64,000 nucleotides of DNA, from positions 20,567 to 84,566 of the forward strand of contig DAHXON010000001.1 in NCBI GenBank assembly GCA_027364875.1. Reading direction: 5' to 3'. Below are positions 1 through 64,000 of this stretch, in pieces. This stretch comes from Chloroflexota bacterium. GTDB taxonomy: Bacteria > Chloroflexota > Limnocylindria > Limnocylindrales > CSP1-4. The notes beneath the pieces were generated by a model. That model saw nothing but the letters and a program-made list of their open reading frames with translations. It did no database searches and was not told the origin of the DNA. The number at the start of each line of letters is the position of its first letter. Position 1 is the stretch's first letter. Both the position numbers and the translations under genes were made by a program.

Positions 1-935
1 CTCTCCTGGGTCAGAACGTCAACAGCTACGGCCACGACCTGCCGGCCGAGGCACGCTTCGGCCATATCCGGACGGAGCGCTCCGCCGGGCGGCGGCTGGA
101 TCTGGTCTCACGGCCGGACCTCGCCGAGCTGCTGTGCGCGATCGACGGCATCCGCGACGCGGACGGCCGCCCGGCAATCTCGCGCCTGCGGTTCATCACC
201 TCGCATCCGTGGGATCTCTCGGACCGGCTCATCGAGGCGATGGCGAGCTGCGACTCCGTCACGGAGCACCTGCACCTGCCGATCCAATCCGGGGACGACG
301 CGATGCTCCAGCGGATGGGCCGCCAGTACACGGTCGCGCACTACCGCGAGCGGCTGGAGCGCATCCGGTCCGCGGTCCCGGGCATCGCCGTCTCCACGGA
401 CGTGATCGTGGGCTTCTGCGGCGAGACCGAGGAGCAGTTCCAGGCCACGCTCCAGGCTCTCCGGGACATCCGCTTCGATACCGTTTTCGCCGCGGCCTAC
501 TCGCCCAGACCCGGGACGCCGGCGCTGCGCATGGCCGACGACGTGCCCGCGGATGTGAAGCGCCGGCGGCTCAACGAGCTGCTGTCGGTCCAGCAAGGGA
601 TCGGCCTCGAGCTCAATCGCGCCTGGCTCGGACGTGACGTGGACGTCCTCGTCGAGCGAGTCACCCCGCAGCGGCGGGTGAACGGCGCCGTTGACGAAGA
701 CGCGACCGACGACGACGGCGAGTCCGTGGGCGTGCCTTCGCTCGCGGGTTCGGCGGGCGAGGGGAGTGTGGCCCTGGCAGGCCGGACGCGCCACAACAAG
801 CTCGTCCACCTCGCCGGACGCCCGGAGCTCGTCGGAAGGTCTGTGCGGGTGCGCGTCGAGTTCGCGGGTCCGTTCGCGCTGCGTGGCCGCGTCGTCGACG
901 GGACCGCCCAGACCCACGCCAGCGCTGCCTCCTAG
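1..935 (+). CDS. miaB: tRNA methylthiotransferase MiaB, C-terminal portion (5' end outside window)
   Basis: Frame is open from the window edge to TAG 933-935. Radical-SAM/TRAM MiaB motifs [37 protein letters not shown]. miaA follows 3 nt later. Confidence 0.9.
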
Positions 936-938
936 AAC

Positions 939-1871
939 GTGGCCGCGCCGCCGCCCCTGATCGTCCTGGCCGGTTCCACGGCCACGGGCAAGACGGCCCT
1001 GTCGCTCGAGCTCGCCGCGGCGCTCGGGGGGCGCGGAATCCACTCCGAGATCATCTCCGCCGACTCGCGCCAGGTGTACCGGGGCATGGACATCGGCACC
1101 GCGAAGGCGACCGCCGAGGAGCGGGCGCGGGTCCCTCACCACGGCCTGGATCTCGTCGATCCGGACCGGCCCTTCAGCGTCGCCGACTTCCAGGCATGCG
1201 CCGCGGAGGCCCTGGAGGCTCTCTCGGCGCGCGGCGCAGTCGCCATCCTCGCCGGCGGAACCGGTTTCTATCTTCGCGCCGTGGCCCGCGGACTCGCCAC
1301 CGACGAGCTGCCCTGGGACCCCGTTGTGCGAGGCGGTCTCGACGCGCGACTGGCGGCCGAAGGGCTCGACGCCCTGGTGACCGATCTGCGCCGCCTGGCC
1401 CCGACGCGGGCGGCCGCGGTGGCCCTGCACAACTCCCGGCGCGTCCCCGCGAACGGTCGCGATTTCCAGGGCCCTCACGACGCGCCGCTGCCGGAGCCAC
1501 GCGGCTACGGCCGGCCGGTGCTGTGGCTGGGTCTCCGCGTAGAACCCACGACCCTGCGCGAACGGATCCTCGCCCGCGCCCGGGCCCAGTTCGACGCGGG
1601 CTTGATCGACGAGACGGCGGGGCTGATCGCCCGCTTCGACCCGACCGCGCCGAGCTTCTCGGGGATCGGCTACGCCGAGGCCATCGGCGTCATCGAGGGC
1701 CGACTGACCCGTGAGGAAGCCGTCGCGCTCGACGCCCACCGGAACGTAGCCTTCGCCCGTCGCCAGGCGACCTGGTTCCGCCGCGAACCCGACATCCGCT
1801 GGCTCGACGCCACGGACGCACGCCCGCTCCAGGACGCCCTGGCGACCGCGATCGCGTACCTGGAGGCATAG
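939..1871 (+). CDS. miaA: tRNA dimethylallyltransferase MiaA
   Basis: GTG start. P-loop GSTATGKT and the ISADSRQVYRGMDIGTAK motif. Canonical miaB-miaA-hflX neighbourhood. Confidence 0.9.
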   Translation: MAAPPPLIVLAGSTATGKTALSLELAAALGGRGIHSEIISADSRQVYRGMDIGTAKATAEERARVPHHGLDLVDPDRPFSVADFQACAAEALEALSARGAVAILAGGTGFYLRAVARGLATDELPWDPVVRGGLDARLAAEGLDALVTDLRRLAPTRAAAVALHNSRRVPANGRDFQGPHDAPLPEPRGYGRPVLWLGLRVEPTTLRERILARARAQFDAGLIDETAGLIARFDPTAPSFSGIGYAEAIGVIEGRLTREEAVALDAHRNVAFARRQATWFRREPDIRWLDATDARPLQDALATAIAYLEA

Positions 1872-1921
1872 CCTCTCGAGGCCGTCCGGTTCCCGGCGCG
1901 CTTCGGCTATCCTGCGCGGGT

Positions 1922-3244
<1,323 letters not shown>

Positions 3245-3266
3245 CAAGCCCGCTGCCGGCTTGAAC

Positions 3267-3307
3267 CGCGATTCCGTTCGCTTCCGTCTCCGCGATTGCC
3301 CGTTCGC
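3267..3307 (+). repeat. Direct repeat CGCGATT(N0-2)CCGTTCGC x2, 24-nt period, just after the hflX stop
   Basis: cgcgattccgttcgc at 3267-3281 and cgcgattgcccgttcgc at 3291-3307, read directly from the sequence. Confidence 0.5.
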
Positions 3308-3362
3308 ACCCTCCGGGCGACCCAGAACATCCGTTCTCATACAATCGCCGGAGCCCGAGACT

Positions 3363-3392
3363 GTCCACTACCCGTGTGGGCGGGGAGTGGAC
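3363..3392 (+). other. Strong extended hairpin GTCCACT-a-CCCG-tgtggg-CGGG-g-AGTGGAC in a long non-coding region
   Basis: 7 bp + 4 bp perfectly complementary arms read from the sequence. No T-run follows, so it is not a canonical terminator. Confidence 0.6.
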
Positions 3393-3427
3393 AACCTTCA
3401 AAATGAACGGCCGTGCGGCCAAAACTG

Positions 3428-3561
3428 GTGGATAAGCCTCTTCCTGCGGGCCGCTCCGGACCGTACATTTCGTCTTGCCCGGAGGGGCCAGCGAGATCGA
3501 ACACCAGACCAGCGGTTTCAACTGAAACGGTGAACGGTCTTCGCAAAAGTCTTCGGATCGG
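3428..3561 (+). ncRNA. Copy A of a conserved structured non-coding element (candidate cis-regulatory RNA/sRNA) upstream of ppm1
   Basis: Shares ordered blocks with copy B: GTGGATAAG-N3-CTT, TCT-N-GCCCGGAGGGGCCA, CGAAC, TCTTCGGATCGG. No plausible ORF. Local GC ~60% by hand count. Exact RNA ends unknown. Confidence 0.5.
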
Positions 3562-3905
3562 CAACGGTCCAAGGACCGAGCGATGATCAGGATCCGCGGA
3601 AGGCGGAATGTAGAGGGTTTGGTGGGCGGTTCCGGCAGTGGCCGGAGCGCGGTCCGCCGTTCGAGCGAGAAGTCTTCGGACTCCTTGCCCACGGTGGTCA
3701 GAGCGGCCAGCACACGCGGATCCGTTTCCCGATCGAGACGGTTCCTCCGGGCGCTTTTTTGTGCCCGGAAGACGCGGAGTAGGGGACGCCCGCCGGGCGC
3801 AGTACCGACGCCGGCAGCAGCGCCATCCCGGCCGCGCAGGTCGCCGAGCGGGTAGGGGACAGACGGGTTATCCTCGGCCGCGTCCCAACGAACGCAAGGA
3901 ACGAG

Positions 3906-4661
3906 ATGCCGCCCGTCGCCCCAAGCATCTGGATCATCGTCCCGACGTACAACGAGCGGGACAACGTGGGTCCGATCACCGATGCCATCCTGCAGACCGT
4001 CCCGCAGGCGCACGTGCTGATCGTCGACGACGGGTCTCCGGACGGCACCGGCGAGCTCGCGGACGAACTGGCTCGAGGCAATCCCGCGATCGCGGTCCTG
4101 CACAGGACGCAGAAGCAGGGCCTGGGTCGGGCCTACGTCGCCGCCTTCGAGGAGCTTCTCGCCCGCGGCGCCGACGTGGTGGTCCAGATCGATGCCGACT
4201 TCAGCCATCCGGTCCGCTTCCTGCCTGGCCTCCTGGAGCCTCTCGTGAGCGACCGGGCGGACGTCGTCCTGGGATCCCGCTACGTCAAGGGCGGTCACAT
4301 ACCTCGCTGGAACCTGGTCCGGCGCGTCGTGAGCCGGGGCGGCAGTCTGTTTGCCGGCGTGGTCCTCCTCATGCCGTACCGCGACCTCACCGGGGGGTTC
4401 AAGGCGTGGAAGGCTTCGGTCCTGCGGGACATCCAGCTCGATCGGCTGCACGCCGGCGGCTACGCCTTCCAGATCGAGACCACTTTCCGCGCCCGACTTG
4501 CCGGGGCTCGCGTCGTGGAGGTGCCCATCACCTTCGAGGAACGACGAGTGGGACAGTCGAAGATGACCATGGACATCTTCATGGAGGCCTTCCGCCTGGT
4601 CCTGGCTCTTCGCTTTACCACGCTGCGTCGCCGCCAGAAGAGCATCTTTCCGCTCCACTAG
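3906..4661 (+). CDS. ppm1: Polyprenol-phosphate mannose synthase (GT2, Ppm1/Dpm1-like, catalytic domain only)
   Basis: IWIIVPTYNERDN, VLIVDDGSPDGT, VVQIDADFSH, GSRYV, GGFKAW motifs. AAGGA RBS 6 nt before ATG 3906. Confidence 0.88.
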   Translation: MPPVAPSIWIIVPTYNERDNVGPITDAILQTVPQAHVLIVDDGSPDGTGELADELARGNPAIAVLHRTQKQGLGRAYVAAFEELLARGADVVVQIDADFSHPVRFLPGLLEPLVSDRADVVLGSRYVKGGHIPRWNLVRRVVSRGGSLFAGVVLLMPYRDLTGGFKAWKASVLRDIQLDRLHAGGYAFQIETTFRARLAGARVVEVPITFEERRVGQSKMTMDIFMEAFRLVLALRFTTLRRRQKSIFPLH

Positions 4662-4792
4662 TCCGTCGTACCCGGGGTCCCCGCCCTCAGGACGCACGTT
4701 CTCTTTCTTGCAGCGGTCGCCTTTCCGGGCGGCGATGGCTGTGCAGCGATCGTGGATGTCGGCCTCGTGGACCCGCATCTTTCTCCAAACTC

Positions 4793-4916
4793 GTGGATAA
4801 GGTTCTTGGCGGCGAGACCGCCCTGACCTAGAGTTGTCTCTGCCCGAAGGGGCCACGGACAACCGAACGACTCGACCGATTCTCGGATCGGGCGAACGAT
4901 GCGGAACCGAGGTTCC
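4793..4916 (+). ncRNA. Copy B of the conserved structured non-coding element, upstream of the GT87 gene
   Basis: Same ordered blocks as copy A (4793-4807, 4837-4855, 4864-4868, 4880-4891). Hairpins at 4808-4822, 4833-4863, 4876-4891, 4903-4916. Confidence 0.5.
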
Positions 4917-4940
4917 TTCGGGCGTTCTTGTATATCGCAT

Positions 4941-4982
4941 GCGGCCCGCCGAGGCACCGAGCGCCGGCGGGCCGCTTTTTTT
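4941..4982 (+). terminator. Rho-independent terminator (11-bp perfect GC stem + T7)
   Basis: GCGGCCCGCCG (4941-4951) pairs with CGGCGGGCCGC (4965-4975) around a 13-nt loop, then TTTTTTT at 4976-4982. Confidence 0.85.
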
Positions 4983-5049
4983 CGTCGCCTGCGGCCCGCG
5001 CCCCGGCGCTGCTAACATCGGCATCCTTCGACACCTTGCAGGAGGGAGC

Positions 5050-6411
5050 ATGGCGAAGATGGAGGCCCCGGCGGCGCCGAGCGCGCCCGCGGCGGGAGCC
5101 CGAGGGATATCGGGCGCGATCGCGTCATCGTTGCCGGCGAGTCGGGGAGCTCAGTTCGCCTGTCTCGCGGTCGTGGCCATGGGGATCCCGCTCGCGTGGT
5201 GGGTGATCTCCACGGTCGTTCGCGGCGGCAGCAGCTTCAACGACTACCACGACTTCTACTACGCGGCGCGTCTGATCACTGAAGGCCGTTCGCCATACGA
5301 CATGCACGCCCTCGGACAGCTGGCGACCTCCGAAGGTCAGAAGTTCGTCGTGGGGACGGGCTACTCGTACTTCCTGCCGTTCGCCGTCGCTCTGATACCG
5401 CTGTCACTTCTGCCGTTCACGGCCTCGGTCCTTCTCTTCAACGCCCTGGGGCTCGGACTGTTCGGCGTCACCGTGGCCGCGTGGATCGGCTGGGCGCACG
5501 GTTGGTCGACCGAACTGTTCGGCCGGCGTATCGTCCTCGCGGCCGCCGCCGGGCTCTACCCGTCGGTCTACGGAACGATCGCCAACGGGCAGGCCAACCT
5601 CGTCCTGATGCCGTTCCTGGCGCTCGGTACGGCCGCCGTGCTCGAGAGCTCGACAGGTCGGCGCGCCTTCACGGGCGGCATCGGTGTCGGCCTTGCGGCC
5701 GTCGTCAAGCTCACGCCCGGCCTCTTCGTCGTCCCGTTGGTGATCGCCCGTCGAATGAGCGCCGTGGTGGGGATCGTCCTGGGGATCGCCGGTGCCATTC
5801 TGCTTGCTGCCCTCGCCGTTCCGTGGGCCGGAGAGGGGAGTGGCGGCCTGCTGGCGCTCCTGGATCCCGACCCCTACTTCACCAACCAGTCGATCAACGG
5901 CTTCGTCAGCCGCCTGGTCTTGCGGTCCTCGCGAACCCTGCCGCTCTGGGACCACGCCTTCGACGCCCGGCTGGCGGCCTTCGCGGCCACCCTGACACTC
6001 GCCCTGGCGACCCTCGCGATCCTCTGGGCCGCACGACGGTCGCTGCAGGGCAGGCGCGGCCTCGCCCTCGGTCTGGGCCTTGCCCTGGTCGCAGGCTTGC
6101 TCGGGGCCCCCAAGGGCACGTACTGGAACCAGCTCTTCCTTCTCGTGTCCGCCGGCCTGTTGCTCGCCGTCGAAGCGCCCGATCTGCGGATTCGCCGCCT
6201 CGGCGCACTAGACCTCACGCTGCTGTGCGCATGGCTGGTCGGAACTTCGCTCCAGACCTACTTCTGGATGTATCCATTGCCAATGGCCGGCGATTTCCCG
6301 GCCCTTACGACTCTGCTGACGTCGAGCTCGATCTACGGCGCGCTCGCGCTCTGGCTCGTCCTCGCACGCGGACTCCTCGCGTCGCCGCGTCCGCCAGAGG
6401 AGGGATGGTAG
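5050..6411 (+). CDS. Polytopic GT-C mannosyltransferase, GT87/DUF2029 family
   Basis: GGAGGGA RBS at 5041-5047 then ATG 5050. Multi-TM protein with the NDYHDFYYAARLITEGRSPYD loop typical of DUF2029. Sits next to ppm1. The longer ORF start at 4834 is rejected because of the terminator inside it. Confidence 0.75.
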   Translation: MAKMEAPAAPSAPAAGARGISGAIASSLPASRGAQFACLAVVAMGIPLAWWVISTVVRGGSSFNDYHDFYYAARLITEGRSPYDMHALGQLATSEGQKFVVGTGYSYFLPFAVALIPLSLLPFTASVLLFNALGLGLFGVTVAAWIGWAHGWSTELFGRRIVLAAAAGLYPSVYGTIANGQANLVLMPFLALGTAAVLESSTGRRAFTGGIGVGLAAVVKLTPGLFVVPLVIARRMSAVVGIVLGIAGAILLAALAVPWAGEGSGGLLALLDPDPYFTNQSINGFVSRLVLRSSRTLPLWDHAFDARLAAFAATLTLALATLAILWAARRSLQGRRGLALGLGLALVAGLLGAPKGTYWNQLFLLVSAGLLLAVEAPDLRIRRLGALDLTLLCAWLVGTSLQTYFWMYPLPMAGDFPALTTLLTSSSIYGALALWLVLARGLLASPRPPEEGW

Positions 6412-6640
6412 GAGCGGAGTTCTCGCGTCTCGCGGGGTGGCCCGAGCGCGCGACCTAACTACCGATAAGAGAGGTTATGTCCGTTCTGGTACGATTCTCT
6501 CCACAGCCGATGCTCCGGGGCGATCCGGCAGGCGCGTCGACGCGGTTCGAGGCGGTCCCCCGCGGGCATACTCCGAGCCCGATCGTGAGCCAGCGAAGGC
6601 CGAGAGCTTCCGCCGGCGCGGCGTCCATACATGGACGTTC

Positions 6641-6675
6641 GGTCGGTCGCGCAGGACGCAATCGCGCGACCGACC
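6641..6675 (+). other. 12-bp perfect hairpin in the 5' region of the SnoaL-like gene
   Basis: GGTCGGTCGCGC (6641-6652), 11-nt loop, GCGCGACCGACC (6664-6675). Confidence 0.6.
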
Positions 6676-6711
6676 CCTTCGGACGGGCGTCCCCGCCCAG
6701 AAAGGTACCGC

Positions 6712-7101
6712 ATGGCATCTCCAGAGCAGAACAAGGCCGTCGTCCGGCGCTTCATGACCGAGGTCCTGGAGGGAGGCAACCTCGATCTGGTCGATGCGAT
6801 CCTCGCTCCCGACTACGTCAACACCAGCATGGGGAATGTGGATCGGACGGCTTTCAAGGCAATGCTGAGCGCGCTTCGGTCCGCCGGCATGACCTTCACG
6901 ATCAAGGAGCTCGTGGCCGAGGGCGACGCGGTAGTTGCTCGCTTCACGGTCACAGTCACCCAGGCCGGCCAGAAACAGTCCGCCATGGGCTTGACCTACT
7001 ACGGGCTCGTGAACGGCAAGATCGCGGTCGACGAGCCTCTCAGCTCGCCCGACCTCGGGCAATTGCTCGCACCGTTCTTGGCGCAGATGGCCCACGCATA
7101 A
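6712..7101 (+). CDS. SnoaL-like ester cyclase family protein
   Basis: N-terminus MASPEQNKAVVRRFMTEVLEGGNLDLVDAILAPDYV matches the predicted ester cyclase / SnoaL pattern. Start taken at the internal ATG preceded by GAAAGG. Confidence 0.75.
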   Translation: MASPEQNKAVVRRFMTEVLEGGNLDLVDAILAPDYVNTSMGNVDRTAFKAMLSALRSAGMTFTIKELVAEGDAVVARFTVTVTQAGQKQSAMGLTYYGLVNGKIAVDEPLSSPDLGQLLAPFLAQMAHA

Positions 7102-7124
7102 ACGGGCATCGACTCGATGACAAG

Positions 7125-7167
7125 CCTCCCCTCGCCCACCAAGGTGGACGGGGGGAGGTTGTTGTTT
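7125..7167 (+). terminator. Rho-independent terminator after the SnoaL-like gene
   Basis: CCTCCCCTCGCCCACC / GGTGGACGGGGGGAGG imperfect stem followed by TTGTTGTTT. Confidence 0.7.
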
Positions 7168-7236
7168 ACTGAGGCTGTGTTGAGTTTGACTAGCGGCCGC
7201 CCCTGATCTCGATCTCAGGACACCTTGTCGGTTCGG

Positions 7237-7272
7237 TTGACAAGTGCGCAATCGTGCGTATGATCGTACGCA
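7237..7272 (+). promoter_or_regulatory. Near-consensus sigma70/SigA-type promoter with an overlapping inverted repeat; predicts a leaderless transcript
   Basis: TTGACA (7237-7242), 16-nt spacer, TATGAT (7259-7264). ATG 7272 lies 7 nt after the -10. IR TGCGTA (7255-7260) / TACGCA (7267-7272). Confidence 0.6.
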
Positions 7273-7745
7273 TGAAACGCATCGCCGAGTCAGGTCCTCA
7301 GGTCGCCTATCAAGCGACTGATCTCGCGCGCCATCACCGAGCCGTCATCGATGCCGCGCGTTCGGGCCACGCGCTGCTGCGCGATAAGGACGGAACCGCC
7401 CTGGTCCTCGCGCCCGCCGCGGACATCGATCGTACGTACGACATCGCGGAGCTCGCCCTGGAGCTGATTCGCGCCAGGCAAGCGGTGGATCGAGAAGCTG
7501 GACAGCGTTCGGCTGGGCTATACGGGGATCTCGCATGGCTCACCGTCCTGCCTGACGACGTCCAACGACGGTGCCTTGACGAACTCGCGGACGCGCTGCT
7601 CGTCGCCTCATCAGGTATGTCGTTGCGACCGGTCGAGCTGCTGCTGGGCGATTGGCGGGCGACCGCAGAGGCGTGGGCAGACCCGCTCACGCGCGAAGCG
7701 CTCGAGGCAGATGAGGCCGCTCCGCTAGTAGACACCGAACTCTAG
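7272..7745 (+). CDS. Phd/YefM-like type II antitoxin with a long helical C-terminal domain
   Basis: N-terminus ATDLARHHRAVIDAARSGHALLRDKDGTALVLAP resembles the Phd/YefM fold. Located upstream of a RelE/ParE-like ORF. Start moved to ATG 7272 because GTG 7254 lies inside the promoter. Confidence 0.55.
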   Translation: MKRIAESGPQVAYQATDLARHHRAVIDAARSGHALLRDKDGTALVLAPAADIDRTYDIAELALELIRARQAVDREAGQRSAGLYGDLAWLTVLPDDVQRRCLDELADALLVASSGMSLRPVELLLGDWRATAEAWADPLTREALEADEAAPLVDTEL

Positions 7746-7861
7746 GATCACGCGTTCCGACGCCGAAGCCGCCGGTTCGCCGGAACACGCCGCGCCCGGC
7801 CGCCCCACCGTGGACTGTCAGACCCGCATCCGCTCGAGCTCAGAACGAGTGGGAGCAGGCT

Positions 7862-8116
7862 ATGGCAGCAGAACCCGAGTTGATGTCGGCCCTGCGTGAA
7901 CGCCTTCGATTGCGTCCACTGGATCGCTCGGACAATCCCAATCGCACGCACCAACTCAGGCCGCCGTTGGCGGAGAAGGTAATCGGCGGCAAGCGTTTGC
8001 CGCAGTGGCAACACGAAATCACCAGCAGTGGGCGGGTCTTCTATTGCCCTGGCCCGGCTGACATGGTCGTTTGGGTGACCAGGGTCGATCTCGCGCACCC
8101 GAAAGAGACCGATTGA
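7862..8116 (+). CDS. RelE/ParE-family type II toxin (putative)
   Basis: 84 aa. C-terminal pattern WQHEITSSGRVFYCP...VVWVTRVDLAHPKETD resembles the RelE/ParE core (W.h.i..yR..Y......v.v..v.H). GGGAGCAGG RBS. Confidence 0.55.
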   Translation: MAAEPELMSALRERLRLRPLDRSDNPNRTHQLRPPLAEKVIGGKRLPQWQHEITSSGRVFYCPGPADMVVWVTRVDLAHPKETD

Positions 8117-8242
8117 GCAGCCTCCCACGAAATGCCGTCCGGACAAGGTCTCGCGCGGGCCGCAACGCCGGCCACGGAGCGATGGGCCGCCCGCCGGGCT
8201 CGGCAAGATAGGGCGAACGGCCGCACCGCATCGGAGGCGAGG

Positions 8243-8803
8243 ATGGGCAAGCTGGTCTACCTGATGAACGTCTCGCTCGATGGCTTCGTCGAGACTCCCG
8301 ACCACTCCCTCGACTGGAGCCTCGTCGACGAAGAGACCCACCGCTGGTTCACCGACCGCTCCCGCGAGACGGATGCGTTCCTTTACGGGCGGCGACTGTA
8401 TGAGGTCATGAACGCCTACTGGCCGACCGCCGAGTCCGACCCGTCTGCGACCGACTACATGCTCGACTTCGCCCGAGTCTGGAACGCGACGCCGAAGATC
8501 GTTTTCTCGACGAGCCTCGCCCGCGTCGATGGCAACAGCCGGCTCGTGAGCGGTGATGTCGGCGACGTGCTGGCGCGGCTACGGGCCGAATTCCCCGGCG
8601 AGTTGAGCGTCGGCGGGCCGACGCTGGCCGCCCAGTTCATCCGGCGCGGCCTGATCGACGAATACCGCATCGTCGTCCACCCGGTCATCCTCGGGGCAGG
8701 CCTGCCGTTCTTCCCCGGGCTCGAGAAACCGGTTGGCCTGCGACTCATCGAGACGCGGCGGTTCGCGTCGGGCGCCATGTATCTGGGCTACGTTCCGGTG
8801 TAG
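8243..8803 (+). CDS. Dihydrofolate reductase-like protein (RibD C-terminal domain family)
   Basis: MGKLVYLMNVSLDGFVETPDHSLDW...LYGRRLYEVM...GGPTLAAQFIRRGLIDEYRIVVHPVILG. Confidence 0.8.
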   Translation: MGKLVYLMNVSLDGFVETPDHSLDWSLVDEETHRWFTDRSRETDAFLYGRRLYEVMNAYWPTAESDPSATDYMLDFARVWNATPKIVFSTSLARVDGNSRLVSGDVGDVLARLRAEFPGELSVGGPTLAAQFIRRGLIDEYRIVVHPVILGAGLPFFPGLEKPVGLRLIETRRFASGAMYLGYVPV

Positions 8804-8982
8804 CCTCGGCGCCGGCGCTGCCGCCAGGCGGCATTGACGCCAACTCCCGAGGTCATGGCCGCACGAATGGCCCATGTTCGGTGCGCGCGGCGGCGTTCAT
8901 CATGATCGGCCGTGACCGGGCCGTCTCCGCTCGGTGGTTTTCGGCCGTCGCCGGCTCCGTCCAACCGAGAGGGAATGCCCTG

Positions 8983-10173
8983 GTGCTCACTCATCGTCGC
9001 GCACGTCTGGCGCTCCCCGCCCTGCTTCTCGCGGTTGGCGTCTTCGCCGGGTCGCCGGCGTTGTCTTCGTCGCTCGTGGCCGCCGCGGAGACCAACACTG
9101 TCTCGGGCACCGTCAACGACGTTCACGGCGCCCCGATGGCGAATGTGCAAGTGCATGTCTGGTCGGCGGCTGGGGCCCCTGTGGCCGGTTCGGCATCTAC
9201 GGACGCGTCCGGCATGTACTCGCTGGGGCTGGCGGCCGGGTCCTACCTGCTCTACTTCGCTCCTCCGACCGACGCGCAGGGCATGGGCTGGTGGAGCGCG
9301 ACCGGCTTCAAGTACTCGATGACAGACGCCGGCGCGATCGACCTGACGGCCGGCGACGCGCCCGGCGCGGACCTCGTGATGCCGGACGCCATCTACATCA
9401 GGGGGACTGTCACTGCCGCGGGCTCGGTGCCGATCGCCGGGATCCAGGTCATGGCCTCACGAAAAGAGGGCGACAGCACCTGGTTCTACTACGGCACGAC
9501 TGATTCCGCCGGCACCTACCGTGTGAATATCCCGCCCGCTGCGTTCACCGTGAGTTTCACCGACGCGAGCGGCGTCTATCCGTACGTCTTCTACTCGACG
9601 ACCGGGGTCACCGTGACCGAGTCCGCGGCGAGTGTCGTCACAGTGGCTTCAACGAGCGTGAGCGGCATCGATGCGACCCTTGCCGCCGGCCTGCACATCA
9701 CCGGGACCGTGACCGATCTCAATGGCCTTCCGCTCAAGGGAATCACGGTGAGGTCCTACACGGCAGACCTGCACGAACTGGGCCACACGTGGAGCGATGC
9801 CGACGGCAAGTACTCGCTGCCGATGCTCCGGGGCAGCTATCTGCTGGTGTTCGAGGAGTACACGCAAACCTACTTGTCCGGCTACTGGAGCGTGTCGGGG
9901 CCCGTCTATGAGCCCACCGATGCCGGAACGATCACCCTCTCTCAGACCGACGTTACGGCGGACATCCAGCTGCCCCCCTGGGCACCTCGACCCGACCCGA
10001 CAGCAGCACCCCAGCCCGATCGGACAGCCCCGGCACCGAACCCGACACTGCCGCCAACGAGCACCGTTGCGTCCAACGCCCCCTCGTCCGGTTTGTCCCT
10101 CGCGGCTCTCTGGGTCGGGATCCTGGCCATCATCTTCCTGGCGTACCGAAGGTTCGGGCGCTCCGCCCTCTAG
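8983..10173 (+). CDS. Secreted surface protein with repeated carboxypeptidase-regulatory-like (Ig-like) domains, a Pro-rich stalk and a C-terminal TM anchor
   Basis: Signal peptide RRARLALPALLLAVGVFAG. Repeats of SGTV.D..G.P...V.V. C-terminus LPPTSTVASNAPSSG + hydrophobic helix + RRFGRS. Confidence 0.65.
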   Translation: MLTHRRARLALPALLLAVGVFAGSPALSSSLVAAAETNTVSGTVNDVHGAPMANVQVHVWSAAGAPVAGSASTDASGMYSLGLAAGSYLLYFAPPTDAQGMGWWSATGFKYSMTDAGAIDLTAGDAPGADLVMPDAIYIRGTVTAAGSVPIAGIQVMASRKEGDSTWFYYGTTDSAGTYRVNIPPAAFTVSFTDASGVYPYVFYSTTGVTVTESAASVVTVASTSVSGIDATLAAGLHITGTVTDLNGLPLKGITVRSYTADLHELGHTWSDADGKYSLPMLRGSYLLVFEEYTQTYLSGYWSVSGPVYEPTDAGTITLSQTDVTADIQLPPWAPRPDPTAAPQPDRTAPAPNPTLPPTSTVASNAPSSGLSLAALWVGILAIIFLAYRRFGRSAL

Positions 10174-10204
10174 CGGGAGCGACGCGCGGCGGTGCCGGGT
10201 CGGG

Positions 10205-10603
10205 TCAGCGCTCCTTCTCGAGCTGGCTGATTCGCTGGTTGGTTACGCCTAGAAGCATGCCCGTGTCGCGTGAGGTGTATCCCGAGTCTCGGATCTCCCG
10301 GACGGCATGACGGACCGCCGCCGACGCCTTCGACTGGGCGACTTCGGCCGCTTCGCGGGCTCGTAGGGCCTCCTCGATCGAATCCTTGAGCCGTCCGAGC
10401 GAGGAAAGGTCGGGCTGGACCGTGATGTCGAAAGCGTTCTCCGGAACGCCCAGGAGCAAGGCGATCGCCTCTCTGGCCATGGATTCGACCTGGTCGAGCC
10501 GACGCGCCTGCGTATGTACGCCAGGCAACTCTGGGACCTCGATCGCCCACCATCGACCGGTCCTCGTCGCCGTGACCCGATATGTGGACTTCACGACTGC
10601 CAC
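10205..10603 (-). CDS. hicB: HicB-family antitoxin with C-terminal HTH
   Basis: N-terminus YRVTATRTGRWWAIEVPELPGVHTQARRLDQVESMAREAIALLLGV (HicB-like RNase H fold). C-terminal GMLLGVTNQRISQLE HTH. Overlaps hicA by 13 nt. Confidence 0.75.
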   Translation of the reverse strand: MAVVKSTYRVTATRTGRWWAIEVPELPGVHTQARRLDQVESMAREAIALLLGVPENAFDITVQPDLSSLGRLKDSIEEALRAREAAEVAQSKASAAVRHAVREIRDSGYTSRDTGMLLGVTNQRISQLEKER

Positions 10604-10806
10604 CAGCCTTCACCGAGCTCGGGTTCAAGCGATCTACGGATTGAGACCGCCGTGAGCTCATTGATCTCCCGATGTCTTGGGACGGTCACCTGCAGATGAC
10701 CGCACCGCCACAGTTCATGCCTTGCGCCCTCGCGAACCAGCTGCCACGGGACTCCCCTATCGGCAGCCGCGGCGCCGATCTGCCGCAGGAGTCGCAGGCG
10801 CTGCAC
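10591..10806 (-). CDS. hicA: HicA-family mRNA interferase toxin
   Basis: 71 aa, with REGARHELWRCGHLQVTVPRHREINELTAVSIRRSL matching the HicA pattern (GSH..y....g...tvP.H.e....t...I). GTG start. Confidence 0.7.
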   Translation of the reverse strand: MQRLRLLRQIGAAAADRGVPWQLVREGARHELWRCGHLQVTVPRHREINELTAVSIRRSLEPELGEGWWQS

Positions 10807-10814
10807 TCGGGAAG

Positions 10815-10851
10815 CCTATACCTATTGGCTGTGATAGGCAATGGCTATTGG
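10815..10851 (-). promoter_or_regulatory. Putative hicAB promoter/operator: AT-richer patch with a direct repeat CTATTGGC x2
   Basis: CTATTGGC at 10822-10829 and 10844-10851 (22-nt period). Minus-strand TATAGG (10815-10820) lies 8 nt upstream of GTG 10806. Possible -35 TTGCCT (10836-10841) with only a 15-nt spacer. Confidence 0.35.
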
Positions 10852-11026
10852 CAACAACCAGGACGCGTCCGCGAGTTACGCCGGCGTGGGGCGTCAGGCG
10901 CGGGCGGATGAACTCAGGCCCCTCGGGGGTGGTGCCGGGCGGCACCGTCAGGTAGGGTAGACGCCGCGCCGGGACGAACCCGTCGGCTCGCGTCCGTCTC
11001 GCCCTTGGCTTCGAGGAGGACCCGTC

Positions 11027-12205
11027 TTGGCACTTCCTTTGCCATCTCGCGTCGCGATCACGATCGTGGGGGTTGCCGTCTCGGTGACGCTGGTCTCCGG
11101 ACTGGTCTCCGTCATCGATAGAGCCACCGCGACGCAGACTTCGTCGCCGGCGGCGACCGGTACGCAGGCTCCCGGAACCCCCAATTCGTCCGCTGTCGCC
11201 GCGGCCACACCCTCGCTTGCGAGCGCGACGGCTGGCGTCTCGATCACGGCTCCGGCCGCCGACGGCCCTACAACGACTCCGAGTTCGAATGCGACGGCCT
11301 CACGCACGACCGCGCCCACGCCCAAGACCACTGCCAGGGTTACGGCCACACCCACGCCCAAGCCGCAACCTACGCCTCTACCTACGGCCGCAGCCACGCC
11401 GACCCGGCCGCCCTCTCCGGCCGTGACGATCATCGCCGCGGGGGACACCCGGACAGATCTCGAGGGGATCCAGGCCACGACCGCCCTGATCGTGGCTCGC
11501 CCCGGGATCCCGGTTCTCAACGTGGGCGACGACACCGACGACGGCTCGGCGGCCATTTACGAGAGCTTCTTCGACCCGAACTGGGGCCAGTTCAAGAACC
11601 GAATCCTTCCCACGCCCGGGAACCACGAGTACGACACGGCGGGCGCGGCCCCTTACTTCGCCTACTACGGCGCGGCCGCCGGCAGCCCGAGCAGGAGCTG
11701 GTACAGCTTCAACATTGGCAGCGACTGGCACGGCATCGAGCTGAACGGCAACATCGCCCACGGCGCCGGGTCACCGCAGGAGAAGTTCCTCAAGGCGGAC
11801 CTGGCGGCGAACGCGGGCAAGCACATCATCGCGTTCTGGCATCAGCCCCGGTTCAGCTCTGGCGCCGAGCACGGCAGCGATCCCAGTTTCACCGCGTTCT
11901 GGACCGACCTCTACGCGGCCCAAGCCGACATCGTGCTAAACGGCCACGACCACGATTACGAACGCTTCGGCCTCCAGAATCCGTCCGGCGACGCCGATCC
12001 GAACGGCATCCGCGAATTCGTCGTCGGGACAGGCGGAGCGCCCCTGTACGCTTTTGGCGGCGCCATCGCCAACTCCCAGGCCCGCAACGACAACACCTGG
12101 GGCATCCTGGTGTTGACCCTCACCTCGAGCAGCTACAGCTGGAGGTTCATCCCGCAAGCGGGCAAGACATACACCGACTCGGGTTCCCAGGCCACTCACA
12201 GCTGA
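11027..12205 (+). CDS. Membrane-anchored metallophosphoesterase (calcineurin-like) with a Thr/Pro/Ala-rich linker
   Basis: GAGGAGGA RBS and TTG start. N-terminal TM. Motifs AAGDTR, GNHEY, FWHQPRFSSG, NGHDHDYERF. Confidence 0.8.
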   Translation: MALPLPSRVAITIVGVAVSVTLVSGLVSVIDRATATQTSSPAATGTQAPGTPNSSAVAAATPSLASATAGVSITAPAADGPTTTPSSNATASRTTAPTPKTTARVTATPTPKPQPTPLPTAAATPTRPPSPAVTIIAAGDTRTDLEGIQATTALIVARPGIPVLNVGDDTDDGSAAIYESFFDPNWGQFKNRILPTPGNHEYDTAGAAPYFAYYGAAAGSPSRSWYSFNIGSDWHGIELNGNIAHGAGSPQEKFLKADLAANAGKHIIAFWHQPRFSSGAEHGSDPSFTAFWTDLYAAQADIVLNGHDHDYERFGLQNPSGDADPNGIREFVVGTGGAPLYAFGGAIANSQARNDNTWGILVLTLTSSSYSWRFIPQAGKTYTDSGSQATHS

Positions 12206-12519
12206 CCCCGAAAAGCCGTGGCGTGGCTTCGGCCGGCCGGCCTCTGGTCCGATCTGACATAACCTCGGCGCCCCGACCGTTCTCGCCGCTCGCGCGGCGC
12301 CGGCCATTCTGCCGGCCGCGCCGGAGCTGGCGGCCTGGGCGGCGGGCTACTTCTGCGCCCGTGCTGGCGGACCTCCGATACCGGAGGCTCCCCACGTGCG
12401 GCCGCTCCAGCTGTCACAGGCTCGGACGGCGTTGCCCTGGGCTGCACGTGTCCTCGGCTTGCCCGTGCCCGGCTGAGCCCGGGCCTGCCGACCCGACCCC
12501 CGACCGATAACGAAAGCGT

Positions 12520-13110
12520 CTATCGATGGGGAGCGTCGAGCGTGTAGGTGTGGTCGCAGTGGGGGTGGCCCTGCATGAGCGTCTGGGTGCGCGAGAAATG
12601 GATTGGCGGGACGAACGAGCCCGTGACGTGGAAGTCCGTGGAGCAGACCAGTTCGTAGAGCCAGTCGCGGGCGTGGTCGTAGCCTGCGGCCTCGAGGGCC
12701 GCCGCGAGCTGTTCCTGCGGGCAGCGGCGGCAATCGATGCGCAGGCCCGTCTCGTCGCGGTCCATCGTGAAATCGAACCCTTGCGCTACGAGTGGCTCCC
12801 AGAGCAGCCGGATCAGGTCGTCGAGGCTGCCGCCCTCCCGAGCCGTCAGTCCGGCCCAATAGGCAGCGGTGTTCTTGCGGCATAGCTGCCGGACGACGTC
12901 ACGCACTCGATCGCGGCCGAATCGTGCCGAAACCGATTCCAGGGCCGCGAGCTTGTCCTCGCTCCCCCTCCATGCGGCGGAGAGGGCGGCGAAGACCGCG
13001 CACTCATCCGGGTCGAAGTCGTTGCCCTCGGCCTGCGAGGGCTCGAACCAGCCATCGAGCCAGCCGGCTATCTCCTGCCAGCGATCTAGCAGTTCTGGCT
13101 GCATGCGCAC
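12520..13110 (-). CDS. L-2-amino-thiazoline-4-carboxylate hydrolase-like protein
   Basis: C-terminal Cys pattern IDCRRCP...LVCSTDFHVTGSFVPPIHFSRTQTLMQGHPHCDHTY resembles the ATC-hydrolase family. Assignment by motif memory only. Confidence 0.5.
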   Translation of the reverse strand: MRMQPELLDRWQEIAGWLDGWFEPSQAEGNDFDPDECAVFAALSAAWRGSEDKLAALESVSARFGRDRVRDVVRQLCRKNTAAYWAGLTAREGGSLDDLIRLLWEPLVAQGFDFTMDRDETGLRIDCRRCPQEQLAAALEAAGYDHARDWLYELVCSTDFHVTGSFVPPIHFSRTQTLMQGHPHCDHTYTLDAPHR

Positions 13111-13197
13111 GGTCCCCTGCGACTCCCTACAGGCTCGATTCTAGCGGGCGATAGCGCCGGCAGTCCTGCAGATCGCGACCGACATCGAGAACGCCCT

Positions 13198-14133
13198 CTA
13201 GCCGCCGAGGGCGAGGATCCTGGAAACGCCGATTGCCACCTCGACGACAGCCAGGCCAAGCAGCAAGAGGGACGCGGCAATCCGGATCCAACGCCACCCG
13301 GCGCGACGCCATGGGGCGAGCAGTGTGGTCACACCGATTAGCACAGCGGCCAGGCCGAGACAGGCCAGGCCCTCGGATTGTTCGTGTCCAAGAAGTCCCG
13401 CGGTACTCCACGCTCCGATCATCGATAGCATGCCCGCGAGCGCGAGGAGAGCGCCGCGGCCACCCGGCAGGGCCCACCGGCGACGGGTCGCCGGAAAGGC
13501 TGTCATGCGCCCATTCGCATCGACGCCCGGCCGGCCTGCCATGAGGTCCGCGATCCAGGCGAGGACGGCACCCCACCGCGTCCGTGCGTCGCCGGCGACG
13601 AAATATCCGTGCGTCCGCGCGATCGTCATAACCCGTTCGAATTCAGCCGGCGTGAGCGCGTTGGCTGGGATCGGTACATGCCCGGAACGCTCCGACCACG
13701 ACACTGGCAGGATGAGAACGCCCCGCTCGACGCGAGGACGACCCAGTGCCCCCCAGCTCTGCCGGGCTTCCCGCGGAACCGGCCAACCTGATACGCCCCG
13801 GTCGTCCACGACGATGCCGATCGGCCCGTTGACAAATGGGGCCGATTTATCGCCTGTGAGCCCGGCGGCGAAGCCGAAGACGAATGCCGACGCCAGCGCA
13901 GCGGCGCCGATGGCGACGTCTTCGCGAAGTGGATAGTCACCCGACCGCAGCGGCGTGGACAGCAGCAAGAGGCCGAGCGGAACGAAGAGTACGGCCCACA
14001 TCGTCGCGCCGGGCGTGGTCTCCCAAAACCAGTACAGGTCGCGGAGTCGGAGCCGGTACTGAAGCACGATCGGCTTTGAGGATGGCACCGGCGTGGACGG
14101 AACCCGGGTTTGCGTTTCGAAGTCGTCGGTCAT
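13198..14133 (-). CDS. Polytopic membrane protein with a central YcxB/bPH-like soluble insert (hypothetical)
   Basis: 311-aa ORF with several hydrophobic helices. 4-nt overlap (ATGA) with the upstream TPR gene. Confidence 0.6.
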   Translation of the reverse strand: MTDDFETQTRVPSTPVPSSKPIVLQYRLRLRDLYWFWETTPGATMWAVLFVPLGLLLLSTPLRSGDYPLREDVAIGAAALASAFVFGFAAGLTGDKSAPFVNGPIGIVVDDRGVSGWPVPREARQSWGALGRPRVERGVLILPVSWSERSGHVPIPANALTPAEFERVMTIARTHGYFVAGDARTRWGAVLAWIADLMAGRPGVDANGRMTAFPATRRRWALPGGRGALLALAGMLSMIGAWSTAGLLGHEQSEGLACLGLAAVLIGVTTLLAPWRRAGWRWIRIAASLLLLGLAVVEVAIGVSRILALGG

Positions 14134-15188
14134 TCCGGCTTCGGACCGTCGTGGCCACGCGTGATGAGGTCTTCGCCCGGTACGGCATCCGCACCGTGCC
14201 CGCCGGACAAGTCCAGATCCCGGCCCTCAACCGGCGGCGTCGCCGCTACCCGTCCGGCAACGACCGGGGGACCAGCCGCCGGCTCATCAGCGCCACGGGA
14301 GAAGGGCTTTGAATCCAACACCGTCGCCACCAGCGCAATACCCAACGCGCCGACCAGCGTGACGGCTGGGATCGACCCGACCAGAAGCTGCTGGACCACG
14401 AAGAAGATCCCGACGGCAGCGAGCACAGCAAGGCCCGCGAGGATGGCGAAGCGGCGAGCGAGGGACGGCGCAAAAAGGAACCGGACAAGGCGCAGCCCGA
14501 CCGGTTTCGGAACAGGAAGGCGCTCCGACTTGTCCCGCAGTCGACAGGCCAGCTGCAGGTCGCGCTCCGCGTCTCGAGACGCCGGGTTCAGCCGGAGAGC
14601 TTCGCGGAACTCGGCCGCCGCGCTCTCGAATTGATTGCCCTCCAGGAGTGCGGTGCCCAGATTGTGGTGAAGAAAGGCGCGGGTGGGCTCGTCCACCAGC
14701 GCCTCGCGAAGGACCTGGCGCGCGTCGTCGACACGGTTCGCCTGGAGTAGCGCGACTGCCAGCGCGTTGAGGCACGCGACGTCGCGCGGGTCGAGCCGAA
14801 GTCCTTCTCGGGCCGCGATGGCCGCATCCGCCAGCCTCTTCTGAATCGCAAGGATCACCGACAAATCCGCGTGCAGGGACGCGCTATCGGGCGCTCCAGA
14901 GATCGCCTCGCGCACCTCTTGTTCTGCCTCGACGAGGCGTCCCATTTCCCGCAGCGTGCGAGCGCGCTCGAGGTGGCAGAGCCAGCTTTCGGGAGCACGG
15001 GCGAGCGCTTCGTCGGCCTCCTCCAGCGAGGCTTTGAGCTGTCCGCGCCTCCTGAAGCACACAGCGAGGATTCGGTGGGCATCCCAGCTGTCCGGATCCT
15101 GAGCGAGCTCGTCGCGCGCGAGCCGCTCGGCAAGATCGGTTCTGTCCGCGTTGAGGAAGTCGATTGCCGGCGATAGACGCGTCGACAC
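14130..15188 (-). CDS. TPR-repeat protein with C-terminal TM segments
   Basis: Repeated A..A...L..dP....a...La motifs (about 7 TPR-like units), then the hydrophobic stretch FAILAGLAVLAAVGIFFVV. Confidence 0.7.
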   Translation of the reverse strand: MSTRLSPAIDFLNADRTDLAERLARDELAQDPDSWDAHRILAVCFRRRGQLKASLEEADEALARAPESWLCHLERARTLREMGRLVEAEQEVREAISGAPDSASLHADLSVILAIQKRLADAAIAAREGLRLDPRDVACLNALAVALLQANRVDDARQVLREALVDEPTRAFLHHNLGTALLEGNQFESAAAEFREALRLNPASRDAERDLQLACRLRDKSERLPVPKPVGLRLVRFLFAPSLARRFAILAGLAVLAAVGIFFVVQQLLVGSIPAVTLVGALGIALVATVLDSKPFSRGADEPAAGPPVVAGRVAATPPVEGRDLDLSGGHGADAVPGEDLITRGHDGPKPE

Positions 15189-15197
15189 TTCCTGACC

Positions 15198-15464
15198 CTA
15201 CCGGATGAGGTCGACGGTGTAGTCGTACCGCTGGAGCAAGCGATTCATATCGCATTTCACGATCTTGGCGTCGCGATAGCCCCTGGCCGTCGCGTACTTC
15301 CTGGCTTCCTTCTGGGCTCGCCAGTTCACGTATCTGGGCCAGAGCAAGGTGCTCTTGGTGCCCCAGATCCGCATCGTGTATCGGTCCGGGTCGATCGTCG
15401 GAAGGAAGTCGTTGGGCCATACCCCCCAGAACGCGTTGTACGCCAGCTTCTTCAGATTCACCCT
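15198..15464 (-). CDS. Small Trp-rich orphan protein (88 aa), lower GC
   Basis: AGGAGGG RBS 6 nt before GTG 15464. Hand count gives ~60% GC versus ~67% in the neighbouring gene. No family recognised. 9 nt upstream of the TPR gene. Confidence 0.5.
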   Translation of the reverse strand, partial: RVNLKKLAYNAFWGVWPNDFLPTIDPDRYTMRIWGTKSTLLWPRYVNWRAQKEARKYATARGYRDAKIVKCDMNRLLQRYDYTVDLIR

Positions 15465-15702
15465 GTGCCCTCCTGTGGCGAGTCCGCCGTCGAACATGGT
15501 AAGCGGCGGGCTCAGTCACAACTGCGCGACGCGCGTCTGCGGCCCTGGTACTTTCGGCCGCCCAGCAGTCACTTCCGACCGACTGCAGGCCTCCGAGGAA
15601 GCGCGGCAAGGTGAACCGGGCCGGGGCCGGCGCAAGCCGAAAGTCCCGCCAGGGCGCCAAGGCCTCGGCAGCTAACCCCAAACCATCTCGGCACGCCGGC
15701 CC

Positions 15703-16239
15703 TCAGCAAAGTGAATCCCCCTGGCGCCAGCCACCCGGCGGATCTCCGTAGAACGGACCCGAGATCTGGCCGTCGACGCCGATCACGACGGCCCAGGGAA
15801 GATCCGCCTGCGCGTCTCGGACGTGCAACTGGAAGGTGCGATTCACTCCGCCCGCGTCGACCGACACCTCGACGACCCCGCTGCGCAGCCCCGTCGATAG
15901 GGTCCGGCAGCCTGACGCCACCGCGCCGCCGGACAACCCCCGAATGGGCGTGCCGAACAGGCCGGGTTGGCTCCAGCTCACGGAGGCGTCCTGCCGGCTG
16001 TAGTTCTGCACGACGAGATCCAACGGCGTCGCGCAGGCGCAGGAGTCCACCGGCACCAGCACGACTGCCGTGACGGCGACGATGAGCGCAAGCACGACGG
16101 TGCCGAGGGAGAAAATGACTAACCCCACCCGAGTGCGACGGCCCCCTCGGGTCGGCCTGGTTATCGACGCGTCAGCCGGGTCCAACATCGTCCCCTCCCC
16201 TTCTCCGGTAGTCTCGCGCCCGGCGCCGGTCATGTCCAC
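15703..16239 (-). CDS. N-terminally anchored extracytoplasmic protein (hypothetical)
   Basis: Single TM VGLVIFSLGTVVLALIVAVTAVVLV followed by a Cys-containing ~110-aa domain. Start (GTG 16239 / ATG 16233 / internal ATG) is uncertain. Confidence 0.5.
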   Translation of the reverse strand: MDMTGAGRETTGEGEGTMLDPADASITRPTRGGRRTRVGLVIFSLGTVVLALIVAVTAVVLVPVDSCACATPLDLVVQNYSRQDASVSWSQPGLFGTPIRGLSGGAVASGCRTLSTGLRSGVVEVSVDAGGVNRTFQLHVRDAQADLPWAVVIGVDGQISGPFYGDPPGGWRQGDSLC

Positions 16240-16309
16240 TGGAAACGCCCTCGCCGGCGCTGAACCAGGCGACGTGACTGCCGATGTCTACGGGTATAGA
16301 CTTCCCGCC

Positions 16310-16513
16310 ATGAGTCCTCTGGTTCGAACCGAAGATCTCGTGGATGCGCAGGAGCTGGCCGCGCTACTCGGTCTGGCGCATCCGAACAGCGTGAGCACGT
16401 ATCAGCGCCGGTACCGCGACATGCCTCGGCCGGTGCTCGATCTGGGGCGCGGGCGGCCAAAGCTGTGGCTCCGGCCGACGGTGCTCGAGTGGAAGTCGGC
16501 CCGGGCTCGATGA
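16310..16513 (+). CDS. Small HTH DNA-binding protein (excisionase/AlpA/MerR-like fold)
   Basis: 67 aa: LVDAQELAALLGLAHPNSVSTYQRRY...PKLWLRPTVLEW. Stop overlaps the map start (ATGA 16510-16513). Confidence 0.55.
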   Translation: MSPLVRTEDLVDAQELAALLGLAHPNSVSTYQRRYRDMPRPVLDLGRGRPKLWLRPTVLEWKSARAR

Positions 16514-17478
16514 GCGCTCTCGGGCCCAACGACCGTTGCTGGTGCGGCAGCGGCAAGAAGTACAAACGGTGCCACGGTCTAAGCGCGGAACCGGTCCGGC
16601 GCGGCAGCGTCTCGCCGAGGCGCACCGTGCCGGACGGCATCGAGAAGCCGGACTACGCGGAAACCGGGACTCCCGTTTTCGAGGAGGAGCCGCCGGTCCG
16701 ATCCGCCGAGGAAATCGCCGCGATGCGCCGCGCCGGCCGCGTTGCCGCCGAGGTGCTCGCAGCCGTGGCGGAGGCAATCGCCCCGGGCGTGACCACCGAC
16801 GCGCTCGACGCCATCTGCCACGCTGAGTGCCTGCGCCGCGGCGCCTACCCGAGTCCGCTCAACTACGGCGGCTTCCCGAAGTCGATCTGCACGTCCGTCA
16901 ACGAGGTCATCTGCCACGGCATCCCGGACAGTCGAGCGCTGCTGGACGGCGACATCGTGAACCTCGACGTCACGGTTTTCGTGGACCGCGTCCATGGCGA
17001 CGTCAACGCGACGTTCCCGGTCGGGATGATCGACCCCGAATCGGCCAGGCTGATCAGGGTGGCGCGCGAGTCGATGGAGCTCGGGATCGCGGCGGCTCGG
17101 CCGGGGCGGCCCATTCGCGAGATAGGGCAGGCGATCCAGCGCCACGCCGAGGGCGCGGGGTTCAGCGTCGTGCGCTCATACGTCGGACACGGCATCGGAA
17201 CGCAATTCCACAACGGCCTGGAGATCCCGCACTACGACGAACCGAGCGCAACGACGATCATGGAGCCGGGTATGACGTTCACGATCGAGCCGATGATCGC
17301 GATGGGAACCTGGCGCGACGTGCTCTGGCCGGACGGCTGGACGTCTGTCACGGCCGACAGGCGCCGCACGGCCCAGTTTGAGCACACTCTGCTCGTCACG
17401 GACGACGGCGCGGAAGTACTGACGGTCTCCCCTGCCCCGGTGGCAACGGCAGAGGCACCGTCGTCACTAGCCGGCTAG
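16510..17478 (+). CDS. map: Type I methionine aminopeptidase with an N-terminal SEC-C zinc motif
   Basis: CWCGSGKKYKRCHG, then the MetAP core: FPKSICTSVNEVICHGIPD, DIVNLDVT, YVGHGIG, MTFTIEPM, FEHT. Confidence 0.92.
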   Translation: MSALGPNDRCWCGSGKKYKRCHGLSAEPVRRGSVSPRRTVPDGIEKPDYAETGTPVFEEEPPVRSAEEIAAMRRAGRVAAEVLAAVAEAIAPGVTTDALDAICHAECLRRGAYPSPLNYGGFPKSICTSVNEVICHGIPDSRALLDGDIVNLDVTVFVDRVHGDVNATFPVGMIDPESARLIRVARESMELGIAAARPGRPIREIGQAIQRHAEGAGFSVVRSYVGHGIGTQFHNGLEIPHYDEPSATTIMEPGMTFTIEPMIAMGTWRDVLWPDGWTSVTADRRRTAQFEHTLLVTDDGAEVLTVSPAPVATAEAPSSLAG

Positions 17479-18224
17479 TTGAATGGCGGAACCATGTACA
17501 GGTCGCCGTTGTCGGCCACTCCGCCGCAACTGCCGCTGACGCGTTCACCTTCGCGCAGTACGACCATGCCCCAGCCGTCGAGGATCTCCAAGTTGGGGCT
17601 GAAGCGGGCGCGGTAGCCCTCAGGCCAGATCACATTTTCACGGGTGCCCGGCGCAATGCCGGGGACGGTGATCTGGCTCTCGAGCCAGGCAACGTGGGGA
17701 TCGCTGGGACTACCTCGAACGACCGCGTCGAGGCCCACGCCCCCGCACATCAAGCGCAACCACCAGGGCGTGGCCGTGGTCGGCAGGGCGTACTCCCCCG
17801 GGCGCACGGGCAGGCCCACTCCGGCCAGCACGAGCGTCGCCGCGACCGAGATCCCCACGACCGCCTTCGCGTGCCGCGCCGCCGGCGACCGATCTGGAGC
17901 GCCGGCCACGTGCCACCAGGGGTTCATTGGAACCGCCCCAACCGCGAGGATCGCACCTCCCACGAGCAGCCATACCCAGGACAGCGGTCCCCAAATCCGG
18001 CTGAGTGTGAGCGCAACCCACGCCATTCCCGTGCCCGTGAGAAGGCCCGAGCACGAGACGCGCGGCCCTCGGAGCGCAACGAAGATCGATACCAGGGCAA
18101 GCAGCACTGTCACCGGAAAGATCTGTGTCAGGAACGCCCAACCATCCAGGGCCCCAAGAGCGACTGCGCTAACCCAGGCTGCGGCCGGCCGCCCGGTCAG
18201 CCAGGTCAAGTTGCGGGTCCCCAT
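17475..18224 (-). CDS. Integral membrane protein (hypothetical)
   Basis: 249-aa ORF with about 5 hydrophobic helices. Its stop overlaps the map stop in the palindrome CTAG 17475-17478. Confidence 0.55.
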   Translation of the reverse strand: MGTRNLTWLTGRPAAAWVSAVALGALDGWAFLTQIFPVTVLLALVSIFVALRGPRVSCSGLLTGTGMAWVALTLSRIWGPLSWVWLLVGGAILAVGAVPMNPWWHVAGAPDRSPAARHAKAVVGISVAATLVLAGVGLPVRPGEYALPTTATPWWLRLMCGGVGLDAVVRGSPSDPHVAWLESQITVPGIAPGTRENVIWPEGYRARFSPNLEILDGWGMVVLREGERVSGSCGGVADNGDLYMVPPFN

Positions 18225-18334
18225 CTCGGTCCCCCTTCTCCCCGACCCTGCGGGTTATCCGCCGATCGAGATGCAGTATGGCTCGATCGCGTGGCAGCCC
18301 GCCGGGGGTCGTCGTCGCACGCTAGCATGCGGGC

Positions 18335-19810
18335 ATGCACGCCACACGACTCTTGAAGACACTCGCCGCCCTCGCATTCCTGGCCAGCAGCCTCGCGGCG
18401 TGCTCGACCCCAAGCAGCACCGCTTCTGCGAGCGCCGGCGGCGCTCCGACAGGCACCGCCCCCGCCGTCCCCAGCACCGCGACCACCGCGGGGCCCGGCG
18501 CCGACTCCACAGTCTCCATCAATGCCGGTGGCCCGGCCACGGGTGCCTTCTGGGCGGACAAGTACTTCGCCGGCGGCGCGACCTACGGCAACGACGCCAC
18601 GACGGACGTGTCGCAGATCACGTCCAACCCGCCGCCCGCGGCGATCTTCAACACGGAACGCTACGGGGCGATGACCTACACGATCCCCGACCGCTCAGGC
18701 CCCCAGACGGTCACGCTCTACTTCTCCGAGAACTACGTCACAGGCCCTGGTCAGCGGCTGTTCGACGTCACCATCAACGGCACGACCGTCCTATCGAAGT
18801 TCGACATCTACGCCAGCGCCGGAGGCGCCAACCGGGCGATAGCGAAGACGTTCACCACCACCGCCAACTCGAGCGGCCAGGTGGTGATCCAGTTCATCGC
18901 AGAGGTGCAGAGCCCCAAGATCAGCGCCATCGCCGTAACGGGCGCAGGCACGACCGCGACTCCCCCACCGGCGACTCCGAACCCCACTCCGGTCGCGCCG
19001 CCCACCAACAGCCCCGACGCGAAGGCCAGCGCCGGCTGCGGTAAGACCCGAGCCCTCCAGAACGGCACGATCAGCATCGAGAGCAACGGGACGCGTTCTT
19101 ACATCCTCCGAGTCCCGGACAACTACGAGGCCAACCACCCGTACCGGCTCATCCTCGCCTACCACTGGATGGGGGGAACGGCCCAGCAGGTCGCCAACGG
19201 CACGGGAGCCACGGAGGGCCCGTTCTACGGCCTCTGGGACCTCGCCAGCTACAGCACGATCTTCGTGGCGCCCGTCGGCCTGGGCTCGGGCACGAACACG
19301 GGCTGGCCCAACACCCAGGGCCAGGACGTCGCGTTCACGGACGCGATCCTCGCCCAGCTCGAGGCGGGGCTCTGTATCGACACGAGCCGCATCTTCGCCA
19401 CGGGCTTCAGCTACGGGGCGGGCATGTCGTACGCGCTCGCATGCGCCAGGCCGGACGTGTTCCGGGGAGTGGCGCTGTATTCCGGCGCGGAGATCAGCGG
19501 CTGCGACGGCGGCACCAGGCCGATCGCGTTCTACTCGTCGCACGGCCTGAGCGACAGCGTTCTGCCCATCGCGAGCGGACGGAGCCTGCGCGATCACTTC
19601 GTCCAGGTCAACGGCGTAACGCCACAGGATCCGCCCGAGCCTGCGGTCGGCAGCGGGACGCACGTCTGCACCACGTACGCCGGCGGCTCGCCGAAGTATC
19701 CGGTCGAGTGGTGCGCCTTCGACGGCGACCACACCCCGAACCCCCACGACAGCGGCCAGGCGACGAGCTGGAACCCGCCGCAGGCCTGGGCCTTCATCAG
19801 CCAGTTCTAG
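18335..19810 (+). CDS. Lipoprotein: malectin-like carbohydrate-binding domain fused to an esterase (PHB depolymerase / feruloyl esterase type, CE1-like)
   Basis: Lipobox LAAC. INAGG...DKYF.GG...FNTERYG...LYFSENY...RLFDV.ING (malectin pattern). C-terminal GFSYGAGMSYALAC serine-hydrolase nucleophile elbow. Confidence 0.7.
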   Translation: MHATRLLKTLAALAFLASSLAACSTPSSTASASAGGAPTGTAPAVPSTATTAGPGADSTVSINAGGPATGAFWADKYFAGGATYGNDATTDVSQITSNPPPAAIFNTERYGAMTYTIPDRSGPQTVTLYFSENYVTGPGQRLFDVTINGTTVLSKFDIYASAGGANRAIAKTFTTTANSSGQVVIQFIAEVQSPKISAIAVTGAGTTATPPPATPNPTPVAPPTNSPDAKASAGCGKTRALQNGTISIESNGTRSYILRVPDNYEANHPYRLILAYHWMGGTAQQVANGTGATEGPFYGLWDLASYSTIFVAPVGLGSGTNTGWPNTQGQDVAFTDAILAQLEAGLCIDTSRIFATGFSYGAGMSYALACARPDVFRGVALYSGAEISGCDGGTRPIAFYSSHGLSDSVLPIASGRSLRDHFVQVNGVTPQDPPEPAVGSGTHVCTTYAGGSPKYPVEWCAFDGDHTPNPHDSGQATSWNPPQAWAFISQF

Positions 19811-19871
19811 CGGCGCGCGCGGATTCCGAGCCGGCACGGTCGCCAGGACGCGCAGCCGGTACGATTCCCGA

Positions 19872-20687
19872 ATGCTCATCATCGTTCGGCCGCCGGCCGC
19901 GGCCTTCCGCGAAGCGGTTTCGAATCATCCCGACCATGGCCGCATCGACGTGGCACGAGCGCAGGTACAGCACGCCGCGTTCTGTGCCGAGCTCGAGGGC
20001 GCGGGCTTCTCCTTGCTGCGTCTGCCTGCGGAGCCGCATCTTCCCGATGCCACTTTCGTCTCGGACACGCTCGTCGCGCTGCCGCCGATCCGTCCCGATG
20101 GATCGCCTGTCGTTGTCGTGGCTCGGCCCGCCCTGCGCTCTCGCCGGCTCGAGGTCGAATCGGTCGCCCGGGCCGCCATCGAGCGCCTGCCCGCGGACAC
20201 TCGCATCGTGCGCGTGGAGGATCCGGACACCCTCGAGGGTGGCGACGTCGTGCTCTTCGGCGACCGCATCGCGATCGGCCTGAGCGGCCGAACCAGCGAG
20301 CGCGGTGCCCGCGTGCTCGCCGACGCCGCCTCTGCCCTCGGATACCGGGCCTTCCTGTGTCCCGTGAACGATCGCCTTCATCTCGCCACGGCCGTCACCG
20401 CCGTCACGGCGGACACGCTCATCGGCACAGCCGCCGGGTTCGCCTCGCTCGACGCGGCCGGCGCCGGAGCCGCGCCGCCCGGCGAGATCCGCCGCCTGCT
20501 GCTGCCCGACGACGAGGAGCTGGGGGCCAACGTCCTGGCCCTTGGCGGGCATGTCTTCCTGGGCTCAGGAAACCCGACCGCCGGCAGGCTCCTGCGCGAA
20601 ACGGGATTGACCGTTCACGAGCTCGACCTCGACGAGTTCGCACTCGCCGACGGCGGCCCCACCTGCCTGGTGAATGTCATTCCGTAG
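19872..20687 (+). CDS. Dimethylarginine dimethylaminohydrolase / amidinotransferase-fold protein
   Basis: Family-typical pattern ...TLEGGDVVLFGDRIAIGLSGRTS...HLATAVT..., and C-terminal ADGGPTCL with the catalytic Cys. Confidence 0.7.
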   Translation: MLIIVRPPAAAFREAVSNHPDHGRIDVARAQVQHAAFCAELEGAGFSLLRLPAEPHLPDATFVSDTLVALPPIRPDGSPVVVVARPALRSRRLEVESVARAAIERLPADTRIVRVEDPDTLEGGDVVLFGDRIAIGLSGRTSERGARVLADAASALGYRAFLCPVNDRLHLATAVTAVTADTLIGTAAGFASLDAAGAGAAPPGEIRRLLLPDDEELGANVLALGGHVFLGSGNPTAGRLLRETGLTVHELDLDEFALADGGPTCLVNVIP

Positions 20688-20689
20688 CG

Positions 20690-21097
20690 TCACCGGGTGG
20701 CAGCTCGCCGTTCCGGGCGTTTCTCCTGAGAGGTCGAGCCGGCGGCGGATCTTAGGCCGTCCATGGTTGCCGATCCGTCCAGCCTGACGATGCGCAGCCG
20801 CACCGGGGCAGCTTCGGCTGAGGGCGAACCGGGTTCGACTCGCTCGCTTCCCGACAGCGCCACGGTCTGGTGGGTGAGCATGGCGAGGATGACTTCGAAC
20901 GGCTGAGAGGTCCGTCGCACCACGATCGCGGCAATTCGGACGGGGTCGTTGGCCGCCCTGCGGAGCCTGGTCCGGTCCAGTCGCGGCCAGAGGATCATCG
21001 CCCGCTCGAGGTAGCTCGACGTGCCGGCTTCTGTGAAGCCCACGGATAGCCGCGATAGCCGATGGGGCACGTGCGTAGCGTACTGACGTCTCGGCAT
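20690..21097 (-). CDS. Hypothetical protein
   Basis: 135-aa ORF, convergent with the DDAH-like gene. Contains the LWPRLDRTRLRRAANDPVRIAAIVVRRTS segment. No family assigned. Confidence 0.4.
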   Translation of the reverse strand: MPRRQYATHVPHRLSRLSVGFTEAGTSSYLERAMILWPRLDRTRLRRAANDPVRIAAIVVRRTSQPFEVILAMLTHQTVALSGSERVEPGSPSAEAAPVRLRIVRLDGSATMDGLRSAAGSTSQEKRPERRAATR

Positions 21098-21317
21098 GAA
21101 CCTGCTCCGACTCCGGGCTCGAAATGCTAGCCCAGCGCTTGCCCCGGAGGGTCTACCCGAAGGCTGAGGTTCTCCGGAAAATCGAGATGAGATTTCATGA
21201 CGAATTCGGCATCAACCGCACTTTGGGCGTGGCAGCCGTCGAATCAGGCGCCGGCGTACGTCCCGGCTCCGCCCCGCGGGGTAAGCTCGACGCACTGCCA
21301 CATTGGAGGTCCCCTCC

Positions 21318-21926
21318 GTGACCGACTCGTCCCCGAACATCCCCGAAGCCGTCGCCGGGTACGTGGCGCTGACGTTCGACGACGGGCCCAACGAGAACAC
21401 CGCCACGCTGCTCGAGACGCTGCGCTCATGCGGGGCCCGGGCCACCCTCTTCAACACTGGGGAGAACGCCTCTGCCCATCCGGATCTCGTTCGCGCCGAG
21501 GTGGATGCGGGGATGTGGATCGGCAACCACAGCTACGTCCACCCGCACATGCTGACCCTCGGTGATGGAGACATGCGCGACCAGCTGCTGCGGACGCAGT
21601 CGGCGATCGAGGGCGGAGGCGCCGAGACGCCGTTCCTGTTCCGGCCACCCTACGGCGAGCACGACTCCAACCTCGACGCGATCGCGGCGGAGCTGGGCAT
21701 GCGGGTCGTGATGTGGGCGATCGACACGAGAGACTGGGACGGTGCCACCACAGAGGCGATCGTCGCGGCCGCCGAGGGCATCGCGGCGGGCGAGATCATC
21801 CTGATGCACGATGGCTACACGGCCACGAACGCCGCCGTTCCTATCATCGTCGCCCACCTCGCGAAGCGGGGCCTTCTGCCAGGCATGATCGACCCCGCAA
21901 GCGGCCGGGCGGTCGCCCCGCGGTAG
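21318..21926 (+). CDS. Polysaccharide deacetylase (NodB/CE4 family)
   Basis: GGAGG RBS 8 nt before GTG 21318. Motifs TFDDGP, GNHSYVHP, FRPPYG, DTRDW. No signal peptide seen. Confidence 0.85.
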   Translation: MTDSSPNIPEAVAGYVALTFDDGPNENTATLLETLRSCGARATLFNTGENASAHPDLVRAEVDAGMWIGNHSYVHPHMLTLGDGDMRDQLLRTQSAIEGGGAETPFLFRPPYGEHDSNLDAIAAELGMRVVMWAIDTRDWDGATTEAIVAAAEGIAAGEIILMHDGYTATNAAVPIIVAHLAKRGLLPGMIDPASGRAVAPR

Positions 21927-21970
21927 CCGGCGTCGGTCAGCCAGGCTCGGCTCGGCTCGGTGTGGCTCCC

Positions 21971-22407
21971 CTACTCCATCCGCTCCAGAAGGAAGACGGG
22001 GATCTGGCGGTCCGTCCTCTTCTGGTAGATGGCGTAGTCGGGAAATGCCGCGACTGCCCGCTCCCACCAGATCGCTTTCTCGTCGCCTGTGATTTCTCGA
22101 GCCATGTAGTCGCGTCTGACCGCACCGTCCTGCAGCTCCACGTGCGGGTTCTTCTTGAGGTTGTAGTACCAGACCGGATGTCGCGGCGCGCCGCCGAGCG
22201 AGGCGACGACTGCGTACAGACCCTCGTGCTCGACGCGCATCAGGGCGGTCTTGCGCAGCTTGCCGGTCCTCGCCCCCACCGACGTGAGCACGATCACCGG
22301 CCGGTCGTGCCGGTCCCGCCTTCCCGTCCGTTCGTCGCTTCATAGAGCTCAACCTGCCGGCGCGCGTATTCGGCGGTGCTGGGCTCGTACTCGCCGGTTA
22401 GTGGCAT
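21971..22407 (-). pseudogene. Deazaflavin (F420)-dependent nitroreductase-family oxidoreductase (DUF385 type), interrupted by a frameshift
   Basis: N-terminal 37 codons [37 protein letters not shown] end at TGA 22294-22296. The rest ([24 protein letters not shown]...[19 protein letters not shown]...) continues from 22297 in another frame. The two halves abut exactly where intact homologues are continuous. Confidence 0.7.
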
Positions 22408-22562
22408 TGCTTCGTCCTTTGACCTCGCAGCGCGGCGTACTACGCGCAGAGGGTAGACCCCCGCCGCGATCCATACGTCCGGCGCGAACCTCGGGCGCTC
22501 AGCGCGAGTCGCTACTATGTGCCGGTCGGTGCGGGCCGACCCGAGGGATCTGAGGAGGACAC

Positions 22563-22994
22563 ATGGCTACGTACGCCGCGGGGGCCACGGTCGAGCGACG
22601 CTATCCCGGGCCCGATGCCGAGACGGCTCGGGCGGCGGCGGAACCGCAGATCGGGGCTTTCGTAAGCTCCGGCTTCTCGATTGCGAGCGAGCGCTGGGAG
22701 GAGGATCTGGCCTCCGGCGGCGCCCCGATCGGCGACGCCATCGCCTCGGGTTCCATCAGCCAGCTGGCCGGCCGCGGGGGCGCATTGGTGATCACGTACG
22801 TGGCGAACGTGGCCACGGATCTGCCCGCCACCGTGCCGGCTTACACCCTGCAGGATCCGCGGCGAGCCAACCTCCAGACCTGGTCGCAGGTTCAGCTTGC
22901 CATCGGCGCCGTATTCCTGGTTGCATTCGTGGTCTTCGCTCTGTACGTGCTGGGGCAGATGAACAGCGCCCAGCACATGTTCATGGCGCCGTAG
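22563..22994 (+). CDS. Hypothetical tail-anchored membrane protein
   Basis: GAGGAGG RBS. 143 aa with a single C-terminal TM LAIGAVFLVAFVVFALYVLG. Confidence 0.5.
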   Translation: MATYAAGATVERRYPGPDAETARAAAEPQIGAFVSSGFSIASERWEEDLASGGAPIGDAIASGSISQLAGRGGALVITYVANVATDLPATVPAYTLQDPRRANLQTWSQVQLAIGAVFLVAFVVFALYVLGQMNSAQHMFMAP

Positions 22995-23012
22995 ACCACA
23001 GCTCCGCGCCCG

Positions 23013-23408
23013 CTACGCCAGGGCATTCTTGATCAACGGGCCCGCGGCGCCGATGTTCCTCGCCAGATCGTCGGGGACGCCATGGCGGCTGCGCAGGTAG
23101 TCCGGGTTGTTGTAGCTGACCCACACGCGTCCGCCGTCGTCCTGCCAGACCAGGGCTTTGAGTGGAAGATCGATCGCGACGCTCGGCGCGGCCACCATGA
23201 CCGGCGTGCCGGCTACGGGGTTGCCGAAGATGACGAGCATCGTGGGTGCCATCCGGAGGCCCGCCCGCTCGGCCTCGCCACTGTGATCGACGACGCAGAA
23301 CAGGGTCACGCCGGTTTCCCGGAGCACGTTCTCGATTCGCGCCAGGGTCTCCTCCACGGAGAAGGGGCTTCTCCCGTCGACGAGGCCGCGGTCCGGCCCT
23401 GAATCCAC
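23013..23408 (-). CDS. DUF302 domain protein
   Basis: FSVEETLARIENVLRETGVTLFCVVDHSGEA...LVIFGNP..GTP.M......AIDLPLKALVWQD matches the DUF302 pattern. Confidence 0.75.
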   Translation of the reverse strand: MDSGPDRGLVDGRSPFSVEETLARIENVLRETGVTLFCVVDHSGEAERAGLRMAPTMLVIFGNPVAGTPVMVAAPSVAIDLPLKALVWQDDGGRVWVSYNNPDYLRSRHGVPDDLARNIGAAGPLIKNALA

Positions 23409-23423
23409 GACGACCTCCCGACG

Positions 23424-24161
23424 CTACCGCATCGACCCGATTGACCGGACCGGGCGCCCGGGGCTCGACCCGCCCAAGCCACGAGAGCTCGACGCACCCG
23501 TGCCGCTCGACGACCCGCCGGCGTCCGCACCCAGACCGGCCTTGTAGGCCAGGAGCGCGGCCTCGACCCGGCTCGCGACCCCGAGCTTGCCCAGGATGCT
23601 GGTCATGTAGTGCTTCACCGTCTTCTCGGCGAGACCGAGCCGGCCGCCGATCTCCGCGTTCGAGAGGCCGAACGCGACGAGCTCCAGGACCTCGTGCTCG
23701 CGGCTGGTCAGCTCGGCGAATGGATCCGCCGGCCGCGGATTCGTGGCCTCCTTGAGCGCCCCGTATGCCAGACCCGGCGCGAGATATGTTCCTCCCGCGT
23801 GGACCGCCTTGAGGATGCTCCGCAGCTCGCGCCCGGCGACGCCCTTGAGCACGTAGCCCACGGCGCCGGCCTTCATCGCGGCCATCAGATCGTCCTCGTT
23901 CTCGGAGCTGGTCAGGATCACCGTCCTGGTTCCGGGAGACGCGGACGCGATCTCACGGGCCGCCGCCAGGCCGCCGCCCGGCATCGCCACGTCCAGCAGG
24001 GCGATGTCCGGCACATGCTCCCGCACCGACCGGATCGCCCCCTCGGCGTCGGCGACCGTCGCGACCACTGCCAGCTCGTCGTCCGCCGAAAGCGTGGCTA
24101 CAAGGCCGTCGAGGAACAGCGGGTGATCGTCCGCGACCACGATGCGTATCGGCTCACTCAT
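23424..24161 (-). CDS. NarL/LuxR-family response regulator with a Gly/Ser-rich C-terminal tail
   Basis: REC domain IRIVVADDHPLF...DIALLDVAMPG. LuxR HTH LTSREHEVLELVAFGLSNAEIGGRLGLAEKTVKHY. 8-nt overlap with the kinase gene. Confidence 0.9.
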   Translation of the reverse strand: MSEPIRIVVADDHPLFLDGLVATLSADDELAVVATVADAEGAIRSVREHVPDIALLDVAMPGGGLAAAREIASASPGTRTVILTSSENEDDLMAAMKAGAVGYVLKGVAGRELRSILKAVHAGGTYLAPGLAYGALKEATNPRPADPFAELTSREHEVLELVAFGLSNAEIGGRLGLAEKTVKHYMTSILGKLGVASRVEAALLAYKAGLGADAGGSSSGTGASSSRGLGGSSPGRPVRSIGSMR

Positions 24162-25680
24162 CGCTCTCCCCCGTTGCTTCGCTCAGCGGAAGGTATACCC
24201 GCACCCGGGTTCCGGCTCCCACCTGGGACTCGAGGTCGAGCCGCCCTCCGAGCAGCTCGGCGCGCTCCCGAATGCCGGCCAGGCCCAGATGGCCGGCATT
24301 CCGGCTTCGCCGCACGTCGAAGCCCGGGCCCTTGTCGCTGACCTGGGCCATCAGATAGCCGTCGCCCGAGTCGGTCACTCGGACCTCCACGCCGGCGCCC
24401 CTGCCGTGGCGGGCGGCGTTCGAGAGCGCCTCGGACAGGATGCGATACAGGGCGATCTTCGTCGCGAGAGGCGCGTCAGCCGGGATGCCGGCCACGTCCA
24501 CAGTCGTCCGCGTGCCCGACAGTCGTTCGTGGTCCGCGACGGCTCGCCCGACGATCTCGGCAGGAGTGGCGGCTTCGAGCTCCGGCGACCGCAGCCCCGC
24601 GGCGATCGTCCGCATCTCCCTGAGCGCGTCATCGAGCGCCGCCCGAACCGTGCGCAGCTCCTCGCCCGTCTGGCCGGTTTCGCCATCGCCGCCGCCTACC
24701 GAATCCAGCCTCAGCATGGCGAAAGCCAGCGACTGCGACGGCCCGTCGTGCAGGTCGGAGCCGATCCGGCGGCGCTCGAGCTCGTTGAGAGTCGTAGTCC
24801 GGGCGGCCGCCCGTCTCAGTCGATCGTGGAGCTCGGCGTTCTGGTCGAGCAGAGCCGACGTCTCGCGCAGCCTGGCCCGGAGGTCGGAGTCCTGGCTGAT
24901 GATCTTGCGGTTGCCCTGCCGGACCACCCAGGCAAGCGCCAGATAGGCGAGCAGCGCGGCGGCGGCCACGAAACCCCAGGCCATCAGCCGGTCGTGGTTG
25001 ACCTCGTCCTCCAGTTCGTTGGGCAGCTGGTAGAGCTCGGCCACGGCAATGATGAGCGACGACCGGCTGGCTCGGACCGGCATGTAGATCTCGAGCAGGT
25101 GGCTCCAGTGCTGCCGCTCGTAGACGTTCTCCGGATCGGAGAGGTTGCTGATGTCGCCCGTCACGGCGCCCTGTGCGGCCCTGCCGCGGTCGCCCGTCAT
25201 CGGGAACGTCCGGCCGATCAGCTGAGTGGTAGGGCTGTACAGGATCTTGCCGTTCGTGGACCAGATCTTGAACGCAACCACGCGCTGCCTGACGCCGGTG
25301 TTGGCCAGGAGGTTCTGGAGCGAGTTGATTTCGGGCTTGGTCAGAGTGGAACCCGTGGTAAGCGACTGCAACTCCGGGGCCACGAAGCTCTCCACGTAGA
25401 GCGCCGTCACCGACGTCGTGCGGTTGATGGCGCTGGTCTCGATCAGCTGGCCGAGAACCCAGGCCACCGACGCGCCGCCGACCACCACGACGGCCAGGCC
25501 GACCAGCAGGAACCGCTGGGCCAGCGACAGATTGAGCAGACCGAAGCGGAGCCGACCCAGACCCGGGATGCGGACCCGAACGCGCAGTCTGATCGCTCGA
25601 ATTCGGGGACCCACTCTGGCGGCCAGGCCGGCCGCCTTCTCTGAGAGCACGCTCGCCTCCGGTGGCTTCGCTCCGGCCAT
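24154..25680 (-). CDS. Sensor histidine kinase (HisKA_3 / NarX-DesK type)
   Basis: N-terminal TM and extracytoplasmic domain. H-box RRRIGSDLHDGPSQSL. HATPase N/G boxes LSNAARHG, DKGPGF, LAGIRERAELLGG. Confidence 0.88.
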   Translation of the reverse strand: MAGAKPPEASVLSEKAAGLAARVGPRIRAIRLRVRVRIPGLGRLRFGLLNLSLAQRFLLVGLAVVVVGGASVAWVLGQLIETSAINRTTSVTALYVESFVAPELQSLTTGSTLTKPEINSLQNLLANTGVRQRVVAFKIWSTNGKILYSPTTQLIGRTFPMTGDRGRAAQGAVTGDISNLSDPENVYERQHWSHLLEIYMPVRASRSSLIIAVAELYQLPNELEDEVNHDRLMAWGFVAAAALLAYLALAWVVRQGNRKIISQDSDLRARLRETSALLDQNAELHDRLRRAAARTTTLNELERRRIGSDLHDGPSQSLAFAMLRLDSVGGGDGETGQTGEELRTVRAALDDALREMRTIAAGLRSPELEAATPAEIVGRAVADHERLSGTRTTVDVAGIPADAPLATKIALYRILSEALSNAARHGRGAGVEVRVTDSGDGYLMAQVSDKGPGFDVRRSRNAGHLGLAGIRERAELLGGRLDLESQVGAGTRVRVYLPLSEATGESDE

Positions 25681-25849
25681 TCTAGGAGTGACTGCGCGGA
25701 GTGCCGCCAGCGACCGAGGGCCGGGCCGCGATCAGACCAAGGTCCGATGCAATTCGGAACCCGGGCACGTGGTCGTTGCGGCGGCGGGATCACATGCTCT
25801 TGTAAGCCCATTTCCCCTTCTGCCCGGACGACACTATCGAGGAGCTCGA

Positions 25850-26347
25850 ATGACGACTCACAGATTCAGGACGCCTTTCGCGGCCATGGCAGGACTTCTC
25901 TCCGTGGCGGTAATCGCCGGAGCGTGCAGCAGCACGGCCACTCCCACCCAGAGCGTGGGCGGTGCGACTCAGACTCCCGTGGCGGCGAGCCAGGCGCCGG
26001 CGGCCGGCACGGCCACCGTTATGGCCAGCACCGTTGGCGGCCAGACCATCCTGGTCGCGGGCTCCAACGGCATGACCGTCTACACCTTCACGAAGGACAC
26101 TGCCGGTAGTGGCCAGAGCGCCTGCAGCGGCGGCTGCCTGACCACGTGGCCGGCCCTGACAGTCTCGTCCGGAAGCTCGCCGACCGCCGGGACGGGAGTG
26201 ACGGGCCAGCTCGGAACGATCACTCGATCCGACAACGGCAGCCTCCAGGTCACCTACAACGGCCTGCCGCTGTACTTCTTCTCGGGCGATCACGCCCCCG
26301 GCGATACCAACGGCAGCTATCCCAACTGGAACCTGGTCAAGCCCTGA
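25850..26347 (+). CDS. Secreted lipoprotein of the COG4315 family (Yx[FWY]xxD repeat)
   Basis: GGAG RBS. Lipobox IAGAC. LVAGSNGMTVYTFTKD...CSGGCLTTWPAL...QVTYNGLPLYFFSGD. Confidence 0.75.
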   Translation: MTTHRFRTPFAAMAGLLSVAVIAGACSSTATPTQSVGGATQTPVAASQAPAAGTATVMASTVGGQTILVAGSNGMTVYTFTKDTAGSGQSACSGGCLTTWPALTVSSGSSPTAGTGVTGQLGTITRSDNGSLQVTYNGLPLYFFSGDHAPGDTNGSYPNWNLVKP

Positions 26348-26416
26348 CAAATAGCGCGGGCACCGCTCCGGCGGGCCTTCAAGGGTCCGCCGGGGCGCTG
26401 TGAGTAGAGGCAATTC

Positions 26417-27163
26417 ATGAGTGCGATCGCTGCCGCGACGGGCAGGTCCTCCCGAAGAAGGCGGAACCTGCTCGTGATCATCGCGGTTCTGGTCCTGGTC
26501 GGTGTCGTCGGCGTCGGCTTTGGCCTCTGGTACGTCCTGATCGGACCGCCGGGGCCGGCGATTGCCGCGCCGGTGATCCCGACCGGAGCGGCCGTCCCTG
26601 CTCCCGCTTCCATGAATGGCACGTGGCAGGTCAACGATGGTCTGGGCTCGTTCGGCGACTTCAGCTCGAGCTGGCTCGGCTACCGTGTCCAGGAGCAGTT
26701 CGTCGGCGTCGGCGGGCACACCGCAGTGGGCCGCACTCCCAAGGTTACCGGCTCGCTCACGCTGAGCGGCTCCACGGTGACCGCGGCCTCGATCACGGGC
26801 GATCTGACAGCACTCGTCAGCGATGCACCCCAGCGCGACGGCGAGCTCGGCGGCGACGGCATCCAGAGCGACACCTTCCCGAACGCGACGTTCGTGCTGA
26901 CCAGACCGATCGACCTCGGGTCGCTGCCACCGAACGGCTCGACCGTGAGCGCGACGGCCACCGGCAATCTGACCCTCCACGGCGTGACCAGGAGCGTTCA
27001 GGTGGACCTCCAGGCGCAGCGGCAGGGCGGCATCATCGCGGTTTCCGGGTCACTGCCGATCGTCTTCGGCGACTACCACTTCACAGCGCCAAACGTCCTC
27101 GGCTTCGTGACGGTCAACGACCACGGGACCATGGAACTGCACCTTCTGTTCACCCACGCCTGA
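26417..27163 (+). CDS. Membrane-anchored YceI-like domain protein
   Basis: N-terminal TM LLVIIAVLVLVGVVGVGFGLW. YceI-like pattern TFPNATFVLT...ATGNLTLHGVTRSVQV. Confidence 0.7.
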   Translation: MSAIAAATGRSSRRRRNLLVIIAVLVLVGVVGVGFGLWYVLIGPPGPAIAAPVIPTGAAVPAPASMNGTWQVNDGLGSFGDFSSSWLGYRVQEQFVGVGGHTAVGRTPKVTGSLTLSGSTVTAASITGDLTALVSDAPQRDGELGGDGIQSDTFPNATFVLTRPIDLGSLPPNGSTVSATATGNLTLHGVTRSVQVDLQAQRQGGIIAVSGSLPIVFGDYHFTAPNVLGFVTVNDHGTMELHLLFTHA

Positions 27164-27215
27164 GCCAGCTGGGCCAGCTGAGCCCGGGACGATGGGCCGC
27201 CTGATTGCAGAACAC

Positions 27216-27890
27216 CTAGCCCAGGCGTTCGCTCAGGAAGGCGACCGTGCGCTCGAACGCGAGCTCGGCCGCTTCACGGCGGTAGGCATCTCGGGAAGGC
27301 TCGGCGAACCAGTGGCCGGTGCCCGGATAGCGGTGGAACACGGCCTCGCGCCCCGCGCCGCGCAGGGCGGCTTCGAACGCCGTGACGCCCTCGTCGGTCT
27401 CGTACGGGTCCGTCTCGGCGAAGTGCCCGAGAACGGGGACGTGGGCCCGGGCGAGGCTCGGACCCGAGATGGAGCCGTAGTAGACCACCGACGCGACGAG
27501 GCGGTCGCGCTCGGCCGGGCTCCACATGGCCCAGGCACCGCCCATCGAAAAGCCGAGGGTGGCGAGCTTCGACGAGGGGCCCAGCGCGGCGGCCAGGCGG
27601 TCCACGGCCGACAGTGCGATCGCGTCGGCGGCCGGCTCGTCGATCGAGCTGGACAGTCGATCCGCTTCATCGATGACGGACGTCACCGCGCCGCCGTAGA
27701 GGTCCGGGGCCACCACGGCGAACCCGGCCGCGGCCAGACGGTCGGCATAGGCGAGAGCGTCGTCGTTCAGGCCCCACCAGGGATGGAAGACAACCACGCC
27801 CGGGGTGCCGGGCGTCTGCTGCCCGGTCGCGCCGGCCCAGTACAAACGCGTGGTCTTGCCGCCGGCCTCGATCGTCTCGAATGCGCTCAT
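27216..27890 (-). CDS. Dienelactone hydrolase family protein
   Basis: GVVVFHPWWGLND...ADRLAAAGFAVVAPDLYGG...GFSMGG...HRYPGTGHWF. Confidence 0.85.
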   Translation of the reverse strand: MSAFETIEAGGKTTRLYWAGATGQQTPGTPGVVVFHPWWGLNDDALAYADRLAAAGFAVVAPDLYGGAVTSVIDEADRLSSSIDEPAADAIALSAVDRLAAALGPSSKLATLGFSMGGAWAMWSPAERDRLVASVVYYGSISGPSLARAHVPVLGHFAETDPYETDEGVTAFEAALRGAGREAVFHRYPGTGHWFAEPSRDAYRREAAELAFERTVAFLSERLG

Positions 27891-28000
27891 TGCCGCCTCG
27901 CTGATGCAATTGAACCTACTCTAGCCGCCTACCTGCCGGTTTCTGGCAGGTTTCGCCGTACGGGCGTGCCGTCTGTGCCACCCGGTGGGGCAGCCGGTCC

Positions 28001-29503
28001 ATGACCGGTTCTATCTGCGAGAGTTCCGGCGTGGCAGGAGACGATCCGGGCCCCATTTTCAGCGGTGTCGCGCGCTCGTATGACCGCGTGGCAACGGTGC
28101 TGTCCCTGGGACAGGATCCCCGGTGGCGGCAAGCCGCGGTGGCTGCGATCGAGGCCCGGCCGGAAGACCGCGTGCTGGACGTCGCGACGGGGACGGGCAT
28201 GGTGGCGGCGGCCCTCCACGAGCGATACGGCTGCGCCGTCGTGGGGCTCGACCAGAGCGATGAGATGCTGCGTCTGGCCCGCAGCCGCAACGGGACGTAT
28301 GAGTCGCTGGTTCGCGGGCGGGCCGAGGAGTTGCCCTTCCCGGACGCCTCCTTCGACCACCTGACCTTCACGTACCTGCTTCGATACGTGGACGACCCGG
28401 CGGCGACGATGCGCGAGCTTGCCAGGGTCGTGAAGCCGGGGGGTCGCGTCGCCATGGTGGAGTTCGGGCTGCCGCGCGGCGTCTGGCGGCCGCTCTGGTG
28501 GCTGTACACGCGGATAGGCCTTCCCGTTCTGGGGCGGGTGGCCTCGACGAGGTGGTCCGCGGTGGGCGCGTTCCTGGGGCCGAGCATCGAACGCTTCTGG
28601 CGGCGCAACTCGGCCGCTGATCTGGAACGGTACTGGCGAGACGCAGGCCTCGTGGACGTACGTTTCCGGAGGATGAGTCTGGGTGGCGGCGTGGTGATGA
28701 GCGCCACGAAGGCGGCGACGGATCCCCGGAGCGTGGCGACCGCCGGCGGCGGCACCGTGACGGCCGGCGGCCGGGCGGCAACGCCCGCTACCCTGCCGCC
28801 GGCGTTCTACGCCCGACGAGGTGGCGGCTGGCGCGACTACTGGACCCTGCTGCACCCGCCGTACACCGTCTGGCACCTCTCCTACGTGCTGCTCGGCGCC
28901 GCGGTCGCGCCATCGCCGGATCCCCGAACGGTCGCGGGTGCGCTCGTGGCGTTCGGACTGGCGGTCGGGGTCGGCGCGCACGCTTTTGACGAGCTCAAAG
29001 GGCGGCCCCTTCGCACGGAGATACCGTCGGCCGTGCTTGTCGGAATGGGCAGCGTTGCGCTTGCCCTCGCCGTGGCCGTGGGCCTCGTGGGAGTGGCCAT
29101 GTTCGGGGCGATGTTCCTGTTGTTCGTCGCGCTGGGCGCATCGCTGGTGGTGCTCTATGGGCTTGAGGCCCCGCTCGTCCATTCGGACGCCGGGTTCGCT
29201 CTCGGCTGGGGAGCGTTTCCCGTCGTGGCCACGGGCTACGCCTGCGGCGCCCACCCGCTGCCGCTCGCGCTGGCTGCCGCATCGGCGACCCTCCTGAGCC
29301 TGGCCCAGCGACGCCTCTCCACGCGCGCCCGAGCGATCCGGCGGCGGGCCGTGTCGGTAGTGGGCGAGATCCTGTACTCGGACGGATCACGCGAGCCCGT
29401 AAACGCGCGCAGCCTCATCGTGGCCCCGGAAGCGGCGCTCTCGATCCTCTGGCTCGCCGTCCTGGCCGTCTCGCTCGGAGCCCTGGTCGCCCGCTGGTTC
29501 TAG
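28001..29503 (+). CDS. Fusion protein: UbiE/MenG-like class I SAM methyltransferase + polytopic membrane domain of unknown family
   Basis: N-terminus FSGVARSYDRVATVLSLGQDPRWR...VLDVATGTGMVA...PGGRVAMVEF (UbiE/COQ5 pattern). The C-terminal ~250 aa form about 6-7 hydrophobic helices (HPPYTVWHLSYVLLGAAV..., GVGAHAFDELKGRPL). Confidence 0.7.
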   Translation: MTGSICESSGVAGDDPGPIFSGVARSYDRVATVLSLGQDPRWRQAAVAAIEARPEDRVLDVATGTGMVAAALHERYGCAVVGLDQSDEMLRLARSRNGTYESLVRGRAEELPFPDASFDHLTFTYLLRYVDDPAATMRELARVVKPGGRVAMVEFGLPRGVWRPLWWLYTRIGLPVLGRVASTRWSAVGAFLGPSIERFWRRNSAADLERYWRDAGLVDVRFRRMSLGGGVVMSATKAATDPRSVATAGGGTVTAGGRAATPATLPPAFYARRGGGWRDYWTLLHPPYTVWHLSYVLLGAAVAPSPDPRTVAGALVAFGLAVGVGAHAFDELKGRPLRTEIPSAVLVGMGSVALALAVAVGLVGVAMFGAMFLLFVALGASLVVLYGLEAPLVHSDAGFALGWGAFPVVATGYACGAHPLPLALAAASATLLSLAQRRLSTRARAIRRRAVSVVGEILYSDGSREPVNARSLIVAPEAALSILWLAVLAVSLGALVARWF

Positions 29504-29509
29504 CCCGCC

Positions 29510-30895
29510 CTACGCCGACGGCAGCCCGATCCAGAGCCGGCCGGCGTTCGTGACGATCACGCCGGTGGGACCCACGGTCCAAACCGTCCCGTAGTCGTAG
29601 GGCGGTTGATTGCCACTCTGGGCGAGGGGCGCGAGTCCGCCGTCTGTCCAGGTCAGAAGCGACATCCCGCCGGCATACGGGCTCTCGAGGGTGGCGTCCA
29701 GCCCCTGAAGCTGAATTCCGTGCCGGCCGTCCGTCTTGAGACAGCCCTGGTCCTGGCAGTAGAAGTAGTCGCTGATGAAGCGATCCACAGTAACCGGCTG
29801 AGGCAGCGCCTTCCATGTCCGGCCGTCCTCGGACACCCAGGCGTGCGCAGCGTTGTCGTAGTAGTCGAACACCGCGAGGGTATGGTCGTCCAGACGCTGG
29901 ACCGACAGATCGACCCTGAATTCATTCTTGGCCCCGGGCAGCTGGGACTTGACCCAATCGGTCCCATCGGCCGACCACCAGACCGCAGGCACTCTGAGAG
30001 GCGGGGTTGCCGTGGGCGCCGCGGACGGATCGACGAGCGTGACACCGCAGTTACGTGCGCCGGTCAGCTCTGTCGACCCGACGAGCACGTAGCCCGCCGA
30101 GAACGCGGTGCCGTCGTCGATGCGGGAGGTCGCGAAGACCGGCGCATCGAGATTGACGGGCTGCCAGCTACGGCCGTCTCGCGAGGTCCAGACCGCGTGG
30201 CCGATCGTGTCCGTGGCGACGAAACCCGCGGAACCGCCCGACACATCCCAGATGACGGCTTTCCCGAATGCCTTTGCCATGTCGACCGACTGCCACGTGA
30301 CGCCGTCGCCTGAGGTAAGGAGCCCCTCCACCCAGGTGTCGCCGCAGGCACCGGCCTCTTCGACCGCGAGCAGCCCGGCCGGCCCCTCGTAGACACCACG
30401 GATATTCAGGGGGTCTGCCGTCCGTTGCTGCACGCCCGGCCCGGCCTGCCAGTGCGCTCCGTCGCTCGAGTAGGTCGTGACGGCCGTCGTGGTGACCTGG
30501 TCTCCTCCCTCAGTTGTCACGCTTTGGAGCGAGAAGCCCACGAAACCACGGCTCCAGCCGAACATCTGGGGACCCGAAGAGTAGGTCGAGACCCCGGAGG
30601 CGTCCGGTTCAGGCGACTGCGGCGCCAGAAGCGGTGTCGCCGGCACCGATACCCAGTGGATGCTCTTCCACGTCCCCGATGGCGCGAGGGGCACGCTCGC
30701 GAGGTCAATTGCCGCAAGGCTGGAAGTCGGCGTGGCGGCAGGTGAGGTGATGACTGATGCCGCGGGGGTTGCCGCGGGTGGGAATGAGGGTGACCCGGTC
30801 GCGGTCGCCCCGACGCAACCTGCCGCTACCAACGCCGGGAGCAAGAGGGCGCCGCGCCTGCGCCAGGCATGACCCTGAGTGAATATCGACCCCAC
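29510..30895 (-). CDS. Secreted lipoprotein with BNR/Asp-box repeats (beta-propeller, sialidase/Ycf48-like fold)
   Basis: GGGAGGG RBS before GTG 30895. Lipobox VAAGC. Five Asp-boxes: SSDGAHWQ, SGDGVTWQ, SRDGRSWQ, SADGTDWV, SEDGRTWK. Confidence 0.7.
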   Translation of the reverse strand: MGSIFTQGHAWRRRGALLLPALVAAGCVGATATGSPSFPPAATPAASVITSPAATPTSSLAAIDLASVPLAPSGTWKSIHWVSVPATPLLAPQSPEPDASGVSTYSSGPQMFGWSRGFVGFSLQSVTTEGGDQVTTTAVTTYSSDGAHWQAGPGVQQRTADPLNIRGVYEGPAGLLAVEEAGACGDTWVEGLLTSGDGVTWQSVDMAKAFGKAVIWDVSGGSAGFVATDTIGHAVWTSRDGRSWQPVNLDAPVFATSRIDDGTAFSAGYVLVGSTELTGARNCGVTLVDPSAAPTATPPLRVPAVWWSADGTDWVKSQLPGAKNEFRVDLSVQRLDDHTLAVFDYYDNAAHAWVSEDGRTWKALPQPVTVDRFISDYFYCQDQGCLKTDGRHGIQLQGLDATLESPYAGGMSLLTWTDGGLAPLAQSGNQPPYDYGTVWTVGPTGVIVTNAGRLWIGLPSA

Positions 30896-31068
30896 TTCTT
30901 GCCCTCCCGAAGGTCGTCGTATGAGGCAGCATCGCGCCTCTTGACGTCGCGGCATAGGGCCGTGTGATGGGTCGATGGACGCGCACCCTCGTCCACAGTC
31001 CCGGGGAACGTCCCGCAGTCGGTCAAGTCGCGCTTGCTATAGGGATCGCCGTCGGTCAACCTCCGCGT

Positions 31069-33165
31069 ATGGCTTCGTCACGGCCCGACTCCCGTCAACC
31101 GCGCCCGAAGGTATCCGGCCGCGTCGCCGGGATCGCGGTCCTGGCTTGCTTCGTCGCGGGCTGCGTCCCCGGAGTGCCCGTCCCACTGTCCCCGGGCGGC
31201 GGAGTGGTCACGAGCCAGCTCGAGGGCGCGGATCGCGTCGCGGTGGCCATATCCGCTTCCACCCAGCTCTCGGCGCGGGGAGCCGTGCCCGTGGTCTACC
31301 TCGTGGCCGCGAATCCCGATTCCGAAGCCGCTGCCGCGGCGCCCGCGGCGGCTCTAGAAGGCGGGGCGATCCTCCACGCGGGAGCGACCGCGCTGGCGCC
31401 GGCGGTGGCCACCGAGCTCGCACGCCTTGCCCCCGATCGCGTCGAGATCGTCGGGGGCACGTCAACGATCGGCAAGGCCGTCGTCGGCCAGGTTTCCTCC
31501 CTGCTCGGCGAGGGCGCGAGCGTGGAGCGGATAGCCGGAAGAACCGCCCCGGAGACTGCCGCCCTGCTCTCGGCCGGGCTGTTCGCGCCTTCCGCGCCGA
31601 TCGCGTTCGTGGCTTCGGCGGACGCCTACTTCGATGCGCTGGTGGCCGCCTCGGCCGCGGCCAACGTGAAGGCCCCGCTTCTTCTGGTCACGCGCGACAC
31701 CCTCCCCTCCTCTACCGCCGCCGAGTTGCGGCGGCTCTCGCCGGATCGTCTGATCGTCGTCGGCGGCAAGTCGGCCGTCTCCGAGGCGGTCCTGGCCGGT
31801 CTCCGCACCGTGGTCCCCGTGGTCGAGCAGATCTCGGGGTCGGATCGATACTCGACCGCCGCGGCCGTCGCGACGAAGCTGTTCGCGGGCGCCGAAAGCG
31901 TCCTGGCCACTGCGGGAACGGCGGATCTCGGTGCGCTCGCCGCCATCCCGCTCGTGGCAGGCGTGGCGCCGGATGGTACGCCGCTGCTTCTCACCCAGCC
32001 CGGCGAGCAGCTTCCGGTGGCGACGCGAGACGCCCTCATGGCCCTCGAGCCCGCGTTCATATGCATCGCCGGGCCTCTGCCGCCACTCATCCGCGGCGAG
32101 CTGATCGGCTACTCGGACGGCAGGCTCGGCTTGCCGGTGGAGACGGCCACCTACCCGGCCCTGGACTCGGGCTGGCACGAACCGGGCGAGCTGTACACCG
32201 TCATCAAGGCCACCGAGATCGCCTATCCGTCGCTCGTGTCGGTCTTCTCGATCGGCAAGAGCGCCGAGGGCCGTGACATCTGGGCGGCCAAGATCTCGGA
32301 CAACGTCTCCATCGACGAGGACGAGCCCGAGGTTCTCGTGGACGCCCTCCACCACGCCGCGGAGCACCTCGGGGTCGAGCAGGCGCTCTACCTTCTCAAC
32401 ACCCTCACTTCGGGCTACGCGACCGACAAGGAGATCCGCCGCCTCGTCGACTCACGCGAGATCTGGATCATCTTCGCGGTCAATCCGGACGGCTGGGTCT
32501 ACGACATCTCGGGCGGCGAGTACCACTGGTGGCGCAAGAGCCGCCAGCACAACTTCAACAATCCCAACCTGGGCGTGGACCTGAATCGCAACTACTCATA
32601 TATGTGGGGTTGCTGCGGCGGCAGCGACTCGAGGGTCTGGGCCTGGAACTATCGCGGACCGGAGCCCTTCTCCGCGCCCGAGACCCGGGCCGTAGCCAAC
32701 TTCGTGGCCGGCCGCGTCGTCAATGGCGAGCAGCAGATCAAGACGCACGTGACCCTCCACAGCCACGGCGAGATGGTCCTGTACCCGATGAGCTACACGC
32801 TTCAGCGCCTGCCCTCCGACATGGACCCCACCGACTACTCCGTCTTCCAGGCCATGGCGCGGAAGATGGCCGCCACGAACGGCTACAAGGCCCAGCAGTC
32901 GAGCCAGCAGTATCCGACGGACGGCGACGAGATCGACTGGATGTACGCGACCTATCGGATCTTCTCGTTCACTTTCGAGCTCTACCCCACCGAAGAACAG
33001 GCGGGCAAGGGCATCGTCTATCCGTCCGACGACGTCATCGCCAGACAGACCGCTCGGAACCGTTCGGCACTGCTCTACCTGATCGATGCGGCCGCCTGTC
33101 CGTACGCCGCGATCGGGAAGGCCGCCCAATACTGTGCCGCCGTGGCGGCGTCGCCCTCCGGATAA
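31069..33165 (+). CDS. Lipoprotein: three cell-wall-binding-repeat-2 (CWB2)-like modules + M14 zinc carboxypeptidase
   Basis: Lipobox FVAGC. Repeats ...DALVAASAAANVKAPLLLV...VGGKSAVSEAV...SGSDRYSTAAAV. M14 motifs HHAAEH, NPDGW, WRKSRQ, LHSHGEMVLYP. Confidence 0.75.
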   Translation: MASSRPDSRQPRPKVSGRVAGIAVLACFVAGCVPGVPVPLSPGGGVVTSQLEGADRVAVAISASTQLSARGAVPVVYLVAANPDSEAAAAAPAAALEGGAILHAGATALAPAVATELARLAPDRVEIVGGTSTIGKAVVGQVSSLLGEGASVERIAGRTAPETAALLSAGLFAPSAPIAFVASADAYFDALVAASAAANVKAPLLLVTRDTLPSSTAAELRRLSPDRLIVVGGKSAVSEAVLAGLRTVVPVVEQISGSDRYSTAAAVATKLFAGAESVLATAGTADLGALAAIPLVAGVAPDGTPLLLTQPGEQLPVATRDALMALEPAFICIAGPLPPLIRGELIGYSDGRLGLPVETATYPALDSGWHEPGELYTVIKATEIAYPSLVSVFSIGKSAEGRDIWAAKISDNVSIDEDEPEVLVDALHHAAEHLGVEQALYLLNTLTSGYATDKEIRRLVDSREIWIIFAVNPDGWVYDISGGEYHWWRKSRQHNFNNPNLGVDLNRNYSYMWGCCGGSDSRVWAWNYRGPEPFSAPETRAVANFVAGRVVNGEQQIKTHVTLHSHGEMVLYPMSYTLQRLPSDMDPTDYSVFQAMARKMAATNGYKAQQSSQQYPTDGDEIDWMYATYRIFSFTFELYPTEEQAGKGIVYPSDDVIARQTARNRSALLYLIDAAACPYAAIGKAAQYCAAVAASPSG

Positions 33166-33250
33166 GCGGGCCGACTGCGGCGGCCGCGGTCGTGCCGGCA
33201 ACGGGCGGACCTGGCATCATCGGGTCGTTGGAGTCGTCGCGGAGGAGATC

Positions 33251-33943
33251 GTGGTGCTGGACATCTCGGGCAAGTGGGTGTTGTTGACGGGGGCCAGCCG
33301 AGGCGTAGGCCGGCAGGTCGCCGCGGCTCTCGCGGAGCGGGGCTGCCGCTTGATCCTCCAGAGCCGAAACGTCGAGCACACCGCCGCGATGGCGGCCGAG
33401 TTCGCGGCCCGCGGCCTCACGGTCCACTCCCTTGCCGCCGAGCTGTCCGATCAGGACCAGGTGATCGCCCTCGGCCGCGAAGCGCTCCGCATTTCGGGCG
33501 GCATCGACATCCTGTACAACGACGCCGCGATCCAGACGGGCTGGCACGAGGACACGTTCGCGACCGACGCCGACGAGTACCGGCGAAGCTTCCAGGTGAA
33601 CACCATCGCGCCCATTACGCTCTGCAACCTGATGCTGCCGGGCATGATCGAGCGAGGCTTCGGTCGCATCGTCAACGTCACCTCGGGGATCAAGGATCAG
33701 CCGCAGCTCATGGCCTACGCCGCGTCCAAGGCGGCCCTGGACAAGTACGTCTACGACATGGCCCCACACCTGGCCGCCACCGGCGTGACGATCAACCTGC
33801 TCGATCCAGGCTGGCTCCGAACGGACCTCGGCGGCCCGCAGGCTCCCAACGCGGTAGAGAGCGTCCTGCCCGGCGCCCTGATGCCGGTGCTCGTCGAGGA
33901 CGGCACCTCCGGCAAGTGGTTCAGCGCCCAGGACTACCGCTAG
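33251..33943 (+). CDS. Short-chain dehydrogenase/reductase (SDR)
   Basis: GGAGGAG RBS and GTG start. TGASRGVGR cofactor motif, NDAA, YAASKAAL catalytic motif. Confidence 0.85.
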   Translation: MVLDISGKWVLLTGASRGVGRQVAAALAERGCRLILQSRNVEHTAAMAAEFAARGLTVHSLAAELSDQDQVIALGREALRISGGIDILYNDAAIQTGWHEDTFATDADEYRRSFQVNTIAPITLCNLMLPGMIERGFGRIVNVTSGIKDQPQLMAYAASKAALDKYVYDMAPHLAATGVTINLLDPGWLRTDLGGPQAPNAVESVLPGALMPVLVEDGTSGKWFSAQDYR

Positions 33944-33955
33944 CGAGGGCGAGGC

Positions 33956-34321
33956 TCAACCGGCGCCCGCGGGAGCGCCGGCCTCCACCTCGATGACGTA
34001 TCCGTCCGGGTCCAGGCATTTGAACACCGAAAAGCCCGGTTCGAAGATCGCCTCGACGATGTGGATACCCTCGGCTGCCAGCCGATCGTGGAAGTCCCGA
34101 ACGAACTCGACATCCTCCGTGAGAAAACCGAAATGGAGCGTTCGCGGCCACTCCGGCGGCGAAGGGTCCGGGGTCAGAGCGAGCGAGAAGCCTTCAACGT
34201 TCCGGATCACGAACGTCTCTGCCTGCCACTCCGAGGGCCCATCGAAGCCGAAGTAGCGCTCGTAGAACGAACGCGAGCGCTCGAGGTCTCGAACCAGGAG
34301 GTAGAGGTGGTTCAGGTTCAC
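33956..34321 (-). CDS. Glyoxalase/VOC family protein
   Basis: MNLNHLYLLVRDLERSRSFYERYFGF...HFGF...DPDGYVIEV. Confidence 0.8.
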   Translation of the reverse strand: MNLNHLYLLVRDLERSRSFYERYFGFDGPSEWQAETFVIRNVEGFSLALTPDPSPPEWPRTLHFGFLTEDVEFVRDFHDRLAAEGIHIVEAIFEPGFSVFKCLDPDGYVIEVEAGAPAGAG

Positions 34322-34356
34322 GGCCGGCCTCCGGCGCGCTCGCGCCGCGGGTTCGT

Positions 34357-35193
34357 CTAGGACGGGATCCAGTTGAACTCGTCCGGGTTCGGGCCGCGGC
34401 GGCCGTTGCGATGGAGCCCGGTGATGGCCCGCATATCGGCCTCCGTCAGCTCGAAGTCGAACAACGCGAAGTTCTCCGCGATCCGGGCCGGCGTCACCGA
34501 TTTCGGGAAGACGATGTCGCCGCGCTGGATGTGCCAGCGGAGCGTCACCTGGGCCGGGGTCTTGCCGAGCCGGCCGGCGATGGCGACGACCACGGGATCG
34601 TCGAGTACCTGGCCCTGAGCGATCGGCGACCAGGCTTCGGTGGCGATGCCGTGCGAGGCGTCGTACGCCCGGAGGTCGTCCTGGTTGAAGTACGGGTGCA
34701 TCTCGATCTGGTTCACCGCCGGGACGGTCCCGGTCTCGGCCGCGAGCCGGTCGAGGTGATGGGCCTGGAAGTTGGAGACGCCGATGGCGCGCACGCGCCC
34801 GGACGCGTAGATCTCCTCCATCGCCTTCCAGGTATCCACGAAATCGCCGACGGCGGGCAGCGGCCAGTGGATGAGGAACAGATCCAGGTAGTCCAGCTTC
34901 ATGACCGCGAGCGAGCGGTCAAACGCCGCGAGAGCGTCTTTGGGGGCGTGGAAGCCGTTGTTGAGCTTGCTCGTCACGAAGACCTCGCCGCGCGGTATCC
35001 CGGAATCGCGGATGGCCTCGGCCACCTCGGCTTCGTTGCCGTACATCTCGGCCGTGTCGACGTGGCGATAGCCCACCCGCAGGGCCTCCAGCGTGGCGGC
35101 CCGAGTCTCCGCCGGCGGGATCTGGAAGACGCCGAAGCCGAGCTGCGGGATGTCCACGCCGTTGTTCAGGCGGATGTTCGGGACTGCGCTCAC
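34357..35193 (-). CDS. Aldo/keto reductase (2,5-diketo-D-gluconate reductase-like)
   Basis: LNNGVDIPQLGFGVFQ, YRHVDTAEMYGNE, FVTSKL, DLFLIHWP, SNF, IPKS-like FPKSVTPARI. Start set at GTG 35193 to give a family-typical 278 aa. Confidence 0.85.
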   Translation of the reverse strand: MSAVPNIRLNNGVDIPQLGFGVFQIPPAETRAATLEALRVGYRHVDTAEMYGNEAEVAEAIRDSGIPRGEVFVTSKLNNGFHAPKDALAAFDRSLAVMKLDYLDLFLIHWPLPAVGDFVDTWKAMEEIYASGRVRAIGVSNFQAHHLDRLAAETGTVPAVNQIEMHPYFNQDDLRAYDASHGIATEAWSPIAQGQVLDDPVVVAIAGRLGKTPAQVTLRWHIQRGDIVFPKSVTPARIAENFALFDFELTEADMRAITGLHRNGRRGPNPDEFNWIPS

Positions 35194-35496
35194 TGACTCG
35201 ATCTCCTCTGCCGTTGCGGTGGACCGTGGGCGACGGGCTCCCGCTTCCGAGACCTGCGGCCCGTCCACGAACCGATACTAGCCCAACGCGCCTCACACGT
35301 ATGCAATCGATTTCGGGACGAGCGTCCGACGACCGGCGAGGGCCGCTCGTTCCGCCTGGTTGTGCCGCCGAACCCATCTGCCGAGCCGGCCGCGACGTTT
35401 CCCCGGTCGGGCTGTCAGGCTCCGCTACTCTCGCCGCCCGAGCGGCCGGCATCTCCCGGAGGAGACCGGCGCGAGAGCCATCGGAGAACCACGCTC

Positions 35497-36870
35497 TTGT
35501 CGACTCAGAGACGGGCAGCCCTGCCGGCGCGCACCCGAGGCGCCCCGAAGGCTCCTCGCATCGACCCCGCGCGCCCGCCGGACCCAAAGGTCGCGGCGCT
35601 CGATCGTGAAGGCAACCCGGTCCGAAGGCTCCTGATGACACTTGGCCCGGGCCTGGTCACGGGCGCCTCCGACGACGATCCGTCCGGAGTCGGCACCTAT
35701 GCGCAGGCCGGCGCGAGCTACGGCTACTCGTTCCTGTGGCTGACGATCCTGATGCTGCCGATGATGACGGCCGTCCAGTACATGGCCGCAAAGATCGCCC
35801 TGACCAGCGGACGCGGCCTCGCGGCCGTCCTGCGCGAGCACTATCCGCGCTGGGTCCTGTACGGGGCACTCGCCTCGCTCGTCGTCGCAAACACGCTCAA
35901 CGCCGGCGCGGATATCGGCGCGATCGCGGCCGCCATCAACCTGCTCGTGCCGGTGCCGGCGATCGCCCTCGTCGTGCCGGTGGGGCTCGCGATTGCCGCC
36001 GTCCAGCTCCTCGGCTCATACGCGACCGTCGTGCGGCTGTTCAAGTGGCTCGCCCTGGCCCTCCTCGCCTACGTAGGCAGCGCCCTGTTCACTCACCCGG
36101 ACCTGGGCGCGGTCCTGGCCGGAAGCGTGGTTCCCACCGTCCGCCTCGACCCGGCGTTCCTGGGTCTCTTCGTGGCCTTACTCGGGACGACCATATCGCC
36201 CTACCTGTTCTTCTGGCAGGCCAGCCAGGAAGTGGACGAGCAGATCGCTATCGGCCGGCGCCGGCTCTGGCAGCGCCAGGGCGCGAGCGCGAAGGAGCTG
36301 CGTCATGCCCAGGTGGACACGGTCGCCGGCATGGTCTTCTCCGAGATCGTCGCCTACTTCATCATCCTGACGGCCGGCTCGACGCTGTTCGTCGCCGGCC
36401 AGCACGACATCGCGTCGGCCACCGACGCCGCAAAGGCGCTCCGGCCCCTCGCCGGCGACTATGCCTCCGTCCTGCTGGCGGCCGGGCTGATCGGCGCGGG
36501 CGTCCTGGCCGTTCCGGTGCTCACCGGCTCGGCTGCGTACGGCATCGCGGAAGGGTTCCGCTGGCGAGCGGGGCTGGATGAGCCGCTGCGCCGTGCTCCA
36601 CAGTTCTACGCGGTCATCGTCGTGGCCACGCTCGTGGGCATCTGCATCAACTTCGTGGGGCTCAACCCGATATCGGCCCTGGTCATCTCAGCGGTCATCA
36701 ACGGACTGCTCGCCGCCCCGATGCTGGTCCTGCTGCTGCTCGCCTCCAACGACCGGACGATCGTGGGAACGCGAACCAACGGCCGGCTGCTCAACGCGGT
36801 TGGCCTGGCGACGTCGGCGGTCATGGGCCTGGCGGCCATCGTGCTCGTCGTGACCACGGCGGTCGGCTGA
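35497..36870 (+). CDS. NRAMP-family divalent metal transporter
   Basis: LGPGLVTGASDDDPSGVGTYAQAG plus about 11 TM helices. Start uncertain: in-frame candidates are GTG 35362, TTG 35497 and ATG 35635. Confidence 0.8.
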   Translation: MSTQRRAALPARTRGAPKAPRIDPARPPDPKVAALDREGNPVRRLLMTLGPGLVTGASDDDPSGVGTYAQAGASYGYSFLWLTILMLPMMTAVQYMAAKIALTSGRGLAAVLREHYPRWVLYGALASLVVANTLNAGADIGAIAAAINLLVPVPAIALVVPVGLAIAAVQLLGSYATVVRLFKWLALALLAYVGSALFTHPDLGAVLAGSVVPTVRLDPAFLGLFVALLGTTISPYLFFWQASQEVDEQIAIGRRRLWQRQGASAKELRHAQVDTVAGMVFSEIVAYFIILTAGSTLFVAGQHDIASATDAAKALRPLAGDYASVLLAAGLIGAGVLAVPVLTGSAAYGIAEGFRWRAGLDEPLRRAPQFYAVIVVATLVGICINFVGLNPISALVISAVINGLLAAPMLVLLLLASNDRTIVGTRTNGRLLNAVGLATSAVMGLAAIVLVVTTAVG

Positions 36871-36907
36871 CCGCGCCGGGAGGAGGCGCCGCGCCGGGAC
36901 GAGCGTG

Positions 36908-37750
36908 TCAGGCGCTTCCGACCCTCGGACGGCCATGTGCGGGGCCTTCGCGATCTGCGGCCAGCGACTGTGCTTCTTCCTCCAGAGCGGCCATCTCCGC
37001 ACCGAGCTCGTCGGCGGGTATCTCCTCGGCCCCGTCTTCCGAGGGATCCGAGGATGGACTCGGGTCCACGTCGAGTCTGTAGCCGATGCCCATGTAGGTC
37101 TTGATGCGGCCCGGCTCGCCGGGCTTGGCGCCCAGCTTGCGACGGACCCGACTGACCCAGACCCGCAGGTATTGGGTGTCGTCGCGGTACTCGGGGCCCC
37201 AGACCTTGCTCAGCAGCTCCACGTGGAGGATCACCTTGCCCGCGTTTGCGGCAAGATGCTCCAGGAGATGCCATTCCGTCCGCGAGAACGAGACGTATTG
37301 CCCGCCCTTGGTGACGAGCCGGCGCTCCAGGTCGATCTCCACGTCGTCGAAGGCGACGATGCCACGGCCCGGCGCTGCGCCTGAAGTCCGGCGCAGTATC
37401 GCCCGCACACGGGGTCCCAGCTCGGCCGGATGGAATGGCTTGGCTATGTAGTCGTCCGCGCCGAGATCGAGGCCCTTGGCCTTGTCCGCGATCGAGCCCT
37501 TCGCGGTCAGCAGGACCACCGGCACGGGCCGGCGCTCCCGCAACTGCTGCATGACCTCGATGCCGTCGATGTCGGGCATCACGATGTCGAGCAGGACCAT
37601 GTCCGGCCGGTACTGCTCAGCTTTGCGCAGGGCCTCCTCGCCATTTCCGGCCGAGATGACTCGGAAGCCTTCTTCTTCGAGGGCCAGCGAGACGAGCTTG
37701 GTGATTCTCGGCTCGTCGTCGGCGATGAGAACGAGGGGCTTTGTACTCAA
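36908..37750 (-). CDS. OmpR/PhoB-family response regulator with an acidic ~55-aa C-terminal tail
   Basis: TTG start. REC domain VLIADDEPRI...DMVLLDIVMPDIDG. Winged helix LT.TEW.LLEHLA...VWVSRVRRKL...IKTYMGIGYRL. Tail is DPSPSSDPSEDGAEEIPADELGAEMAALEEEA. Confidence 0.88.
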   Translation of the reverse strand: MSTKPLVLIADDEPRITKLVSLALEEEGFRVISAGNGEEALRKAEQYRPDMVLLDIVMPDIDGIEVMQQLRERRPVPVVLLTAKGSIADKAKGLDLGADDYIAKPFHPAELGPRVRAILRRTSGAAPGRGIVAFDDVEIDLERRLVTKGGQYVSFSRTEWHLLEHLAANAGKVILHVELLSKVWGPEYRDDTQYLRVWVSRVRRKLGAKPGEPGRIKTYMGIGYRLDVDPSPSSDPSEDGAEEIPADELGAEMAALEEEAQSLAADREGPAHGRPRVGSA

Positions 37751-37917
37751 CTGATGAATCCCTCCTGGGGCCACAGGATCGCATCGTCGCGGGGGCTTGC
37801 GGCACCTGGTGCCAAACGTCTCATGGCGTGTTCCGCGCCGCTCCTGACGGGTAGTCGGAAATCCCCCACCGGTGGATGGGCGTCGCACGTAGCCGGACGA
37901 ACTGCGAGGACACTGAA

Positions 37918-39981
37918 ATGCCCGGCCGAAAGCCGCAAGGCCGCGGCCTCTGTCAATCCGGAGTATTCGGCTCAACAATTCCGGCGGAGGCCGCGTACGT
38001 GTCGTCGTCCCTTGCCGCGTCGCTTCAGCGCACCCGAATAAACCCCTCGCCAGCCGCGGGATTCATCTCCAGGATCATCGTCGGGGTGGTCACTATCGCG
38101 GCGGCTATCCTCGTTCGGATTCCGCTCGAGCCGATCCTCCAGGGTCGCAACACGTTCATCCTGCTGGAGCCCGCCATCGCGATCGCGGCCTGGTATGGCG
38201 GCCGGGTTTCGGGGACGACGGCGACGGTCGGCGGCATCTTTGCCAGCACCATCTTCTATGTCCAGCGGCCCGGACCTTTCGCCGCTCCGTCGCAGAACGA
38301 CTCGCTGTCACTGGCTCTCTTCGCCATCAACGGGTTCGTCCTGACGTTTCTGAGCGCCGGGCTCAAGAGCGCCTACCAGCATGCCACCGGCGCTCGTTTA
38401 CGCGCCGAGGAATCGGCGGCCAGGAGCGCCCGACTGCAAAGCATCTCCCTGGCGCTCAACCGCCCCATGTCCACCGCGCTGCTGGCCCAGACGGCCATAG
38501 AACAGTCTGTGGAGCTGCTCGGGGCGAGCGGCGGCCTGATGGCAGTCGGTCGGGTCGACGATGCGCGACTTCGGATCCTGTCCACCTACGGCTACATCGG
38601 CGGAATAGAGGGCATGCGCGACGTCACCAACTCCCCCGCGTCGCCGCTCGGCGAGGTCGTCCGCAGCCGTGAGCCGATCGTCCTGCGCGGCCGAATGGAG
38701 CGGATCGCCCGCTACCCCTCGTTTGCTGCCAGCTTCAAGTCCGAAGCGGACAGCATCGTCATTCCGCTCCTCTACCAGGGCACGGCCACCGGGGCGCTGT
38801 ATCTCAACTTCTCCGGGCCGTCTGGCTATGGCCCCGAGGACCGTGATTTCCTGCGCTCTATAGGCGCCCAATGTGGATCTGCTCTCGAGCGAGCGATCCT
38901 GATCGAACGCACCAACGTGATGGCGGCCGAGGAGCAAGCCCGGGCCGCCGAGTTGAGCACCGTCCTGGACGCCATCGGCGACGGCGTCCTCGTCGGCGAT
39001 TCCATGGGCGAGGTCATTCTGACCAACGCGGCCGCGGAGCGCCTCCTTGGCAGGACCCCGCGCACCCTCGCCGACCTGCCACCGCGCGCCGACGACGCAC
39101 CCGGCCACGCGGGAGCAGCCAACCGCTACCTCGTTCGCTCGCCGCTGCACAACCGGGGCTGGCTCGAGGTAGTGCGCTTTCCCGTAACCGCGACCGCGGC
39201 CAGCTCGGACGTGGTCCTGATCCGCGACGTCACTCGCCTGGTCGAGGCCGACCTCCAGCGCGACGCCTTCCTTGGGGTCCTGTCCCACGAGCTCAGAACG
39301 CCCGTGACGTCCATCCTCGTGGCCGTCGACCTGCTGCGCCGCGGCAACGGCACGGCCGGTGGGCGGCGGATGGAGCTCTTGGCCGACATAGACGCCGAGT
39401 CCGCCCGCCTGCGCAACATCGTCGAGGATCTGCTGGTGCTGACGCGATCCGAGCGCGGCGCCCTGGACGTGGCCGGCGAGCCGGTCCTTGTCCATCGCCT
39501 GGTCGGCGAGGTCGTGGACCGCGCCCGCAATGAGTCTCCGGACTCGTCGATCCTCTTCCACGCCGAACAGGACCTGCCGCCCGTCGAGGCCGAACCGACC
39601 TACGTGGAGCAGATCGCCCGGAATCTCGTCTCCAACGCGCTCAAGTACGGTGTCGCCTGCGGGAAGCCGATCGAGGTGTCGATACGGACGCGCGGCGACT
39701 GGGTCGAGACGCTGGTTCTCGACCGCGGCGTGGGGTTCGCGCCCGGAGAGGCGGACAGGCTGTTCACTCTCTTCTATCGCAACCCCAAAGTGGTCCGCAG
39801 CGCGCCCGGCGCCGGCATCGGCCTTTACGTTTGCCGCCTGCTTGCCGAAGCGATGGGGGGCCTGGCGTGGGCACGGCCGCGAGAAGGGGGCGGCGCCGAG
39901 TTCGGCTTCTCGCTGCCGGTTATCGGCGACGTCGAGAGCCGGCCAGGTGTCGTTGCCTCCGGGCGCTTCAGGTCCGCGTAG
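37918..39981 (+). CDS. Sensor histidine kinase with DUF4118 (KdpD-like) membrane module, GAF and PAS domains
   Basis: DUF4118-like RIPLEPILQGRNTFILLEPAIAIAAWYGG. H-box FLGVLSHELRTP. HATPase boxes NLVSNALKYG, DRGVGF, GAGIGLYVCR. Start uncertain (37876 or 37918). Confidence 0.85.
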   Translation: MPGRKPQGRGLCQSGVFGSTIPAEAAYVSSSLAASLQRTRINPSPAAGFISRIIVGVVTIAAAILVRIPLEPILQGRNTFILLEPAIAIAAWYGGRVSGTTATVGGIFASTIFYVQRPGPFAAPSQNDSLSLALFAINGFVLTFLSAGLKSAYQHATGARLRAEESAARSARLQSISLALNRPMSTALLAQTAIEQSVELLGASGGLMAVGRVDDARLRILSTYGYIGGIEGMRDVTNSPASPLGEVVRSREPIVLRGRMERIARYPSFAASFKSEADSIVIPLLYQGTATGALYLNFSGPSGYGPEDRDFLRSIGAQCGSALERAILIERTNVMAAEEQARAAELSTVLDAIGDGVLVGDSMGEVILTNAAAERLLGRTPRTLADLPPRADDAPGHAGAANRYLVRSPLHNRGWLEVVRFPVTATAASSDVVLIRDVTRLVEADLQRDAFLGVLSHELRTPVTSILVAVDLLRRGNGTAGGRRMELLADIDAESARLRNIVEDLLVLTRSERGALDVAGEPVLVHRLVGEVVDRARNESPDSSILFHAEQDLPPVEAEPTYVEQIARNLVSNALKYGVACGKPIEVSIRTRGDWVETLVLDRGVGFAPGEADRLFTLFYRNPKVVRSAPGAGIGLYVCRLLAEAMGGLAWARPREGGGAEFGFSLPVIGDVESRPGVVASGRFRSA

Positions 39982-40112
39982 CCGAGCCGCTAGAGATTCG
40001 AAGTCGCAAGAGGTCTGCAACGGCGCCCGCCGGGACGTTCGCTCGACTGCATCCCGAACTGACCGAGGGTAGGGTCAGTTGCCAGGAACTGGCGGCCAAT
40101 GGAGGTTTTGAC

Positions 40113-40466
40113 ATGAACGACCGTCCCATAATGGTCGACCCCGTCGATGGGCGGCTGGAGCCTGCCGGCTCGCGCCTCGGGGATTTCCTTATCCGCCTGG
40201 CCATGCTGCTCTTCGGAATCCTGCAGGTGGCGCTGCTCCTGCGGATCGCCTTCCTCCTGCTCGGCGCCGACCAGGCGAACGTGATCGTGCGCGACGTGAT
40301 AAACGGCACGAACGTCTTCGTGGATCCGTTCAGGGGCATGTTCAAGCTCAACGATGTGCCCACTGCGCCCGGCTCGTTCCTGGACGTGGCCGCGGTGATA
40401 GCGCTGATCGGCTGGTCGATCGTGGAGGCCATCGTCGTCGCGATCCTCGGCCTGTTCGATCGCTGA
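40113..40466 (+). CDS. YggT-family membrane protein (paralog 1)
   Basis: GGAGG RBS. LLLRIAFLLLGADQAN...VDPFRGMF...FLDVAAVIALIGW fits the YGGT repeat pattern. Confidence 0.65.
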   Translation: MNDRPIMVDPVDGRLEPAGSRLGDFLIRLAMLLFGILQVALLLRIAFLLLGADQANVIVRDVINGTNVFVDPFRGMFKLNDVPTAPGSFLDVAAVIALIGWSIVEAIVVAILGLFDR

Positions 40467-40477
40467 CGAGGTCCACG

Positions 40478-40681
40478 ATGCCGCGCAACTCATGGTCATC
40501 CAAACGGGACCGCCAGTACGAGGACATCAAGGAGAGCGAACTCGAACAGGGTCGCTCCACGGACCGGGCGGAGGAGATAGCGGCTCGGACCGTCAACAAA
40601 CAGCGCCGCGAAGCCGGCGAGACGACTCAGGACCGATCGGATAGCGGATCCCGAGCCCGCAAGACCGGCCGTGACACGTAG
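40478..40681 (+). CDS. Small highly charged hydrophilic protein (hypothetical)
   Basis: 67 aa, rich in R/E/D/K/S (KRDRQYEDIKESELEQGRSTDRAEEIAARTVNKQRREAGE). 11 nt after the yggT-like gene. Confidence 0.45.
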   Translation: MPRNSWSSKRDRQYEDIKESELEQGRSTDRAEEIAARTVNKQRREAGETTQDRSDSGSRARKTGRDT

Positions 40682-40718
40682 AGGCCGCCTCTAAACCCCG
40701 CCCGATTTCGACGAGCAG

Positions 40719-40746
40719 GCCGGCCGGCGAAAGCTGGCCGGCTTTG
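40719..40746 (+). terminator. Possible weak intrinsic terminator
   Basis: GCCGGCC (40719-40725) / GGCCGGC (40736-40742), 10-nt loop, then TTTG. Confidence 0.35.
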
Positions 40747-40947
40747 CGTATGCGGAAGCACGCGAGCTCTCTTGCGCACCCGGAAGGCCTAGCACTGCTG
40801 CTACTTTCGGGCCATCTGAGGGGAGCCCATTCGGCCGATGCCTTCTCTGACGAGCCGATCGGGTCGGGCGACGCCCTGATCCGGCGCGGGCCGGCGTCGC
40901 CGTGTCGAACGACGGTCCGACGGGCTTGCGGCTGCCAAGAGGGCGGA

Positions 40948-41985
40948 ATGGACAGAACCAACTATCCGACGATGGCCGAGATAGCCTCTGCGACGGGCGC
41001 GGCGATCCCCGACGTCGCCCTGGCGCTCTCGGGCGATGCCAGCCAGGACCCGGGCCTGCGGGCCAGGATCTCCGAGACCGCTCACGAGGCCGGCTACACG
41101 GCTCTTGCCTCGGTCCAGGAGCGCCTCGGACGGCCCCTTCGAGTCGTGCTTCTGTTCAAGACGTTCCCGCGCGACGACCCGGAGGCGAATCGCTTCTACG
41201 CGCCGATCTCGTCGGCGATCACCATCGCGTGCTCCAAGACCGGCGTCTCGGTGGATCACGCGATGATGAAGGTGGACGCGCAGTACCGGCTCCTCGACGT
41301 CCCCGCGCCATTGGCGAGCGACAGGTACGACGGAGCCTTCCTGTTCGGAGCCCAGCTCGACACCGCCGCGGTCGAACGGGTTCGAGCCAACGGCTGCCCG
41401 ATCGTTCTGATCGACGGCTACTCCGAAGCCAACGTCTGCGACTCCGTCTGGACCGACAACGCCCACGGCGCCGCGCTTCTCGTGGAGCGGCTTCTGGCCG
41501 CGGGCCACAGGGACATCGCCTTGCTCGGCTCCGAGCCCGTCTGCTATCCGAGCGTGCAGGAGCGCCGCCGCGGCTACTCCGAGGCGATTCGGGCCCACGG
41601 TCTCGAGGAGCATTTCATCGACGTCAGCTACGTTCTGACAGCGGCCGGCGCGGTCCTGGGCGTGGACTACGTCAGGCGCCATCCCGAGGTGACCGCCGTC
41701 TTCGGTGCCAACGACCTGATCACCGCCGCGTTCATGGAGCAGGCTCGCGACGCCGGACTCCGGCTGCCGTCCGACCTCTCGACCGTGGGGTTCGACGACA
41801 TCGATCTCGCCGGGCTGATAATGCCGGCCCTCACCACCATGGGGGTGGACAAGACCCAGATGGCGCGCGCGGCGATCGCTCTCATGGCCTACCGGCTCGA
41901 GCTGCCACAAGGCGAACCGCTTCAGTCCGTCGTGTCCCCGCAGCTCGTCGAGCGCGAGAGCATCGCACCGCCTCGGCCGCGCTGA
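40948..41985 (+). CDS. LacI-family transcriptional regulator
   Basis: N-terminal HTH-like PTMAEIASATGAAIPDVALAL. Periplasmic-binding-fold core with GFDDIDLAGLIMPALTTM. Confidence 0.8.
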   Translation: MDRTNYPTMAEIASATGAAIPDVALALSGDASQDPGLRARISETAHEAGYTALASVQERLGRPLRVVLLFKTFPRDDPEANRFYAPISSAITIACSKTGVSVDHAMMKVDAQYRLLDVPAPLASDRYDGAFLFGAQLDTAAVERVRANGCPIVLIDGYSEANVCDSVWTDNAHGAALLVERLLAAGHRDIALLGSEPVCYPSVQERRRGYSEAIRAHGLEEHFIDVSYVLTAAGAVLGVDYVRRHPEVTAVFGANDLITAAFMEQARDAGLRLPSDLSTVGFDDIDLAGLIMPALTTMGVDKTQMARAAIALMAYRLELPQGEPLQSVVSPQLVERESIAPPRPR

Positions 41986-42036
41986 CCCCGTCGGCCGGCG
42001 AGCCGCATCGTCAACGGGCTTCGCGTTAGGACGTCG

Positions 42037-42873
42037 TCAGCTTTTCGAAGCGTCGGCGTTCAGGACCGCCGCCGTCTCCACGAGGGTGCGGAAGCGGGAG
42101 ATGAAGCGGGCCAGGGGCGCGCCGTTGACGACGTCGTGGTCCACGCTGACGGTCAGGCAGACCAGCTCGCGAGGCTCGATCTTGCCGCCGGCTCCGATGC
42201 CGGGCCGCCGACCGATGCCGCCCACGGTCAATCCGATCGAATGGCTGATGAACGGGACGCCCCAGCCGGTGCCGCGTCCGAACATGCTCACGGCCGTTAC
42301 CGCGGCGGTTCCCGTGTAGAGGCGACGCCATTGCGGGTTGGCGAGGAGCCTCCGGATCGCGAACCGACGGACCGCCGCCGGCAGCAGGAACCAGAGCGGG
42401 GCAAACCTCATGGCCCGCGCGTAGGGCCGTCGCTCCGTCCTCGCCAGTGCTATCTCCCGGTCGATCACCTCGGGTGGCTTACGGTTTGCCCGCCGGATGA
42501 TGTGCGGCACCGGTACGAGCTCCCCGTCGAGCTCGTGCTCCACGAGCACGGTCATGTCGACGTCCTCGAACACGACCACGCGGCCGCGACCCTTCCGGAA
42601 TGCCTGTACCGATGGATCGGCGGCGATCGCTCGGGCAAACGAGGCCACGATGACCGAGGTGAAGGACAGGGGCTTGCCGCTCGCACGACGCCGCTCGTGG
42701 ATGGCTTTGCGCGTTGCCGTCACGTCGAGCTCCACGAGCCCGTGGATGGCGTGGGTGCGCGACATCACTTCGTTCCAGTCCACTCCCTGGCGCTGGGCAG
42801 CCACGTACGGCAGCGTGCGGAAGCCGCGGATCGCGCCGCCCTTCGGAGCGGTCTCGTCAGGCATGGATGGCAT
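42037..42873 (-). CDS. Stand-alone 2-oxoacid dehydrogenase acyltransferase (E2) catalytic-domain-like protein
   Basis: C-terminal LTVSVDHDVVNGAPLARF corresponds to the DH(R)xxDG active-site motif. No lipoyl or E3-binding domains. 17-nt overlap with the upstream PPOX gene. Confidence 0.6.
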   Translation of the reverse strand: MPSMPDETAPKGGAIRGFRTLPYVAAQRQGVDWNEVMSRTHAIHGLVELDVTATRKAIHERRRASGKPLSFTSVIVASFARAIAADPSVQAFRKGRGRVVVFEDVDMTVLVEHELDGELVPVPHIIRRANRKPPEVIDREIALARTERRPYARAMRFAPLWFLLPAAVRRFAIRRLLANPQWRRLYTGTAAVTAVSMFGRGTGWGVPFISHSIGLTVGGIGRRPGIGAGGKIEPRELVCLTVSVDHDVVNGAPLARFISRFRTLVETAAVLNADASKS

Positions 42874-43285
42874 CGAGCGTGATCCGCGAGGCGTGGATCC
42901 GGACGATCACGCGCGTCTCACGGCTCCGCTGCTCTTCGGGGTAGACGTGGCCGTAGTAGCAGGGATGGCTGGTGTACCTGCGCGTGAGCCCGTCGAGGTG
43001 CTCCGCCGCTCCCTCCGAGGTCAGCTCGGCCGTGCCCCGGATCTGGATGAAGCGGCCCGTGTTCGCCGGATCGACCACGAGCAGGCTGACCTTCGGGTTG
43101 GCCAGCATGTTCCGGCCCTTCTGCCGCTCCAGCGTGGTGTTGACGAGAGCGCACTCGCCGTCGAAGTCGACCCAGACCAGGCTCGACTGCGGCTGGCCGT
43201 CCGGCATCATCGTGGTCAGCACGCCGTGGGCGGTTCCGGTCAGCAGATGACGGTGGGATTCCGGCACGACCGCACTGTCGGTCAT
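42857..43285 (-). CDS. Pyridoxamine 5'-phosphate oxidase-fold protein (PPOX class, probable F420/FMN-dependent), copy 1
   Basis: GVLTTMMPDGQPQSSLVWVDFDGECALVNTTLERQKGRNMLANPKVSLLVVDP. Confidence 0.75.
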   Translation of the reverse strand: MTDSAVVPESHRHLLTGTAHGVLTTMMPDGQPQSSLVWVDFDGECALVNTTLERQKGRNMLANPKVSLLVVDPANTGRFIQIRGTAELTSEGAAEHLDGLTRRYTSHPCYYGHVYPEEQRSRETRVIVRIHASRITLDAIHA

Positions 43286-43734
43286 CGCGCTTCCTCGCAG
43301 TCCAGAACCACGACTCGGGTGGGCCTGATGCGGCAGAGCACGGGCGTCTCCGTGGCTCGGAACTCCTCGGGGATGCAGCGGCCGAAGTACGGCGCGAGTC
43401 CGGTGTACTTGAGCGACAGGCCGTCCAGGTGTTCCAGCGCCCCCTCTTCGGTCATCTCCTGCACCACACCCCGAATCTCGAGGGATCGGAGAGGCCGCGC
43501 CGGGTCGAAGCAGAGCAGCGTCACCCGCGGATTCGCCCGCATGTTCTTCTCTTTGCGAAAGCCCCGCATGGTGTTGACCCGGACGAAGGTGCCGTCGAAA
43601 TCGCACCAGACCACAGACGTCTGCGGGGAGCCGTCGGGCATGATCGTCGTGAGGGCCGCTACCGTCGGGCACTCCACGAGATCCAGAAAGGCGCTGGGGA
43701 TGCTCGCCGGCTCGCCGGCCGCGCGGATGTCCAC
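43282..43734 (-). CDS. PPOX-fold protein, copy 2
   Basis: AALTTIMPDGSPQTSVVWCDFDGTFVRVNTMRGFRKEKNMRANPRVTLLCFDP. ATGA overlap with copy 1. Start uncertain (GTG 43734 or ATG 43854). Confidence 0.7.
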   Translation of the reverse strand: MDIRAAGEPASIPSAFLDLVECPTVAALTTIMPDGSPQTSVVWCDFDGTFVRVNTMRGFRKEKNMRANPRVTLLCFDPARPLRSLEIRGVVQEMTEEGALEHLDGLSLKYTGLAPYFGRCIPEEFRATETPVLCRIRPTRVVVLDCEEAR

Positions 43735-43924
43735 GTCACGACCTCCGTCGTCTGAATCGGCTCGGTGACGGCCGAACCGACGCTGGCGATCGGGAGTGTA
43801 CCAGCGCCCGATCCGATGCCGAATGCCCCGCGCTCGGGTATCAGTGCTCCCCACCAGAGCGGCCCGGATTGCCTATAGTGCGGGAGCGGCACTCGCCGGC
43901 CGGACGGCCGTTCTGGAGGTGAAG

Positions 43925-44464
43925 GTGGAACCGACGACAACTGGCGACGAGAGCACTCCCGCGATCCGAGCCTGCACCGAGGACGACCTCCCGGCGGTCC
44001 AGCGGATCTATTCGCACTACGTGTTGCACGGCACCGCGACCTTCGAGACGCTGCCGCCAAATCTGGGCGATTGGCAGCGGAAGCTCGCCGAGATCGAGGA
44101 GGTCGGCCTGCCGTTCCTGGTCGCCACGATCGCCGGCGAGGTCGCCGGCTACGCCTTCTGCTCGCGCTGGCGGCCGCGTCCGGCCTACCGGTTCACGGTC
44201 GAGGATTCGATCTACGTTGCGCCGGAGCGGGTCGGCCAGGGCATCGGCAGCAAGCTGCTGCCGGCTCTGCTGGCCGAATGCGAGGCCATCGGGGCGCGTC
44301 AGGTGATCGCCGTCATCGCCGTCGGCGACATTACTCCGTCACTCGGGCTGCACGCCCGGTTCGGCTTTCGTGAGGTCGGCCGGCTGACGTCGGTCGGCTA
44401 CAAGTTCGATCGCTGGCTCGATACGGTTCTCATGCAGAAGGCGATCGGCCGCGGAGCGAGCTGA
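43925..44464 (+). CDS. GNAT N-acetyltransferase (phosphinothricin acetyltransferase-like)
   Basis: IRACTEDDLPAVQRIYSHYVLHGTATFE...YVAPERVGQGIGSKLL...GFREVG...KFDRWLDTVLMQ. Confidence 0.75.
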   Translation: MEPTTTGDESTPAIRACTEDDLPAVQRIYSHYVLHGTATFETLPPNLGDWQRKLAEIEEVGLPFLVATIAGEVAGYAFCSRWRPRPAYRFTVEDSIYVAPERVGQGIGSKLLPALLAECEAIGARQVIAVIAVGDITPSLGLHARFGFREVGRLTSVGYKFDRWLDTVLMQKAIGRGAS

Positions 44465-44640
44465 GGGCGCGCGCTGCTGGCCCGAGTTGAGAGCCGGGCC
44501 CGGCGGCCGAGCGGCATGGCGCCCTCGCCACGGCCCCACTGTGCGGACCCGGAGTTCCGTCAAGGGGTACGTCGTGGGTCCTCCGCTGACCGGACCGACT
44601 CACCGGCCTATCCTGCCGCCTCCACATTGAAGGAGGCGAA

Positions 44641-45075
44641 ATGGCCTTCGAATCTCGACGGGACGTCGCCGTCAGGCACGGTCCGAGCGCCACTACTTCT
44701 CTGCGACGCGTTGCCGCGCTCGTTTTCGCCATCGTCCAGGGCCTCATCGGGCTGCGCATCGTGCTGCTCCTCCTGGACGCCAGGCAGACGAACGGCCTCG
44801 TCCACACCATCATCAACGCGAGCCAGGTGTTCGTTCAGCCCTTCGAAGGGATCCTCCGGGAGAACGTGATCAACTTCAACGGCCCGGCCCTCGACGCCGC
44901 CGCGACTCTGGCCCTTGTCTGCTGGACGATTCTCGAAGTGCTGGTGATCGCGGCCCTCGGCGTGTTTCGGACCCAGTCGCGACCCGGGTCCCAGCCGGCT
45001 AGCCTGCCGGGCCCTGGAAATGCGCCTGCATCGGAGACGCCGGGCCCAACCGTAAATCGACCCGACGGGGCATAG
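44641..45075 (+). CDS. YggT-family membrane protein (paralog 2) with a Pro-rich tail
   Basis: AAGGAGG RBS. IGLRIVLLLLDARQTN...VQPFEGIL...ALDAAATLALVCW parallels the protein at 40113-40466. Confidence 0.65.
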   Translation: MAFESRRDVAVRHGPSATTSLRRVAALVFAIVQGLIGLRIVLLLLDARQTNGLVHTIINASQVFVQPFEGILRENVINFNGPALDAAATLALVCWTILEVLVIAALGVFRTQSRPGSQPASLPGPGNAPASETPGPTVNRPDGA

Positions 45076-45147
45076 ATCCGGGGCGATGCGCAGCTACCGG
45101 GGCTTCGCTGCGGTCGAGCTGCCCCGTTCCGGGATCGCCGCTATTTC

Positions 45148-47868
45148 CTACAGTGGCGGCAGCTCCTGGCGCATCTCCAGAGCCGGGGCGAAGAGATCGC
45201 CGCGCTCCTGTATGCGGTCCAGGATCGTTCGAATGGTCCAGCGGTCCGGGCGCAGGTCCGGGTCGTCCAGCTCATCCCAATCGATCGGGGTGGACACGGG
45301 GGCGCGCCTCGCCGGGCGGACCGAGTACGGCGCGACAAGGGTCTTGTTCCAGGCATTCTGGGTGTAGTCGAGCCTGGCCAGGCCTTCGCGTTCCGCCTTG
45401 GCCCACTCCCAGCTGACCATTCCCGGGGCCGCGGCGGCGATGGTCCGGGACAGCGCGGCAACCCAGTCGCGTGTCTGATCGAAGGTGTACCGCGGCGCGA
45501 CCGGGATCCATACCTGGATCCCCCGCTGGCCGGTGACTTTGGGAAAGCCCGTCACCTTCAGATGCTCCAGGGCGGTCCGATACAGCCGGGCGAACAGAAT
45601 GACGTCCTGCCAGCTCGTCTTCTGACCGGGATCGATATCCACCATGGCCCAGGTGGGCGTTTGAGGCGCAGCTATCCGGAACGTCGACGGGTGAACGTCT
45701 ATGGCGGCTTCGTTGGCGATCCACGCGAGCGTGGCCACGGAGTCCGCCACGAGGTACTCCGTGGGCTGCCCCTTGGAGGCAGTGGGCCAGGGCCAGCATT
45801 CGATCCACTCCGGCGTGTGTTTGGGCAGCTGCTTCTGCCAGAACCCGGACCTGTCCACTCCGTCGGGATATCGCTGGAGCGTTGTAGCCCGGCCCTCCAG
45901 GTACGGGAGCAGGTACCGGGCAACCGAGACGTAGTAGCGGATCAGGTCCCGCTTGGTGAACCCGTCCTCCGGCCAGAGAACCTTGTCCAGGTTCGAGAGC
46001 TTGAGCGTGCGCCCGTCCACCTCCCAGAGCCCGCCCTTGCCGGGCAGCGATTCCAGAGCCGCAAGCGCTTCGGCGGTGGAGGCTGGGAGAGCCCCTGACG
46101 GCTCGTTGGCTGAGGTAGTGGCTACCCGGCCGCCGGCGCTGGCTTCCACACCAGATCCTCCGCCGCCCGCGCTCGCCCCGGCAGTGGCTATCAGCTCACC
46201 CGCCGGTCTCGAGCGCTCCCGGGTCACCGCGGCCGGATCGGCGTCCGGATCGATGCCCTTGTAGGACGCCGCTCGGAGGTTGCCGTCGGCCGTCCATTCG
46301 GCGAACTCCACCCTCACCACGAGCTTTGGCTCGACCCAGTGCACCCCCTTCTCCGTGGGGATCGGCCGGAAGGGCGCCGTGGGACGTCCGAGCGGCTCCA
46401 TCAACTCAATCAGCCGCCGCCTGGCCCGGGCGTCGAACCCGGTCCCGGCCTTGCCGACCGGGCGGAGCTGACCGCCCTCGTGCACGCCCAGCAGCAAGGC
46501 CGCGAGATCGGTCGAATCGCCGTCCCGCGTCGTCCAGCCGCCCACGACGAACTCCTGCTCGGACCGCCGCTTGATCTTGAGCCAGGACGCGGGCCGCCGA
46601 CCGGGCTCGTAGCGGCTCGTCCGCAGCTTGGCGACGACACCCTCGAGCCCTCGGGCGGCTACGGCAGCGTAGAAGGCCTCGCCATCGCCTACCACATGGC
46701 CGGCGTACTTGACTCGATCCGACTCGCGAAGAACGCTTCGCAACCGCTCCTTGCGCCGCTCGAGGGGCACGTCGAGGAGCGAGCGGCCGTCCAGGTAGAG
46801 CAAGTCGAAGACCTGGTAGACGATCGACGCCGCCGGCCCACCGCCGGTCCTCGCCGCCGCCCGGTTCCGGGCCTGGAGCAGGCTGAAGTTCGGCTGCCCG
46901 TCGGCATCGAGTGCGACCACCTCCACGTCGAGGATCGCTTCGTGGGCGGCCAGCCACACGGGAGCGGCCGCGATCTCGGGGAACTGGCCGGCCGCGTCAA
47001 GGCCTCGTCGCGAGAACAGGGCGACTCGTCCATCGCGAACGTGGGCCTGGACCCGGTAACCGTCCCATTTGAGCTCGAAGAGCCAGTCGGGATCGTCGAA
47101 GGCCCGGTCCGTCAGCGTCGCCTTCATCGGCTCGACAAACTCGGGCATCGGCGAGGGCTTCCCCAGCGGCTCCGCGGGCTCTTCTCCCCTACCCTCGTGC
47201 CCGGGACCGGCGGCCGCCCGGGGCGGCACTCCAGCGGCGACTTCGTCGTTGGTGCGACCTGTCTTGACGGAAAGCGGATGCCCTTCGACGTCCCAGCCCG
47301 GCACCGCCGAGTCGTCTCGCTTCTTGATGAGAAGCCAGCTCTCCCGACCCGCCTCGCCCGTCGATCCGGCGCCCCGGCCGTCCACGCCGTTCGAGCCCCC
47401 CGTTCGGACGAGGGTGAAACGGCCACGGAGCTTCTCGCCCCGCAGAACCATCTTGAGCTCGCCGTCGCGAAGGGCCTTGCCCGGATCGGCCGTCGCCTCG
47501 GGTTCGTAGACGCCCCAGTCCCAGACGATCACGTCGCCGGCGCCGTACTCGCCGCGCGGGATGGTGCCCTCGAAGTCGTAGTAGTCGAGCGGGTGGTCCT
47601 CGACATGGTAGGCGCCGCGACGAACGCCAGGATCCAGCGTGGGTCCCTTCGGCACGGCCCAGCTGGCCAGCACCCCGTCCACTTCCAGACGGAAGTCGTA
47701 GTGGAGCTGCCGGGCACGATGCCTCTGGACGACGAATCGGCCGCCCGTCGCGGGAGCCGAGAGGCGAGTTGGGGCGGCGCGCGAGGAGGCGGCCGTGCCA
47801 CTCGCCTGGCCGTCCGGCTCGGACGTCCGGTTGAAGTCTCGCTTGCTTCGGTACTTGTCGAGGCTCAC
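45148..47868 (-). CDS. ligD: Multidomain ATP-dependent DNA ligase LigD (phosphoesterase - ligase - polymerase/primase order)
   Basis: PE domain KYRSKRDFNRTSEP...FVVQRHRARQLHYDFRLE. Ligase domain EPMKATL, KWDGYRVQ, EGVVAK. Pol domain LSNLDKVLWPEDGFTKRDLIRYY...GIQVWIP. Confidence 0.9.
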   Translation of the reverse strand: MSLDKYRSKRDFNRTSEPDGQASGTAASSRAAPTRLSAPATGGRFVVQRHRARQLHYDFRLEVDGVLASWAVPKGPTLDPGVRRGAYHVEDHPLDYYDFEGTIPRGEYGAGDVIVWDWGVYEPEATADPGKALRDGELKMVLRGEKLRGRFTLVRTGGSNGVDGRGAGSTGEAGRESWLLIKKRDDSAVPGWDVEGHPLSVKTGRTNDEVAAGVPPRAAAGPGHEGRGEEPAEPLGKPSPMPEFVEPMKATLTDRAFDDPDWLFELKWDGYRVQAHVRDGRVALFSRRGLDAAGQFPEIAAAPVWLAAHEAILDVEVVALDADGQPNFSLLQARNRAAARTGGGPAASIVYQVFDLLYLDGRSLLDVPLERRKERLRSVLRESDRVKYAGHVVGDGEAFYAAVAARGLEGVVAKLRTSRYEPGRRPASWLKIKRRSEQEFVVGGWTTRDGDSTDLAALLLGVHEGGQLRPVGKAGTGFDARARRRLIELMEPLGRPTAPFRPIPTEKGVHWVEPKLVVRVEFAEWTADGNLRAASYKGIDPDADPAAVTRERSRPAGELIATAGASAGGGGSGVEASAGGRVATTSANEPSGALPASTAEALAALESLPGKGGLWEVDGRTLKLSNLDKVLWPEDGFTKRDLIRYYVSVARYLLPYLEGRATTLQRYPDGVDRSGFWQKQLPKHTPEWIECWPWPTASKGQPTEYLVADSVATLAWIANEAAIDVHPSTFRIAAPQTPTWAMVDIDPGQKTSWQDVILFARLYRTALEHLKVTGFPKVTGQRGIQVWIPVAPRYTFDQTRDWVAALSRTIAAAAPGMVSWEWAKAEREGLARLDYTQNAWNKTLVAPYSVRPARRAPVSTPIDWDELDDPDLRPDRWTIRTILDRIQERGDLFAPALEMRQELPPL

Positions 47869-48030
47869 GTCGCCCTCAGGCTACGGCCGCCCGTCCACGG
47901 CTGCTCGACCGTGGTCGGGTCGTCCCTCAGAGCGGTTGCCACGGCCGGAGGGGGCGCGACGCGACCAGAGGTACGGCACGAGGCGGCGCGGGCGGAGGCG
48001 GCCTTCATCGGGGCCGTCCGCCGAGGCGCG

Positions 48031-48579
48031 TCACCGGGGCGACTCGTCGGTGAGCTCGCCGCGCAGCATGTCGAGCAGCAACCCGTCATGCCAGCGGCCG
48101 TCCGGACCGCGCTCGTACGAACGCATGACCCCCACTCGTCGGAAACCGACCCGCTCGTATGCCCGGATGGCCCGCTCGTTGGCGACGGCGGGGTCGATCA
48201 CGACGCGATGGTGACCGCGAACCTCGAAGAGATGGCGGGCCATGCTCGCGACCGCGTCCCTCCCGAGCCCGCGGCCCTGATAGTCCGTCGCCACGAACAG
48301 GTCGATGCCGGCGTGCCGGTAGTCCCGCTCGTTCTCCTCGTCGTACTCGATGGCGCCGATCACTCCGCCGTCGAGCTCGATAGCGTAGACGACGCCCTCT
48401 TCCTCGCCGAACAGCTCGTCCACGGCAGCGTCGAGGCCGTTGGGTGCCCACCAGCGAGCCACCTCGGGCTCGGCCAGGATGGCCCGCAGGCGGTCGCGGT
48501 CTTCAGGCCGGAGCAGTCGAAGCCACACCCGACGGCCGGAGATGGTCTGCGCGGGTTCGAGGCGCGGCACCTTGCTCAC
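48031..48579 (-). CDS. GNAT family N-acetyltransferase
   Basis: LRLLRPEDRDRL...GAIEYDEEN...HAGIDLFV...QGRGLGRDAV...ANERAIRAYERVGFR. Confidence 0.75.
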   Translation of the reverse strand: MSKVPRLEPAQTISGRRVWLRLLRPEDRDRLRAILAEPEVARWWAPNGLDAAVDELFGEEEGVVYAIELDGGVIGAIEYDEENERDYRHAGIDLFVATDYQGRGLGRDAVASMARHLFEVRGHHRVVIDPAVANERAIRAYERVGFRRVGVMRSYERGPDGRWHDGLLLDMLRGELTDESPR

Positions 48580-48754
48580 GCAGCTCAGGGTAGGCAGTCA
48601 GGGCCGTCGGGTCCAGCCCGTGCCCCCAGCGCGGCCCCGAAGCCCCGGGCGCGCCGGCGCGCAGCCAGCGCGCCAACAACCGGAGGACCTGGCGAGTGGA
48701 GCAGCGCCGCACCTGCCGTATCCTGAACGCGGCAACCGCAGTCACGAGGTCAAG

Positions 48755-49300
48755 ATGAGCGATAAGCCAGCCGGGGGCGGGCCAGCCGGGCGCGCCACTG
48801 CCGGGGCCGCCACCGCCGGCGCGACCGGCCCGCGCGGCCTCGATTCGGTCGATGCCTGTCGCCTTCGACTCGTGTCGCTCAGAACGCGGATCGACACGAA
48901 CTGGCCTGAGGGCGGGGGCTTCCTGCGACGGCGCGGTTCGCGCCCCGAGGCCTCGGACCCGATCGGCCGACTGCTCGGCGCCCTGCCCTCGCCCCTGCCC
49001 CTGCATCCCGGCGGGCCGCCGGAGCCGATCATGGGCGACGGCGACGCAGACCTACGCTCCGTTGTGGGAAGGGCCGTGGACGCGGCCATGACCCTGCTGG
49101 AGGCAGATTCCCTCGAGGCCACATATCCGGGCAACGTCTCGATGCTGGCCGGCCTGAGTCCCGCGACCGATGCCGCAGGTGCCGAGGCGGTCGAGCTGTC
49201 GGAGCCCACCGTCGGACTCCTGGTCGCGACGATCATCGGGACTCTAGAAGCGGTCTCGGAGAAGCTGATCCCGAGCGGAGGCCGCGGTGTCCGCCGTTAG
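48755..49300 (+). CDS. Hypothetical protein (Gly/Ala/Pro-rich N-terminus)
   Basis: GAGGT RBS before ATG 48755. 181-aa ORF ending 14 nt inside the pncB start. No family recognised; coding status uncertain. Confidence 0.35.
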   Translation: MSDKPAGGGPAGRATAGAATAGATGPRGLDSVDACRLRLVSLRTRIDTNWPEGGGFLRRRGSRPEASDPIGRLLGALPSPLPLHPGGPPEPIMGDGDADLRSVVGRAVDAAMTLLEADSLEATYPGNVSMLAGLSPATDAAGAEAVELSEPTVGLLVATIIGTLEAVSEKLIPSGGRGVRR

Positions 49301-50771
49301 CGAGCTGTACCGGACCAGCCTTGCCTCTCTCACGGATCTCTACGAGCTGACCATGGCCGCCGGCTACGTGGATACGGGCATGGCCGAGCGCGAGACGGTC
49401 TTCTCCATGAGCTTCCGCAACCTGCCGTTCGAGGGCGGCTACGCCATCGCGGCCGGGCTCGACGACGTCCTGGAGATCCTCGAGGGGTTCAGGTACGAAC
49501 CCGCCGACCTCCAATACCTGGCCGGCCTGATCGGCGCGGGCGGCCGCCCGCTCTTCGATCCCGATTTCCTCGACCGCCTCGCACGGCTGCGCTTCACCTG
49601 CGACGTCGACGCCATCCCGGAAGGGACCGCGGTCTTCGCCAACGAGCCGCTGCTGCGAGTCCGCGGTCCGCTGATGCAGGCCCAGCTCGTGGAGAGCGTC
49701 CTGCTGACCGTCGTCGGGTTCCAGACTCTCGTCGCGACCAAGGCGGCCAGGGTGGTGGAGGCGGCGGGTTCCGCGCCCGTTCTGGAGTTCGGCCTGCGCC
49801 GCTCGCAGGGTCCCGACGGGGCCATCAGCGCCGCCAGAGCGGCATATGTCGGCGGTGTCGCGGCCACCTCGAACGTTCTGGCGGGACGCCTTTTCGGCAT
49901 CCCCGTGCGAGGAACGCACGCCCACTCCTGGGTTCAGGCCTTCGAGGACGAACGCCGCGCCTTCGACGCCTATGCCGCCGCCCAGCCGGACAACGTCACC
50001 CTTCTCGTCGACACGTACGATTCGCTCCTGGGGGTCGAACACGCCATCGAAGCTGGACGCAAGCTGCGCGAACGAGGCGGCGAGCTGGGCGGCATCAGGC
50101 TCGACTCGGGCGACCTGGCCTATCTGTCGATCGAAGCGCGCCGCATGCTCGACGAGGCCGGCTTCGCCGCCACGCGGATCGTCGCCTCCAACGACCTCGA
50201 CGAGTACACGATCGAGTCGCTGCGCGAGCAGGGAGCCCGGATCGACGTTTGGGGAGTCGGCACCCGGCTCGATACCTGCTACGACCAGCCCGCTCTCGGC
50301 GCCATCTACAAGCTCACGGCCATCCGCGACGGTTCGGGCGCCTGGCGCTACCCCGTCAAGGTCTCCGAGCACAGCGCCAAGACGTCCATCCCGGGGATCC
50401 TGGGCGTGCGGCGTTTCGTGGATTCCACGGAGCGGTTCCGTGCCGACGTCATCTACGACGAAGACCTCGCCGAGCCCGAGGCAGGAGACGTGATGGTCGA
50501 CCCTGCCGACGCCCTCCACCGCCGCCGCATCGACTCGGAGTGGCACTGCGTGGAGCTGGTGGAACCGGCCATGCGAGGCGGCCGGCGCACCGGTCCGGCC
50601 CCCACGCTGGACGAGATGCGCGACCGGGCCCGAAAGCAGGTCTCGAGCCTCCACCTGGGCATCCGCCGTCTGCTCAATCCGCACACGTATCCGGTCGGCC
50701 TGGAGCGGCGGCTGCACGAGCGCAGGACCGAGCAGGTGCTCGAGCGCAAGCGAGCGGAGACGCTCCCCTAG
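49287..50771 (+). CDS. pncB: Nicotinate phosphoribosyltransferase
   Basis: LTDLYELTMAAGY, FEGGYAIAAGL, FGLRRSQGPDGA, GTHAHSWV, GIRLDSGDL, WGVGT. Confidence 0.9.
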   Translation: MSAVSELYRTSLASLTDLYELTMAAGYVDTGMAERETVFSMSFRNLPFEGGYAIAAGLDDVLEILEGFRYEPADLQYLAGLIGAGGRPLFDPDFLDRLARLRFTCDVDAIPEGTAVFANEPLLRVRGPLMQAQLVESVLLTVVGFQTLVATKAARVVEAAGSAPVLEFGLRRSQGPDGAISAARAAYVGGVAATSNVLAGRLFGIPVRGTHAHSWVQAFEDERRAFDAYAAAQPDNVTLLVDTYDSLLGVEHAIEAGRKLRERGGELGGIRLDSGDLAYLSIEARRMLDEAGFAATRIVASNDLDEYTIESLREQGARIDVWGVGTRLDTCYDQPALGAIYKLTAIRDGSGAWRYPVKVSEHSAKTSIPGILGVRRFVDSTERFRADVIYDEDLAEPEAGDVMVDPADALHRRRIDSEWHCVELVEPAMRGGRRTGPAPTLDEMRDRARKQVSSLHLGIRRLLNPHTYPVGLERRLHERRTEQVLERKRAETLP

Positions 50772-50886
50772 GACCCGCGGCCCGGACGTGGCGCGCGGGC
50801 GCCGCGCTTTGCGACGCCCGCCCTGTGGAGCGCGATGTGCCGGAGCCGAAGCAACCCGGCAGGCGCGCCAGATGGGTCCTGGCGTT

Positions 50887-51675
50887 TCAGCCGCGTCGTG
50901 ATGCCCGGAGCGGCCTGAGAGCGACCACGCCGAGGACCGACGAGAAGGCCAGAAGGATCAACGGCAGGGCCGGTCCGCCGCCGGTCGAACCGCTGGAGGG
51001 AAGCTGCGTTGAAGTCGGGGGAGGACTGGAGGTCGGGCCGGGTCCGGAGGTCTCACCCGCGAACGATTCGAACGGGGTTGGCGTCGAGGCCACAGTGGGC
51101 GTCGCGCTCGGGGCCATGGTGGGGGTCGCCGTCGGGCTCGTCAGGTCCACGGTCGCGCACCGGACCGCGGGGTCGTAGCCGTTGTCCACCGAGTTGTCCT
51201 TGTTGCGATTGGGCCCGCCGGCAATGAGGCTCTCGTCACCTGTCGCCGGGAATGGTTTGACCTCGCCGAGGTCGTACATGATCACGCAGACCATGTACGT
51301 TCCCGAAGCCGCGTACGTGTGCGAGACCGGACCCCAGGTGCCGCTTCCGCCCTGGTCCGGAACCGTCGGCTGGAAGACGACGTTGGTCGCGGCAGTGCCG
51401 TCACCGATGTGGTACGAGCCAACGTCGTTGCCGCTCGTGACGTCGCCCCAGGAGATGGCGTAGCCGATGTAGCTCGGGACCGGGTCTTTCGGTTCGGCCG
51501 TCCAGGTCCAGCTACCCGATACCTGGACGGACATGCTGGTCACGGTGGCGCTGATCGAAGCCGGCCTGGCGGAGTGCGCGGAGGCGACGGCCGCGAAGGC
51601 GACCATTGCCAGCGCGACGCTGGCCACTCCCGCAACGACCTGGCCGGCCCGCCGCCAATGGGGACGCGGTGCCAT
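50887..51675 (-). CDS. Secreted protein with a PKD-like domain, Thr/Pro-rich stalk and C-terminal TM anchor
   Basis: Signal peptide ...AAVASA|HS. PKD-like HTYAASGTYMVCV. C-terminus PPPTSTQLPSSG + hydrophobic helix + RPLRASRRG. Confidence 0.65.
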   Translation of the reverse strand: MAPRPHWRRAGQVVAGVASVALAMVAFAAVASAHSARPASISATVTSMSVQVSGSWTWTAEPKDPVPSYIGYAISWGDVTSGNDVGSYHIGDGTAATNVVFQPTVPDQGGSGTWGPVSHTYAASGTYMVCVIMYDLGEVKPFPATGDESLIAGGPNRNKDNSVDNGYDPAVRCATVDLTSPTATPTMAPSATPTVASTPTPFESFAGETSGPGPTSSPPPTSTQLPSSGSTGGGPALPLILLAFSSVLGVVALRPLRASRRG

Positions 51676-51811
51676 TTTCTGCCTCCCTCAGCGCAACCTT
51701 GATGTTCTGATGACTGCGCTGGTGTTAGGCAACCTACTCATCACTTGCCGGCGAGGACAGTGGGCATCCAGAGCGTGCAAATGCCGATGCACGCGCCGCG
51801 ACGAGCGCTCC

Positions 51812-51832
51812 AAAAACCACCCGAAAAGGTGG
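51812..51832 (-). terminator. Rho-independent terminator downstream of the ThDP-enzyme gene
   Basis: Minus strand reads CCACC-TTTTCG-GGTGG followed by TTTTT (plus-strand coordinates 51812-51832). Confidence 0.6.
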
Positions 51833-51901
51833 AAGGCGAGTCGGGCGCAGCCCAAAAGAGAGTGGGTGGACCACCCCTCCGAGGCGTGGCCCTCCCCGTT
51901 T

Positions 51902-53899
51902 CTAGACCTCAGGCGTTTCGGCCGCGTCCGTGGCTTCGGCGGCGATATGCCGGCCGTTGGCGCTTTCGTGGTCGGCTTCGGCCGGGACCTCGACGACCTC
52001 GACGACCTCGACTATCTCGACGACCTCGGCGCCTTCGACGGCATCCTCGACCTCGACAACTTCGGCGATCTCGGCGATCTCGGCGATCTCGACGGCTTTG
52101 ACTTCGTCGGCTTCGCCCTCCGGCTCATCCGGCTCCCCTAGAGCACCCTCGGGCAGGGCATCGGAACCTTCAGGCTCCGGTTCGATCGAGGCCGGGAAGG
52201 GCTCCGACGACTCGCCGGCGATCGGCTTCACTCCGGGGATCGTCCAGGAGGGATCCACGAGCAGGTGCAGGACGGCCGGTCTGCCGGCTTCGAGCGCCTG
52301 CCGGAGAGCGGGCTCGAACTCCTCATCGTTGTTGACCGTGATGCCAATCGCGCCGCACGCCTCGGCGATGGCGGCGAAATCGATGCGGCCGAGCTTCGTG
52401 GCGATGCCGGCTCCGCTGCCTCGCTGCTGCTGATGGCGGTAGATGGTCCCGTAGCGAGCGTTGTCGAAGACCAGCGCGATCACGTGCGCCCGTTCTCGGA
52501 CGGCCGTCTCGATCTCCGCCATGGTCATGGCGAAGCCGCCGTCGCCGGCGAGGGCCACGCCCAACCGTCCGGGCCTCGCCAGAGTGGCGCCGATCGCGGC
52601 CGGCAGGCCGTAGCCCATGGGGCCGGCCGAGGATCCCAGGAAGGTCCCCGGGCGCCGGAAGCGCATGCCGCGCGCGGCCCAGGTCCCGAAATCGCCGGCG
52701 TCCGTGGCGACGATAGCCTCCGGCGGCATGGCCAGGCTCAGAGTGGCGACTGCGCGTCCCGGATGGACACCGGAACCGGTCGGCTCCTCTTCGTCCACGA
52801 CCGAGGCCGCCTCGAAGGCCTCACGATCCACGGCGTTGGCCGCCGTTCGCTCGTCGAACGAGGTCGCTTCGAGAGCGGCGCGAGCGAGCACCCGCTGGGA
52901 CACGCGCAGGAATGCGGCCGCGTCCGCGGACATGACGATGTCCGGCCGGACCGGCCCGGTTGCCTGCGGCTCGATATCCACCTGGGCCCAGCGCGTCGAC
53001 GGGCCGGGCAGCTCGTACCCGTAGGAGGTGATCTCGCCGAGGCGCGATCCCAGGACCAGCAGCGCATCCGCTTCCTCGAGGCGGCGACGAACCGTCTCCG
53101 GGGCTCCGTTGCCGGTCATTCCCAGGTAGAGCGGGTTGTCGTTCGGAAAGACGTCCGCCCGGCGCCAGGCGGCGATGACGGGCACGCGGATCGTCTGGGC
53201 GAAGCGGACGAGCGCGTCCGTGCTCCGCGCGCGCAGCACGCCGGCTCCCGCGAGGATCAGCGGCCTGCGCGCGTCGGTCAGGAGATGCAGGACCTTCCGG
53301 ACCAGGGTCGGATCAGGCTCTACGTGCTGCTCGGCGTGAGGGGCGGCATGGCTCCCGGGCACATATCCGGTCGCCGGAGCATCGAGGATGTCCGACGGAA
53401 CGGACAGCAGGACCGGCCCGGGTCGTCCCTTGATGGCCGCGGCGATCGCCCGCTCCAGAAGCGGCACCGCATCGGCCGCGTCCTTGACCTCGCCGGCCCA
53501 CTTGGCGAGTGGCTGGAACACCGAGACGAGGTCCATCTCCTGGAATGCCTCACGACCGCGAAGGTCGTGCCGGACCTGCCCGACGATGGCGATGAGCGGC
53601 ACGGAGTCGGCGTGGGCGGCGTGAAGGCCGATGGCGAGATTGGCCGCGCCCGGGCCACGGGTGGCCACGCACAGGGCCGGCCTGCCCGTGAGTTGTCCGA
53701 CGGCCGCGGCCATGAACGAGGCCGCTCCTTCGTGCCTTGCCGCGACGACCCGGATCCGGTTCTGGCCCAGACTCTCGAGCAGTCCGAGGACGGTCTCGCC
53801 CGGAACCGTGAAGGCAACCTTCACGCCGGAGCGGGCCAGCGTCTCCGCCAGTGCGGCACCGACCGTTACGGTGGACCCCTGGCTCTCGCTAGAAGACAT
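51902..53899 (-). CDS. Thiamine-diphosphate enzyme (acetolactate synthase large-subunit-like) with a ~115-aa acidic repetitive C-terminal tail
   Basis: TPP_N pattern FTVPGETVLGLLESL...ARHEGAASFMA...TRGPGAANL. TPP-binding GDGGFAMT...NARYGTI. Tail is EIAEIAEIAEVVEVEDAVEGAEVVEIVEVVEVVEV. Confidence 0.85.
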   Translation of the reverse strand: MSSSESQGSTVTVGAALAETLARSGVKVAFTVPGETVLGLLESLGQNRIRVVAARHEGAASFMAAAVGQLTGRPALCVATRGPGAANLAIGLHAAHADSVPLIAIVGQVRHDLRGREAFQEMDLVSVFQPLAKWAGEVKDAADAVPLLERAIAAAIKGRPGPVLLSVPSDILDAPATGYVPGSHAAPHAEQHVEPDPTLVRKVLHLLTDARRPLILAGAGVLRARSTDALVRFAQTIRVPVIAAWRRADVFPNDNPLYLGMTGNGAPETVRRRLEEADALLVLGSRLGEITSYGYELPGPSTRWAQVDIEPQATGPVRPDIVMSADAAAFLRVSQRVLARAALEATSFDERTAANAVDREAFEAASVVDEEEPTGSGVHPGRAVATLSLAMPPEAIVATDAGDFGTWAARGMRFRRPGTFLGSSAGPMGYGLPAAIGATLARPGRLGVALAGDGGFAMTMAEIETAVRERAHVIALVFDNARYGTIYRHQQQRGSGAGIATKLGRIDFAAIAEACGAIGITVNNDEEFEPALRQALEAGRPAVLHLLVDPSWTIPGVKPIAGESSEPFPASIEPEPEGSDALPEGALGEPDEPEGEADEVKAVEIAEIAEIAEVVEVEDAVEGAEVVEIVEVVEVVEVPAEADHESANGRHIAAEATDAAETPEV
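51986..52093. repeat. 9-bp periodic tandem repeat (NNNCTCGRC units) inside the ThDP-enzyme tail
   Basis: gacctcgac x3, tatctcgac, gacctcggc, gccttcgac ... gatctcggc x2, gatctcgac, read directly from the sequence. Confidence 0.8.
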
Positions 53900-53943
53900 C
53901 GCCGCTCTCCTCTAGATCGCCGCGCCGGCAGACCGGGCGGTTC

Positions 53944-54435
53944 TCATCGATAGTTCGTGAACTGCAATGGCACCGGTTCATCGAGCTCCTTCAGTCGGGT
54001 GATGACCCGCTGAAGATCGTCTCTGCTCTTGCCGAAGACTCGAAGCGCATCTCCCTGGATCTGAGGCTTGACCTTGGGGAACTCCTCACGGACCAGCTTG
54101 CTCAGCTTCCGCGCGAGGTCCTCGTCCAGGCCCCGCCGCAAACCGATGTGCTGGCGGACCTTGTTGCCGCCGGCGGGCTCGACCTTGCCCCAATCGAAGA
54201 TCTTGAGCGACAGGCTCCGCCTGACAGCCTTGCTCTCGATGAGCTCGCGGATCGCCTTGGCCCGGAATTCGTCGTCCGTGATGAGGATCAGCTCCGTCCG
54301 GGATTGGGTCAGATCGAACGTTGCGCCCTTGAAATCGTAGCGCTGCTGAACCTCGCGCCTCACCTGGTCCAGGGCGTTGCGCATCTCCTGATCGTCGAAA
54401 TCGCTCACGACATCGAAAGACGATTCTCCCGCCAT
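53944..54435 (-). CDS. yajQ: YajQ-family nucleotide (c-di-GMP)-binding protein, UPF0234
   Basis: SFDVVSDFDDQEMRNALDQVRREVQQRYDFKG...PLQFTNYR. Confidence 0.9.
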   Translation of the reverse strand: MAGESSFDVVSDFDDQEMRNALDQVRREVQQRYDFKGATFDLTQSRTELILITDDEFRAKAIRELIESKAVRRSLSLKIFDWGKVEPAGGNKVRQHIGLRRGLDEDLARKLSKLVREEFPKVKPQIQGDALRVFGKSRDDLQRVITRLKELDEPVPLQFTNYR

Positions 54436-54590
54436 CGACCCTCCTGCACCTCATGGGCTTGGATGCTGGCCCGCTCGAATACTGCGGACGCCAACGCTAC
54501 ACGCTTCGGCGTCCATTGTCCCTTACTCCGTCCACCGGGCGCCGGCCGGCGGCCCCATCGGCGTCGCGTCCACGGGCGTGCGGGCGAAGG

Positions 54591-56246
54591 CTATCCACCC
54601 AGCGCGACCAGCAGAAGTTCCGCGATCCGATAGCTCTTGCCGCCTCCCATGACCAGGACGGCGTCCCCGGGCTTCACTCGACCGGCAAGCCAGGCGGCGG
54701 TCTCCTCCACCGAGCCGGGAGCGCCCGCGACTATGCCCGGCCGAACCCGCGCCACCGCTTCGGCGAGTGCGGCGGCCGAGGTCACGGTCGTGTCCGGATC
54801 CCGACTCGCCCATATGTCGGCGATCGCCACGGCATCGGCCGTTGCCAGGACTCGGGCGAAGTCGTCGAGCATGGCCGCCGTCCGATGGTACGTGAGCGGC
54901 TCGTACACGGCCCAGACTCGCCGGCCCGGCTCCAGCTGCCGGATGGCCGCGAGAGTCTCGCGGATGGCGGTGGGGTGGTGGCCGTAGTCGTCATACACGA
55001 CCACTCCCCTGCCCTCGCCCTTCCGCTCGAGCCTCCGGCCGACTCCGTCGACCGATCCGAGCGCCTCCGCCACCGAGCTCGCGGGCACTCCCATCGCCAG
55101 CGCCGCGCCGGCCACTCCCAGCGCATTGGAGGCGTTGTGGCGGCCCGCCAGGCGGAGACGCACCGAAAGTGGTCCGGGCATCAAGCTGCCGTCCAGCTGG
55201 AGTGTGGTGCCGCCAGGGCCCGTCTCCGTCAGGCGGCCGGTCAGCGTCTCGTAGTGCCAGTTCGTAGCATTCGCGCCGCGGGTCGCGGCGACGTCCGGCC
55301 CCACGAGGCTTACTGCCACCAGACGCCCCTCCCAGTCGCGGAGCTTCCCGACAACCTCGGCAACGCCCTCGTCACCGATGTTGGCCACGAGAGCCGGCTC
55401 GCGCACCGCTCCGGCCGCTTTCTGGAGCCAATCGCGGAAGCACTCCACGACCGCGTCCCGGTTCTCGAAGACGTCCGGGTGGTCCCACTCCGCGCTCGTG
55501 AGGACCGCCAGATCCGGGCGGTACGGGTCGAAGTTGCCGGCGTACTCGTCCGCTTCGACGACGAATGGCCGGCCACTGCCCAGGCGGGCCGTTGACGGCA
55601 GCCCGGGCTCCGCGCCGAGGGTTGTGACAGAGCGCGGAAGGAGCGCTCCCACGCAGGCCGCCGGATCGAGCCCCGCGGATGCCAGGACGTGCGTCAGCCA
55701 GCCCGAAGTGGTGCTCTTGCCATGGGTTCCGGCCACTCCCACCAGGTACCGGCCGACCGCGGCGTCGGCAATTACCTGCTGCCAGGGCTCGATGGGGATG
55801 CCGGCTTCTCGTGCCGCCACGAGCTCCGCGTTGTCCGGGTCGATCGCCGTGAGAGCCTTGGTGACCGCGAGCCGCTCCGGGGCCTGCCCGCCCGCGCCCG
55901 GTGCGGCGGCGGAGCCGCCCGCGCCCGGTGCCCCGCCGGCACTCGCCACGCCGCCCGGTGCGCCGCCGGAGCTGCCCGCGCCGCCCGTGCCCCGGACGTG
56001 AGCGGCGTCGTGGCGCCACTGGAGACCGATCCCGGCGGCCAGGATGGGCGGCGTATAGGGCGAGGGGCCGCCGGGATCGCAGCCACTCACCAGGGCGCCG
56101 GCGGCATGGGCGAGGAGCGCCGCGGCGCTGGCGCCGGCGCCGGCGGCACCCACGACGTGGATGCGCTCGCCCGGGGCGATCTTACGGGCCGGTCGCGCGG
56201 CGGCCAGTCCGGTGCCCACGGATTCCTTGCCTCTCGGCCTGATCAT
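54591..56246 (-). CDS. Mur ligase family protein (MurC/Mpl-like) with a Gly/Ala-rich insertion
   Basis: [54 protein letters not shown]. About 40-aa insert [35 protein letters not shown]. Confidence 0.8.
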
Positions 56247-56755
56247 GGCTCTTCGGCCGAAGGTTGGGCGAGCTCGAGCCGGGCCCGCAGGAGCTCCAGC
56301 GCGGCACGCGCGCTTGCTTCTCGATTCGCGGCCCTGTCGCCGATCCAGACGAAACGGCGGACTTCCACGCCTTGACCATCCGCCACGGCGACGTAGGTCA
56401 GCCCGACCGGCTTCGCCGCGCTACCGCCGCCGGGCCCCGCCACGCCCGTGACCGCGAGCGCCACGTCCGCGCCAAGGCGCTCAAGGGCTCCCAGCGCCAT
56501 CGCCCGCGCCACCTGGGCGCTGACCGCGCCATGGGCTTCCAGCTGGTCCTCGGGCACGCCGAGCAGCCGCGCCTTGGCCTCGTTCGAATACGAGACGATC
56601 CCACCCGGGAAGTACTCACTGGACCCGGCGATGTCCGTGATCGCCTTCGCCACGAGTCCACCCGTGCACGATTCGGCGGTCGCGAGCTTCAGGCCGAGCT
56701 CCAGGCAGCGCTTCTGGACTCGGATGGCCAGCTGGTCCAGCGGTTCCTCGCCCAT
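56243..56755 (-). CDS. pncC: Nicotinamide-nucleotide amidohydrolase PncC (CinA C-terminal domain only)
   Basis: [37 protein letters not shown]...[14 protein letters not shown] overlap with the mur ligase gene. Confidence 0.88.
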
Positions 56756-56761
56756 CCGGGG

Positions 56762-58246
56762 TCAGCAGGCCGAGACGTTCTTGGGCGGATGCGTGGCGTC
56801 TATGAACAGCCTGAGCCCACCGAACTTGGCAACCGACCCTACGGATACGCCGTTGACCGTCACGTACACGTTGCTCGCCTTGCCCGTGCGAATACAGACG
56901 TTCTGCTTGGCGCTGACGGTGACCTTGAAGCCGTCCGGATAAGTGCTCGTGCCGATGGCCACGCCGTCGCGGTAGTAGGCCATCCAGGCTCCACCGGCGC
57001 CCTTCACCTCGATCAGGACCACCACGCCGGTGAACGGCACGGCCACGGTCCGGCTCACGACCACCGATTTGTGGCCCTGCGTGTCCTGGCCCTGCAGCGA
57101 CAGGCGCCACACTCCCGCCGGAAGCTGGAACGAGAAGTTGAAGTCGCCGGTTGCGGTCACGGACGTCGTGGCCGGGGCGGGTGCGGGCGGAGCGCTCGCG
57201 CCTGCGGACGGGTTCGCCGACGCTCCCGCGGAGGCCGGCGCGGGCGTGGCCGACGCTCCGGGCAAGGCCGAGGGGCCCGGCGATCCCGAAGTCCCGGGCG
57301 ACGCGCCGGGAGCCGGCGAGCCGGTGGAAGGCGGCAGCGTGGCGCCCGGAGCCGGCGGTACGCCCAGGTAAGTGGTGGTCAGGGTGACGTCGGTCACGAA
57401 GCTGCTCGTTCCGGTGATCGTGACGTTGCCGTTGGTGATGATCGCGTTGTCGGCCGGCGTCGCGAACGCCACCACCGGCACGGGCGCGGTCGGCGTGGGA
57501 CTCGGAACGTAGATGTAGACCTTCACCACCTGGCTCGAGTGATTCGTGTCGATGTTCTGGGATTTGATGTCGAACTCGTTCTGGCCGGGCACCAGGACGG
57601 CCTGGTACGTCCAGTGGCCGCCGTCGTCGGCCGTGAGGGTCTTGGCGTCCTGGCCGTTCCAGGTGATCGTGACCGTGCTGCCCGCGGTGGCGGTCCCGGT
57701 CAGGAAGTAGTTCGTGGCGCCGATCGGAGCCGTGTAGTGGGCGACTCCGGGCGCGGTCACGCTGATGGTCGGATACGAGAGGAAACGGGTGACCTGGTAG
57801 CCGAAGTAGACGCTCACGATGCCGACGATGAGCACCACCGCCAGGATGACCATGTGGCTCGTCTGGAGGAAGAAGCCGCGCCGGGGCAGAACCATCGGCC
57901 GGGGCGCCCCGAGCATCGGCTGGGCGGTCGCGGCCTTCGGGCCGGTCTCGCTACGCCACTCGTCGATGATTTCGTCGGCGTCGAGGCCAAGATACGTGGC
58001 GTAGTTGCGCAGGAAGCCCCGGGCGTACACGTCGCCGGGCAGATCCGCATACTCTCCCGCCTCGAGCGCCACGAGGAACTTGTGGCGGATCTTGGTATCG
58101 CGCTCGACGCGGTACAGGTCCAGGCCGCGGACCTCGCGGGTGTCGCGGAGCTTGTCCCCCACCGTCGAGCGGCCGTTCCCATGGGAGCCCAGGCCGTTGG
58201 AGCTGGTCCGTCGCGTGGCACGGCGAATCGGGTTGTTGCTCGTCAT
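56762..58246 (-). CDS. RodZ-like HTH membrane protein (HTH_25 + TM + Ig-like + P/A/S-rich linker + DUF4115)
   Basis: VGDKLRDTREVRGLDLYRVERDTKIRHKFLVALEAGEYADLPGDVYARGFLRNYATYLGLD. TM MVILAVVLIVGIVSVYFGY. ATGA overlap with the ftsK stop. Confidence 0.8.
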   Translation of the reverse strand: MTSNNPIRRATRRTSSNGLGSHGNGRSTVGDKLRDTREVRGLDLYRVERDTKIRHKFLVALEAGEYADLPGDVYARGFLRNYATYLGLDADEIIDEWRSETGPKAATAQPMLGAPRPMVLPRRGFFLQTSHMVILAVVLIVGIVSVYFGYQVTRFLSYPTISVTAPGVAHYTAPIGATNYFLTGTATAGSTVTITWNGQDAKTLTADDGGHWTYQAVLVPGQNEFDIKSQNIDTNHSSQVVKVYIYVPSPTPTAPVPVVAFATPADNAIITNGNVTITGTSSFVTDVTLTTTYLGVPPAPGATLPPSTGSPAPGASPGTSGSPGPSALPGASATPAPASAGASANPSAGASAPPAPAPATTSVTATGDFNFSFQLPAGVWRLSLQGQDTQGHKSVVVSRTVAVPFTGVVVLIEVKGAGGAWMAYYRDGVAIGTSTYPDGFKVTVSAKQNVCIRTGKASNVYVTVNGVSVGSVAKFGGLRLFIDATHPPKNVSAC

Positions 58247-60699
58247 TCCTCGTCCTCGCCCTGTCCGTAGCTCGGACCCGGCGACGTGCTGTCTCGGCGC
58301 AGGACCTGCCGGGCGTTCGACCCGTCGAATGGCCCTATGTAGCCCCGCGCTTCGAGCTGGTCGATGATGCGCGCTGCTCTGGCGTAGCCGATCTTCAGGC
58401 GCCGCTGGAGCAGCGACGCGGAAGCGCGATCGTACTCTTGCACGACGCCCACCGCATCGAGTAGGAGGCGATCGGCTTCTTCGTCGGGCTCCTGGTCGAC
58501 GTCGGTCGTCTCTTCGCCCGTATCGACGATGCCCATGTCGTAGTGCGGCTCGGCCTCGGCGCGCCAGTGCTCGGTGATGTTGGCGATCTCCCGGTCCGAG
58601 ACGAAGACGCCCTGGAGCCGGATGGGCCGGGGCAGGTCCGCCGGCTGGAAGAGCATGTCGCCCCGCCCGATCAGGTCCTCGGCGCCGGGCATGTCCAGGA
58701 TCGTCCGCGAGTCTATCTGGGACGCCATGGCGAAGGCGATCCGGCTCGGGAAGTTGGCCTTGATGAGCCCGGTGACGACGTTGACCGACGGCCGCTGCGT
58801 GGCCAGGACCATGTGGATGCCCGTGGCGCGAGCCTTCTGGGCGAGCCGGACGATCGGATCCTCGACGTTCTTGCCCTCGCGCATCATCAGGTCCGCGAGC
58901 TCGTCGATGATGATCACCAGGTAGTTCATCTTGTCGGCCGGGTCCGCGCGGGTCTCGTTGAAGCCGGTGATGTTGCGGGCGTTCGCCCCCGCGAACCGCC
59001 GGTAGCGGTTCTCCATCTCGGCCACTGCCCACTTGAGCGCGGCTTTCGCGCGCTCGGGCTCCGTGATTACCGGGATCATCAGGTGCGGCAGCCCGTTGTA
59101 GGCGGACAGCTCCACTCGCTTGAGGTCCATGAGGACCATCCGGACTTCATCCGGCGTGGAGTTGCAGAGCAGGCTGGTGATGAGGGCGTTGACCATCACG
59201 CTCTTGCCCGAGCCGGTGGCGCCGGCGATCAGCAGATGCGGCATCCTGGCAAGGTCCGCGGCGCGGGCATGTCCGGCGACGTCGCGGCCGAGGGCGAAGG
59301 TCAGCTTGGACGCGGCGCGGAGATCCACCTCTTCGAGGATCCGCCTCAGCGCCACGATGTTGAAGTCCTTGTTGGGGATCTCGAGGCCGACCACGCTCTT
59401 GCCCGGGATCGGCGCCTCGATGCGTATAGTCCGCGCCGCAAGGGCCATGGCCAGGTCGTCCGAGAGCGCCTCGATACGGCTGACCTTGATCTCCGGCGAG
59501 GGTTCGACTTCGTACTGGGTGACCACCGGGCCGGCGTTCCAGGTTGCGACGCGGGCCGGAATGTTGAAGCTGGCGAGCTTGGCCGAGATGATCGCGGCGT
59601 TTCGCTGGTGGTCCATCGTGCTGTCGCCATTGCGCGGCGCGATGTCCTCGAGCAGCGCAAGGGGCGGCAAGTGGTACTCGGGACGCGCCTTCGGCAGGGA
59701 CAGCTGCTCGCCCGAGCCGGCCTCTCCTACGACGCCCATGGCAGGCCGCTGGCCCCTGATCGGTGCTCCGTCGCGGACCGAGCCCTCACGGGCGGGCGAT
59801 TCGGGGCCGCCGGCCCCGGGTCCGGCCTCGCTCGGATGGCCGTTGGAGATGACCGAAGACGCCACCACGCTGCCCGGGGCAGCGGCGGCGGTGCCGGCGA
59901 AACCTGCGCCCGTACGCCCGTCTTTCGACGCGGGAGGCGCGAAGGTCAGTGAGGTCGGACCGGGATTCTGCTGCGCCGAGGGGATGGACCCCAGGCGATC
60001 CTGGAGAAATCGAGGCGTGTCGTCGGCGGCCGCGGCAGCGGCCCGAGCCGCCTTCTCGGCGCGTGTCGGCTTGGCGGTGGTGGAGGCCCCGTTGCCCGCC
60101 AGAGCCGATGCCTGGCCGTCGGGCGCGGGCCGGAAGAGGCGTTCGTTGGCACGAGTCACCAGACCGCCGAGCGGGGACATGACGGCCGGAAACGACATGT
60201 CGAGGACGAGCAGGAGGCCCGCGAGGGCGAGCACGCTGAACAAGAGCGCGGCGCCGGGCCTGGTGATCAGGTCGCCCATGAAGCTCGCGATGCCCTGGCC
60301 GATCGTGCCCGCGCGTCCCGGTACGACGATCCCGGCCAGCCCGTCGATCGATAGGAACGCGAGCCAGCTGCCCAGGAGCGTGACTTCCCAGTCGCGGCTC
60401 TTCGCCTGCGTCTGGACGAGGTCGTAGCCGGAGACGAGCAGCACGAAAGGCAGAAGCCAGCGGATCGTCCCGAACAGCGGGGCCACGAGATACCACTCGT
60501 AGTCCGTGAGGCGCCCGCCCTTGAAAACGAGGCCGATGAACAGGATGACGCCGAGGAGGATCAGGGCGTATCCGATCACGATTCGGATGACGTGCCCCGG
60601 AATCGACCAGCTGCGCCCAGACCTGCGGCGTCGAGCGGCCGCCACCTGGCTCGCCGATCTGGTCGAACGAGTCGGGGTGGCATTCGTGCGAGCCGGCAA
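58243..60699 (-). CDS. ftsK: DNA translocase FtsK/SpoIIIE
   Basis: N-terminal 4 TM. Motor domain PHLLIAGATGSGKS, IIIDELADLMM, ATQRPSV. Gamma domain LYDRASASLLQRRLKIGYARAARIIDQLE. Confidence 0.93.
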   Translation of the reverse strand: MPARTNATPTRSTRSASQVAAARRRRSGRSWSIPGHVIRIVIGYALILLGVILFIGLVFKGGRLTDYEWYLVAPLFGTIRWLLPFVLLVSGYDLVQTQAKSRDWEVTLLGSWLAFLSIDGLAGIVVPGRAGTIGQGIASFMGDLITRPGAALLFSVLALAGLLLVLDMSFPAVMSPLGGLVTRANERLFRPAPDGQASALAGNGASTTAKPTRAEKAARAAAAAADDTPRFLQDRLGSIPSAQQNPGPTSLTFAPPASKDGRTGAGFAGTAAAAPGSVVASSVISNGHPSEAGPGAGGPESPAREGSVRDGAPIRGQRPAMGVVGEAGSGEQLSLPKARPEYHLPPLALLEDIAPRNGDSTMDHQRNAAIISAKLASFNIPARVATWNAGPVVTQYEVEPSPEIKVSRIEALSDDLAMALAARTIRIEAPIPGKSVVGLEIPNKDFNIVALRRILEEVDLRAASKLTFALGRDVAGHARAADLARMPHLLIAGATGSGKSVMVNALITSLLCNSTPDEVRMVLMDLKRVELSAYNGLPHLMIPVITEPERAKAALKWAVAEMENRYRRFAGANARNITGFNETRADPADKMNYLVIIIDELADLMMREGKNVEDPIVRLAQKARATGIHMVLATQRPSVNVVTGLIKANFPSRIAFAMASQIDSRTILDMPGAEDLIGRGDMLFQPADLPRPIRLQGVFVSDREIANITEHWRAEAEPHYDMGIVDTGEETTDVDQEPDEEADRLLLDAVGVVQEYDRASASLLQRRLKIGYARAARIIDQLEARGYIGPFDGSNARQVLRRDSTSPGPSYGQGEDEE

Positions 60700-60700
60700 T

Positions 60701-62368
60701 CTACACCTCCACCACGACCGGGAATACGAGCGGCCTGCGCCGCGTTTGCTCGTAGAGGTAGCGAGAGACTTCGTCCTTGACCTGGCTCTTGAGCAAGCCT
60801 ACCTCGCTCGTGCGGTCTCCGGGACTCTCAACCGCCGCCATGATGCGCTCGACCGCCCCGTTGAGGAGCGGATCGCTCTCGTTCCCGTGGATGAATCCGC
60901 GGGTCACGATCTCCGGACGGGCGACGACCTTGCCGGTCTGCTTGTCCACCGTGACCACCACGATGAACATGCCGTCGCTCGCGAGAGCGCGTCGATCGCG
61001 CAGAACGACCTCGCCGATCCCGCCCACGGAAAGCCCGTCGACGAGCACGTAGCCCGAGGTCACCGGCGCGGCTCGCCGTGCGGTGCCGTCGGCGAAGAAC
61101 TCGATGGCCTGGCCGTTCTCGATGATGAAGACGTTCTCCGGCGCCACGCCAGTCTCGACGGCCAGGCGGCCGTGCTGGACGAGCATCCGGAACTCACCAT
61201 GGATCGGGATGAAGAACTTCGGCCTCGTCAGCCCGAGCATCAACTTGAGCTCTTCCTGGCTGGCATGTCCTGAGACGTGCGCGTGCTTCACGGTGTGGTA
61301 GAAGACGTTCGCCCCGGCCTTGAAGAGGTTGTCGATGGTCCGGGCCACGTACTCTTCGTTGCCCGGGATGGGGCTGGCGCTGACGATGACGGTGTCGCCC
61401 TGCTGGATCTCCACGAACCGGTGGTCGCGGTTTGCCATCCGGGCCAGGCCCGCCATCGGCTCGCCCTGGGCGCCGGTCGTGGCGATCACGATCCGATCCG
61501 ACGCCACCGAGCCGATCTGGTCCTTGCCCACGATCTGGCCGGGGGCGAAGGTGAGGTAGCCCAGATCGGTCGCGATCCTGAAGTTCTGCTCCATCGAGCG
61601 GCCGACGACGGAAACCCGTCGATCGAAGGTCGCGGCGGCGTCGATGACCTGCTGGATGCGGGCAATGTTGCTGGCGAAAGTCGCCACGATCACGCGGCCC
61701 GTCAGCGGCTCCATGATCTCTCGGAACGTCTCGCCGACCGTCCTCTCCGACGGCGTGTAACCAGGGTTCTCAGCGCGCGTGGAGTCGGAGAGCAGGCAGA
61801 TGACGCCTTGCTCGCCGAGCTTGGAGAGCATGGCGAAGTCCGAGCGGCGGCCGTCCACGGGCGTGTGGTCGAACTTGAAGTCGCCCGTGGTCACAACGGT
61901 GCCCACAGGGGTGTGGATGGCCATGCCCATCGCGTCGGGGATGGAGTGGCTGATCCGGAACGGCTCTACGCGGAACGGCCCGATGGTCAGGTCGTCGCCC
62001 GGATCGAGCGGTAGGAGCGGGTTGTTGTGGAGCTTGTGCTCCTTGATCTTGATCCCCAGAAGCCCCCGCGCCAGCGTGGACGCGTACACGGGCACGCCGG
62101 GCAGATACGGCAGCACGTACGGCAGGCCGCCGACATGGTCCTCGTGGGCATGGGTGATCAGGAAGGCGCGGACCTTCGAGGCGTTCTCTCGCAGGTACGT
62201 GACGTCGGGTATGACGAGGTCGATGCCGAACATCTCCTCGTCGGGGAACATGAGTCCGCAGTCCACGACGATGATGTCGTCGCCGTACTCGAAGACGTAC
62301 ATGTTCTTGCCGATCTCCCCCACGCCTCCAAGGGGGATGATCCGTAGCGGTATGTCGTTGTCAGGCAT
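60701..62368 (-). CDS. rnj: Ribonuclease J
   Basis: LRIIPLGGVGEIGKNM, ITHAHEDHVGGLPY, beta-CASP region, SGHASQEEL. Confidence 0.93.
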   Translation of the reverse strand: MPDNDIPLRIIPLGGVGEIGKNMYVFEYGDDIIVVDCGLMFPDEEMFGIDLVIPDVTYLRENASKVRAFLITHAHEDHVGGLPYVLPYLPGVPVYASTLARGLLGIKIKEHKLHNNPLLPLDPGDDLTIGPFRVEPFRISHSIPDAMGMAIHTPVGTVVTTGDFKFDHTPVDGRRSDFAMLSKLGEQGVICLLSDSTRAENPGYTPSERTVGETFREIMEPLTGRVIVATFASNIARIQQVIDAAATFDRRVSVVGRSMEQNFRIATDLGYLTFAPGQIVGKDQIGSVASDRIVIATTGAQGEPMAGLARMANRDHRFVEIQQGDTVIVSASPIPGNEEYVARTIDNLFKAGANVFYHTVKHAHVSGHASQEELKLMLGLTRPKFFIPIHGEFRMLVQHGRLAVETGVAPENVFIIENGQAIEFFADGTARRAAPVTSGYVLVDGLSVGGIGEVVLRDRRALASDGMFIVVVTVDKQTGKVVARPEIVTRGFIHGNESDPLLNGAVERIMAAVESPGDRTSEVGLLKSQVKDEVSRYLYEQTRRRPLVFPVVVEV

Positions 62369-62402
62369 CTAGTCTCGTGTGACGGGCGTTGTTGCGTCCA
62401 TC

Positions 62403-63254
62403 CTAAAAGAGGGTGAGTTGGTCTGTCGGGTCGGATTCGGCGTCGGTCGCGACGGAATGGATCGCGGCGCCGGCGTTTTCCTCGGCTGAAAGCTCGGTCG
62501 AAGCATGCGTCTCGCCTCCCGATTTTGGCAGGTTCGGCGCTTTGGCACCGGTGGCGGGGTCTGAGACCTCCGCGGGCCCAGGCTCGGCATCGATCGGCTC
62601 GTCCTGAATCGCCGACTCGGCCGGCGCCTGTGCCGGCGCTTCCGTCGCGATTCTGCTCGCGCGGAGCTTCCTGGACGCGATCAGCGCCGCGGGCACTCCG
62701 GCCATGTCACGGAACGACATCGCTTCGACGCCTGGATCGCGCAGAGCCGCGGCCGGGTGGTACATGAAGTAGACCAGGGCGTCGGGTGCCCCGGATTCGA
62801 CCGGCGCCGTCCGGTAGGTTCCGTGGACCTGGCCGATCCGTGCGCCGGGGCTGAACCGCGCCATCGAGAACCGTCCCAGCGTCACCACCAGGGCCGGATC
62901 GAGGGCCTGCATCTGGCGCGTCAAGAACGGGCTGCAGGCCGCGATCTCGTCAGGCTCCGGATCGCGGTTCTCGGGAGGGCGGCACTTGACGACATTGGCG
63001 ATGAAGACCTCATTTCTTGTCCAGCCGATCGAGGCCAGCAGCTTCTCGAGCAAATCGCCTGCCCGGCCGACGAATGGCCGGCCCTGCCGATCCTCGTTGA
63101 AACCGGGCCCTTCGCCGACGAACATGACCTCGGTATCGGGATTGCCCTCGCCCGGGACTGCCCTCGTTCTGGTCTGGTGCAAACGGCATCGCGTGCAAAC
63201 CGCCACCTCCCCCGCGATGGCGTCGAGCGCCGAGCGGCGCTCGGCATCGGTCAC
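62403..63254 (-). CDS. udg: Family-4 uracil-DNA glycosylase (Fe-S) with a ~100-aa acidic disordered C-terminal tail
   Basis: CTRCRL, VPGEGNPDTEVMFVGEGPG..ED..G.PFVG.AG.LL, NVVKCRPP.NR.P. GTGA overlap with the asd stop. Confidence 0.85.
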   Translation of the reverse strand: MTDAERRSALDAIAGEVAVCTRCRLHQTRTRAVPGEGNPDTEVMFVGEGPGFNEDRQGRPFVGRAGDLLEKLLASIGWTRNEVFIANVVKCRPPENRDPEPDEIAACSPFLTRQMQALDPALVVTLGRFSMARFSPGARIGQVHGTYRTAPVESGAPDALVYFMYHPAAALRDPGVEAMSFRDMAGVPAALIASRKLRASRIATEAPAQAPAESAIQDEPIDAEPGPAEVSDPATGAKAPNLPKSGGETHASTELSAEENAGAAIHSVATDAESDPTDQLTLF

Positions 63255-64000
63255 GCGCCCTCCCCTACCCCGGCCTCGGTCCGCCGGCGCGACCGGGCCT
63301 TGACCCAGCCTCGTTCGATCAGTCCCTCGGCGATCTCGACCGCGTTGGTGGCCGCACCCTTGCGGAGGTTGTCGCTGACGACCCAGAAAGCCAGGCCGCG
63401 CTCCACCGACGAGTCCGTGCGGACCCGGCCGACGAAGACCTCGTCCTTGCCGGCGGCCTGGGTGGCGATCGGATAGGTGTGGGTCTCGGGATCGTCCATG
63501 ACGATCACCCCCGGGACTGCGGCAAAGGCGGCGCGGGCCTCGGCCGGGCTCATCGGCCTGGTCGTCTCCACGTGGACGGCCTCGGAGTGGCTGACGAACA
63601 CCGGCACGCGGACGGCCGTGCACGAGATCCGAAGCTCCGGCAGGTGCAGGATCTTGCGGCTCTCGGTGACTATTTTCCACTCCTCGCGGGTGTAGCCGTT
63701 GTCGAGGAAGACGTCGATCTCGGGGAGGACGTTGAAGGCGATCGGGTGCGGGTAGACCGTCGCCACCTTGGGCTCGCCCGCGACGTGGGCGCGAATCTGC
63801 GTCTCGAGCTCCGAGAGAGCCTCGGCCCCGGTCCCGGACACCGATTGATACGTATCCACGACGACGCGATCGATCCCGACCGTGTCCCGGATTGCCATCA
63901 GAACGGGCACGAGCTGCATCGTGGAGCAGTTGGGGTTGGCGATGATTCCTTCGTGCCACTCGGCGTCGCCGGGGTTCACCTGGCTGACGATGAGCGGGAC
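63251..64000 (-). CDS. asd: Aspartate-semialdehyde dehydrogenase, C-terminal part (5' end outside window)
   Basis: VPLIVSQVNP...IIANPNCSTMQL...YQSVSGTG...RVPVFVSHS...SDNLRKGAATNAV. Frame is open to the window edge. Confidence 0.92.
   Translation of the reverse strand, partial: VPLIVSQVNPGDAEWHEGIIANPNCSTMQLVPVLMAIRDTVGIDRVVVDTYQSVSGTGAEALSELETQIRAHVAGEPKVATVYPHPIAFNVLPEIDVFLDNGYTREEWKIVTESRKILHLPELRISCTAVRVPVFVSHSEAVHVETTRPMSPAEARAAFAAVPGVIVMDDPETHTYPIATQAAGKDEVFVGRVRTDSSVERGLAFWVVSDNLRKGAATNAVEIAEGLIERGWVKARSRRRTEAGVGEGA

Follow-up and report, generated by a model that had tools for sequence, protein, structure and literature searches.

Two homologous structured RNA elements flanking ppm1 in Limnocylindria: candidate sibling small-RNA genes with a predicted promoter of common design and a shared terminal helix

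Limnocylindria are abundant, uncultivated Chloroflexota of soil and peat. The window analysed here, a stretch of 64,000 nucleotides from a member of this group, carries ppm1 and, further downstream, a GT87 gene, both of which belong to mannosylation. Two elements lie on the + strand on either side of ppm1, RNA A 5′ of it (3477-3752) and RNA B between it and the GT87 gene (4842-4923). A dif-like 28-mer is found at 6458-6485, 1.5 kb downstream, and points to the replication terminus. In line with the original prediction that two homologous elements flank ppm1 in the same orientation, both are present in all 36 orthologous Limnocylindria loci that we checked, whose ppm1 proteins are 77-89% identical. 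Their non-coding status was likewise borne out: the alignments contain indels of 1-2 nt (throughout that of type A, the relatives of RNA A), and a Pfam search of the open reading frames that overlap the elements gave no match.

The two copies share sequence well beyond chance. GTGGATAAG is found at 3428-3436 and 4793-4801 and nowhere else in the 64 kb, with 0.08 copies expected by chance, and for the 21-nt block AAACTNGTGGATAAGNNTCTT the chance expectation was 0.00. TGCCCGRAGGGGCCA has its only full copies at 3476-3490 and 4841-4855; in a scan allowing up to 2 mismatches, for which 0.86 matches would be expected by chance in 64 kb, a third, imperfect match lay at 50902. Four shared blocks had been proposed, of which blocks 1 and 2 are real and non-random, with a spacing fixed at 48-50 nt in all 36 orthologous loci. 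The other two fall away: block 3 (CGAAC) is so short that it is no evidence, and the likeness of block 4 (TYYTCGGATCGG) between the copies is due to chance, since its copy A version lies in a covarying hairpin for which almost every relative has a sequence of its own. The 1-nt indel described within the best-conserved block proved to be an artefact of anchoring on TCT, as the copies align without gaps from about 3323 to 3490 at an offset of 1365. What had been overlooked is a shared block at the 3′ side, GGTTCCTCCGGGCGCTTTT at 3740-3758 and GGTTCCTTCGGGCGTTCTT at 4911-4929. This block (GGTTCCTYCGGGC, then a U-rich tract) pairs with block 2 (GCCCGRAGGGGCC), which forms the 5′ strand of a terminal helix, P1. 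Only in part, then, are these blocks RNA: about half of their sequence is promoter DNA 5′ of the predicted start, and block 1 (GTGGATAAG-N3-CTT) is an upstream box of apparent protein-binding type together with the -35 region of a putative promoter.

Structurally, RNA A is a multi-branched RNA of about 276 nt with 12 helices, in which P1 (3477-3488 with 3741-3752) encloses 11 further helices in a domain of some 250 nt. The type A alignment of 37 sequences has 69 pairs, with 96.4% of cells paired and 20 pairs showing compensatory change, compared with 30-51% and 4-6 in slid controls, and none of 500 shuffles reached the observed values. The proposal of a structured RNA was thus right in kind, and its strand is fixed by invariant G-U pairs. 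The particular fold that had been proposed, a local hairpin enclosed by an outer helix, forms in this window only; of 22 distinct type A sequences one can form the complete outer helix, and of 33 type B sequences likewise one, which is no better than shuffled upstream sequence does. At its 3′ end, RNA A can form a further hairpin, TCCGGGCGC-UUUUUU-GUGCCCGGA (3746-3769, + strand), which overlaps the 3′ strand of P1 and takes the U-rich tract after P1 as its loop. This hairpin is 91% paired in the 37 sequences, with many G-U pairs and zero double changes. No canonical terminator was found for RNA A. A likeness between GGAAGUCGGAAUG within RNA A and the start region of ppm1 was dropped as coincidence, because the two sites do not co-vary across species.

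RNA B has a core of 82 nt that folds as a rod-like hairpin, with P1 formed by 4842-4854 and 4911-4923. Within P1 lies a 56-nt rod whose internal loops AACGAC / ACGAUG are almost invariant, whose largest internal loop is 6x6 and whose apical loop is CUCG. In the type B alignment 99% of cells are paired (31-57% in slid controls). Mean nucleotide identity is 94%, loops included, and only 2 pairs covary; real covariation is therefore missing for want of sequence variation. A type B model (R1) scored about 106 bits on the + strand and about 50 bits on the - strand. The core is followed by a predicted terminator (4941-4982, + strand), in which GCGGCCCGCCG and CGGCGGGCCGC (11/11 complementary) form an 11-bp GC hairpin followed by T7, and most type B loci retain the sequence of this hairpin.

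The feature that unites the two RNAs is P1, an end-to-end helix of 12-13 bp in which the 3′ strand GGUUCCUYCGGGC pairs with the RNA 5′ end. At position 6 of the helix, A occurs only with U as its partner (8/8), and G occurs with C 48 times and with U 20 times (Fisher p = 1.6e-4, uncorrected). The G-U pairs in P1 are invariant, which again indicates the strand. The 12 nt after P1 hold on average 6.7 T in type A, 5.2 in type B and 4.4 in type C and others, as against 1.9 expected. P1 probably clamps both ends of the RNA and, with the U tract, would act as a terminator or as a stabilising end structure. The same promoter, boxes and P1 are found in type C, five loci with the order moaA-RDD-RNA-PNP, where the interior consists of 2-3 repeated hairpins displaying GAUCACAUCAA; one related GAUCACAUCAA-type module is seen in RNA A and none in RNA B. 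A and B are members of a larger set, in which promoter, boxes and P1 are kept and the interior is swapped.

Upstream of each RNA we predict a sigma-70-type promoter. That of RNA A (3441-3469, + strand) has a weak -35 box TTCCTG (3441-3446), a 17-nt spacer and the -10 box TACATT (3464-3469), and that of RNA B (4806-4834, + strand) has TTGGCG (4806-4811), the same 17-nt spacer and TAGAGT (4829-4834). In 34 of 37 type A copies the -10 box, at -13 to -8, reads TAnnnT (or CAnnnT). In type B, most copies carry TTGGCA, TTGGCG or TTGGAA as the -35 box, and 28 of 33 have TAnnnT as the -10 box; TTGGCA or TTGACC at 17-nt spacing recur in the promoter set. Block 2 begins exactly 7 nt 3′ of the conserved -10 box, and nearly all copies keep this interval between the -10 box and the G of GCCC, so that the G of GCCCGGAGGGGCC is the predicted transcription start. 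A scan of the window under strict consensus rules flagged neither the promoters nor the RNA B terminator, and the promoter calls therefore rest on conservation.

Further upstream, boxes recur at fixed positions. Box 1 of RNA A, AGTGGACAA (3386-3394, + strand), lies at -90, and GTGGA starts at -89 to -91 in all 37 type A copies; box 1 of RNA B, GTGGATGT (4752-4759, + strand), also lies at -90, and 26 of the 33 type B copies have a GTGGA that starts between -89 and -92. Box 2, the GTGGATAAG of block 1, occupies -49 to -41 on the + strand in both (3428-3436 and 4793-4801), and 31 of the 37 type A copies have exactly this sequence at -49. A far-upstream box, CTGTCCACT (TnTCCAC orientation, 3361-3369, + strand), about -115 from the RNA A start, is inverted relative to that at 3386-3394; it is present in few type A copies and regular in type C. 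Type C has four boxes, which lie on one face of the helix given their spacings of 11, 22 and 32 nt. Read on the other strand, box 1 of RNA A agrees with the DnaA box TTGTCCACA in 8 of 9 letters, and perfect boxes (TTATCCACA / TTGTCCACA) are present in two of the related loci (L159 and L130). Conservation does not extend to the outermost letter of the 9-mer, where the DnaA-box consensus has its final A. The 64 kb also contain six further 8/9 matches that are due to chance, and tandem repeats of this kind would fit an OmpR-type regulator equally well.

The original prediction had set the elements 5′ of both mannosylation genes and had linked them to that pathway, which finds no support in the related loci. 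The GT87 gene lies 3′ of RNA B in only 2 of 37 loci (the window and L023); in two others (L014 and L031) it lies between ppm1 and RNA B, so that RNA B is 3′ of it, and about 30 loci have no GT87 nearby. The expectation of constant placement, as for a leader of mannosylation genes, thus fails for GT87, which has its own extended -10 box, TGCTAACAT, at 5010-5018. The same promoter and P1 also precede PNP (type C), ppa (L118) and other genes. RNA A is 5′ of ppm1 in 37 of 37 loci, a count biased by the retrieval of all of these loci through ppm1. There is no constant partner gene.

The closest alternative is that RNA A, and by analogy the type C and L118 RNAs, is a long cis-acting 5′ leader or attenuator of ppm1, PNP and ppa, in which P1 with its U tract would be a conditional terminator gated by folding of the enclosed domain or by a bound ligand or protein, and read-through would refold the RNA into the 3′ hairpin. 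Much of what is known of riboswitch and attenuator leaders can be recognised here: a domain closed by P1, a U-rich tract after it, a conserved alternative hairpin that uses the 3′ strand of P1 and so excludes it, and a close downstream gene on the same strand in type A (37/37 loci), type C (5/5) and L118, each RNA lying 60-250 nt 5′ of it. The size and complexity of RNA A, at 276 nt and with many helices, are also those of a large riboswitch. In such an expression platform, however, P1 itself would be the terminator stem, and the competing strand follows the U tract and would be made too late to prevent termination there. Moreover, domains with nothing in common are closed by the same P1, ahead of genes that are likewise unrelated; neither the sequence nor the length (about 20 to 150 nt) of the stretch from RNA A to ppm1 is constant; a separate conserved motif stands directly 5′ of ppm1, and -10-like motifs stand directly 5′ of ppm1, PNP and GT87. 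RNA B is separated from its downstream gene by a second, strong and apparently unconditional terminator, and in some loci the gene that follows is convergent or unrelated. It is conceivable that RNA A serves ppm1 as a leader, but the bias in the ppm1 linkage weakens the case, and we consider this reading unlikely on the whole.

It might also be the DNA that matters, with the cluster of DnaA-box-like sites near the likely terminus serving as a DnaA-titrating or -reactivating locus or as an operator set, and the transcripts being secondary. The boxes do recall DnaA-box clusters such as those of the dnaA promoter and the datA/DARS type, in that 9-mers of either orientation agree with TTATCCACA / TTGTCCACA in 8-9 of 9 letters, are helically phased and lie immediately 5′ of a promoter, a likeness of sequence alone. 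The 8/9 boxes of the window, the perfect ones in L159 and L130, the four phased boxes of type C and the dif-like 28-mer 1.5 kb downstream would all suit such a locus. Against this stand the degenerate box ends, including the unconserved final A, the six chance 8/9 matches in the window, the equal fit to an OmpR-type regulator and the lack of a GC-skew switch, an AT-rich unwinding element or a nearby dnaA or dnaN. Conservation is also stronger in the transcribed part than in the boxes, and covariation and G-U pairs are seen there at the RNA level. We regard this reading as improbable. A replication origin was also considered and rejected, as GC skew is negative across 1-56 kb and the window contains neither an AT-rich unwinding element nor a DnaA signature.

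Still less probable is a divergent member of a known family with paired ends, namely 6S RNA, Ms1, Y RNA, SRP RNA or RNase P RNA. Y RNAs and 6S/Ms1 resemble our RNAs in a conserved 5′/3′ terminal stem around a variable interior and in having paralogues of different size, and RNA B is rod-like with internal loops. In 6S and Ms1 the RNA is rod-shaped, some 180-300 nt long, and its large central bubble imitates an open promoter. RNA A, by contrast, is multi-branched, RNA B at 82 nt is far shorter than 6S, and neither has a large central bubble, a Ro-binding bulged helix or a tRNA-like domain; no rsr gene was seen in the loci examined. The absence from known RNA families that had been proposed was confirmed. 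At gathering thresholds, Rfam 15 matched nothing in the whole window, 6S included; permissive mode gave only chance matches at 3200-5100 (E 2.9-9.7, with scores of no more than 20 bits where the thresholds are 50-70), and nothing relevant came up in five further loci (L089, L118, L130, L202 and L203). An ARAGORN scan for tRNA and tmRNA found nothing, and a literature search with the P1 sequence returned irrelevant primer matches only. The synteny reported for Ms1, with a HAD hydrolase and an oxidoreductase, is also unrelated to that of our loci (PMC9130861), and on shape and synteny 6S/Ms1 was rejected.

As for a REP/MITE-like repeat or a functionless leftover of a recent local duplication, the two copies do lie in direct orientation and 1365 nt apart, yet this reading is scarcely credible. 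Copies are not scattered at random: there are two in the 64 kb, and in 2.45 Mb of fetched DNA, each locus has one A and at most one B, with none elsewhere. The duplication is older than at least 36 species-level genomes, and the shared parts have remained under selection while the interiors diverged. Among the 120 matches listed in a metagenome scan with TGCCCGRAGGGGCCA, 115 were due to chance and 5 were true relatives; the viral contigs examined yielded 120 chance matches to the element and zero true copies.

Taken as a whole, the evidence leads us to favour, as probable, two paralogous small-RNA genes on the + strand that flank ppm1 and would be independently transcribed, trans-acting siblings of an undescribed family. 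GlmY/GlmZ, RsmX/Y/Z, CsrB/C and Qrr1-5 are known sets of sibling small RNAs whose genes have activator sites in common upstream. Like these, A and B are homologous genes that each have their own predicted promoter and terminator and the same upstream sites at fixed positions, a correspondence seen at the sequence level only. Unlike them, the boxes here resemble DnaA boxes rather than GacA/UvrY, LuxO or GlrR sites, A and B have only promoter and terminal helix in common, not a functional interior, and RNA A greatly exceeds typical sibling small RNAs in size and in the intricacy of its fold. Csr/Rsm sponges carry variable numbers of repeated hairpin modules, and those of type C vary similarly between 2 and 3, but the conserved GAUCACAUCAA loop of type C has no GGA and so does not present as a protein-sequestering site of that kind.

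Under the sibling small-RNA reading, each gene would be driven by its own sigma-70-type promoter, and the direct GTGGAYAA boxes (DnaA-box-like) at about -90 and -49 may bind a common regulator that co-regulates the siblings. The 5′ end of each RNA would pair with its 3′ end as P1, directly followed by the U-rich tract, and would thereby hold a cargo that is the 250-nt multi-helix domain in RNA A and the 56-nt rod in RNA B; in RNA B, a second, conventional terminator would follow P1 and the U tract. Action in trans could then proceed through protein binding, via the invariant loops or the repeated modules, which is a guess, if the most likely mode. The start, end and expression of both RNAs are predictions in these uncultivated organisms. 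A bolder and distinctly doubtful extension is that these RNAs represent a Chloroflexota superfamily of modular, P1-clamped RNAs, with an invariant chassis and interchangeable cargo of 56-250 nt, in which DnaA or a cell-cycle regulator would act on the phased boxes so that replication state controls riboregulators, and in which type A might be a new large functional RNA, whether a ligand sensor, a ribozyme or an RNA-protein core.

In conclusion, our analysis corrects a tempting but wrong link of these elements to cell-envelope mannosylation and describes in its place a strongly conserved structured RNA family that is new to description, given that it has no Rfam match and that its P1 sequence has no relevant match in the literature searched. 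With about 276 nt and 20 covarying pairs, RNA A has a size and complexity that are uncommon among bacterial RNAs of unknown function. The design is unusual, in that interiors unrelated to one another sit in a shared chassis made up of a predicted promoter with phased DnaA-box-like sites and an invariant end-to-end helix, and it offers a concrete starting point in the search for the regulator and for the partner of the RNA.

Two conserved, structured elements on the + strand flank ppm1 in the window: type A (RNA A, 3477-3752) on its 5′ side and type B (RNA B, 4842-4923) on its 3′ side. The window has a G+C content of 68.5%, and its ppm1 region comprises miaA (939-1871), hflX (1922-3244), ppm1 itself, which encodes a GT2 polyprenol-monophosphomannose synthase (3906-4661), and a gene for a GT87 glycosyltransferase (5050-6411), all on the + strand. 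Named homologues of the ppm1 protein belong to 'Candidatus Limnocylindrales' MAGs, and the organism is therefore an uncultivated member of the Chloroflexota. Unlike the classical miaA-hfq-hflX order of proteobacteria, miaA and hflX adjoin here (939-3244) with a gap of only ~50 nt and without hfq; RNA A fills the space immediately 3′ of hflX.

In line with the original prediction, the window contains the shared blocks GTGGATAAG (3428/4793) and TGCCCGRAGGGGCCA (3476/4841), which have no further copy in 64 kb and lie far above chance. The 1-nt indel placed within the best block is unneeded, as the two regions align without gaps at an offset of 1365 from ~3323 to 3490, and a further shared 3′ block had been overlooked (GGTTCCTCCGGGCGCTTTT, 3740-3758; GGTTCCTTCGGGCGTTCTT, 4911-4929). 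Scanning with the ppm1 protein, at one genome per species, yielded 36 Limnocylindria loci (ppm1 identity 77-89%). All 36 carry GTGGATAAG, 48-50 nt and GCCCGGAGGGGC ~450 nt 5′ of ppm1, and most repeat this arrangement 3′ of it; both sequences are absent from distant ppm1 loci (identity ≤61%). Nor are these dispersed repeats: across 2.45 Mb of fetched DNA, nhmmer profiles (types A and C) and a covariance model (type B) recovered a single copy at each expected locus and no others, and there was no true copy among the matches listed for viral contigs.

Upstream, both types share a promoter-like region, positionally fixed and with two or more boxes. With every copy anchored at the G of GCCCGG, a TAnnnT hexamer (TAGATT, TACATT, TATTGT, TAGAGT) occupies -13 to -8 in 34/37 type A and 28/33 type B copies, and a -35 hexamer lies 17 nt farther up (TTGGCA/TTGGCG in type B; weak and TTCCTG-like in type A). 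GTGGATAAG spans -49 to -41, and a second box, GTGGAnA, is found at -90. From these conserved positions, GTGGATAAG is promoter-proximal DNA, and TGCCCGRAGGGGCCA opens where transcription is predicted to start. This prediction is based on positional conservation, not on a strict consensus promoter scan, which flagged neither promoter because each hexamer matches at most four of six positions.

The two types are closed by the same terminal helix, P1, formed between the initial 12-13 nt and the 3′ block (GCCCGGAGGGGC(C) with (G)GUUCCUCCGGGC). P1 is invariant, shows covariation and is followed by a U-rich tract. At its position 6, among 76 family members, A occurs only with a partner U (8/8) and G with C (48) or U (20), with no A-C mismatch. 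Two invariant G-U pairs, together with a type B model scoring ~106 bits on the + strand vs ~50 bits on the - strand, place the RNA on the + strand. Type A is 272-277 nt long with 12 helices; in an alignment of 37 sequences, pairing is found in 96.4% of cells, vs 30-51% with slid partners, and 20 pairs show compensatory change, vs 4-6 in slid controls; none of 500 shuffles matched these values. Type B is an 82-nt rod with 94% identity across species, internal loops AACGAC/ACGAUG included, a variation too low for strong covariation. 3′ of the rod, a hairpin (GCGGCCCGCCG / CGGCGGGCCGC) is conserved and, in the window, leads into a run of seven T (4941-4982). In every type, T is enriched in the 12 nt after P1 (6.7, 5.2 and 4.4 T vs 1.9 expected).

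The fold first proposed does not survive this comparison. Its local GCCC-GRAG-GGGC hairpin consumes P1 bases and would put the covarying position 6 in a loop; its outer helix takes in bases 5′ of the predicted start and is complete in only 1/22 and 1/33 distinct sequences, the level of shuffled controls. The last of the proposed blocks (TYYTCGGATCGG) belongs, in the copy 5′ of ppm1, to a hairpin that covaries and has another sequence in nearly all relatives.

An exact-pattern scan of metagenome contigs extended the family by at least five loci, which share the boxes, promoter spacing and P1 but differ in their interiors, the other matches listed being mostly chance. Two of the five lie 3′ of an RDD-family gene, and four more RDD homologues (61-89% identity to the L089 protein) all have a third RNA, type C, flanked by RDD and a purine nucleoside phosphorylase (PNP) gene, in the conserved order acs - x - moaA - RDD - RNA - PNP - thyX(-). 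Type C (L089, 1131-1286; L201, 4880-5036; L202, 4833-4989; L203, 4807-4922; L204, 4838-4953) measures 116-157 nt and consists of P1 plus two or three copies of a hairpin that shows GAUCACAUCAA, relatives differing by the presence or absence of one entire module. Four boxes precede it, two TnTCCAC(A) 11 nt apart and then two GTGGAnA, and the spacings of 11, 22 and 32 nt place them on one helix face. Loci L159 and L130 have perfect TTATCCACA and TTGTCCACA, and in L118 a 188-nt member lies 5′ of an inorganic pyrophosphatase gene. These wider-family loci and the ppm1 loci have equal G+C content and a common sample series.

No partner gene is constant across the family. Type A precedes ppm1 in 37/37 loci, all of which were retrieved via ppm1, at a spacing of ~20 to 150 nt. 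The motif GGGTAGGGGA-N8-GGTATCCTCGG, ~35 nt 5′ of the ppm1 start (3849-3880, +) and kept in 37/37 loci, could represent either the promoter of ppm1, with TATCCT as a -10-like box, or a hairpin in the 5′ UTR (GGGGA / UCCUC). The placement upstream of both mannosylation genes is not upheld: type B is followed by GT87 in just two loci, the window and its closest relative, L023. GT87 sits between ppm1 and type B in L014 and L031 and is absent nearby in ~30 loci. In L004 and L209 a 610-aa GT-C glycosyltransferase (weak PMT_2 match) replaces it directly after ppm1, with overlapping stop and start codons and RNA B next. Thus ppm1 is often coupled to a polyprenol-P-mannose-using transferase, whose position with respect to RNA B varies. 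An extended -10 box (TGCTAACAT, 5010-5018, +; TGGTAACAT in L023), 3′ of the RNA B terminator and ahead of GT87, suggests that this gene has its own promoter. At several loci with a different gene downstream, paired CTAGGC / GCCTAG palindromes stand just 3′ of the terminator (L003, ~5105-5137; L017, 5179-5208; L018, ~5140-5168; L020, ~5130-5160; L030, ~5095-5125; L036, ~5180-5207); they look like the operator of an unrelated regulator.

Farther downstream, a 28-nt element, ACT(T/A/G)CCGATAAGAGAGGTTATGTCCGTT (6458-6485, +), is exact in the window and in 26/36 related loci (among them L001 at 7033, L003 at 5671, L004 at 6991, L009 at 5096 and L034 at 4867, with ~20 more), invariably 3′ of RNA B and with both flanks unrelated between genomes. 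It resembles a dif (XerC/XerD) site, for which B. subtilis dif, ACTTCCTAGAATATATATTATGTAAACT (PMC3025954), serves as comparison, and the RNA locus therefore probably adjoins the replication terminus, a position that would explain the variable genes after RNA B.

Other identities were considered and rejected. No Rfam 15 family matches even in permissive mode, and no tRNA or tmRNA was found at the RNA loci. Frame-breaking indels throughout the alignment and overlapping ORFs without a Pfam match speak against protein coding, and the synteny is unrelated to that of Ms1 RNA (PMC9130861). A replication origin was dismissed, as cumulative GC skew in the window has no switch at the RNA loci and dnaA is absent from the window. 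The cumulative skew declines steadily from 1 to ~56 kb before rising (~54000-58000); a local switch in gene strand or some larger feature could be the cause.

The main rival to a sibling small-RNA reading is a leader or attenuator role for copies preceding a same-strand gene. In types A and C, an alternative hairpin with a U-rich loop can form between the 3′ strand of P1 and a segment farther downstream (window 3746-3769); it is 91% paired, G-U pairs are frequent and no pair shows a double change. Such an arrangement of P1, U tract and alternative hairpin fits attenuation. However, transcription reaches the U tract before the alternative strand, and a single chassis surrounds unrelated domains ahead of unrelated genes. 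We keep the homologous structured RNAs of the original prediction and set aside their role as mannosylation switches. As sibling small RNAs, they would start at the first P1 base, with P1 and the U tract serving termination or RNA stabilization, and would act in trans. A single regulator on the boxes would co-regulate them; the 8-9/9 box matches would fit DnaA, and the 11-nt tandem repeats an OmpR-type protein. Their most likely mode of action would be protein binding, as the unpaired loops of type B are invariant and the hairpin modules of type C vary in number, as they do in sequestering sRNAs.

In conclusion, these are bacterial structured, and probably sibling small, RNAs of a family that is absent from Rfam and for which we found no description in the literature, and their main value lies in a type A fold that is both large and well supported, and in a common chassis of unusual design.

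Follow-up and report, generated by a model that had tools for sequence, protein, structure and literature searches.

The spacer between ppm1 and the GT87 gene

The locus studied here lies in a window of 64,000 nucleotides, by which we mean the whole stretch of DNA that was analyzed. Pfam assignments placed HflX at 1922-3244, a ppm1-like GT2 gene at 3906-4661 and a GT87 gene at 5050-6411. Between the stop of ppm1 at 4661 and the GT87 ATG at 5050 there is a spacer of 388 nt, whose folding was more favorable than that of shuffled sequences (z = -2.76 for 4662-5060 and z = -3.66 for 4780-4990). Among the open reading frames crossing the spacer, 4834-6411 lengthens the GT87 frame at its 5' end, and 4658-4957 and 4828-5034 are on the minus strand. 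A coding reading was rejected, given that the alignment contained non-triplet indels and helix-type conservation and that the candidate open reading frames had no Pfam match.

A DNA search of 40 relatives recovered the spacer in 23 of the 24 same-genus genomes, and in these the similarity (75-93% identity) was restricted to approximately 4781-4980 of the window. In a strand-oriented alignment, the conserved elements followed one another in a constant order: a GTGGA.A(AG) box, GTTGGC, a variable spacer of 17 nt, TAgAtT, about 7 nt, a block of 82 nt, a variable linker and a GC stem. Sequence 3' of the terminator was conserved in the closest relative only. When the element was used as a BLAST query against its own genome, the only matches elsewhere were terminator-like GC stems.

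Throughout the genus, conservation starts at the promoter and stops at the terminator, and promoter motifs are found directly 5' of the conserved RNA body. For this reason, positions 4740-4982 probably represent an independent small-RNA gene on the plus strand, with its own promoter and its own terminator (Table 1). Such a gene would most likely be a member of an uncatalogued RNA family of uncultured soil/peat Chloroflexota. The original prediction had left the choice between an independent sRNA and an attenuator or riboswitch for GT87; the conserved promoter upstream and the loss of conservation beyond the terminator speak for the former.

Table 1. Features of the probable small-RNA gene and of its larger paralog (positions in the window)
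Feature	Positions	Strand	Sequence, basis or remark
Large-RNA distal box	3387-3395	+	GTGGACAAC; 41 nt before the proximal box
Large-RNA proximal box	3428-3436	+	GTGGATAAG; 27 nt before the -10
Large-RNA -10	3464-3469	+	TACATT; 41- and 27-nt spacings as in the small-RNA promoter
Branched 276-nt RNA	3477-3752	+	clamp 3477-3489 with 3740-3752, 13 bp as in the small RNA
GC and U6 after the large RNA	3755-3760	+	sequence
TGTGCA box (distal)	4740-4745	+	alignment of 26 genus loci
Distal DnaA-box-like site	4752-4760	+	GTGGATGTC; starts 41 nt 5' of the start of the proximal box
Extra DnaA-box-like site	4767-4775	+	GTGGACCCG; window-specific, not conserved in the genus alignment
Proximal box	4793-4801	+	GTGGATAAG; just 5' of the -35 position
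-35-like element	4806-4811	+	TTGGCG; GTTGGC conserved in alignments
-10	4829-4834	+	TAGAGT; TAgAtT conserved, 17-nt spacer to the -35 varies freely
82-nt hairpin RNA body	4842-4923	+	folding, conservation, covariation
Clamp P1, 13 bp	4842-4854 with 4911-4923	+	GCCCGAAGGGGCC/GGUUCCUUCGGGC; tandem G.U pairs
Heptamer CGAACGA	4864-4870 and 4893-4899	+	both strands of the internal loop; invariant in the genus
Apical hairpin	4876-4891	+	conserved
Degenerate U-rich tail and linker	4924-4940	+	GUUCUUGUAUAUCGCAU; variable length, degraded in the genus
Intrinsic terminator	4941-4982	+	11-bp all-GC stem, 13-nt loop, U7; probable genus-specific 3' end of the small RNA

The terminator itself agreed well with what had been predicted. 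The arm gcggcccgccg (4941-4951), when reverse-complemented, is identical to cggcgggccgc (4965-4975), T7 follows at 4976-4982, and the element begins 280 nt past the ppm1 stop, as originally described; from its end to the ATG at 5050 there are 67 nt. A simple terminator scan passed over this stem solely because its loop range was 3-8 nt and the loop here has 13 nt. On both strands of the 3.83-Mb assembly (68% GC), we counted 26 runs of at least six T, 4 of which were preceded by a perfect stem of at least 8 bp, and the stem at 4941-4982 is the longest of these; a chance origin is far exceeded. The hairpin has an energy of -30.3 kcal/mol, and its pair probabilities were 0.98-1.0 in the ensembles of both 4842-4982 and 4838-4990. 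In sequence as well as in folding, the element thus shows the GC-rich stem-loop and following U-run of an intrinsic terminator. The stem GCGGCCCGCCG...CGGCGGGCCGC was kept in most genus members, and similarity stopped just 3' of it.

Since the element lies 3' of ppm1 on the same strand, and directly after ppm1 in most genus genomes, the hairpins and the terminator might instead belong to the 3' UTR of that gene, possibly as a processed 3'-UTR-derived RNA. We consider this very unlikely: the terminator is too far from the stop codon (the 280 nt given above), and a conserved promoter with a fixed spacing between box and -10 intervenes. Moreover, the RNA was located 1.5-2 kb from ppm1 at four genus loci (L044, L034, L058 and L061), with the promoter still present, and in other genera family members are found without ppm1. 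At L044 the order is ppm1-GT87-RNA, with the GT87 gene sitting between ppm1 and the RNA; similar distances at L034, L058 and L061 suggest the same order there.

Promoter architecture and the DnaA-box question

The layout of the promoter, consisting of a box array, a weak -35 and a -10 of the form TAnnnT, was conserved across a whole bacterial family. The proximal box GTGGA.A was invariant in 20 of 20 and in 26 of 26 genus loci and was conserved in other genera too, and its distance to the -10 was always 27 nt, both in the genus and in other genera. In the alignment of 26 genus loci, the distal block TGTGCAnGAnCCGTGGAnAG was also conserved (GTGG at 90% or more), and CCGTGGAnAG, preceded by TGTGCA, was conserved 41 nt 5' of the proximal box. 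The small-RNA promoter of the window therefore has the arrangement that marks the family, in which a GTGGAnAA-type box precedes the -10 by 27 nt and another box lies 41 nt upstream of the first. Three family members lacking the box had a canonical TTGAC(A/C) -35, whereas the members with boxes had poor -35 hexamers, as would be expected if the promoter depended on an activator. From these motifs we infer that transcription starts at about G4842, 7-8 nt past the -10, which would make the predicted 5' end flush with the clamp.

The identity of the factor that reads the boxes is suggested by their sequence. The DnaA box has the consensus TTATCCACA, and DnaA acts as an activator or a repressor of transcription (PMC8203912). 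We found that GTGGATAAG agrees with TGTGGATAA, the reverse complement of TTATCCACA, at 8 of 9 positions, and that exact copies of GTGGATAAG occur 8 times in the 3.83-Mb genome, including the 2 at the two RNA promoters. With gene identities assigned by Pfam, the other six were distributed over the dnaA-dnaN gap (two copies), the region upstream of rsmG (one), the regions upstream of parA genes (two) and contig C121 (one). The rsmG promoter and one of the parA promoters resembled the small-RNA promoter in having the box, then 27-28 nt, and then TAnnnT, and boxes one and three of the dnaA-dnaN gap are 41 nt apart. The other GTGGAYAAG sites in the window (41845 and 60941) lie within coding sequence and were set aside as unrelated.

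The promoter boxes thus match the organism's own DnaA boxes at the level of sequence. We lean slightly toward DnaA as the factor that binds them, and some other regulator could recognize the same boxes. Activation of the small-RNA promoter by DnaA is what we infer from this arrangement. It resembles known DnaA-regulated promoters (dnaA autoregulation, nrdAB; PMC8203912) in having 9-mers of the TTATCCACA type in or beside the core promoter. However, the targets described in that review are protein-coding, whereas DnaA binding here is predicted from sequence alone; sRNA or other non-coding targets are mentioned 0 times in the review (PMC8203912).

A family of clamped RNAs

The predicted transcript forms a long hairpin closed by the clamp. 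Two G.U pairs of the clamp were invariant in every genus copy, and since they would become C-A mismatches on the other strand, they identify the plus strand as the transcribed one. Among 19 genus copies, the mean column identity of the hairpin was 93% and 99.1% of cells were paired. Covariation within the genus was thin (2 pairs), owing to the high conservation. At the family level, the alignment, which was fitted to a covariance model and hence favors the structure, had compensatory changes in 14 of 28 pairs with 93% of cells paired; none of 500 shuffles equaled this, and slid controls collapsed. The RNA possesses the helix typical of the clamp-RNA family, a 13-bp pairing of both ends of the form GCCCGRAGGGGCC / GGUUCCUYYGGGC with tandem G.U pairs.

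Four additional hairpins had been proposed ahead of the terminator. All of them exist as local complementarity, and the one at 4876-4891 is the conserved apical hairpin, but the other three could not be maintained. Those at 4833-4863 and 4903-4916 are local alternatives that are superseded, on the grounds of conservation and covariation, by the long hairpin at 4842-4923, and the one at 4808-4822 falls inside the variable 17-nt spacer between the -35 and the -10 and is not conserved.

A larger paralog, an RNA of 276 nt, is located upstream of ppm1. Its fold comprises 93 pairs, with 94.5% paired and 23 pairs showing compensatory changes, and was matched by 0 of 500 shuffles; in this case, covariation was taken from 16 genus loci aligned in the ordinary way with MAFFT. 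Nearly every member of the genus had the clamp pattern GCCCGRAGGGGCC twice per locus, with approximately 1.35 kb between the two. A third member of the family is present in the source genome on contig C129.

These data also bear on the possibility that the locus functions as DNA, namely as a DnaA-box cluster similar to datA/DARS of E. coli, with boxes that titrate or recycle DnaA and a transcript that is a by-product or a modulator of their occupancy. E. coli is known to have non-coding regions that control DnaA (PMC4585315). Two or three DnaA-box-like sites at a fixed spacing of 41 nt, equal to that of boxes one and three of the dnaA-dnaN gap, would suit such a function, as would the great rarity of exact boxes in the genome. 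Nevertheless, we regard it as decidedly unlikely. Strong constraint is evident at the RNA level, both in the invariant G.U pairs and in the compensatory changes (14 of 28 and 23 of 93 pairs); family members devoid of boxes retain the RNA and use a canonical -35; and a fixed distance from box to -10 is promoter geometry.

With regard to distribution, a covariance model built from the genus hairpin matched 59 of the 251 class genomes searched, covering 23 of 53 genera. Relatives are spread over one Limnocylindria family and were often tandem pairs 230-1000 nt apart. Of 401 Chloroflexota genomes sampled, 12 contained the exact clamp pattern; all 12 belong to the taxonomic family from which the window comes, and the reversed control gave 0 matches. 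Between genera, the clamp was near-invariant, and the interiors differed in sequence yet covaried by compensatory pairing; across the family, interiors and RNA sizes span 74 to 276 nt. In other genera GUUUUCGUGU comes immediately after the clamp, and the clamp itself appears to act as the terminator there. The tail of the small RNA in the window, GUUCUUGUAUAU, is degenerate; in its place, the genus conserves a separate GC stem, located 17 nt further downstream. The "perfect terminator" of the original prediction is thus best read as a 3' end of the small RNA that is particular to this genus.

Searches of databases and literature returned no described counterpart of the family. Rfam 15 yielded 0 matches over the 64-kb window at the gathering score, and at E<=5 across 3200-5300 the single match was a spurious miRNA (E 3.2) inside ppm1. 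In the literature on Limnocylindria sRNAs or DnaA-controlled sRNAs, we found no description of a clamp-RNA family.

The two inverted arms, GCCCGAAGG and CCTTCGGGC, together with the presence of several copies per genome, are also features of a MITE-like repeat or mobile element, in which the clamp arms would be terminal inverted repeats. This appears extremely unlikely, because only 3 copies were found in the source genome, the position 3' of hflX is retained across genera, arm positions 10-11 are always G.U and not complementary, and the distance from the promoter is fixed for every copy; target-site duplications were not seen.

The genes around the RNAs weaken the riboswitch-like reading. 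The neighbor kept across genera is hflX upstream, and the downstream gene changes: in other genera, the RNAs usually lie 3' of hflX and before genes for PLP-dependent enzymes or metallo-beta-lactamase (MBL) hydrolases. Within the genus, all long open reading frames downstream of the RNA are convergent at L032 and L045, and at L033 the nearest long downstream one is co-oriented and has no family match, with a convergent PIN gene further on.

If the element acted in cis, it would be the 5' UTR of GT87 and the large paralog that of ppm1, and the terminator would be an expression platform, beyond which transcription continues once the leader has been remodeled by a ligand or a protein. The general layout is indeed that of an attenuator or riboswitch, a structured RNA and then an intrinsic terminator before a co-oriented gene. 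Both paralogs precede, in the same orientation, two genes of one pathway (a polyprenol-phosphate-mannose synthase-like GT2 and GT87), and the RNAs of other genera are often upstream of co-oriented enzymes. However, there is no conserved regulated gene. GT87 is upstream of the RNA at L044, the downstream genes are convergent at L032 and L045, and PLP or MBL genes take this place elsewhere; linkage to GT87, the predicted target, is accordingly not kept even within the genus. The sequence from the terminator to the start codon is kept in the closest relative only, and the linker varies in length and sequence. The alternative, antiterminator pairing whose search had been recommended with the prediction was not found: the probability of the terminator is approximately 1, and the folding ensemble contains no helix competing with it. 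In addition, the would-be aptamer interior is wholly different between genera and the clamp is constant, so that no "sensor" is conserved family-wide; a variable interior within a constant clamp is the reverse of the riboswitch pattern. Neither a conserved 5' UTR position, nor mutually exclusive terminator and antiterminator, nor a conserved sensor was therefore observed, and control of GT87 by such a leader seems unlikely. Some read-through into ppm1 or GT87 may occur, both RNAs being co-oriented with the next gene in the window.

Possible mode of action and significance

For the independent small-RNA gene, we propose the following course of events. DnaA, or a regulator of the same sites, bound at about -48/-40 and -89/-81, most likely aids RNA polymerase at the poor -35. 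The RNA output would then be tied to the status of the replication initiator, and the direction of control could be either. The transcript from about G4842 would fold into the clamped hairpin, and termination would take place in part at the degenerate U-rich tail that follows the clamp, with the remaining transcripts ending at 4982, giving RNAs of approximately 90 and 141 nt. Stability of these RNAs is predicted because both ends are buried in helices. GT87 would be transcribed from elsewhere, for which an extended -10, TGCTAACAT at 5010-5018, is a candidate.

The small RNA would act in trans. The likeliest mode, although we hold it at somewhat less than even confidence, is that a protein binds the invariant clamp and that the genus-specific, dyad-like CGAACGA internal loop provides a second contact. 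Recognition by a protein, possibly by a dimer, is suggested because the sequence of the clamp, and not just its pairing, is invariant and because CGAACGA is present on both strands of the loop. Base-pairing with mRNAs appears less likely, since there is almost no conserved single-stranded seed.

Several known systems share some of these properties. Sibling sRNA genes with their own regulated promoter and intrinsic terminator include OmrA/OmrB (controlled by OmpR), Qrr1-5 (LuxO) and PrrF1/F2 (Fur). The clamp RNAs are similar to these in that there are several paralogs per genome, often adjacent, which have the same upstream regulator sites at constant distances, have their ends in common and include a self-contained terminator. 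On the other hand, what they share is a 13-bp helix joining the ends and not a seed, their interiors show no relationship from one genus to another, DnaA is the presumed regulator, and no single-stranded seed of the Hfq type is evident. Y RNAs and bacterial Y-like RNAs, the partners of Ro60/Rsr, have a conserved end helix that serves as a protein handle and an interior that varies. Here too, a helix of the 5' and 3' ends is conserved and the interior module is variable, but the clamp sequence is unrelated and there is no tRNA-like module.

A cell-cycle-linked non-coding RNA whose gene has weak DnaA boxes, CcnA, is known from Caulobacter crescentus; its gene lies within the replication origin and is under the control of CtrA, and the RNA pairs with the mRNAs of ctrA and gcrA (PMC8959179). 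This is a distant analogy only, as there is no resemblance in sequence or structure and the clamp RNAs do not sit at the origin, dnaA-dnaN being found on a different contig (C208). Like 6S and Ms1 RNAs (PMC9130861, PMC4191392), the clamp RNAs are highly structured and have paired 5' and 3' ends. In contrast to 6S, which is a rod of approximately 180 nt with a central bubble, the hairpin of 82 nt falls well below the required length and has no large central bubble, and the 276-nt paralog is branched and not rod-like. Identity with Ms1 was rejected because neither its synteny (oxidoreductase / HAD-IB hydrolase) nor its actinobacterial range fits. RF00013 (6S) had no match in the window, either at the gathering score or at E<=5, nor in the source genome, and in 8 other same-genus genomes it gave one match of 19 bits (E 0.149), far under the cut-off. 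With no Rfam 6S detectable, the 6S niche could be vacant in the genus.

Tentatively, these features could be combined in a broader picture, in which one Limnocylindria family wires diverse RNAs of 74-276 nt to the replication initiator by means of a shared DnaA-box promoter and a 13-bp tandem-G.U clamp. The clamp would serve as terminator, as protection against nucleases and as the handle for a common protein, and a swappable interior would confer the specific activity, here through the dyad-like CGAACGA loop, which might be bound by a dimer. If true, this would amount to a DnaA-gated RNA regulon, an undescribed link between replication status and RNA-based regulation.

For the locus itself, the two mannosylation genes would not be under paired riboswitch-like leaders; they would merely lie beside, or be inserted between, two RNA genes. 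To a large family that is absent from Rfam and whose hosts are abundant and uncultured, the small RNA would add a member that has clear boundaries and a second terminator specific to the genus. Should the boxes be bound by DnaA, the replication initiator would be linked to small RNAs, of which there are few examples, and should the invariant tandem-G.U clamp be a protein handle, an RNA-binding partner would exist. Finally, canonical terminators are extremely rare in this genome, and the cassette may offer a usable definition of promoter and terminator for a clade without genetics.

Intrinsic terminators and clamp RNAs in the genome

Scanning of the whole 3.83-Mb assembly revealed that runs of at least six T were extremely rare (26 on both strands), and that a perfect stem of at least 8 bp preceded only 4 of the 26. 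Judged from sequence, canonical intrinsic terminators seem to be almost unused in this genome; among the few exceptions are two loci, those of the small RNA located before GT87 and of its larger paralogue upstream of ppm1.

A third RNA of the clamp family (74 nt), whose 5' and 3' ends are likewise joined by the 13-bp helix, was found outside the window. Its terminal clamp pair is A-U instead of G-C (ACCCGAAGGGGCC...GGTTCCTTCGGGT), and several GTGGA-type boxes, together with TAGGGT, lie upstream of it. Coordinates of this and other features are listed in the table.

Features in the window, elsewhere in its genome and in a same-genus genome (G005)
Feature	Position	Strand	Genome
Third clamp RNA, 74 nt	C129:23457-23530	+	own
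DnaA-box-bearing site	C208, ~59.5 kb		own
DnaA-box-bearing site	C141, ~9.4 kb		own
DnaA-box-bearing site	C162, ~8.8 kb		own
DnaA-box-bearing site	C127, ~23.3 kb		own
Hairpin 5' of large RNA promoter	window 3360-3397		own
GTGGATAAG	window 3428		own
Extended -10-like motif	window 5010-5018		own
Open GT87 frame	window 4834-6411		own
RF00013 match (locus L141)	C11:60262-60384	-	G005

In the genus, the search for 6S RNA (RF00013) gave a weak match in G005 (19 bits, E 0.149), which lies approximately 2.3 kb from the small clamp RNA of that genome, on the opposite strand, and is probably due to chance.

Putative DnaA boxes in the genome

The probable oriC lies in the dnaA-dnaN gap on contig C208, where boxes occur at 0, +21 and +41. 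Putative DnaA-box promoters also precede rsmG and each of two distinct parA-parB pairs; thus, there are two parAB loci in the assembly.

In the window, a hairpin (GACTGTCCAC...GTGGACAACC) precedes the promoter of the large RNA, and its arms hold an inverted pair of sites resembling DnaA boxes (TGTCCAC / GTGGACA). Of these arms, the one on the right constitutes the distal box and is spaced 41 nt from GTGGATAAG.

Linker, downstream zone and GT87 start region

In many genus members (alignments A2 and A10), CCGUCAC occurs once or twice in the single-stranded linker between clamp and terminator and could possibly serve as a seed or binding motif; the linker in the window lacks it. Downstream of the small RNA, three loci from relatives in the genus (L033, L032 and L045) have a variable zone with PIN-domain, DUF6602 and unknown genes, and the matching zone in the window is occupied by GT87.

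The stretch from the terminator to the GT87 start codon contains an extended -10-like motif, TGCTAACAT, which is a candidate promoter of GT87 itself and was kept only in the closest relative (L053) in the genus alignment. The GT87 frame is open for 216 nt upstream of ATG 5050, across both the RNA and the terminator. This upstream extension is an artefact of high GC content and could mislead gene callers.
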